A stretch of DNA of 64,000 nucleotides from an uncultured Verrucomicrobiae bacterium (lineage in GTDB: Bacteria > Verrucomicrobiota > Verrucomicrobiia > Chthoniobacterales > Chthoniobacteraceae). The notes under the pieces are model-generated. The model saw only the letters and a list, made by a program, of their open reading frames with translations. It did not search any database and had not been told where the DNA came from. Numbering within the stretch: the first letter of the stretch is position 1; each line of letters starts with the position of its first letter. This document shows positions 1 to 64,000 of the stretch, piece by piece. The position numbers were made by a program, and so were the translations under genes. The stretch is taken from assembly GCA_963769025.1 (NCBI GenBank), contig CAVYKI010000002.1:256001-320000 (forward strand). Reading direction: 5' to 3'.

Positions 1-1743
1 CTCGCGGAGGAGGTGCGGAAGCGGACGGACTTCGAAGGTGGCAAGACGATGGGGCGCATCTGGCGTGTGACGGCAAAGGATGCGCGGTGGGAGCCGGAAA
101 AGTTCCCGCGCGTGCGGTTCGGAACCTCGGCGTGGCTGGACGACGCAGTGGCCATCGTCGCAAACGAGAACGGCTGGGCGCAGCACATGGCATTCCGGCT
201 GATCGCCGAACGACACGACAAGGCCGCGCCGGCTGCGCTGAAGAATGCGCTGGCCGGGGCGAAGGGCCCCGAGAACTACGCCGCGTTGTGCGATCTGCTG
301 GCGATGCATGGAGCGCTCGATCCCAAGACGCGCGCTGCCGCTGCGGAGCACGAGGATGCGGGAGTCCGTGAGCGCGCCTTGATGGCTGTGTCGGCGGCAC
401 CGGATGAAAAGGAACGTCGCATGGCGATGGCAGTGAACCTTGCGTCGGATGCGGATGCGCGCGTCCGTTTTTCCTCAGCGCTGGTGCTCGGGGACAATCC
501 GAATGCCGAAGCGACCGATGCGCTCGCGAAGATCGCCGCGAAGGACACGGAAGATCGCTGGCTGCGCGCGGCGGTGCTGAGCGGCATTGCCGGACGGGAG
601 CAGGATTTCCTCGTCACTTTCCTGAACCAGATCGAAGCCGTGGGACCTGGCGCGCAGGAAGTGCTGCGAGGCGTGGGACGGGGCTTCAAGGACCTCGACG
701 CGCTCAAGCTCGCACTTGGCGCGTCGGATGGCGCGAAGGGGCTCGGCCGGGAACTTTGCGGGCCGGCGATGGCGTCGCTGCTGCTCTCGTTTTCCGAGGG
801 AACCGGCAAGCGGCTTGCGGCATCGGCGACCGAGGAATGGCTGGGGCCCGTGCTTGCCCAGGCGGCGCAGATTGCGACGGACCAGTCTCGCACCGCCTCG
901 CAACGCGAGGTGTATGTGAACCTGCTCGGCCGCATGGACTGGGCGGTGGCGTCCCCGGCTTTGCTGAAACTCGCGACGACCGAGAGCGACGAGGCGCTGC
1001 GCGCAGTGGCCATCCGTGCGCTTTGCAGCTTCGGGCAACCGGAGACGGCGAAGGTGCTGCTGCCTGCCGGCGCTTGGCCGCGTTACACGCCGACGCAGCG
1101 CGAGACGGTCATCGGTGCCCTGCTCGCGCCGGGCACGCACCTCGCGGGAATGCTCGACGCCATCGAGAGCGGTGCGCTGCCGGCGAATGCCATCAGCGCC
1201 ATCCGCCGCGGATTTTTCCAGAAGAGCAAGGACGCGGCGATCCGCGAGCGCGCGGCGAAGCTTTTCGCGGCGGCGGGCGGCGATCGGCAGAAGGCATTTG
1301 AGGACGCGAAGACCGTGCTGACGATGACGGCGAACGCTCCGCATGGACGCGACATTTTCCGCACCGCGTGCGCGGTCTGCCACCGATTGGATCAGGAAGG
1401 TCACGCAGTCGGGCCGGACCTTTTCGACATGCGGCGGCAGACGAAGGAGAACATCCTTTTCCACATCATCGTGCCGGACGCCGAGGTCGCGCCGGCCTTC
1501 ACGCCGTATGTCGTGGAGACGAAGGACGGACGCGTTTTCAGCGGCATCCTTGCGAGCGAGACGCCCACTTCCGTCACTTTGCGCGGCCCGCTGGCGCAGG
1601 AGACGGGCGTGCTGCGGAGCGAGATCGCCAAGCTGGAAGCGGCACCGGGGTCACTGATGCCAAACGGCGTCGAGGCGACGATCAGCAAACAGGATCTCGC
1701 CGATCTGCTCGCGTATCTGCGGGGCGAAGCGCCGGGCAAATAG
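1..1743 (+). CDS. PVC-type heme-binding CxxCH / HEAT-repeat protein (membrane-bound dehydrogenase family), 5' end outside window
   Basis: Frame is open from the window edge. GRIWRV end of a dehydrogenase-type propeller, HEAT-like repeats (DADARVRFSSALVLG, DRWLRAAVLS), and a C-terminal cytochrome c (GRDIF..CAVCH..VGPDL..SLMPNG..DLLAYL). Confidence 0.85.
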   Translation, partial: LAEEVRKRTDFEGGKTMGRIWRVTAKDARWEPEKFPRVRFGTSAWLDDAVAIVANENGWAQHMAFRLIAERHDKAAPAALKNALAGAKGPENYAALCDLLAMHGALDPKTRAAAAEHEDAGVRERALMAVSAAPDEKERRMAMAVNLASDADARVRFSSALVLGDNPNAEATDALAKIAAKDTEDRWLRAAVLSGIAGREQDFLVTFLNQIEAVGPGAQEVLRGVGRGFKDLDALKLALGASDGAKGLGRELCGPAMASLLLSFSEGTGKRLAASATEEWLGPVLAQAAQIATDQSRTASQREVYVNLLGRMDWAVASPALLKLATTESDEALRAVAIRALCSFGQPETAKVLLPAGAWPRYTPTQRETVIGALLAPGTHLAGMLDAIESGALPANAISAIRRGFFQKSKDAAIRERAAKLFAAAGGDRQKAFEDAKTVLTMTANAPHGRDIFRTACAVCHRLDQEGHAVGPDLFDMRRQTKENILFHIIVPDAEVAPAFTPYVVETKDGRVFSGILASETPTSVTLRGPLAQETGVLRSEIAKLEAAPGSLMPNGVEATISKQDLADLLAYLRGEAPGK

Positions 1744-1796
1744 CTGGCTTCCCGCCGCCGCCTCTCGCTAAACCACAACTGTCCCACTTCCTTACC

Positions 1797-2843
1797 ATGA
1801 GCAAAAAATACAACGTCGCCGTCATCGGCTATGGCTGGGCCGCCACGGCACACATCGCCGCCATCAATGCCAGTTCGCAGGCCCAGGTCACAGCCGTCTG
1901 GAGTTCGCGCAAGCTGGACTCCGCGGCGCTTTCCGCGAAGCACGGCTCGCCGATCACGGCCTACACCGATCTCGCAAAGATGCTCGCGAGCAAGAACGTG
2001 CATGTCGTGGACATCACGAGCTACCCGGACCAACACGCGCAGCAGTTCATCGCTGCGGCCAAGGCGGGCAAGCACATCATTGTCGAGAAGCCGCTGGCGA
2101 TCGAGTGGAACGACATCCTCGCGATGAAGGTCGCCGCCAAGTCCTCCGGCTCAAAGGTGTGCGTCTGTTTCGAGTGCCGCTACTCCTCGCAGTTCCTCGC
2201 GACGAAGGCGGTCATCGATGAAAAACTCATCGGCAAGCTCCACTACGGCGAAGTGGACTACTACCACGGCATCGGCCCCTGGTACGGCCAGTATCGATGG
2301 AACACGAAGAAGAAGCTCGGAGGCAGCGCGCTGCTCACCGCCGGCTGTCATGCGCTCGATGCGCTCCTGCTTTGCATGGGAGGCGACGTCACGGAGGTCA
2401 GCAGTTTTTCCTCGCAGAGCAGCAATCCCGTCTTCGCGGCCTATGAATACCCGACGACTTCCACGAGCATCCTGCGTTTCAAAAATGGAGCGGTCGGCAA
2501 ATGCGCGGCGGTGGTGGACTGCCTGCAGCCGTATTACTTTCACACGCACCTCGTCGGCAGTGAGGGGAGCATCCTCGACAACAAATTCCACAGCCAGAAA
2601 CTCGGCGGGCTGAACAAGCACTCATGGTCGCAGCTTTCGATGAAGATGCTCGATTCCGGCGATGTGAGCGACCACCCGTACCAGACGCAGTTCCAGGCGT
2701 TCTTCGACGCGCTCGATGCCGGAAAGGACATGCCGCTGACGAGCTTTGCGGACGCCTACCGTTCGCACCGCGTCATTGCGGCGGCGGACAAAAGTGCGGC
2801 CGAGGGACGCACGGTGAAGCTGAGCGAGATTCCGGAAAAGTAG
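1797..2843 (+). CDS. Gfo/Idh/MocA family oxidoreductase
   Basis: MSKKYNVAVIGYGWAA Rossmann start and GKHIIVEKP motif. Start set at ATG 1797 within the longer ORF. Confidence 0.9.
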   Translation: MSKKYNVAVIGYGWAATAHIAAINASSQAQVTAVWSSRKLDSAALSAKHGSPITAYTDLAKMLASKNVHVVDITSYPDQHAQQFIAAAKAGKHIIVEKPLAIEWNDILAMKVAAKSSGSKVCVCFECRYSSQFLATKAVIDEKLIGKLHYGEVDYYHGIGPWYGQYRWNTKKKLGGSALLTAGCHALDALLLCMGGDVTEVSSFSSQSSNPVFAAYEYPTTSTSILRFKNGAVGKCAAVVDCLQPYYFHTHLVGSEGSILDNKFHSQKLGGLNKHSWSQLSMKMLDSGDVSDHPYQTQFQAFFDALDAGKDMPLTSFADAYRSHRVIAAADKSAAEGRTVKLSEIPEK

Positions 2844-3014
2844 TTCCGTCTCGGAGTCCCGTCGAACGTGGCAATGCCGCTCCGGTCGCGGGGGTGAAGT
2901 GCATCCCCGCGGGCCTCAGGAAGCATCCAAATGCCGCGTCTTGCCCGGACGCGGCTCCGACTCCGCGAGAGAGTCTTTCTTTTTGCCGGGAGGCGACCTA
3001 GGCTCGCCGCAGTT

Positions 3015-5483
3015 GTGATCGAAAAATCCGAGTCCGCCACCGCCGAGCCATCATCCCCGAGGCGCCGGCAAAAAAAGAAGCGAGGCCTGCTTGCACGGCT
3101 GCGCCTGCTGGTGTTGTGCGCCGTGCTGCTCCTGCTGGTCGCGGCTCAGGCCCCGGTGTTTCCGCACGTGGTGCGGGCCGTGTTGAAATTCCGCTCCTGG
3201 CAGAGCGGGGCGACGCTTTCGATGGGAATGGTCGAGGGCAATCTTTTCGAGCCGGTGGTGATCCAAAATTTGCTCTGGACCTACCGTGCGGAGACCGGAG
3301 CCGTGACACGCGTGGAGATCCGGCGTGTGCGTGCGTGGCTGGCGTGGAGCAATGTGTTTCCAGCGCCGGTGGCGGGATGGGTCCGCTCTGGTGCGGAAAG
3401 GATCGGATTTTATCCCATCGGTGCCAACGGGCATTGGTTTCGCGAACTGGAGATGGACGGTGTGACGGCGCGGCTGTCGCTTCCTCGTGGCTTGGATGCG
3501 GAGCCGGGCGCCGAGGCTCCGGTACCCTGGCTGCGCAGGATGGTCGGCGTCTCCGGCGTGCGGCCGGTGATTTACACCGTGCGAAATGCGGACCTGATCC
3601 TCGATCGCTCCGAGGACTGGGTGCGCGTGAGCGGCGCCCATTTCACGATGAGCGAGACCGCGGCGGGTGTGCTGAGGGCCGCGCAGATCGCGATCAAGAC
3701 CGAGTCCGGGCGGCAGAGTTTCACCGGTGTGCGCGGGCGTACTTCGCTCGAAGGTTCGCGGGCGACGATCGCGGGGCTGAAGCTGGCCCCCGACATGACG
3801 TTGCAAAGCCTCAGCGTCTCGCTCGGGGAATTTGCGAAGGGGCGGCTGATGTTTTCCGCGGAGCTCGCGGCGTTTGGCGGAACGATCGAGGCGGAGGCGG
3901 AGACGGCGTTCCAAGACCGGCGGCTGCGGTTCGATGGCAACGGGAATTTTTCAAAAATCAGCGTGGCCGGCCTCGCGAGTTTCCTGGGGCTGAGTGAAGC
4001 CGCCGGCGGTGTGTTGAACTCGGGGCATTTCACTTTCCATGGGACGCCGGGGGATTTTGCAAAGTCCGAGGCTACCGTGCGATTCGAGGCCGGTGCGTTC
4101 CAGTGGGATTCGCGCCAGTGGGATTCGCTCGTGCTCGGGCTGTCGCTTGTGGATCAGCGGCTGCAGATTCCGGAATTCCGCCTGCGGCAGGGAAAGAACC
4201 AACTGACGCTGAACGGGACGATGGCGCTCCCGCAGCCGGGCGTGCGGTGGTGGGATCGGAAGTTTGATTTCAAGGTGGATGCGGACATCCGGAACCTGAC
4301 CGACCTCTCGGCGCTGCTGCTGCCGGAGTTCAAGTTCGCCGCGGGGCAGTTGTTCATCCGTGGTTCCGTGAGCGGGAGCGGAGCGCAACCGGACGCTCCG
4401 GCAAAATTCGAAGGCCAGTTGATCGTGAGCGGCAACCAGATGCAATGGCGCACGGCCCCGATTGACCATGTGAATGCCGCGCTGCTCTTCCACGAACGCG
4501 ATCTGCAAATCGTCAGCGCGCAGATGATGCGTGCGGATGATTTTCTGCGCGGCAGCGGGCGCATCAGCCTCGGCGACGGCAGCTACTCGGGTGAGTGGCG
4601 GCTGTCGGCGCGCGATCTCAGCGCCTACAAGGCGATGCTCACGCCGTACATCCTCCCGGCTCCACTCGGCGGCGGAATCGAGGCGACATGGACGGGGAAG
4701 GGGGGCGGTGTGGCGCATGAGGGAACGTTTGCCGCGAAACTCAGCCGCTTTCACCTGCTCGGCCCGGGAGGCACGCTGCCGCTGGATGCGGAGTTCAACG
4801 GCACCTACCGGCCCGGCGAGGTGCAGTGTGAAAAGTTCCGCCTCGCGGAAGACGGCACCGTCCTCACTGCAGGCATCAGCGTAGGACCGAGCGCCGTGAA
4901 TCTCCGCAATATCCGCGTGCAGCACCACGGGCGTACCGGTCTGCAGGGCGATGCTTTCCTGCCGCTCGACCTCTGGCAACGCTGGCCGGATGTGAATTTC
5001 GAGCACCTGCTGAACGATGAGACCGTGAGCCGGGTGCGCCTGGAAGCGACGAATCTCGACCTGCGCGCGGCCTCCCGGCTCACCGGTGTGGACTGGCCGC
5101 TCGCCGGAAACGTGAACGGCACTCTCAGCGCGGACGGGCCGCTTGCCGCGCTGCGCCTGGCTGGGGCGGTGCAGCTGTTGCAGGGGACCATTCCTCTCGA
5201 CTGGAAGGGCCATGCGGTCCGCGATGTCGCTGCGCGCTTTGTCCTCGAGGGAAATCAGGTCCGGCTCGAGAAGGCTGCGGGGAAGCAGGCGGAGGGTGAT
5301 TTCACCATCGCGGGGAGCCTCGATCTGGCGAAGCCGCGCACTCCGGTGCTGGATGTCACAGGCAGCGGCACAAAAAACGCGCAGCCATTTTCATTCACGG
5401 CGAAAGGCCCGGCGGAAAAGCCGGTGATCACGGCCGTGGAGAATCCGCCGCAACCGGCGCCGCCTATCGGGGCGGAGAAGTGA
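3015..5483 (+). CDS. AsmA/TamB-like envelope beta-taco protein
   Basis: Basic N-terminus plus one TM anchor (LLVLCAVLLLLVAAQ), then about 780 aa of repeated amphipathic beta strands. Start uncertain (GTG 3015). Confidence 0.65.
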   Translation: MIEKSESATAEPSSPRRRQKKKRGLLARLRLLVLCAVLLLLVAAQAPVFPHVVRAVLKFRSWQSGATLSMGMVEGNLFEPVVIQNLLWTYRAETGAVTRVEIRRVRAWLAWSNVFPAPVAGWVRSGAERIGFYPIGANGHWFRELEMDGVTARLSLPRGLDAEPGAEAPVPWLRRMVGVSGVRPVIYTVRNADLILDRSEDWVRVSGAHFTMSETAAGVLRAAQIAIKTESGRQSFTGVRGRTSLEGSRATIAGLKLAPDMTLQSLSVSLGEFAKGRLMFSAELAAFGGTIEAEAETAFQDRRLRFDGNGNFSKISVAGLASFLGLSEAAGGVLNSGHFTFHGTPGDFAKSEATVRFEAGAFQWDSRQWDSLVLGLSLVDQRLQIPEFRLRQGKNQLTLNGTMALPQPGVRWWDRKFDFKVDADIRNLTDLSALLLPEFKFAAGQLFIRGSVSGSGAQPDAPAKFEGQLIVSGNQMQWRTAPIDHVNAALLFHERDLQIVSAQMMRADDFLRGSGRISLGDGSYSGEWRLSARDLSAYKAMLTPYILPAPLGGGIEATWTGKGGGVAHEGTFAAKLSRFHLLGPGGTLPLDAEFNGTYRPGEVQCEKFRLAEDGTVLTAGISVGPSAVNLRNIRVQHHGRTGLQGDAFLPLDLWQRWPDVNFEHLLNDETVSRVRLEATNLDLRAASRLTGVDWPLAGNVNGTLSADGPLAALRLAGAVQLLQGTIPLDWKGHAVRDVAARFVLEGNQVRLEKAAGKQAEGDFTIAGSLDLAKPRTPVLDVTGSGTKNAQPFSFTAKGPAEKPVITAVENPPQPAPPIGAEK

Positions 5484-5490
5484 CGCGCGC

Positions 5491-7494
<2,004 letters not shown>

Positions 7495-7539
7495 TGAAAA
7501 ACGTGAAAGCGCGGCGAGGAAAACACGCGCGCCGCCTTT

Positions 7540-7555
7540 TGCAATCGCCGTTCCG
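7540..7555 (-). promoter_or_regulatory. Candidate sigma54 (-24/-12) promoter upstream of helicase
   Basis: Minus strand CGGAAC-GGCGA-TTGCA, exact GG-N10-GC spacing, about 46 nt upstream of ATG 7494. Confidence 0.35.
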
Positions 7556-7559
7556 ATCT

Positions 7560-8147
7560 TCAGCGCGAAAACTGCGCGGCGAGCTGCGAAATCACTGCGG
7601 GATAGAGCTGGTGCTCGGCGAGCTGGATCCGTGCGTGGAGCGTTTCCGCCGTGTCGCCGGGGAGGACTGGCACCTCGGACTGCGCGATGATTTCCCCGGT
7701 ATCCATGCCGCTGTCCACGTAATGCACGGTGCATCCGGACGTCGTCGCGCGTGCTTCGACTGCCTGCCGCCAGGCTTCGAGTCCTGGAAACGCCGGAAGC
7801 AGGGAAGGGTGGATGTTGATCACGCGCCGGGGAAAGGCGTCGAGCAGCGGGGCTTTGATCATCCGCATGTAGCCGGCGAGGACCACCAGATCCACCCCGG
7901 CCTCGCGCAGCATTTGGACGAGTTGCTGTTCCTGTTCCGGCTCCAGCTTCGTCTTGAAGCGACCCGGCGGGATGTGTGCGGCGGGGATTCCGCGCTCGCG
8001 GGCGAGAGCGAGGATGCCAGCGTCCGGCACGTCGGAGATCACGATGCGGACTCCGGCGTCCAAATCGCCGCGCGCGATGGCGTCGGCGATGGCGCGAAAG
8101 TTAGAGCCTTTGCCGGAACCGAGGACGCCGAGTTTCAGCGCTGCCAT
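7560..8147 (-). CDS. purN: Phosphoribosylglycinamide formyltransferase
   Basis: LGVLGSGKGSNF, VVLAGYMR, INIHPSLLPAFPG, GCTVHYVDSGMDTG. Confidence 0.95.
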   Translation of the reverse strand: MAALKLGVLGSGKGSNFRAIADAIARGDLDAGVRIVISDVPDAGILALARERGIPAAHIPPGRFKTKLEPEQEQQLVQMLREAGVDLVVLAGYMRMIKAPLLDAFPRRVINIHPSLLPAFPGLEAWRQAVEARATTSGCTVHYVDSGMDTGEIIAQSEVPVLPGDTAETLHARIQLAEHQLYPAVISQLAAQFSR

Positions 8148-8614
8148 TTTTCGATGATGCTGGTGGTGGATTTGCCGGGCACGAGCGGGAGGATTCGGAT
8201 TTCCGCGCCTGCTTCCTGCAAGGCGTCGCGCTCGCCGGGATCGAGCGATTCCACGGTATAGTCGCCGCCCTTCGCATAGATCTGCGGGCGGATGGCGCGC
8301 GCCAGTTCCGTGATGCGTTCGGTGTGGAAGACGGTGACGAAGTCCACGCACGCGAGCGCGGCAAGCACCTCGGCGCGGTCGGTTTCGCTGTTGATGGGAC
8401 GCGTCGGGCCCTTGAGCGCGCGCACGCTGGAGTCGCCATTCAGCGCGACGAGCAGGGCGTCTCCGAGCGAGCGCGCCTGCTGGAGATAGCGGACGTGCCC
8501 CGCGTGCAGGAGATCGAAGCAGCCATTGGTGAAGACGAGCCTTTTGCCCGCAGCCGCGAACTGCGCGGAGATCGCGGCGAGTTCGGGGACGGATTTCAGT
8601 TTCTCCAGGCTCAT
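8135..8614 (-). CDS. rfaE2: D-glycero-beta-D-manno-heptose 1-phosphate adenylyltransferase (RfaE domain II)
   Basis: [33 protein letters not shown]. Confidence 0.9.
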
Positions 8615-8699
8615 GCGCTTTGCTTCGCGGAGAATGTCCGGCTGGGCGAGGCGAAAGTTTGTTTGGCAGGGCGGAGCGCCCCGCTACGGTCCCGGCTCC

Positions 8700-9815
8700 A
8701 TGAACGACCCGCGCTTTGATCTCCTTGCCAAGAATCTCGTCTCCTTTTCCACCTCGCTGAAACGCGGCGAGAAGGTGCTGCTCGACATGTTTGACGTGCC
8801 GGACGAGATGACCGTCGCGCTCGTGCGTGCGATCCGGGCGGCCGGCGCGGTGCCGTTTGTTCAGATTCACCACGGGCGGGTGAGCCGCGAGATGGCGCTC
8901 GGTGCGAGCGAGGAGGGGTTGGACGTCGCCACGGGCCTGCAGCTCGCGCAGATGAAGAAGATGGACGCCTACATCGCATTTCGCGGAGGTGCCAACGCCA
9001 CGGAGAGCGCCGACGTTCCAGCGGAGCAGATGAAGCTCGTCGCGAAGAAAATGCGCCCGGTGATCGACTGGCGCGTAAAGAAGACGAAGTGGTGCGTGCT
9101 GCGCTGGCCGAGCCCCAGCATGGCGCAGCTCGCGGGCATGAGCACCGAGGCGTTTGAGGATTTCTATTTCCGCGTCTGCACGCTGGACTACGCGCGGATG
9201 AAGCCCGGCATGAAGGCTCTCTCGCAGCTCATGATGAAAACGGACAAGGTGCATCTCAAGGGGCCGGGAACGGATTTGCATTTCAGCATCAAGGGCATCG
9301 CGGCGATTCCATGCGGCGGGACGCACAACATCCCCGATGGCGAGGTCTTCACCGCACCGGTCCGCAACAGCGTGCAGGGCCACGTGAGCTACAACGCTCC
9401 GACGATTTACCAGGGCACCGCATTCGACAATGTGCGGCTCGGTTTCACGGACGGAAAAATCACCGAGGCGACGTCCAGCAACACGGAAAAGCTGAACGCC
9501 ATCCTCGACAGTGATCCCGGGGCCCGGTTCATCGGTGAGTTTGCGATCGCCTTCAATCCGCATGTCCTCAGCCCGATGCGCGACATCCTGTTCGACGAGA
9601 AAATCGCGGGTTCCTTCCATTTCACGCCAGGCCAATGCTACGAGCAGACGGAGAATGGCAACCGCTCGCAGGTGCATTGGGACCTCGTCTGCATCCAGCG
9701 TCCGGACTGGGGCGGCGGCGAGATTTGGTTCGACGGGAAACTGGTCCGCAAGGACGGGCGGTTCGTCCTGCCCGCGCTGAAGGCACTGAATCCCGAGCGG
9801 CTTCTGGGCAAATAG
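8700..9815 (+). CDS. Aminopeptidase, peptidase M29 (AmpS/AmpT) family
   Basis: [40 protein letters not shown]. Confidence 0.9.
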
Positions 9816-10019
9816 CTGGGTGATTTTTCGGCGGATGCCACGACGGCGGACGCGTCAACGCGGCGGCTAATGCCGGCTGTTCTTCCATGGTCCGGGCATC
9901 GCGAGGGTGCGCCCGGTCGGAAGGCAGTGCCGCCGCCAGACCAAAAGCCTTGACGCCCTTCGCCTGAGGCGGCTTCACTCCGCGCGGTCAATCCCCCGGC
10001 AGCACCCGCTTTTTCCCAC

Positions 10020-11150
10020 ATGTCCAAAAAAGATCGCATCAACGTCGCCATCGTCGGCCTCGGATTCGGCGCCGAGTTCATCCCGCTCTACCAGCGGCAT
10101 CCGAATGCGAACATGTATGCCATCTGCCAGCGCGACCCGAAGAAGCTGAATGCGGTGGGCGATGCGTTCGGGATCGCGGTGCGCTACACGGATTTCAAGG
10201 AGCTGCTGAAGGATCCGAAGGTGGACGCGGTGCATATCAATTCGCCGATCCCGGACCACGGCTGGATGAGCGTCGCCGCGCTGAAGGCGGGCAAGCACGT
10301 GAGCTGCACGGTGCCGATGGCGACGAGCATCGCGGACTGCAAGAAGATCGTGGACCTCGTGAAGCAGACCGGCCTGAAGTACACGATGGCCGAGACGGTG
10401 GTGTACGCGCGGGAGTATCTTTTCATGAAGGAGCTGCTCGACAGCGGGAAGCTCGGGAAGCTGCAGTTCGTGCAGGCGAGCCATCAGCAGGACATGGACG
10501 GGTGGCCGAATTATTGGCCCGGCCTTCCGCCGATGTGGTACGCGACGCATTGCGTGGGCCCGGTGTCGGGACTCGTCGGCGCCCCGGCGGAATATGTGTC
10601 GTGCTTCGGCAGCGGGACGATCCGCAAGGAACTTGTGAAGAACTACGGTTCGCCGTTTGCCGTCGAGACGGCGCACATCAAATACAAGGGCACCGACGTG
10701 AGCGCGCGGATCATCCGCAGCCTGTTCGACACGGCGCGGCAGTATCGCGAGAGCATTGACGTTTACGGCAGCAAGGCGTCCGTCGAGTGGCCGCTCATCG
10801 AGCACCAGCCGCTCGTGCTGCACACGGCGAAGCTGCCCGAGCCGAAGATCCCGACGCTCATCAAGACGCCCGACTTTGCGAAGCGTCTGCCGAAGGCGCT
10901 GCAGCCTTTCACCACCGGCGGCGTGTATGGCGGCAAGGGCAAGAAGGGCCACCGCTCTTTCACCCAAGGCGCAGGGCATGGCGGCTCGCATCCGCACCTC
11001 GCGAATGAATTCGTGATGTCGCTCGTCGAGAACCGCGACCCGTTTCCCAATGCGAAGCAGTCCGCAAACTGGACCTGCGTCGGCCTCTGCGCCCACGAGA
11101 GCGCGCTCAAGGGCGGCGCGATCGTGAAGCTCCCGAAGTGGACGCTCTGA
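10020..11150 (+). CDS. Gfo/Idh/MocA family oxidoreductase
   Basis: [22 protein letters not shown] (variant of the EKP motif), GHGGSHPHL. Confidence 0.88.
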
Positions 11151-11190
11151 TTTTCCCCGAACAACCACCACACCCACTCCTCACCACATC

Positions 11191-13170
11191 ATGTCAGCAA
11201 AAACTGAAGGCATCGCACCCAACGCCAGCCGGCTCCTCTGGGCCGGATTCATGGCCATCCTCGCCGCCGGCGTCGGCTTCGCCATCCGCGGCGGCATTTT
11301 CGACAACTGGGGAGGCGAGTTCGGCTTCACCGGCGCGCAACTCGGCGCCATCGGCGGCGCCGGCTTCTCCGGCTTCTGCTTCGGCATCATCATCGGCGGC
11401 GTCGATCGTGCGACAAGATCGGCTACGGCAAGCTGGTCATCGTCGCCTTCGCCCTGCCATCTGCTCTCGGCATTCGTCACCTTTGGCGCCACGCACACCG
11501 GCGAACGCCTACAGCTTCCTTTTCTGGGGCATGTTCATCTTCGCGTTCGCCAACGGCACGCTCGAAGCCGTCGCCAATCCGCTCGTCGCCACGCTCTATC
11601 CGAACAATCGCACGCACTACCTGAACATCCTGCACGCGAGCTGGCCCGCGGGCATGATCATCGGCGTCGTGCTCGGCTGGTTCCTCGACGACAAACTGCA
11701 GCTCAACTGGAAGCTCCAGCTCGCGCTCTACCTCGTGCCCACGGTGCTCTACGGCCTCATGTTCATGGGGCAGAAGTTCCCGAAGTCCGAGGCAGCCGGA
11801 AAAGGGCGCCAGCTTTGGGCAGATGTTCAAGGACGTCGGCATCCTCGGCGCCGCTCGTGGTCTGCTTCCTCCTCTCGCAGTTCTTCGCGGGCATCCTCAA
11901 GCTCTGGCCGACCGGCAACGCCGACCTGATCGGCTACGCCATCGGCGGCGTGCTTGCTGATCGTGCGTCGGGCGTCATCACGAAGTTCTCCCTCGGTTCG
12001 GTCCTGCTCTTCGTCCTCTTCGTCACGCACGCGCTGGTCGGTGCGGTGGAACTCGGCACGGACGGCTGGATTCAGAACATCACCGGCAACCTCTTCACCT
12101 CCGAGCAGGGCAAGTCTCTCTTCCTCTGGACCTCCGCGATCATGTTCAGCCTGCGTTTCTGCGCGCACTTCATCGAGAAGACGCTGAAAATCTCGCCGGT
12201 CGGACTGCTCCTGCTGTGCTCCGTGCTCGCGTTCGTCGGCCTGCAGCTCGCCAGCGGGATGAACACCTTCGCCATGGCGCTCGTCGCGCTCGGCATCTAC
12301 GCCGTCGGCAAGACGTTCTTCTGGCCCACCATGCTCGCCGTCGTCGTCGGACCGCTATCCCGCGCACCGGCGCGGTGGCCATGTCGCATCATGGGCGGCA
12401 TCGGCATGCTCTCCGCCGGCCTCATCGGCGGCCCCGGTCTCGGCTACGCGAAGGACCGTTTCGCCGGCGAAAACCTCAAGGAAATCAACGAAGCCGCCTA
12501 CGCGGAATACAAGGCCGAGCAGCCCAGCAAATTCCTGAACATGGAAGCCTCGGCGGCCTACGGTCTCGATGGCAAGAAGCTCGGCGAAGTGCAGTCCACC
12601 CTGCTCACCGCGCGCAAACTGCTGCCCAAGGGCGGGCCGGACACCGAGAACGAGAAGCTCTCCGAAAGCACGAAGAAGGCGGAGGCGGAAATCAAGGCCC
12701 TCGGCGAAAAGGCGCAGAAAATCGCGGCTGACGAAAAGGCCATCGAGACGGAACTGGCGGGCCTGACCGCCAAGGGCGTCCAGGAATGGGATCGCGAATA
12801 CGAAGCCGTCGCGGAACGCGGCATCGCGCTGAACCTGCAGGAGAAGAAGCTCGATGCGGACCGGAAGAAGCTCGAAGAGCAGATCGCGGCGAACGTGAAG
12901 CAGAAGGAACTGCTCCGCACGCTCGAGTCCAAGCTCTCGAAAGCCGGGGTCCTCAAGCCCGAAGGCAATCCGAACCTCGGCGCGGCGCTCGCCGCCCTCA
13001 CTCCCGAGGAGCGCGCCGTCCACAAGGCGAGCATCACGGGCGACCGCAAGACGCTCAAGGCCGACTCCTACATCCCCGCGACCATGGCGCTGATCTACCT
13101 GCTGATTCTCCTGTATTTCAAGAGCATCGGCGGATACCGGGCCGTCCACGTGGACGAACAAAAGGCGTAA
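11191..13170 (+). CDS. MFS transporter (PVC sugar-transporter type) with multiple compensating frameshifts and a long coiled-coil insert
   Basis: TM segments are split over frames: [20 protein letters not shown]; (alt frame) [55 protein letters not shown]. Confidence 0.8.
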
Positions 13171-13192
13171 CGCAGCGCCGGCAATTCCAGCG

Positions 13193-13230
13193 ACGGGGCA
13201 CGGTGAAAGCCGTGCCCCGTTTTGCTTTTC
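13193..13230 (+). terminator. Intrinsic terminator after MFS gene
   Basis: Perfect 11-bp stem ACGGGGCACGG/CCGTGCCCCGT with a TGAAAG loop, followed by TTTGCTTTT. Confidence 0.75.
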
Positions 13231-13252
13231 GCGTGGGAAGTGCTGCAGAAAA

Positions 13253-13279
13253 CCTTCGCGCCCCTCGCGCCCTTCGTGG
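13253..13279. repeat. Three tandem degenerate 9-mers (CCTTCGCGC CCCTCGCGC CCTTCGTGG)
   Basis: Directly visible, intergenic, just upstream of the UbiA-family gene. Confidence 0.5.
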
Positions 13280-13296
13280 TTCAACATCCACCGCAC

Positions 13297-14295
13297 ATGC
13301 CCACGAAACTCCGCGCCTGGCTGCAACTCTTCCGCGTCCCCAACCTATTCACGGTCCCGGGCGACCCGCTCGCGGGCTTTCTCATCGCCACTGGCGGCCG
13401 TCTCGATTCGCGCGTGGTGCTCGCCATCCTTGCGAGCCTCTTCCTCTACGCCGCTGGCTTGGCGATGAACGACCTCGCGGATTTCAAGGAAGACCAGCGC
13501 GAGCGGCCGAAGCGTCCGCTGCCAAGCGGTGCCATCCCGCGCGCCGCCGCTTGGCTCGTCACCGGCAATCTCGTCATCTTCGGCCTTGGCATGTGTTTCA
13601 TGGCCGGGCCCGCGGTGGTGCTCATGGGCCTCGGGACGCTTCTCGGCGTGGTGCTCTACAATTTCCTCACCAAAAGAATCCCCGTCGTCGGCGCGCTGAA
13701 CATGGGCGTCTGCCGCGGGTTCAGCCTGCTCATTGGCGCTGCCGCGGGCCTCGCGCCCGATCCGACGCTGCTTGAGGGCGCGTCGCAGCTCGCACCTTTC
13801 CAGCCCGTGCTCGCCGCGATGCTCGCCGGACTCGCACCGATGAGCGGTCAGCGGTTCTTCGTCTTTGCGATCGGCGCAGCGCTGATCATTTCGATCTACA
13901 TCGCCGCGGTCACGAACCTCGCGCGCTTCGAGACGCGCCGCGATTACCCACGGCTTCCTCGCATCCTGCCGCTGGGTGCGCTGCTTCTTGGTTTCGTCGT
14001 GCTGAAACAGGCGACCGATACCCTGCTGCGCGATTCATCACCCGCGCTCTGGCTCGTCGCGATCATCCTTTGCGCGATGAACACCGCCGAGATCATGCGC
14101 GACCCTCCCGCGCCGCTGCCGCCGCGCATCGGCGCGTTCATCCGCATCATGCCGGTCCTGCAGGCCGCGCTGTGCATTTTGCCCAGCGTGCCGACGGGAT
14201 TTCGCAAGACGCCGGAAAGTCTCATCGCTGCGCTCGTGCTGCTCGCGTGTGTGCCGATCCACGGCTGGCTGGGGAAAAAGTTCTACTCGAGTTGA
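13297..14295 (+). CDS. UbiA-family prenyltransferase (EboC-like)
   Basis: [36 protein letters not shown]sp-rich motif, MGVCRG, multiple TM helices. Confidence 0.8.
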
Positions 14296-14351
14296 GGCCG
14301 CTCCGAACTGCGCGCTTGCCTCGCGTCGCACGTTCGGGATTCGCTCTGCCC

Positions 14352-15290
14352 ATGAAACACCGCCCCTCCAGCATCTCCGCCGATTGGTGGGATTACACCT
14401 GCCTGCCAAAGGATCTCGTGGATGACGTCGCAAGGCTCACGCCGCGCGACATCGAGAAGCTCAGCCGCCCCGGTTTCCGCGTCGTGATGTACGACACGCT
14501 CGAAGATTTCTACCTCGCCGAGGCGCTCGAATACATCGACGCGTGGCGGCAGAGCACGGACGACAATCCGGTCGGCATCTGCGGCCCCATCGGCCCCACG
14601 GAGCAGCTCCCGCTCGTCGCGCGGCTCGTGAACGAACTCGAGATCCCGGTGCGCAGCGGACACTTTTGGGGAATGGACGAATGGTTCGATCCGGCGACGG
14701 GCAAGGAGGTGCCGGTGACGCACCCGCTTTCATTCGAGAAGGCGGATCGCGAGATGTGCTTCAACCGCATCGCGAAAAACCTCCGCATCCCGGACGCGCA
14801 TCTCCATTTCCCGAAGGCTGACACGCGCGCCTACCGCGCGAGCTGGGATGCCGGCGTGAGCTGCGCGGTGATGCAGGGCGGGCAGGGGGACGTGAAGCAC
14901 TGGGCGTTCAACGATCCGCTGCCGCGTCGCGGGAAGTACAAGGCCGCCCCGCCGACGCCCGCGGAGTATCGCAAGCTCACGACGCGGATGGTCGAGCTGC
15001 ACCCGCTCACCATCGCGCAGAACGCGCGCACCAGCGGCGGCGGCAACATTTCGATGATCCCCACGCAGGCGATCACGGTCGGGCCGTTCGAGACGTGGAA
15101 GGCGGAGAAGGTCTCCATCTGGCAGGCGGGCTGCCACGACAATCCCTTCGGCCAGCGGCTCACGGCGTTCATGATTTCCAAGCGCATCGCCGACGCCTGC
15201 GTGCCGATGTCGCTCCTCGCGGATCACCCGAACGTGCAGTTCAATTACTACCGCGGAGGCATCGGCTCGTGCGCGGTGGAGATGCACTGA
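14352..15290 (+). CDS. Glucosamine-6-phosphate deaminase/isomerase-like protein (divergent NagB fold)
   Basis: [50 protein letters not shown]. Confidence 0.75.
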
Positions 15291-15302
15291 GCGGCGCGGC
15301 GG

Positions 15303-16052
15303 CTACGGCTTTATGTGCGACACGCGCAGTTGCGAAATCAGCACTGTGCCTGCCGACTGGCCGCGGTCGCCCTTGGAGGGATTGGACTGCGTGTAGCACC
15401 CGGCCTTGAAATAGCAGCCTTCTGCGCGTGTCTCCCACGTCATCGCGAGCCGGTCGTCGCACCAAACGCGGATGCTGCCGCCGCCTGCTTCGACCTTCAG
15501 CCTTACGGGGTCACCTGGCCGGTAGTTTTCCTTGAGCAACACATTCCCGGTCTTGTTGCGCTCGACAAACATCCGCCGCCCTTCCACCCGGATCATCATC
15601 ACATCATCGTTCGCATCGTGGATCTGTGCGCACACCACGTGCGGCTTTTTTTCCGGCAACTGGAGCACGGCCAGCGTCACTTCCATGCGGTGGATGATTC
15701 CGTCATCCGTCGCCCAGGAAGCCCCTTTCTTCGCATCCCGCATTTCGCGGAGTTCCGATCTCGGGTAACGCGAGCCCTTCGTCGTCGCGCCGTCCGCAGG
15801 TGCACGGAAGACGACCCCCGCGCCATCGGCAGCGATGTGAAAAAATGCGGCATCGGTGAAGGTCGCGAGTCCGGGCTGAGTGATCTCCCGCGCGTGCTTC
15901 GAGCCTTGCCCGGCGACCGGAAGGGTCAGTTTCCAAAGACTCAGATCGAGGACTTTTGACGGAAGCTTTGCCGGTGGTGCCGGAGGCGGTTCCTTCGCGA
16001 CAGCGGTCGTGGTGCAGAGCGTGACGGACAGGACGAAAAGCGAAAAGCGCAT
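15303..16052 (-). CDS. Secreted polysaccharide lyase family 7 (alginate lyase-like)
   Basis: Signal peptide plus PL7 motifs WKLTLP, RSELRE, QIH and YFKAGCYTQ. Confidence 0.88.
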   Translation of the reverse strand: MRFSLFVLSVTLCTTTAVAKEPPPAPPAKLPSKVLDLSLWKLTLPVAGQGSKHAREITQPGLATFTDAAFFHIAADGAGVVFRAPADGATTKGSRYPRSELREMRDAKKGASWATDDGIIHRMEVTLAVLQLPEKKPHVVCAQIHDANDDVMMIRVEGRRMFVERNKTGNVLLKENYRPGDPVRLKVEAGGGSIRVWCDDRLAMTWETRAEGCYFKAGCYTQSNPSKGDRGQSAGTVLISQLRVSHIKP

Positions 16053-16079
16053 GGTGAAAATCGGACTGCGGGCGAAGCG

Positions 16080-18980
16080 TCAATCGACAAACAGAAACTC
16101 GTTCGTCTCGAGCAGCACCTGTGCGAAGCGCTCCCAGGGCGTGAAGGGCTGGAGCTTTGGTGCCGGGCCGCCGAACTGCTTCTTCGAGTTGAATTCCATG
16201 CCGTCTGTCGTGCGCAGGACGGTGCGCCACAGGAAGCCGTCGCTGTTGTCCTCGCCCTTGCTTTCCAGGACGAAGTCGAGCGTCTCGCCGACCTTGAGTT
16301 CGATGCGTGGGATGCGGCTGGGGATGGTGCTCTTCGGGCCGGCGTCGAATTCGCCGAGCTGGCCCTGCCGGTCGCTGACGACCCGGCCGCGGACTCCGTT
16401 GCCGGCCGCAGCCGGACGGGCGAGTTCGCCGGAAAGTTCCACCGTCATGTCGCGCGCCGCCGTGAAGCGCCGGATCGCCGCGAGGTCGCGCGACGGATGG
16501 CCGCCTTCCGAGGTGAGGTGGACGTAGCCAAACTTTGCGTCTGGCACCTTCGCGCCGGCCTGCCATGCGGTGCCGCTCCAGTGCGGCAGCGGGGTGAAGG
16601 CGACCTTGCGCGTCGTGTCGTCGTAGTTCCCGTAGCCGTAGCGCCACGTCGGCGCGGGCGCGGGTTGCACGGGCGCGGTCAGCGCGGCTTTCACGTAGTC
16701 GATTGCTGTCCGCACCTCCGAGGGCGTCGCTTTTCGTGAGAGGACGCGCTCGTAGAGGAACTGCACCTGCCGCTCCTCGGGAGCGGTGGATGCAAAGTCG
16801 GGCGCGTCGGTGAGTGCCTCGGCCTGGGCGATGACGAAGGGGCTGTTCATCATGTAGAGGGCCTGTTGCGGGACGCTCGTCGTGGAGCGCTGCGGATTCG
16901 TCATGTCGGGGCTCGCGAAGTCGAAGGTGCGCAGCGTGCCGGGGAGGTTTTGCCGGTCGATGTATGCATAGACCGCGCGGCGGTTCGGGAAGGGCTCCTT
17001 GAAAAGCTGCACCGGTCGGCCGCCGATGGTTTCATCGAGCTTGCCCGCGGCGGCGAGCAGCGCGTCGTGCATCGCCTCCCATTCGAGGCGCTGGCGGTTC
17101 TGCCGCCAGAGCAGGCGGTTCTCCGGGTCAGCCGCCTGCGGGCCTTTTGCCGCCTGCCGTGGATCCGCGGAGGCGAGCTGCGAGGGATGGACGGAGTCCT
17201 GCATCCACGTGCTGCTGAGCAAAATCGTGCGGTGCAGCCTTTTCAGCGACCAACCCTGTCCGGTGAAAGTGGTCGCGAGCCAGTCGAGCAATTCGCCATG
17301 CACGGGAGCCTCGCTGCGCGTGCCGAAGTCGCCCGGCGTCGGTGTGAAGCCGGTGCCGAAGTGGTGCAGCCACACGCGATTGGTGATGACGCGCGCGGTG
17401 AGCGGATTCGTGGGCGCGGTGATGGCCTTCGCGAGATCGAGACGCCCGCTGCCCTGCTTGAAGGGCGCGGCGTCGCCGCCGAGGAACGACGGGAACCTGC
17501 GCGGGACGACGTCGCCCGGGCGCGAGGGATTGCCGCGGAGGAAGACCCGCTGCGTCACCGGCTGCGGCCGGTCGCGGAGCACGTGTGCGCGCGGTGGCGA
17601 GCCGGGATCGAGCGCTAGCTTTACGAGCTTGTTCTTCACCTTGATCCGCTCGTCGAGAAGCTTGCGTGCGATGCGTCCTTTCGAGGCGATGGGGTCAATC
17701 GTGTCGGCAGAAACAAAGATCGAAATGCCGGACGCGATGCGGAGCGAGGCGCTCAGCTTGTCGGCGATTTTCTGATCGGCGTCGCGCAACTCTGCGAGCA
17801 CAACGGCGCGCGCCTTTTCAAAGGCAGGCTCCGCCTTTCCACCGGGGAGCAGCGGGAGCTTCTCGGTGTCGGAGTCCTCCTCGCAGGATGCCATCACGCC
17901 GTAGAGCGCGTAGTAATCCTTCGCCGAGATGGGATCGTATTTGTGGTCGTGGCAGCGCGCGCAACTGACGGTGAGAGACATGGTGCCGCGCATGATGACG
18001 TCGATCCGGTCGTCGATGATGTCGGGCGTGCTGTTCAGGAAGCGCCGGCCGAGGGTGAGGAAGCCGAGCGCTGCGATATCTTCGGCTTTGCCGCCGGAGC
18101 CGGGGACGTCCGCGGCGAGCTGGCGCGTGAGGAACTGGTCGTAAGGCAGATCCTCGTTCAGCGAGCGGATGACCCAGTCGCGGTACGTCCATGCGAACGG
18201 ATACTCGCGGCTCACCCCGCCCGCGAGGTAGCCGCGATGGTCGGCGTAGCGCGCGACATCCAGCCAATGCCGGCCCCAACGCTCTCCGTATCGTGGTGAG
18301 GCAAGCAGACGATCCACGACCTTCGCGAAGGCCTCGCGCAGCGGGGCGGGATCCTTTTCAAAATCGGCAACTGCGGCCATCGTGGGCGGCAGGCCCGTGA
18401 GGTCGAAGGTCGCGCGGCGGATGAGCGTGTAGCGCGATGCGATGGGCGAGGGAGCCAGCCCCGCCGCTTCGAGTTTGGCCAGGACGAACCGATCCACGTC
18501 GCTCTGCGCCCAGTGCGCGGGATCCTTGACCACCGGCACGGCCGGTTTGCGGATCGGCTGGAATGCCCAGTGCGTGCGCGCCAGTTCCGCATTGGAAGGC
18601 GGTGCGTTCTTGTCGTTCTCGGGCCACGGGACACCCATCTTCACCCACTCGGTCAGCGCGGCGATCTTTTCGTCGGAAAGCTTCGGCGCCTTTTCCGGCA
18701 TCATGTAGTCCGACTCGTGGCGGATGCTCTTGATGAACGTGCCCTTCGCCGGTTCGCCTGGGAAAACGACGGGTCCGCTGTCGTTCCCCTTCAGCAGCGC
18801 CTCGCGCGAATCGAGCCGCAGATCGCCCTTCTGCTTTTCCGCGCCGTGGCATTTGTAGCAGTGCTCGATGAGCACGGGCCGCACGGATTTCTCGAAAAAC
18901 TCGACCTGCTCGGGCGTGGGTGCGGCGGCAGCCGTGGAGGCAAGGATGAAGGTGGCGAAAATGCGTCGCATGTACGGCAA
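16080..18980 (-). CDS. Planctomycete cytochrome c / DUF1549 / DUF1553 (PSCyt1-PSCyt2-PSD1) protein
   Basis: FFEKSVRPVL..CYKCH, HWAFQP, YGERWGRHWLDVARYAD, CARCHDHKYDP, SGRLDLA..NPLTARV..NRVW, QALYMMNS, NEFLFVD. Confidence 0.92.
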   Translation of the reverse strand: MPYMRRIFATFILASTAAAAPTPEQVEFFEKSVRPVLIEHCYKCHGAEKQKGDLRLDSREALLKGNDSGPVVFPGEPAKGTFIKSIRHESDYMMPEKAPKLSDEKIAALTEWVKMGVPWPENDKNAPPSNAELARTHWAFQPIRKPAVPVVKDPAHWAQSDVDRFVLAKLEAAGLAPSPIASRYTLIRRATFDLTGLPPTMAAVADFEKDPAPLREAFAKVVDRLLASPRYGERWGRHWLDVARYADHRGYLAGGVSREYPFAWTYRDWVIRSLNEDLPYDQFLTRQLAADVPGSGGKAEDIAALGFLTLGRRFLNSTPDIIDDRIDVIMRGTMSLTVSCARCHDHKYDPISAKDYYALYGVMASCEEDSDTEKLPLLPGGKAEPAFEKARAVVLAELRDADQKIADKLSASLRIASGISIFVSADTIDPIASKGRIARKLLDERIKVKNKLVKLALDPGSPPRAHVLRDRPQPVTQRVFLRGNPSRPGDVVPRRFPSFLGGDAAPFKQGSGRLDLAKAITAPTNPLTARVITNRVWLHHFGTGFTPTPGDFGTRSEAPVHGELLDWLATTFTGQGWSLKRLHRTILLSSTWMQDSVHPSQLASADPRQAAKGPQAADPENRLLWRQNRQRLEWEAMHDALLAAAGKLDETIGGRPVQLFKEPFPNRRAVYAYIDRQNLPGTLRTFDFASPDMTNPQRSTTSVPQQALYMMNSPFVIAQAEALTDAPDFASTAPEERQVQFLYERVLSRKATPSEVRTAIDYVKAALTAPVQPAPAPTWRYGYGNYDDTTRKVAFTPLPHWSGTAWQAGAKVPDAKFGYVHLTSEGGHPSRDLAAIRRFTAARDMTVELSGELARPAAAGNGVRGRVVSDRQGQLGEFDAGPKSTIPSRIPRIELKVGETLDFVLESKGEDNSDGFLWRTVLRTTDGMEFNSKKQFGGPAPKLQPFTPWERFAQVLLETNEFLFVD

Positions 18981-19040
18981 CGGTAACCGCAGGAACCTGC
19001 ATGTCCTTAATGAAAATCGCGCCCGCCGGACGTGACCCGC

Positions 19041-21152
19041 TCAGACCACTTCCTGCAATGACGCCCCGCCGGCCGAGGGCTCCAGGGCGTTGCGGATGAT
19101 GGCGGTGAGCTTTCCGGAAAAATAGGGCTTGGGCAGGTAGTTCACGCCGTCCTCGAGGTGCACGCCGCTGCCGAACAGTTCGCTGCTGTAGCCGCTCGTA
19201 TAGATCACCTTGAGGTTCGGCTTGCTTGCGATGCAGTGGCGCGCGACGTCCAGCCCGTTCGCCTCGCCCGGCATGACCATGTCGGTGAGCAGGAGATCCA
19301 CCTCGTCCCTGCATCCGTGCCAGCGCTCGATGGCAGCATCGCCGGTTTCCGCCTCGATGACGTTGTAATTGAAGCTCTGAAGCACCTCGACCACGAGGGA
19401 GCGCACAGCCTCGTCGTCCTCCACGACCATGATCGTATGGCCGCCGTCGTCCGCGACCGCGTCGGGCTGGTGCATCTCGCCGTGGTCCGGTGCGCGAGTC
19501 GTCGAGGGAAGGTAAACGCGGAAGGTGCTTCCCTTGCCGGGGGCGGAGTCCACCTCCACCCAGCCCTCATGCTGCTTGAGAATGCCGTACACGGTCGCGA
19601 GGCCCATGCCCGTGCCCTTGTTCAGCCCCTTGGTCGTGAAGAACGGCTCGAAGATCCGGTTGCGCGTCGCCTCGTCCATCCCGGTGCCGGTGTCGGCGAC
19701 GGCGAGGCAGATGAACTCGCCGGGACGCGCGTCGGGATGCCGCGCGGAGGCTTCGCTGCCGAGGAGGAGATGCGAAGTGGTGATCGTGATCGTCCCGCCG
19801 TCGGGCATCGCGTCGCGGCTGTTCAGCACGAGATTCATCACCACCTGCTCGACGCTGGTGACATCGGCGAACACCGCACGAAGGCCGTCGGCGAGCGTTG
19901 TCTGCAGGGCGACCTTTTCGCCCAGCAGCCTGTGGAGCATGGCGCCGAGATTGTGGATCGTCTTGTTCAGGTCGAGGACCTGCGGGCGGACCATGTTACG
20001 CCGGCTGAAGGTGAGCAGCTTGCGCGTGAGGTCCGCAGCGCGGCCGGCGGCGCTGCTGATTTGAGTGAGGGAATTCGAAACCGCGGGAGGCGCCCCGGCC
20101 GAGTTCCGGTGCAGGCTCGCGTGGCCTTGGATGATGGTGAGCAGATTGTTGAAGTCGTGCGCGATTCCCGCCGCAAGCTGGCCGATGGCCTCCATCTTCT
20201 GCGCCTGGCGGAGCTGGTTTTCGAGATGGAGCCGGTCGGAGATGTCCTGCGCCATGAGCAGAATGTGCGGCTCGCCCGCGATGGTGAGCGGCTCCAGCGA
20301 GACGAGCGCACTGCGCAGCTCGCCGTCGCGCCCGCCGATCTGCGCCTCCATGTTGCGCACGACTTTGCCGTCGCGCACGGACTGCAGAAAGCGCGTCTCG
20401 TAGTCGAGGCAGAGGCCGAGTTCCAGCGGCGTGTGCCCGGTGACTTCCTCGCGGGTGAAGCCCGTCATCGCGAGGAAGGCATCATTCACGTCCACAAAGC
20501 GCTGGGCCTTGAGCGTCTGGATCGCCTGCGCGATGGGGCTGTTTTGGAAAGCCTTCGTAAACCGCTCCTCGGACAGCGCGTGTTCCTCACTGGCCCGCTG
20601 GAAGGCCGATGTCCGCACGGTGACCATCGACTCGAGTTCGTCGAGCTGCCATTCGGCCTGCCGGGTCACCAGCCATTTTTTTGTCAGCGCGTGCGCCATC
20701 TGCAGCACCTCGGCGCTGTCGAATGGCTTCTTCAGCAGCACGAGATTGTCGCTGATGCCGAGCCGCTCCGTCATCGCCTCCCACGAATAGTCGGAGAACG
20801 CCGTGCAGACGACGACCTGCAGCGACGGATCCACCTTCCAGAGCTGCTCGATGGTCTCGATGCCGTCCCAGCCCGGAGGCATCCGCACATCCATGAACGC
20901 CAGCGCGTACGGTTCACCTTTTTGGATGGCCTGACGCACTTTCTCGAGTGCCTCCTGACCCTGAAATGCGGATTCGATCGTGAAATTCGCCAGCCCGTGC
21001 TTTGCGCGCGGCTTCTCCTCGAAGAGCATGGCCTCCGCGTCGTCGAGCGCGTCGTTCCGCACCTGCGACTCCAGCAGGACCTTCTTGAAATCCTCGTGGA
21101 TCGCCGGGTTGTCATCCACCAGCAGGATGCGCCGGTTGGCGTTCAGGATCAT
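19041..21152 (-). CDS. Cytoplasmic hybrid sensor histidine kinase (REC-PAS-HisKA-HATPase-REC)
   Basis: ILLVDD..FMDVRMPPGWDG, a PAS domain, AGIAHDFNNLL H-box, FEPFFTTK, GTGMGLA, and a C-terminal LLTDMVMPG. AAGGAGG Shine-Dalgarno before the ATG. Confidence 0.93.
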   Translation of the reverse strand: MILNANRRILLVDDNPAIHEDFKKVLLESQVRNDALDDAEAMLFEEKPRAKHGLANFTIESAFQGQEALEKVRQAIQKGEPYALAFMDVRMPPGWDGIETIEQLWKVDPSLQVVVCTAFSDYSWEAMTERLGISDNLVLLKKPFDSAEVLQMAHALTKKWLVTRQAEWQLDELESMVTVRTSAFQRASEEHALSEERFTKAFQNSPIAQAIQTLKAQRFVDVNDAFLAMTGFTREEVTGHTPLELGLCLDYETRFLQSVRDGKVVRNMEAQIGGRDGELRSALVSLEPLTIAGEPHILLMAQDISDRLHLENQLRQAQKMEAIGQLAAGIAHDFNNLLTIIQGHASLHRNSAGAPPAVSNSLTQISSAAGRAADLTRKLLTFSRRNMVRPQVLDLNKTIHNLGAMLHRLLGEKVALQTTLADGLRAVFADVTSVEQVVMNLVLNSRDAMPDGGTITITTSHLLLGSEASARHPDARPGEFICLAVADTGTGMDEATRNRIFEPFFTTKGLNKGTGMGLATVYGILKQHEGWVEVDSAPGKGSTFRVYLPSTTRAPDHGEMHQPDAVADDGGHTIMVVEDDEAVRSLVVEVLQSFNYNVIEAETGDAAIERWHGCRDEVDLLLTDMVMPGEANGLDVARHCIASKPNLKVIYTSGYSSELFGSGVHLEDGVNYLPKPYFSGKLTAIIRNALEPSAGGASLQEVV

Positions 21153-21292
21153 GCCGACGCCTCCTTGCGGGCAGGCCCCGTGCCCGTATCAGCGGTGTCC
21201 GGAAACGCGCGTCGGGCCGCCAGACCGCAGGTCTGTCGGTCGCAGGGAAGCGGGTCGGCGCTCCCCGGTTTCCGGGAGTTGTTCTTCAGCAT
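21149..21292 (-). CDS. Putative 47-aa small protein translationally coupled to the kinase
   Basis: MLKNNSRKPGSADPLPCDRQTCGLAARRAFPDTADTGTGPARKEASA*. Its TGA overlaps the kinase ATG (ATGA). Confidence 0.3.
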   Translation of the reverse strand: MLKNNSRKPGSADPLPCDRQTCGLAARRAFPDTADTGTGPARKEASA

Positions 21293-21328
21293 GTCGGCGA
21301 TGTGGCTGGCTTTCAGGGCCATTACCCT

Positions 21329-21344
21329 AGCAATTCCAGTTCCA
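21329..21344 (-). promoter_or_regulatory. Candidate sigma54 promoter for the small ORF/kinase unit
   Basis: Minus strand TGGAAC-TGGAA-TTGCT, one mismatch to TGGCAC-N5-TTGCW, exact spacing, intergenic. Confidence 0.55.
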
Positions 21345-21493
21345 CGGCCGTCTCTCTTGCGGCGATAGACAAAATTTCATTTTTCCCAGTCGGCTGCCCA
21401 GTGGCCTGGCCTAAGATGGCGGCCCGGAGGCCCGGCCTAAGATTTTCCGCGACTCCGGGCTCTCCCTGCGCTCACATCCCGACTCTCCAACCC

Positions 21494-22324
21494 ATGACCA
21501 CGACCCCGCGCATCCTCACAGCCCTCATCGCCACCACCACCCTCGCCTTCGCCGAGGACAAGCCGAAAAAGCCTATCGGCTATCAGGACACGCCCGTCAT
21601 CCCCGGCACGAAGTGGCACGTCCATGACGGCGAGCGCCCGCAGCCCGTGGTCGTAACGCCCGGCGCAAAGCCCGGCGACGCCCCGAGCGATGCGATCGTC
21701 CTTTTCGACGGCAAGGATTTTTCAAAATGGAAGAGCTCCAAGGGTGACGAGGCGAAGTGGAAGGTCGAGAATGGCTACGTCGAAGTCGCTCCGAAGAGTG
21801 GCGATGTCTTTACGAAGGATGAGTTCGGCCCCGACTTCCAACTCCACCTCGAATTCGCCACCCCGCCGCCCGTCGGCGACGGCCAGGGCCGCGGCAACAG
21901 CGGCATCTTCCTCTTCGGCAAATACGAAATCCAGATCCTCGACAGCTACCAAAACCCCACCTACGCCGACGGCGGCGCCACCGCCATCTACGGCTACATG
22001 CCCCCGCGCGTGAACGCCTCGCGCCCTCCCGGCCAGTGGCAGACCTACGACATCCTCTGCGAAGGACCCCGCTTCAAGGACGGCAAACTCGCGAAGCCGC
22101 TCACGGTCACCGTCCTCCATAACGGAGTCGTGACACAAAACCACACCGCCCTCATCGGCGGCACCCCGCACAAGCAGGTCGGCACCTACGCCGCGCACGG
22201 CGAGAAAGGCCCGCTCAAGCTCCAGGACCACGGCAATCCGATGCGTTTCCGCAACATCTGGATCCGCGAAATCCACATGCCCACCGCCGCCGACATCGGC
22301 GACGGCCCGAAGATCGGCCAGTAG
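21494..22324 (+). CDS. DUF1080 / 3-keto-disaccharide hydrolase family protein, secreted
   Basis: Signal peptide, PSDAIVLFDG, LHLEF, RGNSGIF, YEIQILDS, WQTYDI, LQDHGNPMRFRNIW. Confidence 0.9.
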   Translation: MTTTPRILTALIATTTLAFAEDKPKKPIGYQDTPVIPGTKWHVHDGERPQPVVVTPGAKPGDAPSDAIVLFDGKDFSKWKSSKGDEAKWKVENGYVEVAPKSGDVFTKDEFGPDFQLHLEFATPPPVGDGQGRGNSGIFLFGKYEIQILDSYQNPTYADGGATAIYGYMPPRVNASRPPGQWQTYDILCEGPRFKDGKLAKPLTVTVLHNGVVTQNHTALIGGTPHKQVGTYAAHGEKGPLKLQDHGNPMRFRNIWIREIHMPTAADIGDGPKIGQ

Positions 22325-22426
22325 CCCCGGAGCCGCCGACGGAACGAATGGCGCGGAGCGACAGCTCCGCCGGACTTGGACCCGCAGCGCAGCGCCACTG
22401 ACCCGCTGACGTACGTGCGGCGGGTT

Positions 22427-23158
22427 CTACTTTCCCGCCATCGCCTCGTAGTGCAGCCGGGCGACCTGGCCCATGTAGCCGGGGCCGCCGCGGGCGCCGG
22501 ACTTGAGCGCGAGGTCGACGGCCTTGGCGAGATGTTCGCGGGCGGCGTCCTTCTGGCCGAGGAGATCCTCGTTCAGGCCGACGTAGTAGTGGGCGAAGAA
22601 CATCACGAGCGCATCTTCGCCGAGGCCCTTCTTCTCCATCTCGGCGAGCACCTCCGCGCCGGTCTTTTTCCCGGCGAACATCTCGTACAGCGCGGGGAAC
22701 GGCTCGCGGTCGAAGCGCGTGTATCCGAGCATCGCGGTGCGCGCCTTTTCGATGCCGACGACACGCGCATTTGCGAGGAACTGCCACACGCCGTTCTCGC
22801 GGTCGCGGCTGTCGTAGGCGTGATATTTCTCAAACTGCTTCGCCGACTTCGCGAAGTCGCCCGCGAAGAGATACGCGATGCCGAGCCGCCAGTGCTGCAC
22901 ATCGTGCGAGGGCTCGATGGTGATTTCCTTTTCAAAGTCCGCGACCGCGCCTTTTGCATCGCCGAGGAAAAGCCGCGCATCTCCGCGCCGCGTGAGCCAC
23001 TCCGCGCTCGACGGCTCCTTCGCGAGCGCCGCGTCCGCCTCGGTTCGTGATTTCTCAAATGCGGAGATCATCGCCGCGCGCACTTCTGCGGAAATCGGTG
23101 GCTCGGCGGCGAAGGTGGCGGACACGACGTAGAGGAGGGGGAGAAGGAATCGGATCAT
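22427..23158 (-). CDS. Secreted TPR protein (NlpI-like)
   Basis: Signal peptide, TPR-like helices (RRGDARLFLG..AVADF, WRLGIAYLFAG), and FFAHYYVGL. Confidence 0.7.
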   Translation of the reverse strand: MIRFLLPLLYVVSATFAAEPPISAEVRAAMISAFEKSRTEADAALAKEPSSAEWLTRRGDARLFLGDAKGAVADFEKEITIEPSHDVQHWRLGIAYLFAGDFAKSAKQFEKYHAYDSRDRENGVWQFLANARVVGIEKARTAMLGYTRFDREPFPALYEMFAGKKTGAEVLAEMEKKGLGEDALVMFFAHYYVGLNEDLLGQKDAAREHLAKAVDLALKSGARGGPGYMGQVARLHYEAMAGK

Positions 23159-23296
23159 GGGGAGGGAAGTAGGAGCGAGTTTTCCGATGCGGGATGCAGG
23201 ATGCAACAGCGCAGCCACGGAAAGCGCGGCACACGCGGCGCGTCGTGCAGAGCTTTGACGCCGTCCCACATTGCGTATCCAGTGCGGCTTCCTTCC

Positions 23297-24871
23297 ATGA
23301 GAATCATTTCCTCCGCCATTTGCTGCATCGCGTTGCTCGTTATCGCCGGTTGCGAGAAAAAGTACCAGCTCTCGGAGGATCGCGGAAAAGCGGAGCATGT
23401 CGTGGTGATGGTGTGGGACGGGATGCGGCCCGACCTCGTGAGCGAGCAGAATACGCCGAACCTCTGGGCGCTCGCGAAGCGCGGGGTGTTCTTTGCGAAT
23501 CATCACCCGGCGTTTCCCTCCACGACCGAGGTGAACGGCACGGCACTCGCCTCCGGCCTGCAGCCGGGGCGGAGCGGCATCATCGGCAACCGCGAATACC
23601 GCCCGGCGATCGACCCGCGCAAAGCCGTGGCGACCGAGGAACTCGAGGTGGTGCGCAAGGGCGACGAACTCACGAACGGAAAACACATCACCGGTGCGAC
23701 CGTGGCCGAGACGGTGCAGCAGGCGGGCTTCCGCACCGCGGTGGCGGGGACGAAACCCGTGGCGATTTTGCAGGATCGCTCGGAGGCGCGCACATCGAAG
23801 GCGGCGCGCGAGTCGGTCGCCGTGTATTCGGGCAAGAGCGTGCCCGCAGCCGCGTTGGCGGAATTGAGCAAGGCCCACGGCGATTTCCCGACGCCGATCA
23901 AGTTTCCCAACACCGCCCAGGATCGCTGGACGACGGACGTGCTTACCGGAGAATTATGGAAGGCTGGCGTGCCGAAGTACTCCGTCGTCTGGATGAGCGA
24001 CCCGGATTTTTCCCAGCACTTCACCGCTCCCGGCGCGCCGCTGGCGCTCGATGCCCTCCGCCGCTCGGACGAACATCTCGGCCTCGTCGTCGCCGCGCTG
24101 AAGGCGAGGGGCGTGCTCGACAAGACGGACATCTTCGTCGTCTCCGACCACGGCTTCTCCACCGTCACGCAAAACGTGGATCTCGCGCAGCTGCTCACCG
24201 ACGCGGGGCTGCGCGCGCGCAGGGTGTTCAATGCGCCTCCGGAGAAGGGCGACATCCTCATCGTCGGCACCGGCGCGACCGCGCTGATCTATGTGACCGG
24301 CCACGACGCGGAGACCACCGCGAAGGCCGTAAGCGTGCTCCAGGCCGCGCCGTCGAGCGGCGTCATCTTCACCCGCGAACCGGCGGAGGGGACATTCCCG
24401 CTCGCCGCCGCCGGGATCGATTCAGCCGATGCGCCCGATGTCGTCGTGGCTCCGCGCTGGAGCGCGGAAAAGAACGAGTTCGGCGTGCCGGGGACGCTGG
24501 TTTACGACGCCGGGAAGAAACTCGGCGCTGGAATGCACGGCTCGCTGAGCCCCTTTGATCAGACGAATACGCTCATCGCCGCCGGGCCGGACATCCTCAG
24601 CGGCGTGCGGAGCGAACTGCCCTCGGGGAACATTGACGTCGCGCCCACCGTGCTCTGGCTCATGGGCATCCGCCCGCTCGCGAAGCTCGATGGCCGCGTC
24701 CTTTTCGAAGCCATCCGCGATCGCAAAGCCGAAGGCGCGAAGCCGGAGGAGAAGCGCATCGAGGCCGCGCGCGACCTCGGCACCGTCCGTTGGACTCAAT
24801 ACCTCCGCACCGTGACCTATCAGGGCGCGACCTACTTCATCGAGGGCAACGGGGAGCAGGTCGGGAAATAG
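23297..24871 (+). CDS. Alkaline phosphatase / nucleotide pyrophosphatase family lipoprotein
   Basis: Lipobox IAGC, VWDGMRPD, FPSTT, DPDFSQH, VVSDHGF, GMHGSLS, DVAPT. Confidence 0.85.
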   Translation: MRIISSAICCIALLVIAGCEKKYQLSEDRGKAEHVVVMVWDGMRPDLVSEQNTPNLWALAKRGVFFANHHPAFPSTTEVNGTALASGLQPGRSGIIGNREYRPAIDPRKAVATEELEVVRKGDELTNGKHITGATVAETVQQAGFRTAVAGTKPVAILQDRSEARTSKAARESVAVYSGKSVPAAALAELSKAHGDFPTPIKFPNTAQDRWTTDVLTGELWKAGVPKYSVVWMSDPDFSQHFTAPGAPLALDALRRSDEHLGLVVAALKARGVLDKTDIFVVSDHGFSTVTQNVDLAQLLTDAGLRARRVFNAPPEKGDILIVGTGATALIYVTGHDAETTAKAVSVLQAAPSSGVIFTREPAEGTFPLAAAGIDSADAPDVVVAPRWSAEKNEFGVPGTLVYDAGKKLGAGMHGSLSPFDQTNTLIAAGPDILSGVRSELPSGNIDVAPTVLWLMGIRPLAKLDGRVLFEAIRDRKAEGAKPEEKRIEAARDLGTVRWTQYLRTVTYQGATYFIEGNGEQVGK

Positions 24872-24901
24872 CGGACCGCCGGCGCACCGCCCGGCGAGCA
24901 G

Positions 24902-25693
24902 TCACGGCTGCGAGTGTTGCTTGAAAAACTTCACGATGAGCGCGGGCGCCTCGCTCGCGTAGGCGTGCGTGCCGGGATGGATGAAGGTCACGACCGGCGC
25001 ACCGATCTTCGACGGGTAAAGCGTGCAGCCGGTCACGCCTTCCCACGGCTGGCCTTCGCCGCACTCGTTGAGTTTTCGGACGGCTTCGATGGTGTTTTTC
25101 TGCCAAGTGAACTTCACGAGCGGATCATTTTCTCCCGCAATGTGAATCATCGGCTTGGGCTTCAGCATCGGCCGGTTTCGCATCGCGGCCACGGCGGACG
25201 GTGCGAATGCGGCGAATTTCTCGCCGCGCGTCATCCACAGCAGATAGCTGAATCCGCCGCCATTCGAGTGACCGGTCGAATAGATGCGCTTTGGGTCCAC
25301 TTTGAAATCCGCCTGAAGCGAGGCGAGCATCGCGTCGAAAAACTTCAGGTCGCGGTCGCCCTGGACGCCGGGTCCGTGCTGCCAGCCCGGCTTTTTCCCC
25401 TCGGGGTCAGTGAGCTGGCCCGGCGTGTTCAGGCCCTGTGGATAGACGACGATGGCCTCGGGCCAAAGGGTGTGAATGTGATACATCCGGGCGGAATTGT
25501 TCATGTTCCCGCCGTGGCCGTGAAAGCCGAAGACGACGGGCGTCGCCTCGCTTTTCGCTTTCGATGGGACCGAAATCAGCGCCTCGCGGGCGACGCCATC
25601 CACGGTCCATTCGCGGCGGGCGAGGGGATCCGCTGTAGCGGCGGCGTTCAATGCTGCGAGGACGAGGGAGAGGAGGAAGACGGGTGATTTCAT
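24902..25693 (-). CDS. Secreted alpha/beta hydrolase (LpqC/PHB-depolymerase-type esterase)
   Basis: Signal peptide, FHGHGG, VYPQG, GHSNGG nucleophile, GENDPLV, GTH. Confidence 0.82.
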   Translation of the reverse strand: MKSPVFLLSLVLAALNAAATADPLARREWTVDGVAREALISVPSKAKSEATPVVFGFHGHGGNMNNSARMYHIHTLWPEAIVVYPQGLNTPGQLTDPEGKKPGWQHGPGVQGDRDLKFFDAMLASLQADFKVDPKRIYSTGHSNGGGFSYLLWMTRGEKFAAFAPSAVAAMRNRPMLKPKPMIHIAGENDPLVKFTWQKNTIEAVRKLNECGEGQPWEGVTGCTLYPSKIGAPVVTFIHPGTHAYASEAPALIVKFFKQHSQP

Positions 25694-25751
25694 GCGGTGT
25701 GAAACTCCGGCGCGCTCCGGAAGTCTGGCCGTCGGTGAGTTGCTGCGAAAT

Positions 25752-27950
25752 TCATCTCACCTGCTTCGCAAGCTCCGTGCAGCCCTGGATGTCGAGCTTG
25801 CCGCTGGCGAGCACAGGAATTTGCGGCACCTGCAAAATGTGGCGGGGAATCCAGAGATTTGGCAGCCCGGCGGCCGCGAGCTTTTCCCGGAGTTCGTTCT
25901 GCGTGATCTCGCGCGTGGTGAGCACGACGAGCGCCTCGCCCTTCGCCTCGTCCGGCGTACTCGAGATGGCGACGACACGCTCGCCTTCCGCGCTGAAACC
26001 GAACGATTCGACGATCTTCGCCTCCACCGTCTCGTGCGGCACCATCTCGCCGGCAATTTTCGAGAACCGCGACAACCGTCCTTCGATGAACAGGAATCCA
26101 TCCTCGTCGAACCGCGCGAGGTCGCCCGTGCGGAACCAACCGTCACGGATCACATCCGCCGTGCGCGCGGGATCATCGAGGTAGCCGTCGAAGACATTCG
26201 GCCCCTTGAACCACAGCATTCCCTTTTCGTGCAACGAGAGCGGTGCGTCCGTCTCCGGGTGGCGGATTTGCGCGGCGAGGCCGGCGACGAGCTTGCCCGA
26301 GGAGCCGCGGCGGTTGGTCGCCTGTGAGGCATCGGCGACGCGGTTCGGCAGATTGAACGAGGCGACCGGGGATGTCTCCGTGAGTCCGTAGCCCTGCATC
26401 ACCTCGATGCCGAAGCGCTCGGCAAACACCTCGGAGAGTTCGTTGGGAAGCTTCTCCGCGCCGGTGACGAGCAGCTTCACGCTGCGGAACTGCTCCGGGG
26501 TTGCGCGCTTCAGGTAGCCGCGGAGGAAGGTGGGCGTCGCGAGGACGAGCGTGGCTCCGTGGCGCTCGATCAGCGCCGCGCACTTGGCCGCTTCGAGGGG
26601 GTTCGGATAGGTCACGATACGCATTCCCTCGATGACCGGATACAGCAGGCAGACGGTCGAGCCGAAGCTGTGGAAAAACGGGAGCGCGCCGAAAATGACG
26701 TCCGCCGAAGCGGGATCGAGCATGTCGCCGAACTGCCGTGTGTTCGCGAGCAGGTTGCGGTGGGTGAGCGCGACGCCCTTTGGCTCGCCGCTGCTGCCGC
26801 TGGTAAAGAGCAGAAACGCTTCGCGCCGGTCGCCGTCGCGCGGAATCCCGGCCAGCAGCCTGAGCACGCCGGCGGGCAGGATGCGCGAGAGCAGGAACCA
26901 CTTCACCGCGCCACGCCTTATCTGCGCCTTCAGTTCGTCGAGCAGGAGGACGTTTGCGGGCCACGGGAAATCCTTCAGCTTTCCGCGCATCGCGCCCGCT
27001 GTGATCGAGGTGCCGATTTCCGCCTTCCGGATGGAAGCCCGCAGCGCCGCTTCGCCGGCCGTGAAGTTCAGGTTCACGGGGATTTTCCCGGCGAAAAGCA
27101 CCGCGAGATTCGCAATCACCCCGCCCGCGCCGGAAGGCAACACGATGCCGACGCGTCGCTCCGGCACCTGCTCGCGCAAGATGCGCGACAGCGACAGCGC
27201 GGCGGCGAGCAGGCGGCCGCGCGGGTGTTGCGAGCCGTCGAGCCCGTCGATGAGCGCGATCGTCGATGGGGCTTTCATCAACCCGCGAAGGCAGGCGTCC
27301 GCGATGTGTCCGCGCAGGGAGTCGCGCTGCTGGTAGCAATACTCCCCAAGCTCGAGGAAGCGCTGGCGCACCGTCGCCGTGTCCGCATGCCGGGATTCCA
27401 TCGCTTCGCCGAACGCGACCGTGACGGGGAACCGGAACCGGACCGGCCTTTTCCAGAAAAAGCGTCCGCCGCGAAACGAGAAGACGCTGTCCCATGTCTG
27501 GTCCATCCACACCGGGACGACCGGGCACTTCGCCTGCCGGGCGATGATTTCGTAGCCTCGCTGGATGCGCAGCAGGGTGCCGCTCTTGGAGAGCTCGCCC
27601 TCGGGAAATATGCAGACGATTTCGCCGGCCTTGATGCGTTCCACGGCGATGCGGATGGCGTCCTTGGCGCGCGTGTTGGAAATCGGGATCGCTCCGATGA
27701 AATTCAGAAACGGCCGGAGGATCGGCGAATAGTAGTACGTCTCCCAGATGACGAAGCGGATCGTGCGCGGGCACGCGAGCTGGAGCAGGATGGCGTCGAT
27801 CCACGTGAGGTGATTCGGCAGCATCAGGAAACCGCCCTCCGGCAGCCGGTCGATGCCGTGCGCGGTGACCTTGTACGGGATCCTGATGATTGCCGTGAGG
27901 ACTTTGCGGATGAGCCATTCGGCGAAAGGGGGCGTTTGTTGCTGCTGCAC
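25752..27950 (-). CDS. aas: Bifunctional acyltransferase / acyl-ACP synthetase (Aas-like)
   Basis: PlsC motifs NHLTWID and IFPEG; AMP-binding motifs FTSGSSGEPKG, GYGLTE, TGD, RFSKIAGEMV, SGKLD. Start uncertain (GTG 27950). Confidence 0.8.
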   Translation of the reverse strand: MQQQQTPPFAEWLIRKVLTAIIRIPYKVTAHGIDRLPEGGFLMLPNHLTWIDAILLQLACPRTIRFVIWETYYYSPILRPFLNFIGAIPISNTRAKDAIRIAVERIKAGEIVCIFPEGELSKSGTLLRIQRGYEIIARQAKCPVVPVWMDQTWDSVFSFRGGRFFWKRPVRFRFPVTVAFGEAMESRHADTATVRQRFLELGEYCYQQRDSLRGHIADACLRGLMKAPSTIALIDGLDGSQHPRGRLLAAALSLSRILREQVPERRVGIVLPSGAGGVIANLAVLFAGKIPVNLNFTAGEAALRASIRKAEIGTSITAGAMRGKLKDFPWPANVLLLDELKAQIRRGAVKWFLLSRILPAGVLRLLAGIPRDGDRREAFLLFTSGSSGEPKGVALTHRNLLANTRQFGDMLDPASADVIFGALPFFHSFGSTVCLLYPVIEGMRIVTYPNPLEAAKCAALIERHGATLVLATPTFLRGYLKRATPEQFRSVKLLVTGAEKLPNELSEVFAERFGIEVMQGYGLTETSPVASFNLPNRVADASQATNRRGSSGKLVAGLAAQIRHPETDAPLSLHEKGMLWFKGPNVFDGYLDDPARTADVIRDGWFRTGDLARFDEDGFLFIEGRLSRFSKIAGEMVPHETVEAKIVESFGFSAEGERVVAISSTPDEAKGEALVVLTTREITQNELREKLAAAGLPNLWIPRHILQVPQIPVLASGKLDIQGCTELAKQVR

Positions 27951-28077
27951 GCCTCGGGAAGTAGCGGGATGCCGACGGGGCGGCAAGCAGGGTGTCCCGG
28001 CAAATGCCGCGAAATGGCCGCGCCCGGAATTCAGGGTGCGCCGGTCGCCACGCGCAGGGGAGCGGCTGCTCGCCGCG

Positions 28078-28997
28078 TTATGCGCCCTTTGGCGGAGTCG
28101 CGGATCGTTTCCAGGAACGCGGCACCGGTTTGTCGCCGGGCGGTTTTCCGTTGAGCTGCGGCGTGAGCCACTCGAGGCCGTCGAGATTGTCGAGCAGCCG
28201 CGCCTCCGCGTCTTCGCCCGTGTGGTTCAGGATTCCGACGGGGCCGCGCCAGCCGCTGTCGCGGATCACTCTCAGCAACTGGAGATCGAGTTCGCCCTGT
28301 GCGAGCGGGAGGATCTTGTCCCCGGCCCGGTCTCCGCCGCGCGTCATGCCGTTGAGGTTCAGCGCGAGCAGGTGCGGCTTCATCTTTTGGAGGAGCTGGG
28401 GAAATCGATCGAGGTGCCCGTGTCCGTGGTGCAGGTTGTACACGAGACCGACATTCGGCAGTCCGAGCTTCTCGATGATTTCGATCTGGTTCTCCGGTTC
28501 GCCAAACCACCCGCCGTGATTGTAGAGCGCAACCTTCAATCCCTGCGCCGCCGCGGCCTCGGCGATCGGGCGGATGCGCGCAGCCTCCTTTTCGACGCGC
28601 TCCTTCTGCTCCGCCGCGTCCTTCGTCGGCGCGCCGCCGCCGCTCACCCAGAGCTGCGGCTTCACGCCGTGGCGCTGGAAAAGGTCGAGCGTCTTCCTCG
28701 CCTCGTCGTTGAGCGATCCCGGGAAACCACCATGCCGTCAGCTCGATGTGGTGGCGTTTCAGCGCGTCGAGTTCCGCGTCCCACGTCGGGATGTGCTCCG
28801 CGCGGTAGTCGTAGGCGAATTTTTTGATGCCGAGCTTCTCCAGCATCGCGGCGCGTTCCTCCGGCCCGCGTTTCTTCGCGTCGAACGGAACGATGCACCA
28901 CGCGACGAGGTTGCTCTTTGTCAAAGAGCGCCGGTTCCGCCGCTCGTGCGGCGATGGCGAAAATGACGAGGAGCGGGAGGAGGGAGCGCAGCTTCAT
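28078..28997 (-). CDS. Secreted sugar phosphate isomerase/epimerase-type TIM barrel, frameshifted
   Basis: MKLRSLLPLL signal, NLVAWCIVPFD..YDYR, and VALYNHGGW..VYNLHHGH..LNLNGM lie in three frames. Indels near 28920 and 28720. Confidence 0.7.
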
Positions 28998-29053
28998 GGC
29001 GGAAACTTCCGCCGAAGCGCGTGCGGAATGCGAGCGCGGATTCGGCCCCCGCG

Positions 29054-29743
29054 CTACAGAATCTCCACGGCCTGCGCGTTCATCGCCCAGAGCGCCTCGG
29101 CGTATTTTGCCCCGCAGGCGGCGCCGCGGTAGCGGGCGATGTTTGCCTTCGCGATTTGCGCGGCGTCGGGTTCCGCGGCGTCGAAGGGCTTGTTGCGCAC
29201 GAATGCCATGAGTTGGCCGAGCCATTCCATCGCGGTGATCCAGGTGTCGGTGACGTTCACGAAGGTGTTTGGCTCAAAGCCGATGGTGTGGCCGGGGCCG
29301 TTGTCGTAGCAGTAGATTTGCCGCGGCACGCGCGCCTTCGGGTCGCCAAGAATCGGACCGGCCTGGCGCAGGGCGATCTTGCTCAGGGCCGAGGCGGCTT
29401 CGTGATCGGGATGGCGATCGTGGTGCCAGAGCATGAAGGCCACGTCCGGCGCGACCTCGGCGACGACACGCGCGACGGCCGTCTTGCTTTCGCGCGTCAC
29501 CTCGATGCGGCCCGAGGCGAAATCGAGGAACCGCGTTTCGATCCCGTGGAAGTGCGCGAGCTCCGTGCTCGTCTGGAGCAGTTCGCGCTCGCGGCCTTTC
29601 ACCGGCGCCCAGTCTGTGTAATCGCCGATGAGCGAGAGCACGACCACGCGGTAGTCCTTGCGGACGGCGTCGAGGAGGATGCCGGGAATGCCGAAGACGC
29701 AGTCATCATAGTGGGCGCCGATGGCGAGGAGGGTCTTGGCCAT
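29054..29743 (-). CDS. PIG-L family deacetylase
   Basis: IGAHYDD and HPDH motifs, YAEAL near the C-terminus. Confidence 0.85.
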   Translation of the reverse strand: MAKTLLAIGAHYDDCVFGIPGILLDAVRKDYRVVVLSLIGDYTDWAPVKGRERELLQTSTELAHFHGIETRFLDFASGRIEVTRESKTAVARVVAEVAPDVAFMLWHHDRHPDHEAASALSKIALRQAGPILGDPKARVPRQIYCYDNGPGHTIGFEPNTFVNVTDTWITAMEWLGQLMAFVRNKPFDAAEPDAAQIAKANIARYRGAACGAKYAEALWAMNAQAVEIL

Positions 29744-29790
29744 GCGAGGACGCTAGCGGGCAGGGCGGTGATTGCCAGCCGTGAAGCGCG

Positions 29791-30132
29791 TCAGTCGAAC
29801 CACTCGTCCTTTTCGTCGAATGCCGGGACGACGAAATTGAGCACCTTCATTTTTCCCACGGCGCGGTGGCGACAGCCGGGGCGGATGATGACTGTGCTCA
29901 GCGGCTTCACCGGGATGCGTTCTCCGTCGAGCTCGATCCAGCCTTCGCCCTCGAGGATCACGTAGGTCTCCGTGAGCCGCCTGTGGTAGTGCGTGCGGGC
30001 GTCGGCGGAAATTTCGACGAGGTGCGTGGTGGCGAGCGCATTTTCCGGCGAGGCAAACGCGCGTCGCGACGTGCCGCAGGGGCAGGGGACACCGGGGACG
30101 GAATCGAGCTGTGCGAATTCGTAGCGTTGCAT
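29791..30132 (-). CDS. Cupin domain protein
   Basis: CPCG N-terminus, HYHRRLTETYVILEGEG, PGCRH. Confidence 0.85.
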   Translation of the reverse strand: MQRYEFAQLDSVPGVPCPCGTSRRAFASPENALATTHLVEISADARTHYHRRLTETYVILEGEGWIELDGERIPVKPLSTVIIRPGCRHRAVGKMKVLNFVVPAFDEKDEWFD

Positions 30133-30220
30133 GGCGGGGAGCTTCCCAGCGGTGGGCGTTGGGAAAAGCGAAATCGCGCGGGGCTTGTCTTGCAGCCGCG
30201 CTGTCCCTATCCCGTGCCGG

Positions 30221-31381
30221 ATGTCCGCGGAAACGAAGTCCCTCTACAACGCGCGCAATTTTCTCCAGGCGCGTTGCACCCGCAACATCAGCCTCTGCGG
30301 TCCCGGCTCGGACAAGGACACGCGGCACATCGAGATTTCGCTCGCCGGCTCAGGCCTCACCTACGAGCCCGGCGACGCGCTCGCGGTGAAGCCGGTGAAT
30401 GACCCGCAGCTCGTGGAGCTCACTCTGGAGGCGCTCGGCTTTTCCGGCGATGAGCCGGTGAAGGTGAAGGACGTGGAGAAGCCCGTGCGCGAGGCGTTCT
30501 CCCGCGATTTCCAGATCCACTTCGCCGAGAAAAAATTCCTCGCGAAGCTCGCCGAAAAGGGCGCGGAGAAATTCGCGGCGCTCCTGCTGCCGGAAAATGC
30601 CGCCGCGCTTGCCGATTACACTTCCGGGTGGAACGCCTCGCGCGATTACGTGGACGTGCTGCGCGAATTTCCCGGCATCCGTTTCACGCCGCAGGAATTC
30701 ACCGACACGCTGCGCGGGCTCAACATCCGCCTTTACTCCATCGCGTCGTCGCTGAAGGCCCACCCGGAGCAGGTGGACCTCACCGTGGCCGCCGTCCGCT
30801 GGAACGCGCATGACCGCGCTCGCACCGGCGTGTGCTCCACCTTCCTCTGCGAGCGCTGGCCGGTCGGCGGCACCGCGGGCGTCTTCGGGCAGGTGCAGAA
30901 ACATTTCCGGATGCCCGAGAACCCGGACGCCCCGATGATCATGGTCGGGCCGGGCACGGGCGTCGCGCCGTTCCGCGCGTTTCTCGAGGAGCGCGAGGCG
31001 ACGGGGGCGAAGGGCAAGAACTGGCTGTTCTTCGGCGAGCGGCGTTCGTCGTCGGAGTTTTTCTACAGGGAGCAGTTCGAGGGCTGGATCAAGAGCGGCG
31101 TCCTCGAATGCCTCGACCTCGCGTGGTCGCGCGAGACCGCAGGGCGCAAGGAATACGTGCAGCACAGGATGCATGCGCAGGGGGCGCAGCTTTGGAAATG
31201 GATTGCCGATGGCGCGTATTTTTACGTCTGCGGCGACAAGGAGCGGATGGCCAAGGATGTGCATGAGGAACTCATCAGCATCGTCCACACCCACGGCGGA
31301 AAGTCGCCGGAAGACGCGCGCGCCTTTGTCGAGGAGGGCATGATGAAGACGGAGAAGCGCTACCGCCGCGACGTGTACTGA
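30221..31381 (+). CDS. Sulfite reductase flavoprotein-like FAD/NADPH module (CysJ-like, no flavodoxin domain)
   Basis: RLYSIASS, GVCSTFL, MVGPGTGVAPFR, WLFFGER, YVQHRM, YVCGD, RYRRDVY. Confidence 0.85.
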   Translation: MSAETKSLYNARNFLQARCTRNISLCGPGSDKDTRHIEISLAGSGLTYEPGDALAVKPVNDPQLVELTLEALGFSGDEPVKVKDVEKPVREAFSRDFQIHFAEKKFLAKLAEKGAEKFAALLLPENAAALADYTSGWNASRDYVDVLREFPGIRFTPQEFTDTLRGLNIRLYSIASSLKAHPEQVDLTVAAVRWNAHDRARTGVCSTFLCERWPVGGTAGVFGQVQKHFRMPENPDAPMIMVGPGTGVAPFRAFLEEREATGAKGKNWLFFGERRSSSEFFYREQFEGWIKSGVLECLDLAWSRETAGRKEYVQHRMHAQGAQLWKWIADGAYFYVCGDKERMAKDVHEELISIVHTHGGKSPEDARAFVEEGMMKTEKRYRRDVY

Positions 31382-31396
31382 CGCCGGGAGCGGAAG

Positions 31397-31594
31397 CTAC
31401 CGCGGCGCGGGGGCCTGGTCCGGCACCTTTGCGGGCGGCTGGGTCGGGTCGTGCGGGGACTCGGACCGGTGCTTGGGGCGGGTCGCGAACCAGAGGATGG
31501 CGATGCAGGCCGACAGCAGGCCGAGGATCACCGCCGCGGCCTTCATTCCCTCGGCCGCATTCATCTTTCTGGGGATGCGTCTTGGAGGATTCAT
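31397..31594 (-). CDS. Small single-pass membrane protein, 65 aa
   Basis: ATG overlaps the esterase stop (ATGA). One TM helix AAVILGLLSACIAILWF and a Pro-rich tail. Confidence 0.55.
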   Translation of the reverse strand: MNPPRRIPRKMNAAEGMKAAAVILGLLSACIAILWFATRPKHRSESPHDPTQPPAKVPDQAPAPR

Positions 31595-32365
31595 TTCCGC
31601 AACGGCAGCCATGCGATGGCGCGCTCGATTTGTTCGTCCCAATATGCCCAGTCGTGTGCGCCGGGGCCTTCCTCGTAGTGGTGGCGGTAGCCGACGGCGT
31701 CGAGGTGGCTGTGAAATGCGCGGCTGTCGGCGAGGATGTCATCCTCGGTGCCGCAGCTCAGGTACACCGCCGGCTTCGGGCCGGACGATTCCGCGACGCG
31801 CTTCGCGAGAAAATGCAGATCGCTCGTGGTGCCCGTGGCATCCGCGCCCGCTCCGGCGATGGCGCCCCATTCCGCCTTGCTGAATGCGCGAGCCCGCCTT
31901 GCCCGAGTCGCGCAGCCGGCGGACGTAGTCGAGCGCGCCGCTGAAGCTCGCGACCGCCGCGAACCGTTCCGGGTGCGCGAGTGCGAGCCGCAGCGCGCCG
32001 TAGCCGCCCATCGAGAGGCCGGCGGCGAAATTGTCCGCGCGCTCCGCCGACAGCGGGAAGAACTGCCGCATGATCGCCGGAAGTTCCTCGCTCAGGAAAG
32101 TCCAGTAGCGCGGCCCGCCCGCCATGTCCTGGTAAAAGCTCCGCGCGACGGCCGGCATGACGACGGCGAGATTCCGTTCCGCGGCGTAGCGCTCGATCGC
32201 CGTCCTCCGCGTCCACATCGTGTGATCGTCGCTGAGCCCGTGCAGCAGGAACAGCGTGGGATGGAGCGTGCCGCGTTCCGCCGGCGGTACCTGCGGGAGG
32301 AGCACATGCGCGGAGACGGAAAGCGCGAGCGTCTCGCTGAAGAAATGGCAGTCGAAGAAGGCCAT
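31591..32365 (-). CDS. Esterase (tributyrin esterase / S-formylglutathione hydrolase-like, CE1-type), frameshift near 31880
   Basis: LLHGLSDD and [10 protein letters not shown]; the C-terminal [14 protein letters not shown] is in a shifted frame. Confidence 0.85.
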
Positions 32366-32373
32366 CGCGCACG

Positions 32374-33788
32374 TCAGCCTCGCTGCGTCCTTGGCGTAGC
32401 CGAAGTAGCCGCGCTTCTTGATGAGGTCGCAGACTTCCGGCGGGACCATCGCCTCCCACGTTGCGTCGTGCGAGCGCGATGCGCTTGAGCACGTCGCGGC
32501 TGAAGATGGGCAGGCAATCCTCGTGGAAATTGTCCAGCGCCACGAAGCTCCCGCGGTCGTGGAGGTAGCCGTAGAGCTTCTGCAGATCCGGCGCGACCTT
32601 CGCCGTATCGACCGTGGAGATCGTGCCGGTGGTCGGATCCTGCAGCGGGTAAATGTAGAGCTTGAGCTCGTTTTTGAAGAGCCGGCCGAAGCTCTCCAGA
32701 ATGCCGCCGGGGAGCTGCGTGTAGTATTTCTCGTTGAAGAGCTCGAGCAGCGTCGGCACGCCGAGCACGAGGCCGATGCGCTCCTTTGTCATGCGGTTGA
32801 GATACGCGGCCAGCTTGAAAAATTCGCTGTAGTCGCTCACGAGCACCGTCATGCCGCAGGCGCTGAGCACGTCGGCGCGCGCGAGGAAATCGCGCCGGTC
32901 CATGGCGCCGGTCTGGAGCAGGTTCGTCATCGTCAGCTCCATCACCTGCACGACCCCCGTGTCCTTCATCCCGGGCTCCTTGGTGAATTTTTCAAATGCG
33001 CAGCGCATCATGTCCAGGTTCACCTTCGTGAGCGGCCGGAAGCTCCCGCGCTCGACGAGGACGGCCTTTTTGTAAAAGACCTCCGCCGGCTGGAGCACCT
33101 CGCGGTTCGGGCCAAACATCGCGGCGCCGCTCAGGCCGAGCTGCACGAGCTTCAGCGCCATGAGCCGGTTGTCCACGCTGCGGAATTCGATCCCGGAAAA
33201 CTCGATCATGTCGATCTCGACGCGCCCGGTCGTGAGCCCGTCGAGCAGGCTCTCCACGAGCTGGTCCGGCTCGTGGTGCAAAAAGAAGCACCCGTAGCAG
33301 AGGTTCACGCCGGTGATGCCGAGCGCCTCCTGCTGCGCCTGCGCATCGGTGTCGAGCATGCGCACGTGGATGATCACCTGGCTGGCCTCGTCGCGCGGAT
33401 GGCTCTGGAATTTCACGCCGAGCCAGCCGTGGCATTCGTTCGTCCCCTGGTAATTGCGGATGGCCACCGTGTCCGCGAATGCGAAGAACGACGTGTTGTC
33501 CCCGCGGATGTCGGAAAGCCGTTCGAGGTTCAGCGAAAACTCGTGCTCGAGCATCGCCTGCAGGCGCGTGCGCGAGACATAGCGATCGGCCGTGCCGTAA
33601 ATCGCATCGCTCACCGCCATGTCGTAAGCGCTGATGCTCTTCGCGACGGTGCCGCTCGCCCCGCCCACTCGGAAGAACCAGCGCACCACCTCCTGCCCCG
33701 CGCCGATCTCGGCGAACGAACCGTACCACCGCTTGTCCAGGTTTACGTTGAGCGCCTTCTGGTGCGTGTTCAGCTTTTCTTGCTCCAT
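32374..33788 (-). CDS. Conserved protein with CinA/PncC-like N-domain and nucleotidyltransferase-like C-domain; frameshift near 32470
   Basis: [36 protein letters not shown], and C-terminal [28 protein letters not shown]. 3' end approximate. Confidence 0.6.
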
Positions 33789-33861
33789 GCCCGGAGGCTG
33801 CCCCGGGAAAGCCGTGAATGTCTAGCCGGATGGCGAATGCGGCCTCTGCGCGGGCCGCGGA

Positions 33862-34815
33862 TCAGTGGATTGCCGCGGCGGGGATCGTCGTTCGCAGCAC
33901 GCTGCTGCCGGAGGCGAGGGGAGACAGGGTGCGCACGGATGCAGTCGCCGGGAGGATGAAAAATTCTCCAGTCTGGAAGCGCTCCCCACCGCATTCCACC
34001 TCGCCGCTGAGCACGGTGAAAATCACGCCATCCGCGCTGGTGTCTGCGCGCGGGGCGGGGAGTTGCCAGCGCTCGACGTGGAATTCCGGGCAGGAGGCGA
34101 CCGTCTCGCCGGTGAGTTGCGCGAGGGCGGGCTCGTGGTCGGCGAAGTCGATCGAGGCGAGGGATTCCGCGACGTGCAGCGCGCGGGGTTTGCCGTCGAG
34201 CCCGGTGCGGTTCCAGTCAAAGACGCGGTAGGTCGTGTCGCTGTTCTGCTGCATCTCGACGATGAGGCAGCCCGCGCCGATCGCGTGGCAGCGGCCGCTC
34301 GGGATGAACATCGCATCGCCCGCGCGCACCGGCACGCGGTGCAGCAATTCGGCGGCCCGGCCCTCGCCGAGCGCCTTCTCAAATCCCGCGCGTGTCGTCC
34401 CGCGCCGGAACCCGGCGAAAAGCTCGGCCCCTTCCGCCGCGTCGAGCAGGTACCACATCTCCGTCTTGGGTTCGCCTTTCAGCTCTGCCGCCTTGTCCGC
34501 AGGCGGGTGGACCTGGACGGACAGCGTCTCCCGGGCGTCGAGGATCTTTGCCAGCAGCGGAAAGCGCGGCGAATCGGGGACACCCGCCCCGAACACGTCC
34601 TTGCGGAACACGGTCCAGAGTTCGTGCAGCGTTGTGCCGATCAGCGGGCCGCGGGCGACCACGCTTTGCGCATCCGCGCGATCCACGATCTCCCAGCTTT
34701 CGCCGATCGGGACGTCGACCGGGGGATGCTTTCCCGGCATGGCTGCGAGCCTGTCGCCGCCCCACACGCGCTCCATGTAGAGCGGCCGGAAAACGAGCGG
34801 CTTCTCAAAACTCAT
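33862..34815 (-). CDS. manA: Type I mannose-6-phosphate isomerase
   Basis: RVWGG, GESWE, FPLLAKILDA, LSVQVHP, KTEMWY, HAIG, EMQQNSDTTYRVFDW. Confidence 0.9.
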   Translation of the reverse strand: MSFEKPLVFRPLYMERVWGGDRLAAMPGKHPPVDVPIGESWEIVDRADAQSVVARGPLIGTTLHELWTVFRKDVFGAGVPDSPRFPLLAKILDARETLSVQVHPPADKAAELKGEPKTEMWYLLDAAEGAELFAGFRRGTTRAGFEKALGEGRAAELLHRVPVRAGDAMFIPSGRCHAIGAGCLIVEMQQNSDTTYRVFDWNRTGLDGKPRALHVAESLASIDFADHEPALAQLTGETVASCPEFHVERWQLPAPRADTSADGVIFTVLSGEVECGGERFQTGEFFILPATASVRTLSPLASGSSVLRTTIPAAAIH

Positions 34816-34861
34816 GGGGATTCCTCGATACGGCCCGGCTGCGTTCCGGTGTTTCCGCGGA

Positions 34862-36244
34862 TCAGGACTTCGAGGACGCCTTGAGGGGCTTGCCTTCGAT
34901 CTTCCGGTAAAGCGTCGCCATGCTGATGCCGAGCGTCTTCGCGGCCTTCTCGCGGTTGCCGGAGCTGCGCTTGATGGTTTCCTCGATGAAGCGCCGCTCC
35001 TGATCGCGGATGAAGGCATCCAGCTTCTTGCCGACCGGCATCGCGCCGTCGCCGCCTTTTCCGCTGCCGGACGGGCCTTCGAGGAGCTGCGGCGGGAGAT
35101 CCTTCACGAGGATGAGATCCTCGTCGCACAGCGCGCTCGCGCGCTCGATGGCGTTTTCCAGTTCACGCACATTGCCCGGCCAGTCGTAGCCCTGGAGCGC
35201 CTCGATGGCCTTCGGGTCGATTTTCATCGCGCGCGGATTCGGCCCGGTGGCGGACTTTTTCAGGAAATGCTGGACGAGGAGCGGGATGTCCTCGGGCCGG
35301 TCGCGCAACGGCGGCAGCTCGATGGGAATGACCGCGAGCCGGTAGTAGAGATCCTCGCGGAACTTGCCGTCCTTCACCTTGTCGAGCAGCGACTCGTTCG
35401 TCGCGCCGAGCACGCGCACATTGATGGGCAGCGTCTTCGTGTCGCCGACGCGGCGGAGCTGGCGCTCCTGGAGCACGCGGAGCAGCTTCGTCTGGAGCGG
35501 CAGGGCCATCGAGTTCACCTCGTCGAGGAAAATGGTGCCCTTTTCCGCCTCCTCGAAGAGCCCCGCCTTGTCCGACACCGCACCGGTGAAGGAGCCCTTC
35601 TTGTGGCCGAACAGCTCGCTCTCGAGCAGGTTCTCCGGCAGCGCGGAGCAGTTGATGGCGACGAAGGGATGATGCTGCCGGCTGCTGTTGAAATGCAGCG
35701 CCCGCGCGACGAGCTCCTTGCCCGTGCCGCTCTCGCCCTGGATCAAAATCGTCGAGTCGGTGTCCGCGATCTTGCGGATGAGGTGATAGACCTCGTCCAT
35801 CTTCGGCGACGTGCCGATGATGTTCTCCGGGTTCGTCGCGCGCTTCACGACCTTCTTCAGCGTGTCGCGCTCCTTCGCCGTGTCGGAAAACTCGATGACG
35901 TGCTTCACCCGCGCCTGCATCTCGGAAATCTTGAACGGCTTGCGGATGTAATAGCGGGCACCCTCGGCGATGGCCTTTTCCGCGATCTCCTCGTTGCCCT
36001 GCCCGGTCATCAGGATCACCTCGCAGCTCTCCAGCGCCGCCTTGACCTGCCGCAGGATCTCGAAGCCGTCCACCTTGCCCATCTTGATGTCGCTGATGAC
36101 GAGCGCCGGCGCGATGGTCTCGATCTGTTCGAGCGCCTTCTGGCTGTTGGTGAAGGGGAACGTCTCGTGGCCCATCTCCTTGCAGGCTGTGACGACGAGT
36201 TCGACGATGTTCGGTTCATCGTCCACGATAAGGATCTTGGCCAT
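34862..36244 (-). CDS. Sigma54-dependent response regulator (NtrC family: REC-AAA+-Fis HTH)
   Basis: ILIVDDE, GESGTGKE, ESELFGH, GSFTGA, FLDE, FREDLYYRL, WPGNVREL, AAKTLGISMATLYRK. Confidence 0.95.
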   Translation of the reverse strand: MAKILIVDDEPNIVELVVTACKEMGHETFPFTNSQKALEQIETIAPALVISDIKMGKVDGFEILRQVKAALESCEVILMTGQGNEEIAEKAIAEGARYYIRKPFKISEMQARVKHVIEFSDTAKERDTLKKVVKRATNPENIIGTSPKMDEVYHLIRKIADTDSTILIQGESGTGKELVARALHFNSSRQHHPFVAINCSALPENLLESELFGHKKGSFTGAVSDKAGLFEEAEKGTIFLDEVNSMALPLQTKLLRVLQERQLRRVGDTKTLPINVRVLGATNESLLDKVKDGKFREDLYYRLAVIPIELPPLRDRPEDIPLLVQHFLKKSATGPNPRAMKIDPKAIEALQGYDWPGNVRELENAIERASALCDEDLILVKDLPPQLLEGPSGSGKGGDGAMPVGKKLDAFIRDQERRFIEETIKRSSGNREKAAKTLGISMATLYRKIEGKPLKASSKS

Positions 36245-36276
36245 GGTCTTGGGTAGGTTGGGCTGAAAGCGCGTCG

Positions 36277-36342
36277 CTCTCGGAAATGAGAGTATTGCAG
36301 GAATGAGAGCGGGCAAATCAAATCCGCTATCGGAATTGAGAA
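36277..36342. promoter_or_regulatory. Repeated palindromic operator-like sites overlapping a sigma70-like promoter of the NtrC-family gene
   Basis: CTCTC-GGAAAT-GAGAG (36277-36292), ATTGC-AGGAAT-GAGAG (36294-36309), CTATC-GGAATT-GAGAA (36327-36342). Minus strand TTGCCC-N16-TACTCT. Confidence 0.5.
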
Positions 36343-36364
36343 TCGCCGGGCGGAGGGGCAGCCC

Positions 36365-36988
36365 CTAGGCGGACGTTTTCATGCCGAGCCGCTTGCGGAC
36401 GCTGTTCTCAAACTGGAACAGCGGATGCATGAGCGAGGCCACGGAATCGGGGAGAAGGTTCGGGCCGCGCGGGCCGTCGGGGGCGGTCTTTTCCAGGAAA
36501 AGGAGGGAGCCGGCGAGTTCGAGGCGGTGGTAGTTCCGGTTGTTCGCCAGAAAGTAGTCGGCGGCCCACTTTACCGAGCGCAGGCGCGGCGTGTAGTCGT
36601 GCAGCGCGAGGATGCCGTTGGGGTTCACGAGCGCCGCCCAGTGCAGGTCCTGCATCACGTAGCGGAACTTGTGGGTGCCATCGATGAGGACAAAATCGAA
36701 CGACTCAAGGACCCGCCGGGAATGCCGGAAGGCGTCCCAGCTTCGCATCTCGCGGAATTCCACGGTGTCGAGCGGGAGCCCGTGCGAGGTGACATTCTGC
36801 TCCACGACCTGCCGCTGGTTGGCGAAATAGTTCATCGTGTCGATGACGACGAAGGGCGGCCGGTGCGGTGTGGCCTGCATCATTTCGCAGAGCGTGCCGC
36901 CGGCTGCGGTGCCGATTTCCAGGTGCCTGCCGGGCCGCGGGCGTGCGCGCAGAATGCTCCGGAGCGCCTCCAGTTCCGGCTGGGTCAT
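36365..36988 (-). CDS. Class I SAM-dependent methyltransferase (Methyltransf_24-like)
   Basis: HLEIGTAAGGT, VVIDT, FDFVLIDGTH, GILALHDY. Start may be 37024. Confidence 0.82.
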   Translation of the reverse strand: MTQPELEALRSILRARPRPGRHLEIGTAAGGTLCEMMQATPHRPPFVVIDTMNYFANQRQVVEQNVTSHGLPLDTVEFREMRSWDAFRHSRRVLESFDFVLIDGTHKFRYVMQDLHWAALVNPNGILALHDYTPRLRSVKWAADYFLANNRNYHRLELAGSLLFLEKTAPDGPRGPNLLPDSVASLMHPLFQFENSVRKRLGMKTSA

Positions 36989-37077
36989 TTCCGAGGTTAG
37001 CTGCGTCGCGCAAGGGCGTTCCATCCGCGGCGATGTTCGGCACTGCGCGCGGCGCGCGCAAGAAAAACTCCGGGCTT

Positions 37078-40000
37078 TCAGCCTTTGCGCGCGGCGAACT
37101 GCGCGGCGGCGTGCTCCAGCCAGCCGGCATCCGGCGCCGCGTAAGGGCGGAAGGTTTCCAGCGAACCGGCCTGCTCGTTGTAGAGCAGCGCGCGGTGCAG
37201 GCCGAGGTTGCTCGCCTTCGGCGAATCGATGAGGCTCGCGGAGTCGTTCGCGCTCATCTGGAAGACGATCCGCATTTCAAATTCGCTCAGCGCCTTCCGG
37301 CTCATCGTGCGGTTGACGTTGTTGAACGAGTCCACCGTCGCGATGATGTGGATGCCGAGCGCGCTGCCTTCCGAGATGATCTCGTTGAACGCGGCGCCGG
37401 GGCTCGACTCGCCGTCGCCGCCACCGAAACTGAAGTCGTCCTCGTGGCGCAGCTTCTTGAATTTGTGCAGGCCATGGACAAACAGGAACACCGATGGCGC
37501 ACCCGCGGCCGGCGTCTCGCCGCTCGCGCGCGCCTTCATCTCGGTGGAAAGATTGCCCAGCACCTCGGGAATCTCCTGCGCGGTGGCGAGCGTGACAGCC
37601 TCCGGCATCATCGCCGCGACCTGTTCGAGCAAAGCGGCGTCCGGCGTCCCGGGCGTCGCGGAGTGGATCAAAATGCACCGCACCGCTCCCGGCGGATGCT
37701 GCGCGGCAAGCGCGACGATGGAGAGCGCGACCATCGTGAGCGCGGCTTCCTCGCGCTGGCCGACGATGAGCAGGTGGTTCCCGCTCTGGCGGTGAAATGC
37801 CGCCTCCGTCGGCCCCTTGATCGAATTTGGCGCTCCGAACCAGCAACGCGCCGCGGCCGGAGGCGCAGTCGGAGGCGAGGCGAGCGCGGCGGCGAGCAGA
37901 TCGTTCTCGCGGATGCTGGCGGGCGCGTTGCCCTCGAAGACGATCGCGCTTCGCTGCGGCTCATGGCGCTCGTCGGCGAGCGCACGGACCTTGTCGAGCC
38001 ACTTGTCGCGCTCGTCGTCGGGCAGCCAGACGACCTGGAAGGGGCTGTTGCCCTCGATGGCGCCGCCCGCGTCGTTGTAGATGCCTTCGCCGGGCCGCGA
38101 GAGGAGGCGCGGGGCGGAGTTCGTGTCGTCCATGATGAGATACGCGTCGGCCTCGTTGCACTGCAGCGCGACGCGGATGACCATCTGCCCGAGCGTCGCG
38201 CGGGCGAGCGAATACGCGCCGCCGAGGCTCTGCGAGCCGAGCAGCACGTGGATGCCAAAGGCGCGGCCCTGCCGCACGATGCGGTCGAACAGCAGCGAGG
38301 CCGTCTGCGCGATGCTGTCGTCCTCGACGAAGAACTCCTGGAATTCGTCAATCAGCAGCAGCGAGCGCGGCATCGGCTCCGTCCCGCCGGCGCGCTTGTA
38401 GCCCGCGACGTCCTGCACGCCGAGCTTGCGGAACATGTCGCCGCGCCGCTTCAGCTCCTCGTCCACGCGCTGGAGGACGCTGAGCGCGAATTCCCGGTCG
38501 CTCTCGATCGCCACGACGCGCGCGTGCGGCAGCCGCTTGTTCGCGTAGCATTTGAATTCGACGCCCTTCTTGAAATCGATGAGGTAGAACTCCACCTGCT
38601 CCGGCGAGCACGCGAGCGCGAGATTCGTGATGATCACGTGGAAGAGCGTGGATTTTCCCGATCCCGTCTTGCCTGCGAAGAGCGCGTGCTGCCGCGTGCC
38701 CTTGCCGATGGCGAGATACTGCATCTTCGTCGCGCCGGTGCGGCCGATGGGGATGCGCAGTTCGTTCGTCGTCTCGTTCGTCCAGAGTTCCGCCGGCTTC
38801 GGCGCGATCTGCTCGAACGGCACCTGCACGCGGTTCGAGTCCACGCTGCTCTTGCCGATTTTGTGGACGAGGCTCTGCGCGAGCGCGGCGTCCGGCGGCG
38901 GGTCGAGCACGAGCGCTGCGCCGGCCTCGGCCTGCTCGCGGCCGGTGGTGAAAGTGTTCCCCTCGGCGCGCAGGCACACGCTGCTCTTCCGCAATTCCTC
39001 CACGGAAAACCCGTCCGGCAGCGGCTGGCGCTGGTCCCAGTGGATCAGCGTAAATACCCCGCAGCGCGGCCCGCTGATGGCGATGCTCTGCAGCCGCTTC
39101 GCCGCAGTCTCGCTGAAGCCGGAGGGAAAGTCCGCGATGACGAGGAAATAGTATTTTTCCGCCACGCTGCCCGCCTGCTCGTTGTAGGCGGTGATGTTCG
39201 CGTACTCGTTGCGCAGATACATCTGGATGACTTTCTCGATGTGTTCGTTGATCTCGCCGAGCCGCTCGTCGAGCTGCTCGCGCTGCGTCCAGATGCGGCG
39301 GTTGATGATGGCCTCCTCGTAGTCGCCGAGGTGCATGAGCCCCGCGAAATTTTCGCCGAGGCCGACGGGATCGAAAATGGTGAAGCTGAGTTTCCCCGGC
39401 GGAGTCGTCGAGAGCAGCCGGAGGATCACGTTGTTCAGCACGCTCATCGTCGCACCGCCGCACGATTCGCGCGTCTCAAAAAGCAGCGAGCCCTGCTGCG
39501 GATACGTGAGCGCGAGCGGGATGGACACCTGCGGCGGCCCGGGCAGCGCGAGCCGCGAGACGGCGGTGGAGGCATCGGGCCGCTTTGCAAGGTCGAGGCT
39601 CAGTTGCGCGAATTTCGTCGCCGGTGTGAACTTCACGCGCGGCTCCCATTCCTCGACAACGCGCGCGGTCCACTCGGGGAAATCCGGCGCGAGCGCGGCG
39701 TTCAGTGCGGCGATTTCCTCGTAGAGCGGCGTGATCTCCGCCTTCCACGCCGCGTCGAGTTCGTCCCACCTCGCCTTCTCATTCGCGAGGATGGCGCTCA
39801 TTTCGGATGCGCGGGCGGCTTCCACCTCGCGCCGTTTTTCGGCGGTGCGTTGCTGGAATTCCCGCACCTTCGCATCCGTGCGGGAACGGACTTCCGCGAG
39901 CTGCCGGCGAAGGCGCTCCTGGAGTTTTTGCGTGAGCCTCGGGAGTTGCGGTTCGAGCTTTTGCCGGCCCTTCTGCTCGAATTCCGCCTCGAGGTTGTCC

Positions 40001-40968
40001 GCCTTTGCCCATTTGGTTTCGAGGTCGGCAAACGTCCGGTCGTATTCGTCCTGCAGGCGCTGGCGTTCGGCCTTGTGCTGTGCTTCGGCGGCGGCGATGC
40101 CCGCCCGGAGCGCGCGAAACGCATCGAGGATCGCCGCGCCCGTTTTTTCCGCCTCGGCCTTCGCGCCGTTCCGGCCGGTGACGTAGGCGAAAATGCAGCC
40201 GGCGGTGAGGAGCACCGCCACGGCCGCGCCCGCGACGTAAAGCGGCGCGGAAAGGCCGCGCGCGAAGACGACCGCGACGCCGATGAGCACGGCAAGCACG
40301 ATGCACACTGGCAGCGGCATCGCGCTGAAAAGGCGCGGCAGCGGCAGCGCGCGGAATGTCGCGAGCTGCTCCGTCGCGGCGGCGATCCGGGATTCGATCT
40401 CGCCCTGGAAATCATCAGGCGCGTCGGCGATCCGCCTTTCACCCTCGCGCTCGGTCAGCGTCTGCGCGAACGAACTGTAGCCGCTGAAGGCCTTCACGGT
40501 TTGCGCCGTGATGCCGTCGAGCGCCGCGCGTTGCTGGGCGAGCGTCTGCGACAGCGCGGCGTGGTCGCCGTCGTTCTTCTTGGTGCCGGCGGTGTGGGCG
40601 CGCTCGGCGCGGAGCTGGCGCATCTGGAGTTCACCCAGCCAGTTTCCCTTCGCATCCTGTGCGCGCTTGGGGAGCGTGCGCGTCAGAAGCCCATGGGCGC
40701 GCTGCACTCGGCCGAGCCGGCGATCATGGATTTCCTGGAGCCGCTCGGCCTCCTTTGCGGAAAGGGCTTCCGCCTCTGCGATCTGCGCGGCGAGCGCGCC
40801 GTCGTCCTTGTGCATCGCCTCGCGGTGCCGCCGCATTTCCTGATAGTTCCGCGCGGAAAGCGTGCTGGTCAGCTCCGCTTCCTTTTTCGCAAACGCCGCG
40901 ACCGTCCTCGTCAGCCTCGCGAGGAGCTCGAGCGCATGGGAAAATCGCAGATCGGGGCCGCTACTCAC
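37078..40968 (-). CDS. Membrane-anchored FtsK/SpoIIIE-family ATPase, EccC/EssC-like
   Basis: Coiled coil, TM hairpin, coiled coil, then three ATPase-fold domains. Intact Walker A GKTGSGKS (38650-38673) and Walker B LLLIDEF, plus IDFKKG and RQGRAFGIH. GTG start overlaps the upstream gene's 3' end. Confidence 0.88.
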   Translation of the reverse strand: MSSGPDLRFSHALELLARLTRTVAAFAKKEAELTSTLSARNYQEMRRHREAMHKDDGALAAQIAEAEALSAKEAERLQEIHDRRLGRVQRAHGLLTRTLPKRAQDAKGNWLGELQMRQLRAERAHTAGTKKNDGDHAALSQTLAQQRAALDGITAQTVKAFSGYSSFAQTLTEREGERRIADAPDDFQGEIESRIAAATEQLATFRALPLPRLFSAMPLPVCIVLAVLIGVAVVFARGLSAPLYVAGAAVAVLLTAGCIFAYVTGRNGAKAEAEKTGAAILDAFRALRAGIAAAEAQHKAERQRLQDEYDRTFADLETKWAKADNLEAEFEQKGRQKLEPQLPRLTQKLQERLRRQLAEVRSRTDAKVREFQQRTAEKRREVEAARASEMSAILANEKARWDELDAAWKAEITPLYEEIAALNAALAPDFPEWTARVVEEWEPRVKFTPATKFAQLSLDLAKRPDASTAVSRLALPGPPQVSIPLALTYPQQGSLLFETRESCGGATMSVLNNVILRLLSTTPPGKLSFTIFDPVGLGENFAGLMHLGDYEEAIINRRIWTQREQLDERLGEINEHIEKVIQMYLRNEYANITAYNEQAGSVAEKYYFLVIADFPSGFSETAAKRLQSIAISGPRCGVFTLIHWDQRQPLPDGFSVEELRKSSVCLRAEGNTFTTGREQAEAGAALVLDPPPDAALAQSLVHKIGKSSVDSNRVQVPFEQIAPKPAELWTNETTNELRIPIGRTGATKMQYLAIGKGTRQHALFAGKTGSGKSTLFHVIITNLALACSPEQVEFYLIDFKKGVEFKCYANKRLPHARVVAIESDREFALSVLQRVDEELKRRGDMFRKLGVQDVAGYKRAGGTEPMPRSLLLIDEFQEFFVEDDSIAQTASLLFDRIVRQGRAFGIHVLLGSQSLGGAYSLARATLGQMVIRVALQCNEADAYLIMDDTNSAPRLLSRPGEGIYNDAGGAIEGNSPFQVVWLPDDERDKWLDKVRALADERHEPQRSAIVFEGNAPASIRENDLLAAALASPPTAPPAAARCWFGAPNSIKGPTEAAFHRQSGNHLLIVGQREEAALTMVALSIVALAAQHPPGAVRCILIHSATPGTPDAALLEQVAAMMPEAVTLATAQEIPEVLGNLSTEMKARASGETPAAGAPSVFLFVHGLHKFKKLRHEDDFSFGGGDGESSPGAAFNEIISEGSALGIHIIATVDSFNNVNRTMSRKALSEFEMRIVFQMSANDSASLIDSPKASNLGLHRALLYNEQAGSLETFRPYAAPDAGWLEHAAAQFAARKG

Positions 40969-41170
40969 AATCGTTGTGCACCTTTCTGAGCAGGACGCTG
41001 ATCTCATCCATCGCCGTCGCCGTGCGGGCCGTGAGGTTCGGCAGCCGTTCGAGGTAGTTGTGCTCGAACTCGTCCGCCTTCACGTCGCGCCAGTGAGCCT
41101 TCGTCTGCTCCCATTTCTGGGACAGTTCCTTGAAAGCCTGCGCGAGGGTGGCGTTGCCTTCTTCACTCAT
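40961..41170 (-). CDS. Short WXG100-like helical hairpin protein (W-R-D), 69 aa
   Basis: LAQAFKELSQKWEQTKAHWRDVKADEFEHNYL: amphipathic helices around a W-x-D turn. Overlaps both neighbours. Confidence 0.7.
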   Translation of the reverse strand: MSEEGNATLAQAFKELSQKWEQTKAHWRDVKADEFEHNYLERLPNLTARTATAMDEISVLLRKVHNDCE

Positions 41171-41706
41171 GGATTTGCGTCGGTTTCACTCGATGGCGCC
41201 TCCGGCGCGGCGGGAGCGGGTTCGCCGGCGGGAGCGGAGCGCTCGGCGTAGGCATCGAGGATCTCGCGGGCTCGGTAGAGGAAGGTGATCGCATCCGGCA
41301 TTTCCTGATCGAGGTAATCCCGGAAGCCGTCGAGCTTCTTCACGAGCGGATCGGCCGCGGCGTCGAAGTTCTGGTTCCACTTTTTCACGTTCCGCAGCTT
41401 TTGGTGCGCCTCCTCGACCGCCGCCTTCGCCTTTCGTACGACCGCCTCGCGCATCGCGATGGCGCCGGTCATCTTCGTGAGTCGCGCGCTGTAAAGTTCC
41501 TGCACGGCCTGGTCGAGCAGCCGCTGCCTGCGCCGGATTTCCCCCTCCCAATGCATCCGCTGGTCGTGCTGCAGCCAGTTCCGCGTCCGCCGCACGCGGT
41601 CGCGCACGGTGTCCACGGACTGCCGCGCCTTCGTCACGAAAATGACCATGCTCGCGCGCAACGCATCGAGCGCATCGACCGACGTGACCCTTGCCTGCGT
41701 GCCCAT
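41167..41706 (-). CDS. Elongated WXG100-like coiled-coil protein (W-E-G), 179 aa
   Basis: N-terminus (QARVTSVDALDALRASM) and C-terminus (AREILDAY) parallel the upstream WXG100 protein. Contains HWEG; all-helical. Confidence 0.6.
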   Translation of the reverse strand: MGTQARVTSVDALDALRASMVIFVTKARQSVDTVRDRVRRTRNWLQHDQRMHWEGEIRRRQRLLDQAVQELYSARLTKMTGAIAMREAVVRKAKAAVEEAHQKLRNVKKWNQNFDAAADPLVKKLDGFRDYLDQEMPDAITFLYRAREILDAYAERSAPAGEPAPAAPEAPSSETDANP

Positions 41707-41713
41707 TGGGTGA

Positions 41714-41741
41714 GTTGAGAGTTGAAGGTTGAGAGTTGAGA
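41714..41741. repeat. Heptamer tandem repeat (GTTGAGA x4, one variant)
   Basis: GTTGAGA GTTGAAG GTTGAGA GTTGAGA, ending 7 nt upstream of the 41706 start codon on the minus strand. Confidence 0.8.
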
Positions 41742-41778
41742 GGTCGGAGAATGGATCGCACTGCCTGCGTCGGGACGG

Positions 41779-42051
41779 TCAGCGCTGGTCGAGGTATTCC
41801 TCGATGCGCTGCGCCTTCCGCAGCAGGTAGGGCGTGTGCTTCTCCGCGATCTCCACGAATTTCTTCAGCACCTTCATCGTGGTGATGAACTCCTCGGCAA
41901 ATTTCTCCGCCTCCTGATCCTGCCACGAGCTGCCCAGCGCCGCGAACCGCGCCTGAAGCGATCCCGCCTTCGCCTGCACGTCGTCGTTGAAACGTTTCAG
42001 CTCCTTCGCAAACCGGCGCACTTCTTCTGGGTCGATGATTGCCTGGGCCAT
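41779..42051 (-). CDS. WXG100 family (ESAT-6/EsxA-like) protein, 90 aa
   Basis: MAQAIIDPEEVRRFAKEL..LGSSWQDQEAEKFAEEF..KAQRIEEYL: the typical I-D-P-E-E start, central W-x-[G/D]..A..F...F, and about 90-100 aa length. Confidence 0.88.
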   Translation of the reverse strand: MAQAIIDPEEVRRFAKELKRFNDDVQAKAGSLQARFAALGSSWQDQEAEKFAEEFITTMKVLKKFVEIAEKHTPYLLRKAQRIEEYLDQR

Positions 42052-42091
42052 GGTCGTGGATTTCTGGGGTTGGGGAGCGGGAGACGAAGGA

Positions 42092-42119
42092 ATGATAACG
42101 CCCGGCCCGTGCAGTTCAA
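42092..42119 (-). promoter_or_regulatory. Sigma70-like promoter of the WXG100-FtsK operon
   Basis: Minus strand TTGAAC-N16-TATCAT, about 40 nt upstream of ATG 42051. Confidence 0.55.
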
Positions 42120-42199
42120 TACGCGCGTTGGTTTCCGACAAAATGTTCACGGCCCCGCGTTGCACTTTTCGCCGCGAATGCTCACCGTCCACCGCCTCC

Positions 42200-43183
42200 A
42201 TGAAACGTTGCTTCCTCCTCTTTGCCCTCGGTTTCGCCGTCACCTCCATCGCGTTCGCCGAGGAAAAATCCGCCTCGTCTCCCGCTCCGAAGCCGGCACC
42301 GCCCCGCGTGTCCGATGCGGTCGAACGGAAGGCCGACCTGCCCTACGCCGGGAACGACAATCCGCGCCAGGCGCTCGACCTTTACCTCCCGAAAAAGCGC
42401 TCGACCGACAAGCCGCTGCCGGTCGTGGTGTACATCCACGGCGGCGGATGGAGCGGAGGCAGCCGGGCGGGCGGGGGGATGGCCGCGGGCTTCGCGGCAT
42501 CTGGAAATTACGCCGGCATCAGCGTCGGCTACCGGCTTTCCGGGGAGGCGAAATGGCCCGCGCAAATCCACGACTGCAAGGCCGCCATCCGCTGGATCCG
42601 CGGCCATGCGAAGGAATACAACCTTGATCCCGACCGCATCGGCGTCACCGGCACCTCCGCGGGCGGACACCTCGTCTGCCTGCTCGGGCTCACCCAGGGC
42701 GTGAAGGAGCTCGAGGGAAGCATCGGCGAATTCACCAGCCTCAGCTCACGAGTCACGTGCGTCGCAAATTACTGCGGGCCCACCGACATGGCCGCGCCGC
42801 TCATGCAGGGCGAAGCCGCGCTGAAGGACGATCCCGCCGTCGCCGGATTACTCGGCGGTCCCATCGCGGAAAAGGCCGCCGAGGCGAAAGCCAGTTCGCC
42901 GCTCACCTACGTCGGCCCGGGCAAACCGCCCTTCCTCACCGCACATGGAACGAAGGACATGCGCGTGAATTTCACCAACGCCACGAAGCTCCACGAGGCG
43001 CTCACGAAGGCCGGCAATTCCTCGATCCTCCTCGCCATGACCGACGCCGGCCACGGCTTCGGCAGCCCGGAACTCAACAAGCGCGTGCAGCAGTTCTTCG
43101 ACATGCACCTGCGCGGCATCCAATCGGAGATCTCCTCCGAGCCCATCCCGCTGCCCGCTCCTGCCCAGCCGGCGAAACGATAG
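42200..43183 (+). CDS. Secreted alpha/beta hydrolase (HSL/BD-FAE-type esterase)
   Basis: Signal peptide, LDLYLP, IHGGGW, GTSAGGHL, HGTKD, GHG. Confidence 0.9.
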   Translation: MKRCFLLFALGFAVTSIAFAEEKSASSPAPKPAPPRVSDAVERKADLPYAGNDNPRQALDLYLPKKRSTDKPLPVVVYIHGGGWSGGSRAGGGMAAGFAASGNYAGISVGYRLSGEAKWPAQIHDCKAAIRWIRGHAKEYNLDPDRIGVTGTSAGGHLVCLLGLTQGVKELEGSIGEFTSLSSRVTCVANYCGPTDMAAPLMQGEAALKDDPAVAGLLGGPIAEKAAEAKASSPLTYVGPGKPPFLTAHGTKDMRVNFTNATKLHEALTKAGNSSILLAMTDAGHGFGSPELNKRVQQFFDMHLRGIQSEISSEPIPLPAPAQPAKR

Positions 43184-43203
43184 CCTCAGCCTTTCCGCAC
43201 GCT

Positions 43204-44100
43204 ATGAAAATTCCCGCACCATTTTCTTTTCCACGCCCGCGTCCGAGCCGCCGCCACGCCCGGCGGAGCGCCTGTTTCGCGCTCCTCGGGACATTCGTGA
43301 TGTTCCTGTTCCCCGGATGCGACAAGGGCGCGCCCGGTGAGCAGAAGTCCCAAGGCGGTTACGCGGCCGGTCGTGTCACGTTCGCGGATGGCAAGCCGAT
43401 CACGGGCGATGTTCAGGATATCAGCATCAGCATCACGGGAGTGAGCGAAGCCGGCGAGAAGGTCAGTTACACACCGATCGTCAAGGACGGTGCGTACAAG
43501 CAAAAGCTGGTGCCGGGGCAGTTCCGGTTCGGGTTCTGCAAAATCAAGGTGAAGTTTGCCGGGACGACCTTCACGTTCGATCTGGAGCCAGTGGGGCCGA
43601 ACTGGAGCAAGAATCAGGACTCCGCCGGCGGGATCGTGCAGGACTTCGTGTGGAAGCCCACCGGCCTGCGGGAGACTTACGGCCGGAAGCCGGATCCGAA
43701 CAACCACACGCACTGGTACGGCATGAGCGTCGGGATGCGTTTCCAGACGTGGCGCGAGGATACCAAGAAGCCGCCGACGGTGTTGCCGGAGGGAACGAAA
43801 CTCGTGTTCACGCTCACGCCGACGAGCAGGAGCATCGATGGCCGGGAATTGCAGCCCATCACCGTCGAGCGCGACTGGCGGCCCAAGGACATCACGACGA
43901 ATGACGACATCAATGATCTGCCGCCGGCAAACTATGAACTCACGGGCGTCGCCAAGCTGCCCGACGGGACCTCGCGGCCCATCCTTTTCCAAGGCCGGGG
44001 CAACTATCCCAACTACGTGCAGAAGGGCATCGTCACGCTCGAAAACGACGGAATAACCGGCGGAATGTGGAAGCAACTGTTCGGCTGGGTGACTGACTGA
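43204..44100 (+). CDS. Hypothetical lipoprotein with beta-sandwich (carboxypeptidase regulatory-like) domains
   Basis: Hydrophobic stretch plus FPGC lipobox-like site, GRVTFADGKPI, and beta-rich sequence. Start uncertain. Confidence 0.55.
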   Translation: MKIPAPFSFPRPRPSRRHARRSACFALLGTFVMFLFPGCDKGAPGEQKSQGGYAAGRVTFADGKPITGDVQDISISITGVSEAGEKVSYTPIVKDGAYKQKLVPGQFRFGFCKIKVKFAGTTFTFDLEPVGPNWSKNQDSAGGIVQDFVWKPTGLRETYGRKPDPNNHTHWYGMSVGMRFQTWREDTKKPPTVLPEGTKLVFTLTPTSRSIDGRELQPITVERDWRPKDITTNDDINDLPPANYELTGVAKLPDGTSRPILFQGRGNYPNYVQKGIVTLENDGITGGMWKQLFGWVTD

Positions 44101-44151
44101 CGGGCGGGGCGCTTGCGTTCGGTAGGGCGTTTGTGCAGCGTCCGCGCTCGC

Positions 44152-45708
44152 ATGAAATGCCTCACCCTCCTCTTCGCAATCGCGCTGGCTCCGGCCCTCC
44201 GCGCGGAACTGAAACTCCCCGCCATCATCGGGGACCACATGGTGCTCCAGCAGAAGCAGTCCAACCCCATTTGGGGCTGGGACACCCCGGGCACGAAAGT
44301 CACCGTCACTTTCTCCGGGCAGACGAAGTCCGGCACCGCCGGCAGCGACGGTCGCTGGGAGGTGAAGCTCGATCCGGTGAATGCGAATGCGGTGCCGCAG
44401 GTGATTTCGATCGCGGGGACGACGAAGCGCGACATCCAGGACGTGCTCGTGGGCGAGGTGTGGATGTGCTCGGGGCAGTCGAACATGGGCTTCACGCTCT
44501 CGGGCGACTGGAATGGCGACCTCGAGGCGGCGGCGTCGGACTTGCCGAATCTGCGGCTCATCAAGGTGCCGAACGTGGGCACGCAGGAATTGCAGAGCGA
44601 CTTCAAGGGCGAGTGGAAGGCGTCGAACGCGGACAGCGCGCGGTCTTTCAGCGCGGTGGGATTTCTCTATGGCCGCTACCTTCACCAGATCCTGAAAGTG
44701 CCGGTGGGCCTGATCGACAACGCGTGGGGCGGCTCGGCGGCGGAGGCGTGGGTGCGGCGTTCGTCGCTCGAAAAGGATCCGCGGTTCGCGCCGCTCATCG
44801 AAGGCACCGTGAAGCGGGAGACTGATTTGCAGTCGGAGCAGGCGAAGGTGAATTTTGAAAAGGCGATGGCGAAGTGGAAGGAAGACGCCGACAAGGCGAA
44901 GGCCGAGAACAAGCCCGCGCCGCGTGCGCCGCAGTCGCCGGAGGGATGGCTTCGCGGAAATGCGCGGCCCGGAAACATCTTCAACGGCGTGATGGCCCCG
45001 ACGCTCGGCTACGGCATCAAGGGCGTGATTTGGTATCAGGGCGAAAGCAACGCGGGCCGCGCATGGGAGTACGGGCAGCTTTTCCCGTACATGATCGAGC
45101 AGTGGCGCGCGGAGTGGAAGCAGGGCGACTTTCCGTTTTACTGGGTGCAGCTCGCCGACTTCATGAGCGAGAAGCCCGAGCCGGGCGACAGCGCGTGGGC
45201 GGAACTGCGCGAGTCGCAGACCAAGACGATGAAACTGCCGAACACCGGCCAGTGCGTCATCATCGACATCGGCGAGGCCAAGGACATCCACCCGAAGAAC
45301 AAGCATGACGTGGCCGCGCGCCTCGTGCGCTGGGCGCTCGTGAAGGACTACGGCCTGAAGTTCGCGTTTCGCAGTCCGGAATTCAGCAAGCTGGAAATCG
45401 CGGGCAACAAGGCGACCGTCACGCTGGACATGTTCGGCAGCACGCTTCGGCCGTTCGATGTGCAGGACGCCGTCGGCTTCGCGGTGTGCGGCGAGGACAA
45501 GGTGTGGCACTGGGCGAAGGGCAAGGTTCTTCCTCCCAACAAGGTCGAGCTGACGAGCGACAAGGTGAGCGCGCCCATCGCCGTCCGCTACGCCTGGGCG
45601 GACAACCCGGTGTGCAATCTCTTCAGCAACGAAGGCCTGCCGGTCACGCCGTTCCGCACGGATGACTTCGAGATGACGACGAAGCCAAAGCCGGCCGTCG
45701 CGAAATAA
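44152..45708 (+). CDS. Sialate O-acetylesterase (SASA/SGNH) family
   Basis: MVLQQ, GEVWMCSGQSNM, WGGS, WYQGESN, DIHPKNK, VRYAW, PFRTD. Confidence 0.92.
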   Translation: MKCLTLLFAIALAPALRAELKLPAIIGDHMVLQQKQSNPIWGWDTPGTKVTVTFSGQTKSGTAGSDGRWEVKLDPVNANAVPQVISIAGTTKRDIQDVLVGEVWMCSGQSNMGFTLSGDWNGDLEAAASDLPNLRLIKVPNVGTQELQSDFKGEWKASNADSARSFSAVGFLYGRYLHQILKVPVGLIDNAWGGSAAEAWVRRSSLEKDPRFAPLIEGTVKRETDLQSEQAKVNFEKAMAKWKEDADKAKAENKPAPRAPQSPEGWLRGNARPGNIFNGVMAPTLGYGIKGVIWYQGESNAGRAWEYGQLFPYMIEQWRAEWKQGDFPFYWVQLADFMSEKPEPGDSAWAELRESQTKTMKLPNTGQCVIIDIGEAKDIHPKNKHDVAARLVRWALVKDYGLKFAFRSPEFSKLEIAGNKATVTLDMFGSTLRPFDVQDAVGFAVCGEDKVWHWAKGKVLPPNKVELTSDKVSAPIAVRYAWADNPVCNLFSNEGLPVTPFRTDDFEMTTKPKPAVAK

Positions 45709-45751
45709 AGCAGGGGGCTTTCGCCGGAAGCGCTGTCGCATTCCTCAAAGC

Positions 45752-45779
45752 GTGGGCGGCCTCGGCGAGGCCGCCCTAC
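45752..45779 (-). repeat. GTAG-type REP-like palindrome
   Basis: Minus strand GTAG-GGCGGCCTC-GCC-GAGGCCGCC, between convergent genes. The GTAG supplies the epimerase TAG stop. Confidence 0.55.
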
Positions 45780-46642
45780 CTTTCCCGTGCGAGCGCGGCG
45801 AGTTCCGGCTGCCGCTCGACGGCGTCGAAGAAGCTCGGGAATTGCGGCGTCCAGCCGAGTGCGCGCAGCTTTGCGTTGCTCACGCGCTTGCTCGTCCAGC
45901 CGCGCTTGCGGTTCGGATCAATCGGGCCGCTCGGCGGGAGGTGGCGCGCGAAGCGCTCTGCGAGCCACGTGTAGATCTCGCGCTGCGGCATCGGCGCGTC
46001 GTCGCTGACATTGTAGATTCCCGCGGCGCGCTTTTCGATGAGCACGCGGAGCGCGGAGGCGATGTCGTCGCGGTGGACCTGGTTCACGAAGCGCATGCCG
46101 TCGCCTTCGATGACCGCCTCGCCGCTGAAAAACTTCCGCAGCAGCACCGAGCGACCCGGCCCGTAAATGCCGGCAAGCCGGGCGACGATACCTCCGCTGG
46201 CGAGCACGAGTTCCTCGGTTTCGCGGAGGAGCCGCCCTGTTTCGCGCGGCGGCTCGGAGAGGCTTTCCTCGGTCGCGACCGAGCCGTCCGTCTGCGCGTA
46301 CACACTCGTGCTGCTGGTGAAGAGCAGCCGCCCCGGCGCGAATGCCGCGAGCAGATTGCGCGCGCCTTCGAGATACACGCTGCGGTACGCATCCGCGCCG
46401 CCGCGCCCGGAACTCGCGCAGTGGATCACCGCATCGGGCGCGCCGCCGAAGCGCGCGCCGAAAGCACGCACGGCAGTCGCATCGGAGATGTCGCACGCCG
46501 CGACGGGAAACGGTTCGCCTTTGAGCGCCGCCGCGGACTCCGCGGAATGCGTGAGCCCGAGCACTTCCCATCCGGCATCGTGAAACGTCCGCGCCGCAGC
46601 GAGGCCGACAAATCCGCAACCGGCGATAATGATTCGTGGCAT
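45776..46642 (-). CDS. NAD-dependent epimerase/dehydratase (YeeZ-like SDR)
   Basis: IIIAGCGFVG, FTSSTSVY, RLAGIYGPGR, VHRDD, KRVSNAKL. Confidence 0.88.
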   Translation of the reverse strand: MPRIIIAGCGFVGLAAARTFHDAGWEVLGLTHSAESAAALKGEPFPVAACDISDATAVRAFGARFGGAPDAVIHCASSGRGGADAYRSVYLEGARNLLAAFAPGRLLFTSSTSVYAQTDGSVATEESLSEPPRETGRLLRETEELVLASGGIVARLAGIYGPGRSVLLRKFFSGEAVIEGDGMRFVNQVHRDDIASALRVLIEKRAAGIYNVSDDAPMPQREIYTWLAERFARHLPPSGPIDPNRKRGWTSKRVSNAKLRALGWTPQFPSFFDAVERQPELAALARER

Positions 46643-46664
46643 CGTTCAGGGAAGTGGGGGATGG

Positions 46665-46746
46665 ATCCGCAGATTTCGCAGATTAACGCAGATGAAGAAG
46701 CTAGGGCAGCAACTTCCTTCTGCGTTAATCTGCGCAATCTGCGGAT
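46665..46746. repeat. 82-bp intergenic inverted-repeat element (28-bp arms, one mismatch)
   Basis: ATCCGCAGATTTCGCAGATTAACGCAGA ... TCTGCGTTAATCTGCGCAATCTGCGGAT. Each arm contains three CGCAGA(T) units. Confidence 0.85.
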
Positions 46747-46764
46747 GAAAATGCGTCGTCGTCT

Positions 46765-47238
46765 TCACGGCGAAAACTCCACGCGTTTGCTCAGCATTTT
46801 TTCACCGTCGAATTCGAACCATCCCTCGAACCGTTCGCCCGCGAGAACCTGCGGGAGCCAGTGTTGATCATCCTCCCACATCTCGTGAAACGGTACGCCG
46901 TCCACGGGGAACCACATCGGCAGCGCCTCGTCCGTCTCGATGGGGTTTCCGTCAAAATCGCGCGCGACGAACACGACGCAGTGCAGGCTGTAGCCGTCGG
47001 TGAATTGGAACCGCACGACGCCGCGGTCTTCGAGCAGCAGGGGCGTCACGCCGATTTCCTCCTGCGTCTCGCGGATGGCGGCGGCAAGCGCGGTCTCGCC
47101 GGCTTCGAGCTTTCCGCCGGGGGCGTTGATTTTCCCCGCGCCGAGCCCGCGCTTCTTCCGGATGAGCAGCACGCGCCCGTCCTTCACGATGAAGCACAGA
47201 TTCGCGAGTTGGCGCGGCTGCCAGTTTTGCCAGTCCAT
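46765..47238 (-). CDS. Nudix hydrolase, 8-oxo-dGTP diphosphatase (MTH1/NUDT1-like)
   Basis: KKRGLGAGK, Nudix box GGKLEAGETALAAAIRETQEEIG, MWEDDQHWLP. Confidence 0.9.
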   Translation of the reverse strand: MDWQNWQPRQLANLCFIVKDGRVLLIRKKRGLGAGKINAPGGKLEAGETALAAAIRETQEEIGVTPLLLEDRGVVRFQFTDGYSLHCVVFVARDFDGNPIETDEALPMWFPVDGVPFHEMWEDDQHWLPQVLAGERFEGWFEFDGEKMLSKRVEFSP

Positions 47239-47442
47239 GTGCGGCAGCAGTATTCGGCTTTCGGCGTTCCGTGAAGCCCGTCTTCGCGATTCCTGAATGC
47301 CGGGAGTTGAGCGAGGGAACGTCACGTCCCAGTTAAGCCTTCACGGAACGTTGAAAACAAGGTCTGGGCTGCTGCATTGCCGGGAACGCGATAGACAACC
47401 CAGCCGCAAGCAATACCTTCCAGCGAAACCCTGACTGTTCCG

Positions 47443-50400
47443 ATGAAACGCCACGCACTTTTCGCATGCGCGACTGCCGTAGTGGCGATGGTCGCGGTGG
47501 CGATCTGGTTCATGAGTCGGGGCGAAATTGCGGACCCGAAAAGATGGGCTGAAGGTCCGGCTGCCGCGGTCGCCGTTCCGGCCGATGCGGTGCAACGCGC
47601 GGCGCTTCCGCCAGCCCCGGAAGCCAACGCCGCGCGGGCCGCGGGAGTGAAAGGTCCGGCTTCGGCGATCGACGCATTCAACGAGTGGGCGGCTCGCTAC
47701 CTCGCCGCGGGCGCGACCGAACGCGCACGGCTCGTGGACGAAGGGCTGACGCTCGCGAATGCGCGCCGGTCGGAATTGCGCGACATCATCGTGCAGGATC
47801 CGCGGCGCGCGATCGAGAATGCGGTGCCGCCGGTGGTGCGTCAGCAATTACCGCCCGTGGTGGCGCAGCGGCTGGAGGAGCGGGTGAATGAGGCGGCTTT
47901 TTTCGGCGTCATGGGTGTGTTGCCTTCGGCGGAAAATCCCGATGTTCCTCCGTACCGGCGCGAGGTGCGGATGCGAGATGGCGGGTATTACCGGGCGTTC
48001 GTGTATGGAGAGCGACTCACGCAGCAGACGACGGAGAGCACGTCCATCGTGGGCGTCGCGGTGGATGATCTAATGGCCGTGGACGAGCGGCGGCTGCGGA
48101 CCGTGGCGAGCGGGGAGATCCCGAATCATCCGAACAATCTCACGCGCGAGCGGACCGTGGCGAAGACCGATGCGCAGGGCTTTTCGCTCGGACGGCAGAT
48201 CACCACCGCGCCGGCGCCGCCTCGTGACACGGTGGAGACGTGCCCCATTTCCGGACTGAGCACCGTCGTCCCGAAAGCGGACGATGGCGGCTTCGCGCCC
48301 GTGGGGAGCGAGCAGATTGTCGTCGAGGCGGGTGGAAAATTTCACTTTCTGTGCACTGGCGGGCACATCCACGCGTTCGAGGAGGAGCTCATCGCGCGCG
48401 AGGGCGGCAACGGAGGCCCGACGCAGCCGACCTCGCCGCCCACGGCCACACAGAGCACGGGCTACAAGTCGCACCTGCTCATGCGAATCGCATTTCCCGA
48501 GGCGCTCAAGGGCAGCGTGACGGAGAAGGAAGGCCACGACCTCGGAAAGAACGTTCAGGATTGGCTTCTCGACTCGAGCTACGGCGCGATGACCTTTGCC
48601 ACCACGGTCACGCCATTGCTCATCCTGCCACGGACCGAGGCGTGGTACAAGGAACAGGACACCGGCGGCAATGCCTACGAAGTGCTCACCGACGCACGCG
48701 CCGCCGCGAAGGCCGCCGGTTTTGATCCGGCAAATTTCAACTTCGACACCGTAATCTACACCGGCAGTCCGGGCGGCTTCAGCGGCCAGGCCTACGTCGG
48801 CTCGAAAGGATGCTGGCTGAAGTCCGGCACCAACACCGGCGTCGCCTGCCACGAATACGGCCACAACTTCGGCCTCTGGCACGCGAACTTCTGGAGCACG
48901 ACGAACGGCTCGGTGATCGGCGGAGGAACGCACTCCGAATACGGCGACAGCTTTGACACGATGGGCACCGCAAGCGCGGGCGATTTGCAGTTCAATGCGT
49001 GCCACAAGAACATCCTCAACTGGATTCCAACGACGCTCGTGAACGATGCGACGACGAGCGGGACCTATCGCATCTACCAGATGGATCAGCCGCGCCAGGA
49101 CCCGCGCCTGCGCTACGCCCTGAAAATCCGCAAGGACAGCGACCGGGATTACTGGGTCGATCTGCGGCAGCGCTTCACGAGCAATGCGTGGGTGCAGGGC
49201 GGTGTCTTTCTCCACTGGAGCGCGTGGCTGCCGAGCAAGAGCGGCACGCACCTGCTCGACACCACGCCCGGCTCGCCGGACGCCAAGAACGACGCGCCGC
49301 TCCCGATAGGACGCACGTTCAGCGACGTGGAATCGGGCGTCCACATCACGCCCATCGCAAAAAACACCACGACTTCGCCGACGAGCGTGGACGTGGTGGT
49401 GAATCTCGGGACGTTCGCGGGAAACAGCGTGCCCGTCGTGGGCGTCGGCGCCAGCGCGACCAGTGTGGCGACTTCGACGAACGTGACTTTCACCGCAACC
49501 GCGACCGATGCCGACGGCGATGTGCTGAGCTACGCGTGGGATTTCGGCGACAAAGGCTTCAGCACGACAAATTCGCCGGTCGTCACGAAATCGTGGGCGA
49601 CGGCAGGCGAGTATCGCGTGCGATGCACGGCTTCCGACTTGAAGGGTGGCACCGCGAGCGCGTCGGTGATCGTCACCGTGGGTTCGCCGGGCACGTTTCG
49701 CATCGCGGGGACAGTCACCTCGGCCGGGCAGCCGCTGAAGGATGTGCGCGTCTACAATGGTCTGAGCGGCACGAACTATCGCGAGGCTTACACCGACAGC
49801 AACGGGACCTACACGCTCGTCGGACTTGCCGCTGGGACATACAATGTGGACGCGAAGATTTACGGATACGCATTCGGTCAGGAGGCAACGACCATCACGG
49901 TCGGCCCCAGCAAGAGCGGCGTTGATTTCACCGCAGACCCACGCGCGATGGTGAGCATCGCAGTGCAGGACGCGGATTGCAGCGAGGGTGCGAACACGGG
50001 TTCGTTCCGGATCACGCGCACGGGTTCGACGGCGGCGGCGCTCACCGTCCAGCTTTACTTGCCGACAGGCTCCGCGACGAAAGGCAGCGACTACACGCTG
50101 GCTCCCGATGTGGTTGCTGTCAGCCCTTATCAGACACTCACGATTCCCGCCGGCCAGCCGTTCCTCGACGTCGTGGTGACGGCGGCGATCGACGCCTCGG
50201 TCGAGAGCTTCGAGCGCGTGACCTTGGAACTCGCGCCGTCGGCCAGCTACGTCCTCGGCAACGCGACCTCGACGATCTGGATCACCGACAGCAACACGGC
50301 GAATCCGCTTGTCCGGATGCGCGTCACGAAGCGCGACGCTGCGGAGGGCGGGACGGGCGGCCAGTTTCTCATCGAGCGGATCGGCCCGACCACGAACGCG

Positions 50401-53358
50401 CTGAATGTGACCGTGGCGATCAGCGGCACTGCGACCGCCGGTGTTGACTACGTGGCGATCCCGACGACCGTCACCATCCCGGCTGGAGCTTCCACCGCGC
50501 TGGTGAATCTGACGCCGCTGCAGGACACGGCAATCGAGGCGGTCGAGACCGTGATCCTGACGATCAGCACCGGCTCCGGCTACGTCCGTGCGGCGTCGAG
50601 CGCAGACTACTCGGGGACGGTGAACGTGTATGATGACGACGCGCCCGTCGTCACGGTTGTCGCCACGGACAGCGCGGCATCCGAGGCTGGCAACGATCCG
50701 GGCGCCTTCACCATCACGCGCACCGGCGACACCACTCTCCCGCTCACGGTGAACTACGGACTCACCGGCAGCGCGCTCCACGGCACCGACTACGTGGCGC
50801 TGCCGGGCGTGCTTACCATTCCAGCCGGGAGCGCCGTGGCGACCGTCGTCATCACGCCGATCGAGGACTCCATCGGCGAGCCGGCGCAGACCGCCGTGCT
50901 CCAGCTTCGCAGCGGTCTTGGATACTTGGTCGGCGCGGCATCGAACGCGACCGTCACCATCACCGACAATGGCGACATTCCCTACGCCAGCATCGCCGTC
51001 ACGGCCGGTCCCGCCTTGGAAAGCGGAACCGCGGGCACTTTCCGAATCACCACCACCGGCACCGGGACCGGTAACATCGACGTGAAGTACACCGTCACCG
51101 GCACCGCGACGAATGGCACGGACTACGGTACGCTGAGCGGTACGGTGACCATGGGAAAGAACGCGACAGCCAGCATCACGATCACTCCCATCCAGGATCA
51201 ACTCGAGGAGGGCTACGAGACCATCATCATCACGCTGACTCCCGATCCGGCCTATTCGCTCGCGCTCGACGCATCGGCCACGATGAATTTGCAGGACGAT
51301 GAGGCCCCGCAGGTGAACGTGTCCGGCACGGATGACATATTCACAGAGACGAACGGCAGCCTCGCGAAATTCTTCGTCTCGCGCACGGGATCCGTCACGA
51401 GTGCGCTCACGGTGAACTACACGCTCGGCGGCACGGCCACCGCCGGAGTGGACTACACCGCGCCGAGCGGCAGCGTGACGATCACCGCCGGGACGACCGG
51501 CGCCTACGTGGATATCTCGATGCTCGACGACACGCTCTCCGAAGGCACCGAGACGATCATTTTCAACGTGACGGCCAATCCCGCCTACACGATCGGGATC
51601 GGCTCGGTCACGCGCTATATCACCGATGCGGAGGCGGCTTCCGTGGCGACGCAGGTGCGATTTTCCGCGGGAACTTCCAGCTCTTCGGAGGGCGCCGGCA
51701 CGGTGAGTATTCCCGTCACGCTCAGTGCCGCCTCCGCGGAGACCGTGACGGTCGAATATGTCATCAACGGCGGCACCGCGCTCGGGGCGGGGATCGATTA
51801 CTCGCTTGCTCCCGGTGTCCTCACATTCGCAGCCGGCGTGACATCGCAGGACATCCCTGTGCTCATCAGCGACGACACCCTCAAGGAGGCAAACGAAACG
51901 GTCATTCTCCTGCTCATCAATCCGGCCAGTGCGAGGCTCGGCACGAGTTCGCACACGCTTACGATCACCGACAACGATTCGCCGCCCGGAGTCACCGTCG
52001 GCTTCGCGGGTGCGACCGGCAGCGGCCTGGAATCGCAGTCGCCCGCGCCGCTCGCCGTCTCTCTGAGCACTGCGCAGGCGACCGCTGTCACCGTGGACTA
52101 CGCGGTGACCGGCGGCACGGCGACCGATGGCGCCGACTACGCCATCAGCAATGGCACGCTGACCTTCGCCGCCGGCGAGACGGTGAAAGTGATCCCCAAC
52201 ACCATCACCAACGATCTCACCCAGGAGCCGAACGAGACGATCATCCTCACGCTCAGCAATCCCGTCGGCGCGGCGCTCAGTCCGAATCCCATGTTCACTT
52301 ACACGATCATCGACGACGACGCGACGACGGTGACGATCTCCGCGACCGATCCGGCCGCAGCCGAGCCCGGCTCGGACACCGGCACTTTCACGATCGCCCG
52401 CACCGGCTCCACGGCGTCGGCGCTCACCGTGAATCTCGCGATCACCGGAACCGCGACGAGCGGGGCCGACTACGTCAACATCAGCGACACCGTGGTCATT
52501 CCCGCTGGCGCCGCGAACGTGGCGGTGCCGGTCATCGCCGTGGATGACACGGTCGGGGAGCCGGTCGAAACCGTGATCGCGACCTTGGTCCCGGGCGTTT
52601 ACACGATCGGCTCGCCGGCCAGTGCCACCGTGAATGTTCTTGATGATGAACCGCTCGTGTCCGTCATCGCATCCACGCCCGGCGCTGTGGAGCCGAACAC
52701 GCCCGGCGCATTCACCGTCACCCGCACCGGCGCGACGACGCGGGCGCTGAGCGTGGTGCTGGACGTTTCCGGCACCGCGACGCCCGGCGCGGACTACACG
52801 GCATTGCCTGCAAGCGTGGTGATCCCGTCCGGTGCCGCATCCATCGGGATTCAGGTCGCGCCGCTTCCCGATTCGCTGGCCGAGGGCAGCGAGACCGTGG
52901 TGCTCACGATCGCTCCCGCGAATGATTATTGGCCGGGCACGCCGGCTTCGGCCACGGTCACGATTGCGGATCTGCCGATTCAGGCGTGGCGCATGGCGAA
53001 ATTTGGGGCAAACGCGAACAACCCGGCCATCGCCGGCGATTTTGTGGATCCCGACCACGACGGGCTCGTGAATCTCCTCGAATACGGTTTCAATACAAAC
53101 CCGCTCGCATGGAACGAGGGCCCGACACTGGCGGAGGACGGCAGCGATTGCATCGTGACCTACCGTCGCAACCTCGCAGCGACCGATGTCATGCTCAGCG
53201 TGCTTGCCAGCGACGATTTCGCCACGTGGGGCGATGCGGGTGCGACCGGGCAGCTTATTTCCGATGACGGAATGACCCAGGTGATCGCTGCCAGGGTCCT
53301 GCGCCCGGTAGGCGTGCCATATTTCCTCCGGGTGGGTGTCCAATACGTGGCTCCGTAG
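47443..53358 (+). CDS. Large secreted/surface metzincin protease (M11 gametolysin-like) with PKD, carboxypeptidase-regulatory-like and nine Calx-beta-like domains
   Basis: N-terminal anchor, HEYGHNFGLWH (48850-48882) with EYGD..DTMG Met-turn, YAWDFGD PKD motif, and repeated TRTG..V....GTAT.G.DY..D...E..ET units. Confidence 0.85.
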   Translation: MKRHALFACATAVVAMVAVAIWFMSRGEIADPKRWAEGPAAAVAVPADAVQRAALPPAPEANAARAAGVKGPASAIDAFNEWAARYLAAGATERARLVDEGLTLANARRSELRDIIVQDPRRAIENAVPPVVRQQLPPVVAQRLEERVNEAAFFGVMGVLPSAENPDVPPYRREVRMRDGGYYRAFVYGERLTQQTTESTSIVGVAVDDLMAVDERRLRTVASGEIPNHPNNLTRERTVAKTDAQGFSLGRQITTAPAPPRDTVETCPISGLSTVVPKADDGGFAPVGSEQIVVEAGGKFHFLCTGGHIHAFEEELIAREGGNGGPTQPTSPPTATQSTGYKSHLLMRIAFPEALKGSVTEKEGHDLGKNVQDWLLDSSYGAMTFATTVTPLLILPRTEAWYKEQDTGGNAYEVLTDARAAAKAAGFDPANFNFDTVIYTGSPGGFSGQAYVGSKGCWLKSGTNTGVACHEYGHNFGLWHANFWSTTNGSVIGGGTHSEYGDSFDTMGTASAGDLQFNACHKNILNWIPTTLVNDATTSGTYRIYQMDQPRQDPRLRYALKIRKDSDRDYWVDLRQRFTSNAWVQGGVFLHWSAWLPSKSGTHLLDTTPGSPDAKNDAPLPIGRTFSDVESGVHITPIAKNTTTSPTSVDVVVNLGTFAGNSVPVVGVGASATSVATSTNVTFTATATDADGDVLSYAWDFGDKGFSTTNSPVVTKSWATAGEYRVRCTASDLKGGTASASVIVTVGSPGTFRIAGTVTSAGQPLKDVRVYNGLSGTNYREAYTDSNGTYTLVGLAAGTYNVDAKIYGYAFGQEATTITVGPSKSGVDFTADPRAMVSIAVQDADCSEGANTGSFRITRTGSTAAALTVQLYLPTGSATKGSDYTLAPDVVAVSPYQTLTIPAGQPFLDVVVTAAIDASVESFERVTLELAPSASYVLGNATSTIWITDSNTANPLVRMRVTKRDAAEGGTGGQFLIERIGPTTNALNVTVAISGTATAGVDYVAIPTTVTIPAGASTALVNLTPLQDTAIEAVETVILTISTGSGYVRAASSADYSGTVNVYDDDAPVVTVVATDSAASEAGNDPGAFTITRTGDTTLPLTVNYGLTGSALHGTDYVALPGVLTIPAGSAVATVVITPIEDSIGEPAQTAVLQLRSGLGYLVGAASNATVTITDNGDIPYASIAVTAGPALESGTAGTFRITTTGTGTGNIDVKYTVTGTATNGTDYGTLSGTVTMGKNATASITITPIQDQLEEGYETIIITLTPDPAYSLALDASATMNLQDDEAPQVNVSGTDDIFTETNGSLAKFFVSRTGSVTSALTVNYTLGGTATAGVDYTAPSGSVTITAGTTGAYVDISMLDDTLSEGTETIIFNVTANPAYTIGIGSVTRYITDAEAASVATQVRFSAGTSSSSEGAGTVSIPVTLSAASAETVTVEYVINGGTALGAGIDYSLAPGVLTFAAGVTSQDIPVLISDDTLKEANETVILLLINPASARLGTSSHTLTITDNDSPPGVTVGFAGATGSGLESQSPAPLAVSLSTAQATAVTVDYAVTGGTATDGADYAISNGTLTFAAGETVKVIPNTITNDLTQEPNETIILTLSNPVGAALSPNPMFTYTIIDDDATTVTISATDPAAAEPGSDTGTFTIARTGSTASALTVNLAITGTATSGADYVNISDTVVIPAGAANVAVPVIAVDDTVGEPVETVIATLVPGVYTIGSPASATVNVLDDEPLVSVIASTPGAVEPNTPGAFTVTRTGATTRALSVVLDVSGTATPGADYTALPASVVIPSGAASIGIQVAPLPDSLAEGSETVVLTIAPANDYWPGTPASATVTIADLPIQAWRMAKFGANANNPAIAGDFVDPDHDGLVNLLEYGFNTNPLAWNEGPTLAEDGSDCIVTYRRNLAATDVMLSVLASDDFATWGDAGATGQLISDDGMTQVIAARVLRPVGVPYFLRVGVQYVAP

Positions 53359-53463
53359 ATCGGAAAACCGTTTTGCACGTCGCGGGTTTCGCCGGTCGCT
53401 GCGTGCGGTGCCGGTGGCGAATTGCGAATGGTGGAAAAGCCAGCCGCGTGTTTTTCTCCGCGC

Positions 53464-53826
53464 ATGAATTCACAGGCCGCTCTCCGTATTTCCGCCATCG
53501 TCGGTTTTCTCGCCGTCGCGCTCGGCGCATTCGGTGCGCACGGCTTGCACGACATTCTGGAGAAAAATGCACGCCTCGCGACATGGGAGACCGCCGTGCT
53601 CTATCACCTCACGCATGCCGTGGTGATGCTCGTCATCGCCGCGCTTCGCCCGTTGCGAAGCGCGGCATGGTGGTTCATGCTTGCGGGCGTCGTGATTTTC
53701 AGCGGCACGCTTTACACGCTCGCGCTGACGAATGTGAAATGGCTCGGCGCCATCACGCCGCTCGGCGGGGTGTGTCTGCTCGGCGGCTGGCTCGCGCTGG
53801 CTTTCGGAAAATCGCGGGCGGAGTGA
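53464..53826 (+). CDS. DUF423 family membrane protein
   Basis: AVALGAFGAHGL, WETAVLYH, FSGTLY, GAITPLGG. Confidence 0.92.
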   Translation: MNSQAALRISAIVGFLAVALGAFGAHGLHDILEKNARLATWETAVLYHLTHAVVMLVIAALRPLRSAAWWFMLAGVVIFSGTLYTLALTNVKWLGAITPLGGVCLLGGWLALAFGKSRAE

Positions 53827-53878
53827 GGCGCGATGGCACGACGGGCCGCGGCCCCGGCCCCCGCGTGGACATGGCGGC

Positions 53879-55189
53879 CTACTTGGCTTCCTTTTCGATC
53901 TCGAAGTGCCACGCGACCGGCGCACAGGCGGTGCGGAGTTCGGCGTCGGCGTTGTCCACGGCCTTCTGCGCGGCGGCGAGTTTTTCGGCGTCCTTCTCCT
54001 TGCTCGCGGAGCGCCATGTGTTGTTCAGTCCGCCTTGGAGATTGCCGATGGCGGCGAGGATCTTGGTGGAGCGTTCGGCGATCGCGCCATCGAAGGCGGA
54101 GGTGATGTTCCAGCCGGCGGCGAGTTCGGCGGCTTCGACCGTGGCGGCGGGTTTGCCGTTGATGCTCACGCGATATTTGCCTGCGGCGAGGCCGTTCACC
54201 TGGAGCATGTAGCGCGAGAGCTCAAGCGCAGACGGGAGCAGTTGCACGGCGGTCTTTGCAGCAGGCAAAATCGGCCATGGGCTGGATTCATCGGTCCGGG
54301 TGAAGCTCAGCTTGCCGTCCTTGGCAGTGGCATCGGTGATCTTGCAATGCTTCGCCGCGACCACGCTGCCGTCGGCCTTCAGTGTCGCGCTGCTCACTTC
54401 CTTTTCCGCGCCGAGGCTGGCGAGGATCGTCGCGGCCATCGTGTACTGTCCGACCGGGCCGGGATGCACGGGGTCGCCGCCGAGCGGGAGCAGCGAAGGG
54501 GGAATCGGCGCTGCAGCGGGCTTCGCGGGTTTCGCCGGATCCACCGCCGGTGCCGGCGCGGGTTTTGGCGGCCACGTGCCTTTCTTCACGGCCTCGGCTT
54601 CGCCCTTGGCGCGGTTGTCTCCCCACAGATCGATGAGCGGGTGATACTGATCGACGAAGACGACCTTCTCCTCCTCGGCGAGTTTCTTGAGGGCGACGGT
54701 GTACGGATCGATCCGGCGGCAGCGGTCGGATTTCCACGCGCCCATCTTGCTGCCGTCATCCACGGGGCTCGAGGAGATGAGCACCGGCTGCGCGGGGATG
54801 GCTCGGATCTTTGCGATGAGGTCGCGCATGCCCTTGATGTACTTGGCGGGATCGTCGCCGGCCCCCACGTCATTCATGCCGAGTTCGATGCTCACGATCG
54901 TGGGCTTCCACGCCGCCACATCGTAGTCGAAACGCGCGAGCACGCTGCCGGTCGTGTTGCCGCCGATGCCTGAGTTGCGGAAGCGCAGGTTCATTTTCGG
55001 AAAGCGCGTGCGGTAGTACGCCTCGATGTAGTTCGTGTGCTGCCGCTGCGCGGTGATGCTGTCGCCGGCCATCACCCACACGTCGTTTTCCTTGAGCGTG
55101 AGCTTGGGTTCGGCGGCGCACATCGGCGAGACGAGCGCGAAAAACGAGGTGGCGGCGATGAGGGCGCGGAGAGGGCGGGGGATTTTCAT
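53879..55189 (-). CDS. Secreted SGNH/GDSL hydrolase
   Basis: Signal peptide, GDSIT, NSGIGG, LGMND, DPVHP. Confidence 0.9.
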   Translation of the reverse strand: MKIPRPLRALIAATSFFALVSPMCAAEPKLTLKENDVWVMAGDSITAQRQHTNYIEAYYRTRFPKMNLRFRNSGIGGNTTGSVLARFDYDVAAWKPTIVSIELGMNDVGAGDDPAKYIKGMRDLIAKIRAIPAQPVLISSSPVDDGSKMGAWKSDRCRRIDPYTVALKKLAEEEKVVFVDQYHPLIDLWGDNRAKGEAEAVKKGTWPPKPAPAPAVDPAKPAKPAAAPIPPSLLPLGGDPVHPGPVGQYTMAATILASLGAEKEVSSATLKADGSVVAAKHCKITDATAKDGKLSFTRTDESSPWPILPAAKTAVQLLPSALELSRYMLQVNGLAAGKYRVSINGKPAATVEAAELAAGWNITSAFDGAIAERSTKILAAIGNLQGGLNNTWRSASKEKDAEKLAAAQKAVDNADAELRTACAPVAWHFEIEKEAK

Positions 55190-55294
55190 GGGATGAATGG
55201 ACGGCGATGGAAGCCGCGAACGGCTGCAGATGTCGAGCGAGTACGGGCGACGGACCAAAGCCTCGCCGCCGGAAGCACGAATGCGCCGCGCGCG

Positions 55295-56029
55295 CTATCC
55301 CGCGCGGAACTGTGTTGGTGTGACGCTGGTCACGGCGCGGAAGGCGCGGGTGAATGCGCTGTGATCGTAGAATCCGCACGCGAGCGCGATCTCCGCGACG
55401 GGGCGATCCGTCTCCCTCAGGAGCCGCGACGCGGCGGCGATGCGTGTCTTTGCAATGAGTTGGATCGGGGTGACGCCGAAGATGCGCTTGATCAGCCGCG
55501 CAAATCTCGCCGCCGGGAGCTTGGCGATGCGGGCGAGGCTGGATGGTGTGAGTGGTTCGGAGTAGCCGGTCTCCAACCGTGCAAGTGCGGCGGCGACCCC
55601 GGCGGGAATTTCCTGCGGCGCGACCGGTGAGCGTACGTCCTGCGAGATGCCGATGATGCCGATCACCGCGCCTGAGGCGTCGCGCATCGGCAATTTGGTC
55701 GTGAGACACCACACGGGCTTGTGCGGCGAATACCACTGGAGTTCCAGACGTTCGACGATCGGGCGCCCGGTTCGCAGCACAAAGGCATCCTGCTCGGTCG
55801 GGATACGTCCGAATTCGCCGGGGCACACATCGCACGGGCGGCGGCCGAGCATCTGCGATTTGTTCTGCAATCCGTGGCGTTCGAGCAGCGAATGATTCAC
55901 CGCGACGTAGCGGCCGGCGGCGTCCTTGATGAAAAAAGCGATGTCCGGCGTGTGGTCGAAGAGTTGTTCCAGCAGCGCCATGTCCACGCCTGCGGTGGAG
56001 CGAAGGTCGGAGGTTGTGCTGAGTTTCAT
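55295..56029 (-). CDS. PAS-domain AraC family transcriptional regulator
   Basis: FFIKDAAGRYVAVN PAS domain; C-terminal AEIALACGFYDHSAFTRAFR..TPTQFR. Confidence 0.92.
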   Translation of the reverse strand: MKLSTTSDLRSTAGVDMALLEQLFDHTPDIAFFIKDAAGRYVAVNHSLLERHGLQNKSQMLGRRPCDVCPGEFGRIPTEQDAFVLRTGRPIVERLELQWYSPHKPVWCLTTKLPMRDASGAVIGIIGISQDVRSPVAPQEIPAGVAAALARLETGYSEPLTPSSLARIAKLPAARFARLIKRIFGVTPIQLIAKTRIAAASRLLRETDRPVAEIALACGFYDHSAFTRAFRAVTSVTPTQFRAG

Positions 56030-56143
56030 GCCGGGGTGAGTTTCCCCGCCAAGACGGGGCTGGGGGAATGGGTAGGCTTCCTGTGAAATCGAGTCAACCG
56101 GCCCCTGCTGCAAACCCTCCGAATGCGAACCAAGCTCAAAAAA

Positions 56144-57280
56144 ATGAACACTGAATCCTACACGATCGGGAACGGGATTTTTCCCGCGAAGACGCAAAAC
56201 CGAACCGGAACCGTGGCGACTCTCGTCTCGCTGGCGATCGCATACTTGGTCTGCGGCGTGTCTGCGGCGGAGAAGGCTGCTGCCGATCCGAAGCATCAGC
56301 TCCCGAAGCCCGACGGAAAGGCGGCCGACATGAGCAAACCGGTGAAAGTCTTCATCCTGCTGGGGCAATCGAATATGGTGGGCGCGGGCAAGGTCGCCGG
56401 TCAGGACGGCTCGCTGGAATATGCGGTGAAGGAGAAGAAAAAGTATCCTTACCTCGTGGACGACGCCGGCAATTGGACTGAGCGGAAGGATGTCCGCAAT
56501 GTGCGCGTGATGGGGAGCGGAACCGGGGCGATGAAGGGGTTCAACAACGAGTGGATGACCGTGAAAGGCAAGACCATCGGCCCGGAACTCGGCATCGGGC
56601 ATCAAGTGGGCCATGCCGTGGATGCACCGGTGATGATCCTGAAGAGCTGCATCGGCAATCGCAGTCTCGGCTGGGATCTGCTGCCTCCGGGGAGCGAGGG
56701 CTTTGAGTTCGAGGACAAGGGCAAGACGTGGCAATACGCCGCCTACAAGCAATCGCCCATGCGCTGGGAAAAGGGCACCGAGCCGGTCGCTATCGGCTGG
56801 TATGCCGGGATGCAATACGACGGGGATATCGCCAATGCGAAGAAGGTCCTCTCGGAACTGGAGACGTATTACCCCGGCGCGAAGGGCTACGAGATCGCGG
56901 GCTTCTTTTTCTGGCAGGGTGACAAGGACCGCTACGACGCCGGCCTCGCCAGCCGGTATGAGAAAAACCTCGTTCGCTTCATCGAGCAGTTGCGGAAAGA
57001 TTTTGATGCGCCGAACGCGAAATTCGTCTGCGCCACACTCGGACAGACGGAGAAAGGCGGCACTGGCAACGACGGGCTGATTTTCGATGCGCAGATGGCG
57101 GTGGATGGCGAGAAGGGCAAATACCAGCAGTTCAAAGGCAACGTCGCTACGGTTTACACCCATCCCTTGTCCCTCGGCGGCGCGTCGAACAGTCATTACA
57201 ACGGCAACGCTGAAACCTACATGAACGTCGGCGAAGCCATGGGTCAGGCGATGGTGAAGCTGCTCAACGCAGGGAAATAA
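56144..57280 (+). CDS. SASA/DUF303 (CE6-like) acetylesterase
   Basis: VFILLGQSNMVG, GPELG, FWQGDKD, SHYNGN. Start uncertain. Confidence 0.85.
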   Translation: MNTESYTIGNGIFPAKTQNRTGTVATLVSLAIAYLVCGVSAAEKAAADPKHQLPKPDGKAADMSKPVKVFILLGQSNMVGAGKVAGQDGSLEYAVKEKKKYPYLVDDAGNWTERKDVRNVRVMGSGTGAMKGFNNEWMTVKGKTIGPELGIGHQVGHAVDAPVMILKSCIGNRSLGWDLLPPGSEGFEFEDKGKTWQYAAYKQSPMRWEKGTEPVAIGWYAGMQYDGDIANAKKVLSELETYYPGAKGYEIAGFFFWQGDKDRYDAGLASRYEKNLVRFIEQLRKDFDAPNAKFVCATLGQTEKGGTGNDGLIFDAQMAVDGEKGKYQQFKGNVATVYTHPLSLGGASNSHYNGNAETYMNVGEAMGQAMVKLLNAGK

Positions 57281-59803
57281 TGCGGCCCGCCTCCAGCGCT
57301 GTCCTGGTTGGCCTGATCGGCGCGGTATGCATGGCCGCGTCGGCATCGGCTGGCGACGACGTTTTGATCAACGGCCGAGTGAAGCCGCTGCTGGAGACCT
57401 ATTGTATTTCCTGCCACGAGGACGGGACGGCGAAGGGCGATGTGCGGTTCGATCATCTCGCCGAGCTGCCGCTGAATGCGCGGCTGGATTTGATGAACCG
57501 GATGCTCGAGCAGGTGTATCTCAAGCAGATGCCGCCGCCGAAAAAGACCCAGCCGTCGGACGCGGAGCGAAAGCAACTGGCGTCGTGGATCTGGCAGGAG
57601 CTGCGCAAACACAACGCCTCAAAACTCGAGGACAAGCTGCGCTATCCGTCTTACGGAAACTTCGTGGATCACGCGGCGCTTTTCAGCGGCGCGGTGAAAG
57701 AGAAGCCGTTCACGCCTGCGCGGCGCTGGCTCGTGAGCCCGAGTATTTTCAACGAGCGGGTGGCGGATGTGTTCAAGCTGGAGGGCCGGGAGCGCGAAGG
57801 GGCGAAGCGCGGCTTTTACGGCGTCACCAATCCATTCGTGCTGCCGGAGCACCCGGGCGTCCGCGACTACGACCTCGCCACGCTGGATGGCGGACATCTG
57901 CTCGTGATGCTGACGAATGCGCAGTGGATCGCCAGCAAGCAGATCCAGGCGGCGCGGATGAAGAGCGGCGATTTCAAGGCCGAGGAGAACGCGAATCCGA
58001 AAGACAAATGGTTTCCGAAGATCACGCCCGCGGCGTTTGAGACGGTCATCGTCAGCAAGACGCAGCCGTCGGACAGCGACCTCGTCGCGGCGATCCAGAC
58101 GCAGTTCGACTGTGTGCTCCAGCGGCCGGCGAGCGAAAACGAATTGGCGAAGTATCTCGAACTCACGCGCTCCGCGATCGCCCTCGGCGGCAATGTTGAG
58201 GGACTGCGGCAGATGCTCGTCACGGTGCTGCTCGAGTCGGAATTTCTCTACCGGCTGGAGTTTGGCGCGGGGGCGAAGGACGCCGCCGGCCGGCAGATGC
58301 TCTCGCCCCGCGAAGGCAGCTACGCGATTTCCTACGCGCTCGGCGATCGCGGGCCCGGATGCGAAGTTGCGCGAGGCTGCCGCGAGCGGACGGCTCAACA
58401 CGAAGGCGGACTACGAGCGCGAGGTCACGCGCCTGCTCGCCGACCAGACGTATTTCCACGGCGAGATTGACCCGACTCTGAGCGGCAAAAACTTGAAAGC
58501 CCACGAGACCTCGCACCCGCGGATCGTGCGCTTCTTCCGCGAATTCTTCGGGTATCCCAATGCGACCAAAGTGTTCAAAGACTCGGAGCGGGTCGCGGGC
58601 ATTTATCAAAACCCCGACCGCGGCACCGCAGGGTCGCCCGGGTTCGTGATTGACGAGGCCGACCGCGTGGTGGAGCACATCGTGCGAAAGGACCGGAACG
58701 TTTTCGAGAGCCTGCTCACCACGGACGAGTTCTTCGTTTACCACAACAAGGACAACGAAACCGGGCGCAAGGTGATCACCGAGTGGCGCGAGGTGTGGGA
58801 GAAGCTCAAGGACACGCCGTGGAAGACCGATCCGGAAAAGGTCCTCGCCGAGCACGCGGATTTTTTGAAAGCGCGGAAGTCGGTGCAGCTCCCGGCCGGC
58901 GGGCATCAACGGCGCGACTTCCTGTGGCTGATGCATTTTTTCAACGACTCCTTCGCGAAGGGGCGCACGCCGTTCACGACCATCTCGACGGCGCACGGCT
59001 ACTATCTCAATCACTCGCCGCTCTACAGCCTGCCACCGACGCCGCTGCGCGGGCGCTACCTCGGCACGGAGAGCCCGAAACCGAAGCAACTGGATGACGC
59101 GGAGTTTTGGGATTACCCGGTCGAGCAGCCGTTCAAGATCGCGAATCGCAAGGGCATCCTCACGCATCCCGCGTGGCTCATCGCCTTCTCGCCAAAATGC
59201 CGAGACCGACCCGGTGCGGCGCGGCCGGTGGATTCGCGAGAAGCTGCTCGCCGGCCGCGTGCCCGACGTGCCGATCACCGTGGACGCGCAGATTCCCGAG
59301 GACCCGCACAAGACGCTGCGCCAGCGGCTCGATCTCGGTCACCAACAAGCAGGAATGCTGGAAGTGCCATCAGCACATGAATCCGCTCGGGCTCGCGTTC
59401 GAGGTGTATGACGACTTCGGGCGCTTCCGCGTGCAGGAGGCCTGGAGCATGAGGAGAACATCATCACCAGAAGGGCAACGGCAAGGACTCGGCGAACACT
59501 TACAAGACGCTTCCGGTCAACACGACCGGCCGCCTCGACGGCACGGGCGATCCCGCGCTGGACGGCGATGTGAAAGACGCGATGGACATGATCGGCCGGT
59601 TCGCGAAATCAGCGCGCGCGCGGCAGTCCATCATCCGGCACGCGTTCCGATTTTACATGGGGCGAAACGAGATGCTGTCCGACTCGCAGACGCTGATCGA
59701 CGCCGACAACGCCTACGTGAAAAGCGGCGGCAGCTTCAAAGCCGTGATCGTCTCCCTGCTGACCTCCGACTCCTTTCTCTACCGCAAACCGAACATCCAA
59801 TAA
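57280..59803 (+). CDS. DUF1592/DUF1588-type planctomycete cytochrome c protein, frameshifted
   Basis: Signal, CISCH, MPP, SEFLYR, RKGILTHPAWL, PVRRGRWIREKLL, TLRQRL, CWKCH..MNPLGLAFEVYDDFGRFR and SDSFLYR, spread across frames. Confidence 0.8.
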
Positions 59804-59805
59804 TC

Positions 59806-61213
59806 ATGCACACTCGACGCGACTTCCTGAAAACGTCCCTGCTCAGCGCCGGCGCGCTGGCGCTCGGTTCGCGCGACCTGCTCGCCAACGCCGCGGCCGG
59901 CAAGCCGCCGATGCGTTTCATTTTCATGCACAAGGGCAACGGCCTTTTCCCAAAGGTGATGGTGCCGCCGACGCTCACCGAGCAGGAGCTGGAGAAAGGA
60001 GAAGCGCGGCGAGGCCTTCCAGACCGACCTCCGCAATCACGACCTGCCCGAGTGGATGAGCGCGCTCAACGAGCACAAGGACCACATGACCATCCTGCAG
60101 GGGCTCTCCGGCAAGATGTGCACGACCGGCCATCACACGTGGCAGTCGTCGCTCGGCGTCTACAAGGCGAACGAACGACTCAGCTCCATCAAGTGGGCGA
60201 CCGTGGATTTCGAGCTGGCGCGGCTGTTCCCGTCGCCGTTCGAGCACATCGAGCTCGCCTGCTTCCCCATCGGCGGCGGCAACGCGCGCGGCAACATCAA
60301 CGGCATCGAAAAAGGCTTCTCCGCCCGCGGCCCGCAGCAGCCGAACTACGCGTTCGGCTCGCCGAAAGTCGCCATGCAGGAGCTCTTCAAATCGGTGTCC
60401 AGCAACAAGTCCGACCAGGTCAAATACGAGCTTGAGCGCAAGGTGCTGGAGTTCGCCGCGGGCAAACAAGCGAGCCTCTCGCAGACACCTCGCGGGCATC
60501 GAGAAGGCGAAGGTCGGCAACTACGCCGAATCCATCGAGGCCATCCGCCACGCGCAACATGAAGGTGGACGCGATGGGCGACATCATCCGGCGCCACGTG
60601 CCGAAGCTGGACGCGAAGTATTTCGCCGAGGACCTCACCACCATTGACCGCCAGATCGGCCACACGGAGATCCTGCTCGCGACGCTGATTTCCGGGATGA
60701 CGAACGTCGTCACGTTCACCGTGGACGAACTCGGCACGCTCTACACCGGGCATCAACGACATCGAAAAGGAGACCGTGAACCTGCACGACGTCGGCCATG
60801 GCAAACCCGTCGGTCAGTTCCAGGCCGAGGAGGTCCGCGAAAAACTCCGCACGCATCACATGGCGCTGATCGATACGATCGTGAAGCGGCTGAAGTCCGT
60901 GCCCGAGGGCAGCGGCACGATGTTCGACAACACGATGCTCTTTTACTTCCCGGACAACGGCGAAACCCACCACAGCCACGGCACGGAGTGGCCGTTCATC
61001 GTCATGGCCGGGCGCAACGCGAAGCTGAACATCGCCGGCCGCTACATCCGCCTGCCCGCGCACGGCAAAGACGGCCACAAGACGCTCGGCAACTGGTACA
61101 CGACCATCCTCAACGCCTACGGCAACCCGATCAAACACTACGGCGATTTCGACGTGGAACTGACCAGCCGCGGCATGGATCAGAGCGGGCCGATCAAGGC
61201 ATTCCTCGGATAG
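59806..61213 (+). CDS. DUF1552 family Tat-exported protein, frameshifted
   Basis: TRRDFLK twin-arginine signal, MRFIFM..GNG, ILQGLS, LKSVPEGSGTMFDNT, ETHHS..WPF. Confidence 0.8.
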
Positions 61214-61317
61214 CGCGGTGTCGCAGACAACCGGCGACCACGGCTCAATCTCGAAAACGCAGCTCAAATTTTACGCGTTCCTAGCCTTCCTGAATCAACA
61301 ATCAACCGAACGAACCT

Positions 61318-62517
61318 GTGAAACGAACCATCCAACTCATTCTCCTCGCCGCCCTGCTAGCGAGCCATCCCGCCGAGGCGGCTGCGAAGAAACTGCAAGT
61401 CTTCATCCTCGCCGGACAATCAAACATGCAGGGGCACGCCAAAGTCAGCACCTTCGAGCATATCGGCATGGACCCGGCGACGAAGCCGATGCTTGCGGAA
61501 ATGCAGAACGCCGACGGCACACCGAAGGTCTGCGAACGCGTTTGGATTTCATCCATCGGCTGCGCTGAGGCGGAGCAAACGGGAAAGCTCACCGCGGGCT
61601 TCGGCGCGTCGCCGGAGAAGATCGGGCCGGAGTTCACGTTCGGCCTCACGATGGAGAAGCTCACGGATGCGCCCATTTTGATCATCAAGACCTCGTGGGG
61701 CGGCAAGAGCATCAACACCGACTTCCGCTCCCCGGGCGCCGGGCCGTATGTGTTCAACGAGACGCAGCTCGCCAATTTTGCAAAGCAGGGCAAGGACGTG
61801 GCGGCGATGAAGGCGGAGAAGGAAAAGGCGACGGGCGTGTATTACCGGCTGATGATGGAGCACGTGAAAAAGGTGCTCGCTGACCCGAAGCGCGTGGTGC
61901 CGGGCTACGATGCGGCGCAGGGTTATGAACTGGCTGGCTTCGTGTGGTTCCAGGGCTGGAACGACATGGTGGACGGCGGCACGTATCCGACGCGCGACAA
62001 GCCGGGCGGCTACGATGCCTACAGCGTGGCGATGGCGCATTTCATCCGCGATGTGCGCAAGGATCTCGGCGCGCCGAAGCTGCCCTTCGTCATCGGCGTT
62101 CTCGGCGTCGGCGGGCCAACTTCGGAATACGGACCCGACCAGCAGCGCTACAAGGCGACGCACGACAACTTCCGCAATGCCATGGCCGCACCGGCGGAGT
62201 TGCCGGAGTTCAAAGGGAACGTCGTCGCCGTGCGGACGGAGAAGTTTTGGGACCAGGAACTGACCGCCGCGAGGACCAAGGAAAACGCGATCAAGCAGCA
62301 GGCGAAGAAGCTGGCGACGGATGGAAAGCTGAAGCCCGCGGAGGAAAAGGCGGCGCTGGAAAAGCGCTCGCCGAGGGCCTCACGGAGCGTGAGCGGACTG
62401 GTGCTCGGAGAAAGGCGTTTCCAATGCGGAGTTCCACTACCTCGGCTCCGCGAAAATCCTCGGCGGCATCGGCAAGGGATTCGCCGAGGCCGTTGCGGGA
62501 CTGGCGAAAGCAAGTGA
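61318..62517 (+). CDS. SASA/DUF303 (CE6-like) acetylesterase, frameshifted near 3' end
   Basis: VFILAGQSNMQG, GPEFTFG, SWGGKS, WFQGWND; SNAEFHYLGSAK is in a shifted frame. Confidence 0.85.
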   Translation: MKRTIQLILLAALLASHPAEAAAKKLQVFILAGQSNMQGHAKVSTFEHIGMDPATKPMLAEMQNADGTPKVCERVWISSIGCAEAEQTGKLTAGFGASPEKIGPEFTFGLTMEKLTDAPILIIKTSWGGKSINTDFRSPGAGPYVFNETQLANFAKQGKDVAAMKAEKEKATGVYYRLMMEHVKKVLADPKRVVPGYDAAQGYELAGFVWFQGWNDMVDGGTYPTRDKPGGYDAYSVAMAHFIRDVRKDLGAPKLPFVIGVLGVGGPTSEYGPDQQRYKATHDNFRNAMAAPAELPEFKGNVVAVRTEKFWDQELTAARTKENAIKQQAKKLATDGKLKPAEEKAALEKRSPRASRSVSGLVLGERRFQCGVPLPRLRENPRRHRQGIRRGRCGTGESK

Positions 62518-64000
62518 GCGCGCACTTGAGAACGTTCTGCGCACTCGCATTTCCGGCGCGCTCGGAGCGCTCTACCTCCACGCATCGACTGATCCAGCGC
62601 AGCGGATGTCCCGCGGAATCTTGACGAGCTGTGGGCGGACTTCGATCCGCGGAAGGAGCCGCTCGAGATCGAGGTGCTGAAGGAATGGGAGGAGCAGGGC
62701 GTAATCTGCCGCGTGGTGCGGTATCAGGTCGGCGTGTTCAAAGGCGCGCCGGCGAAGGTCGCGGCATTTTATGCGGCGCCAAAGGGTGCGTCAAAGTTGC
62801 CGGGACTTTTGCAGATGCACGGTGGCGGGCAGTCGGCGTCGCTCGACACGGTGATGACGGACGCGAAGCGCGGATACGCGAGCATTTCCATCAATTGGGG
62901 CGGCAACCGTCTCAACTTCGGCGGGTCGAAGGAGACGTATGACGGCCCGCAGACGGACTGGGGCAGACTCGATGCGACGCATCCTCCGCAGCGGAACAAG
63001 ACGAATCATTTTGTGCAGGGACTCACGCCAGATGAGTTCACGCTCGATGCCGTGGAGTCACCGAGGAACAGCAACTGGTTTGTCGTGCTGATGGCCGCGC
63101 GCCGCGCGATCACGTTTCTCGAACAGCAGCCCGAGGTGGATGCGGCGCGCATCGGCGCCTACGGCCACTCGATGGGCGGCACGCTCACCACGACTCTCGC
63201 GGGAATAGACAAGCGCGTGCGCGCGGCGGTGCCGTCATGCGGCGGCGGGGGCGACTTGTCTGAAGCCGACAAAGCGCAGGTGCCGGGCGGCGTGAAGAGC
63301 AGGCTTTCCGCAGTCGAGTTGGCATGCATTTCCGACAACGCCTACATCCCGCGCATCACATGCCCGATCCTGTGGCTCTCGCCGACGAACGACTTCCACG
63401 CGCACATCGACCACATGGCGTGGAACTGGCGCCACCTGCCGGATGAGCGCGTGCGCTTCAGCATCTCGCCGCACCTGAACCATCACCACACGGCTGAGCA
63501 CGCCATCACACAGCACCTTTGGTTCGAGCAGCACTTGAAAGGCGCGTTCACCATGCCGGCGACCCCGCAGTTTTCGCTGACGCTCAAGACGGCGGACGGT
63601 GTGCCGAGGGCGAGCGTCACGCCGGATGCATCGCGGCCCGTGCAGCGTGTTGACATTTACTACTCCACCGACCCGCATGAACTCACGCGGTTCTGGCGCG
63701 ATGCAAAGGCGGAAAAAGTTGGCCAACGTTGGGAAGCAGCCTGCCCGGTGATGAGCGCGGAGCAGCCGGTGTTAGCATTCGCAAACGTGACTTACGAGAT
63801 GCCGACGGAACATCGGACGGTCGCAACCCGTCGCGGTCAGGAAAGCCGGCCAGTCTTTGTCCTCAGTTCGCGCGTGCTCTCCGCGGCGGCCGCGCAGTTG
63901 CAGGCCGCGGGCGTGAAGGTGACGGAGAAGCCGGAGCGCTCGATCGATGACGGCTCACGCGGCTGGCACGACTGGTATCGCCTCAGTTGGGATCACGCGC
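62514..64000 (+). CDS. Alpha/beta hydrolase (acetyl xylan esterase / dienelactone hydrolase-like), runs off window; absent from the ORF track
   Basis: Manual translation: VPRNLDELWADFDPRKEPLE..LQMHGGGQ..VDAARIGAYGHSMGG..SPTNDFH..PHLNH. Signal-peptide region is frameshifted; start approximate. Confidence 0.8.

Follow-up and report, generated by a model that had tools for sequence, protein, structure and literature searches.

An FtsK-type ATPase and a WXG100 protein are described as the two components common to all type VII secretion systems (T7SS) (PMC11217815). A standard survey of secretion systems omitted ESX as absent from LPS-diderm bacteria (PMC4793230), whereas comparative papers list a minimal module in exactly such bacteria; no test of either view was found in the literature searched. 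The closest described systems include those of Zhang et al. (2012, PMC3482391), whose account includes solo WXG domains with a YueA-like ATPase of three domains (the middle one active) in planctomycetes and verrucomicrobia, and of Bell et al. (2024, PMC11090510), whose account covers the same cassette anatomy in a membrane-free form. The novelty implied by the original prediction for the locus analyzed here is not supported, since such modules had already been described in these two papers.

The locus (37078..42119 of the window, i.e., of the whole 64,000-nucleotide stretch of DNA) lies in a genome of soil- and freshwater-type Verrucomicrobia that is 83% complete. Its conserved gene set, all on the minus strand in the order A-B-C-D (Table 1), encodes three proteins of the helical hairpin type and a motor that is anchored in the membrane and related to type VII secretion. 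ORF calls agree with the earlier claim of four co-oriented genes, the last three overlapping (B/C by 4 bases and C/D by 8 bases), and a spacer of 72 bases separates A from B; the tandem repeat in this spacer is probably outside the mechanism. The promoter-like site claimed upstream of A is present, but its frequency is no better than chance (1 found versus 0.5 expected). Sites of at least 9/12 were absent from the 150 upstream bases of 79 related loci (2.6 expected), and TTGAAC-N16-TAnnnT is kept, as judged by eye, in 4 of 10 upstream regions of relatives that were inspected.

Table 1. Features of the four-gene operon
Feature	Position	Strand	Basis
Gene D, 1296-aa EccC/EssC-like ATPase, GTG start	37078..40968	-	FtsK_SpoIIIE E 2.5e-31
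Gene C, 69-aa short WXG100-like protein	40961..41170	-	invariant W-x-D
Gene B, 179-aa long helical hairpin	41167..41706	-	predicted model, pLDDT 91
7-bp tandem repeat in A-B spacer	41712..41744	.	period 7, 4.4 copies, score 48
Gene A, 90-aa WXG100-family hairpin, EsxA equivalent	41779..42051	-	PF06013 above cut-off
Sigma-70-like promoter candidate TTGAAC-N16-TATCAT	42092..42119	-	upstream of A; weak

The open frame of D extends upstream to an ATG at 41007. The protein comprises an N-terminal arm (~205 aa), two membrane helices (~210-265), a second arm and three RecA-type domains, of which the first and the terminal one are degenerate and the middle one is the active FtsK domain (Walker A at ~766, Walker B at ~870 and RQGR at ~899). 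Three alpha/beta domains also appear in the predicted model, and motif columns of 47 aligned sequences show Walker A/B intact only in the middle domain. Both arms are predicted to be helical. The two hydrophobic helices leave almost no periplasmic loop, and of 71 clade members, 69 have membrane helices within D. The best fold match of D was T. curvata EccC (4NH0, E 5.9e-30), ahead of FtsK, and its active domain scores highest against the first ATPase of EccC. Scores remained below the cut-offs of TIGR03924 (126.9 bits; cut-off 509), TIGR03925 (100.9 bits; cut-off 347) and the DNA translocase FtsK/SpoIIIE model NF007615 (31 bits; cut-off 1566), and contig C3 of the host carries a separate, far stronger FtsK-family match. 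Judged by its sequence, D is homologous to EccC but no equivalog.

Among the small proteins, A passes the Pfam WXG100 model (PF06013; E 3.9e-10, 40.3 bits; cut-off 27.3), as D passes FtsK_SpoIIIE, which confirms the family identities proposed earlier. The best PDB sequence match of A is H. pylori HP0062 (3FX7, E 3.2e-7), and the bend of its hairpin is W-x-D instead of W-x-G. In C, W27 and D29 are invariant across 38 sequences, and profile-profile comparison with A gave a probability of 50 (E 1.6e-4, 35 columns); matches of C to small slot proteins of other cassettes were weak (best E 0.004, Rhodococcus). By analogy, C is a putative partner of B. Neither B nor C has a Pfam or NCBIfam match at cut-off. 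The model of B contains helices at 7-77, 80-134 and 136-157, giving about 157 predicted folded residues followed by a Pro/Ala-rich tail; the protein ends after the hairpin without a C-terminal effector domain, C comes directly next, and B homologs at 82 loci are 163-269 aa long. The B profile matches the N-terminus of a 314-aa protein of a Rhodococcus plasmid cassette (probability 91.4, E 8.9e-7; E 0.19 in the reversed control). This match indicates homology between B and the N-terminal part of that longer protein, whose C-terminal domain B does not have, and marks B as a carrier-like domain without an effector. Fold searches did not assign B to a family, returning only generic hairpins (no Foldseek match at E<=0.001, best Z 11). 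Comparison of B with coiled-coil-nuclease proteins of TerY-P cassettes was no more than suggestive (E 0.0015 by profile, E 0.006-0.06 for single sequences), and sequence/profile comparison detected no homology to the Helicobacter or Deinococcus slot proteins.

The presence of lpxC in the host genome and of Chthoniobacterales as the closest relatives support a diderm host, as predicted, and not a monoderm. The small proteins are predicted to be hairpins and co-occur with the ATPase: all four genes were matched in 75 of 80 related genome loci, A is followed by B and C in 48/48 metagenomic loci with enough sequence, and all four are kept in two genomes where D lies apart from A-B-C. The 35 four-gene rows group in a tree (SH-aLRT 97; quick method, unrooted, with long-branch warnings). 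Each of the 32 positive genomes (201 searched) has a single copy of the operon, which is GC-matched to its host, genus-coherent and set in housekeeping surroundings, here with a methyltransferase on one side and a divergent hydrolase-like ORF on the other. It does not appear to be mobile, because it is single-copy, has housekeeping flanks and is kept even when split; none of nine pattern matches in viral contigs encodes an A relative. Cultured, non-pathogenic carriers include Chthoniobacter flavus Ellin428 (L040) and Verrucomicrobium sp. BvORR106 (L058) and BvORR034 (L076). All four genes look to be under purifying selection, because synonymous codon differences outnumber non-synonymous ones in 7 of 8 comparisons (A-D against L001 and L006). 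This signal, the intact catalytic motifs and a cargo-free layout that stays identical across lineages at 48% ATPase identity largely refute already the idea that the operon is what remains of a mobile toxin cassette decaying after effector loss, which we regard as very improbable despite the patchy distribution (the module, in any form, in 12 of 301 genomes of the phylum), the interruption of locus L017 and the lack of downstream genes near L025 and L059.

Over 55-66% of its length, D matches plasmid ATPases of Caballeronia, Helicobacter, Rhodococcus and Deinococcus, and the A profile finds the WXG proteins of those cassettes (E 2e-20 to 7e-4). In the Helicobacter plasmid cassette, a WHH nuclease carrier protein is encoded with an adjacent SMI1/KNR4 immunity-type gene; a helical carrier-nuclease next to an immunity-type gene is the layout of exported toxins. 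Five cassettes in which the B-slot protein carries an additional domain at its C-terminus (L098, L099, L100, L103 and L104) show no membrane helix in any module gene, so the module can persist without its own pore, as Bell et al. (PMC11090510) likewise note for the family. In L101, L105, L106, L107 and L198 the membrane anchor lies in an adjacent gene, and their ATPases mostly have none. Locus L198 breaks a candidate pattern of a membrane helix or an effector, never both: it has an extended protein that is toxin-like as well as a membrane-anchored coiled coil in an adjacent gene.

Related cassettes also sit in TerY-P and CoCoNuT loci, and an abortive-infection or stress-suicide function could be imagined, in which the membrane hairpin of D replaces the TerY-P/CoCoNuT nuclease effector and the role of sensor or inhibitor falls to A, B and C. 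The absence of a membrane helix from 5 of 6 related extended-B cassettes, and its presence in four other cargo-free cassettes and the present clade, would fit such a replacement, but these rows are few and related and L198 departs from them. Only one of the 81 nearest flanking ORFs resembles a defence gene (DrmD-like). PADLOC gave six other matches there, all to regulator, WD40 or kinase domains of a generic kind, and none to A, B or C. We consider this function improbable.

The claimed lack of canonical partners was borne out, with no EccB, EccD, EssA, EssB, YukD, EsaA or mycosin found and no complete T7SS detected elsewhere in the 83%-complete genome. EccB (controls positive) as well as EssB and EsaA (B. 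subtilis control positive) were absent from all 26 family genomes; EccD (controls positive) and EssA and EsaB/YukD (B. subtilis control positive) were not found in the host genome, where mycosin (MycP) searches, with positive controls, gave only sub-cut-off subtilase matches. EccE was also missing from the 26 genomes, but the control set was likewise without matches. The host genome has no LXG match (PF04740), and no LXG or Lap structures stood out in the fold lists of B; B and C may resemble the LXG-Lap arrangement by analogy only.

As stated earlier for toxin and immunity genes, the operon contains no immunity gene and no cargo was found. No second carrier was detected in the 83%-complete host genome, where the lone extra B-profile match (E 0.047) is an ORF of 7-residue repeats. 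No outer-membrane or channel-partner gene is conserved beside the operon; there is no fifth conserved gene, the commonest neighbor cluster being a generic family of sigma-54 regulators (11 loci). The operon could still export toxins in a contact-dependent way, with its cargo genes located elsewhere, their carriers too diverged to detect or in the unassembled part of the genome, and with B and C as general adaptors. Nuclease/immunity pairs in family members of other lineages and the incompleteness of the host genome would allow this, and a weak lead comes from an Atlas cluster of 353 aa, 64% of whose members are Imm33-like (score 0.82). However, the B profile matches exactly once in each of 32 genomes, and B representatives span 125-265 aa among the best 150 of 2490. 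Besides, no longer B homolog was found among 8000 candidates, which is weak evidence, and extra weak WXG100 matches in three relatives (G306, G463 and G484) fit no profile of A, B, C or D; two of these matches lie in long membrane-protein ORFs. Such an exporter seems slightly less probable even than an abortive-infection function.

The predicted stripped T7-like module in a diderm PVC bacterium is supported, but the original prediction overlooked two points: longer proteins of related cassettes contain the counterpart of B as their carrier part, and many related ATPases are without membrane helices. The leading explanation, which we consider about evenly balanced, is that this stand-alone, toxin-free solo-WXG/FtsK member is a stripped T7-like translocase that moves its own hairpins across the inner membrane. 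The steps proposed follow the analogy with T7SS, such as EsxA dimers and the LXG and Lap complexes described in PMC9600955. A would form a dimer, and B would pair with C to build a helical rod that may also include A; the degenerate terminal domain of a D hexamer would bind this rod. The middle domain would then spend ATP to push the rod along the helical arms into a pore built from the membrane helices of D, and the rod would be released across the inner membrane into the periplasm. The product may be the hairpins themselves, since B is without cargo and no outer-membrane partner is linked, or a cargo too diverged to detect; the hairpins might act in the envelope instead of killing neighbors.

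In favor of the translocase, EccC is the best structural match of D and the active domain is closest to EccC ATPase 1, A is a WXG100 protein, and the four genes are retained together even where D lies apart. In addition, related cassettes have the exported-toxin layout, B is homologous to one such N-terminal part, and a membrane anchor recurs inside D or in an adjacent gene. Against it stand the missing cargo, second carrier, channel partner and conserved outer-membrane gene in the searches above, the five related cassettes without any membrane helix, and the domain number and arms of D, which are unlike EccC. No experimental demonstration of export by the solo-WXG/FtsK family was found in the literature searched.

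The main rival is a non-secretory remodeler tethered to the inner membrane, in which D assembles, loads or dismantles A/B/C complexes or filaments on the cytoplasmic face, with possible roles in envelope stress or membrane shaping. Vps4 acting on ESCRT-III offers a loose analogy. ESCRT-III and YscO hairpins do appear in the fold list of B, but at Z ~10-11 they fall in the range of a common helical arrangement, and no PspA-family match is detectable for B. The lack of both cargo and a periplasmic domain, the unusual conservation of A (80-98% identity in the best 80 genome loci), the single-copy state with housekeeping flanks, and the membrane-free relatives (the related cassettes and the form described by Bell et al., PMC11090510) all agree with a remodeler. 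On the other hand, the best-studied family homologs export WXG100 proteins, and 9 of the 23 family members searched gave no match to the operon. On balance a remodeler appears unlikely, though clearly ahead of an abortive-infection function. A more novel but doubtful reading is that a mobile cassette for toxin export gave rise, by domestication, to the PVC form, which would have lost effector and immunity genes, gained a two-helix anchor in the middle of the long ATPase arms and taken on an envelope function of its own (hairpin pumping or remodeling at the inner membrane) in bacteria with two membranes. If so, a machine derived from type VII secretion would work with a single membrane protein and without a toxin.

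The operon is one more typical copy, and its value is that of a testable model rather than a discovery. With one membrane protein and three small hairpins, it offers the simplest natural setting for asking whether an EccC-like ATPase alone can move WXG100 proteins across a membrane. What is added here is the bare carrier part B, an operon with no immunity gene, a host genome in which no second carrier was found, and a single-copy organization that does not look mobile.

Compared with DNA translocase FtsK/SpoIIIE, D is not single-motor and lies far below equivalog level. It also falls below the curated cut-offs for EccCa, EccCb and EssC, and unlike EccC it has three RecA-type domains and long arms. 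EccC has four RecA-type domains when the degenerate first domain is counted. The membrane-bound FtsK-type ATPase and WXG100 protein are features in common with T7SSa (EccC) and T7SSb (EssC) as outlined in PMC11217815, and a gene for a long helical protein next to genes for small WXG-like proteins recalls the LXG-Lap1-Lap2 set described in PMC9600955; in contrast to T7SSa and T7SSb, the host has an LPS outer membrane, with no LXG match and no canonical partner found. HP0062, the best solved relative of A, has the same W-x-D bend; it forms a dimeric hairpin, and in its diderm host its gene clusters with one for an FtsK-domain protein, whereas the Helicobacter plasmid homolog (L099) has a shorter ATPase without a clear membrane helix, plus the WHH nuclease and SMI1/KNR4 gene. 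With the form described by Bell et al. (PMC11090510), the operon has in common an ATPase whose central domain alone of three is active, a long N-terminal coiled coil, two WXG100-like proteins and one coiled-coil protein. In that description, however, the ATPase is without membrane helices (D has two), the coiled coil continues into a fused D-ExK nuclease, with a DNA-mimic gene next to it downstream (B is bare), and the cassette sits in VWA/TerY-P defence operons, whereas the present operon is without mimic, immunity gene or TerY-P. With the module of Zhang et al. (PMC3482391) it shares a WXG gene beside a three-domain ATPase in which only the middle domain is active; a table footnote there calls such modules mobile and is silent on B, C and the membrane hairpin, whereas this operon is single-copy, genus-coherent, GC-matched and placed among housekeeping genes. 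On sequence grounds, it belongs to the known family of solo-WXG proteins with a three-domain, middle-active FtsK ATPase and is not new in kind.

All four reading frames called in the original prediction were recovered at their predicted positions on the minus strand, including the B/C and C/D overlaps; they encode a WXG100 protein (A), a long helical hairpin (B), a short WXG100-like protein (C) and an EccC/FtsK-family ATPase (D). The operon has a GC content of 0.64-0.68, similar to the remainder of the window. When the operon genes were compared with those of two relatives, synonymous codon changes outnumbered non-synonymous ones in 7 of 8 cases, and an operon in decay fits poorly and is very improbable. 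The promoter-like site predicted ahead of the operon is present, at a quality no better than chance level. In these Chthoniobacterales loci, short heptamer tandem repeats lie between genes. In L002 and L007, two related loci, the sigma-54 response regulator directly follows D, so the methyltransferase gene of the window may be a later insertion.

Coordinates of the operon genes and of features in related loci and genomes
Feature	Location	Strand	Details
Gene A	window 41779-42051	minus	90 aa
Gene B	window 41167-41706	minus	179 aa; overlaps C
Gene C	window 40961-41170	minus	69 aa; overlaps B and D
Gene D	window 37078-40968	minus	1296 aa; overlaps C
Heptamer tandem repeat array	window 41712-41744		A-B spacer; L002 and L008 have similar text ahead of A
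Class I methyltransferase gene; sigma-54 response regulator	window 36365-37024; 34862-36241		methyltransferase between D and regulator
Open frame of near-perfect 7-residue repeats	G000:C13:21843-22556	minus	
Split operon sites	L108/L109 (G169, G268) and L192/L193		A-B-C at one, D at other
4.7-kb insert between C and D	L017 11000-15700		DNA methyltransferase-like ORF, repeat-rich stretch, probable surface-protein ORF on plus strand
Second WXG100 match in a family member	L195 (G463:C14:299000-315000)		region with Tad/Flp-pilus-like genes
Rhodococcus pseudokoreensis plasmid cassette	L198 1752-9969		Hsp70, TPR, GrpE-like genes ahead of ATPase
Rhodococcus sp. AH-ZY2 plasmid cassette	L100 7721-16836		ATPase adjoins annotated TerD-family genes
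Two tandem ATPase homologues, second shorter	L106 6154-11735 (G041)		upstream of VWA, phosphatase-like, kinase-like genes

The 80 best genome loci for A all belong to Verrucomicrobiota, with Chthoniobacterales nearest. The genome containing the window (G000, 83% complete) carries lpxC, which makes a diderm host with LPS very likely, in line with the original prediction. Of the canonical type VII partners, none of which had been seen beside the operon, EccB, EssB and EsaA had no match in 26 genomes of the family, EccD, YukD, EssA and LXG gave none in the 83% complete G000, and mycosin hits were all below the cut-off. An EccE search of 26 genomes was likewise empty, as was its control set. A is the sole WXG100 match in G000, and profile searches found no second copy of A, B or C there. 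The repeat frame of G000 is possibly a repeat read on the non-coding strand, and the L195 region may be foreign or misbinned DNA.

The complete A-B-C-D set has matches in 75 of 80 genome loci, contiguously in 74; of the five incomplete loci, two are truncated at the edge of a contig, L054 stops 300 bases past B, and L025 and L059 are without downstream genes. In metagenomes, for a more distant subgroup (80 loci), A is followed by B and C in all 48 loci with enough sequence, and the D N-terminus comes next in 28 of 30. Single copies of B occur in 32 of the order's 201 genomes and in 14 of the family's 23 (counts including the unpublished genome G446), and within a genus its presence is largely all-or-none. 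G169 and G268, two genomes of one genus, have a split operon with D away from A-B-C, all four genes being kept. A related ATPase was present in 12 of 301 genomes of the phylum, eight of these having the long membrane-anchored form, which Atlas clusters suggest, as a lead only, to be common in Planctomycetota. The nearest flanking genes at 47 loci are for the most part housekeeping (defence-like in 1 of 81), which argues against current mobility of the operon; a defence role is a poorer fit and improbable. Mixed family labels inside the clade in a quick tree make some transfer possible.

A exceeds the Pfam WXG100 cut-off and has a W-x-D bend in common with H. pylori HP0062, the best of its relatives with a solved structure; W-x-D is invariant in C, which matches A weakly in profile alignment. 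B was confidently modelled as a single long hairpin with a short third helix, for which fold searches gave generic matches. With a deep profile of B, residues 1-138 of a 314-aa protein in the B position (slot protein) of a Rhodococcus plasmid cassette were matched at probability 91.4 and E 8.9e-7, compared with E 0.19 for a reversed control and at least 0.14 for four coiled-coil controls, so B is best read, from sequence comparison, as a cargo-less carrier. The link of B to nuclease-bearing slot proteins is weaker (E 0.0015), and a long extension on B was never seen in the genome or metagenome locus sets, or among the 150 best of 2490 representatives; a hidden toxin cargo is a poorer fit and quite improbable.

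D has two hydrophobic helices side by side (about residues 210-265), and its C-terminal 826 residues were modelled as three alpha/beta domains, with T. curvata EccC as best match. Walker A, Walker B and an RQGR motif are retained in the middle domain only, which scores highest against the first ATPase of EccC. On one reading, the first two domains would correspond to the EccC degenerate domain and ATPase 1, one later domain having been lost.

The mechanism that we judge most likely, at an even chance, is that the operon exports its own hairpins through the inner membrane; this reading draws on the homology of D to EccC, substrates of WXG100 type, the homology of B to a carrier and an anchor that recurs in the family. 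The hairpins would bind D, which would form a hexamer and transport them. A non-secretory remodelling role is less likely; in its favour are the missing cargo, the lack of a linked channel partner and several relatives without anchors.

Other forms of the module were found in plasmid and genome relatives. Caballeronia, L103 and L104 share a gene set of WXG, coiled-coil with nuclease-like tail, small acidic protein, small hairpin and ATPase, adjoined by VWA genes, after which phosphatase and kinase genes come in the first two; in a Helicobacter plasmid the corresponding slots hold a WHH nuclease and an SMI1/KNR4 gene. Most ATPases of these forms are missing the membrane helix, which is encoded in an adjoining gene in L101, L105, L106, L107 and L198. 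Of 6 cassettes whose slot protein is extended, 5 fit a rule of either anchor or effector; L198 breaks the rule, which was rejected. After its ATPase, L198 has genes for a coiled coil with a membrane anchor, a small helical protein and a 272-aa protein whose C-terminus is toxin-like, as well as a small gene that may confer immunity. The N-terminal domain of the L100 ATPase looks TerD-like by eye. G041 carries a second cassette, L105, besides L106.

Earlier papers list planctomycetes and verrucomicrobia as carriers of the module, a WXG protein with a three-domain ATPase active in the middle domain, and term it a mobile T7SS (Zhang et al. 2012, PMC3482391), describe a form that bears a nuclease and has no membrane helices, with reference to Anantharaman 2012 on copies that stand alone (Bell et al. 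2024, PMC11090510), term WxG plus FtsK in Helicobacter a minimal T7SS set (Uchiyama et al. 2016, PMC4978471), credit WXG100 proteins in Verrucomicrobia to Sutcliffe 2011 (PMC6471051) and cover Gram-positive variants (Garrett et al. 2024, PMC11217815). In the main text of freely readable articles we found no experiments on the PVC form, and no earlier description of this clade as cargo-free, membrane-anchored and apparently settled. The operon is real and well conserved, and typical of a module that comparative genomics had already recorded; by its components it belongs to neither T7SSa nor T7SSb, and by analogy it probably functions as a reduced T7SS would.
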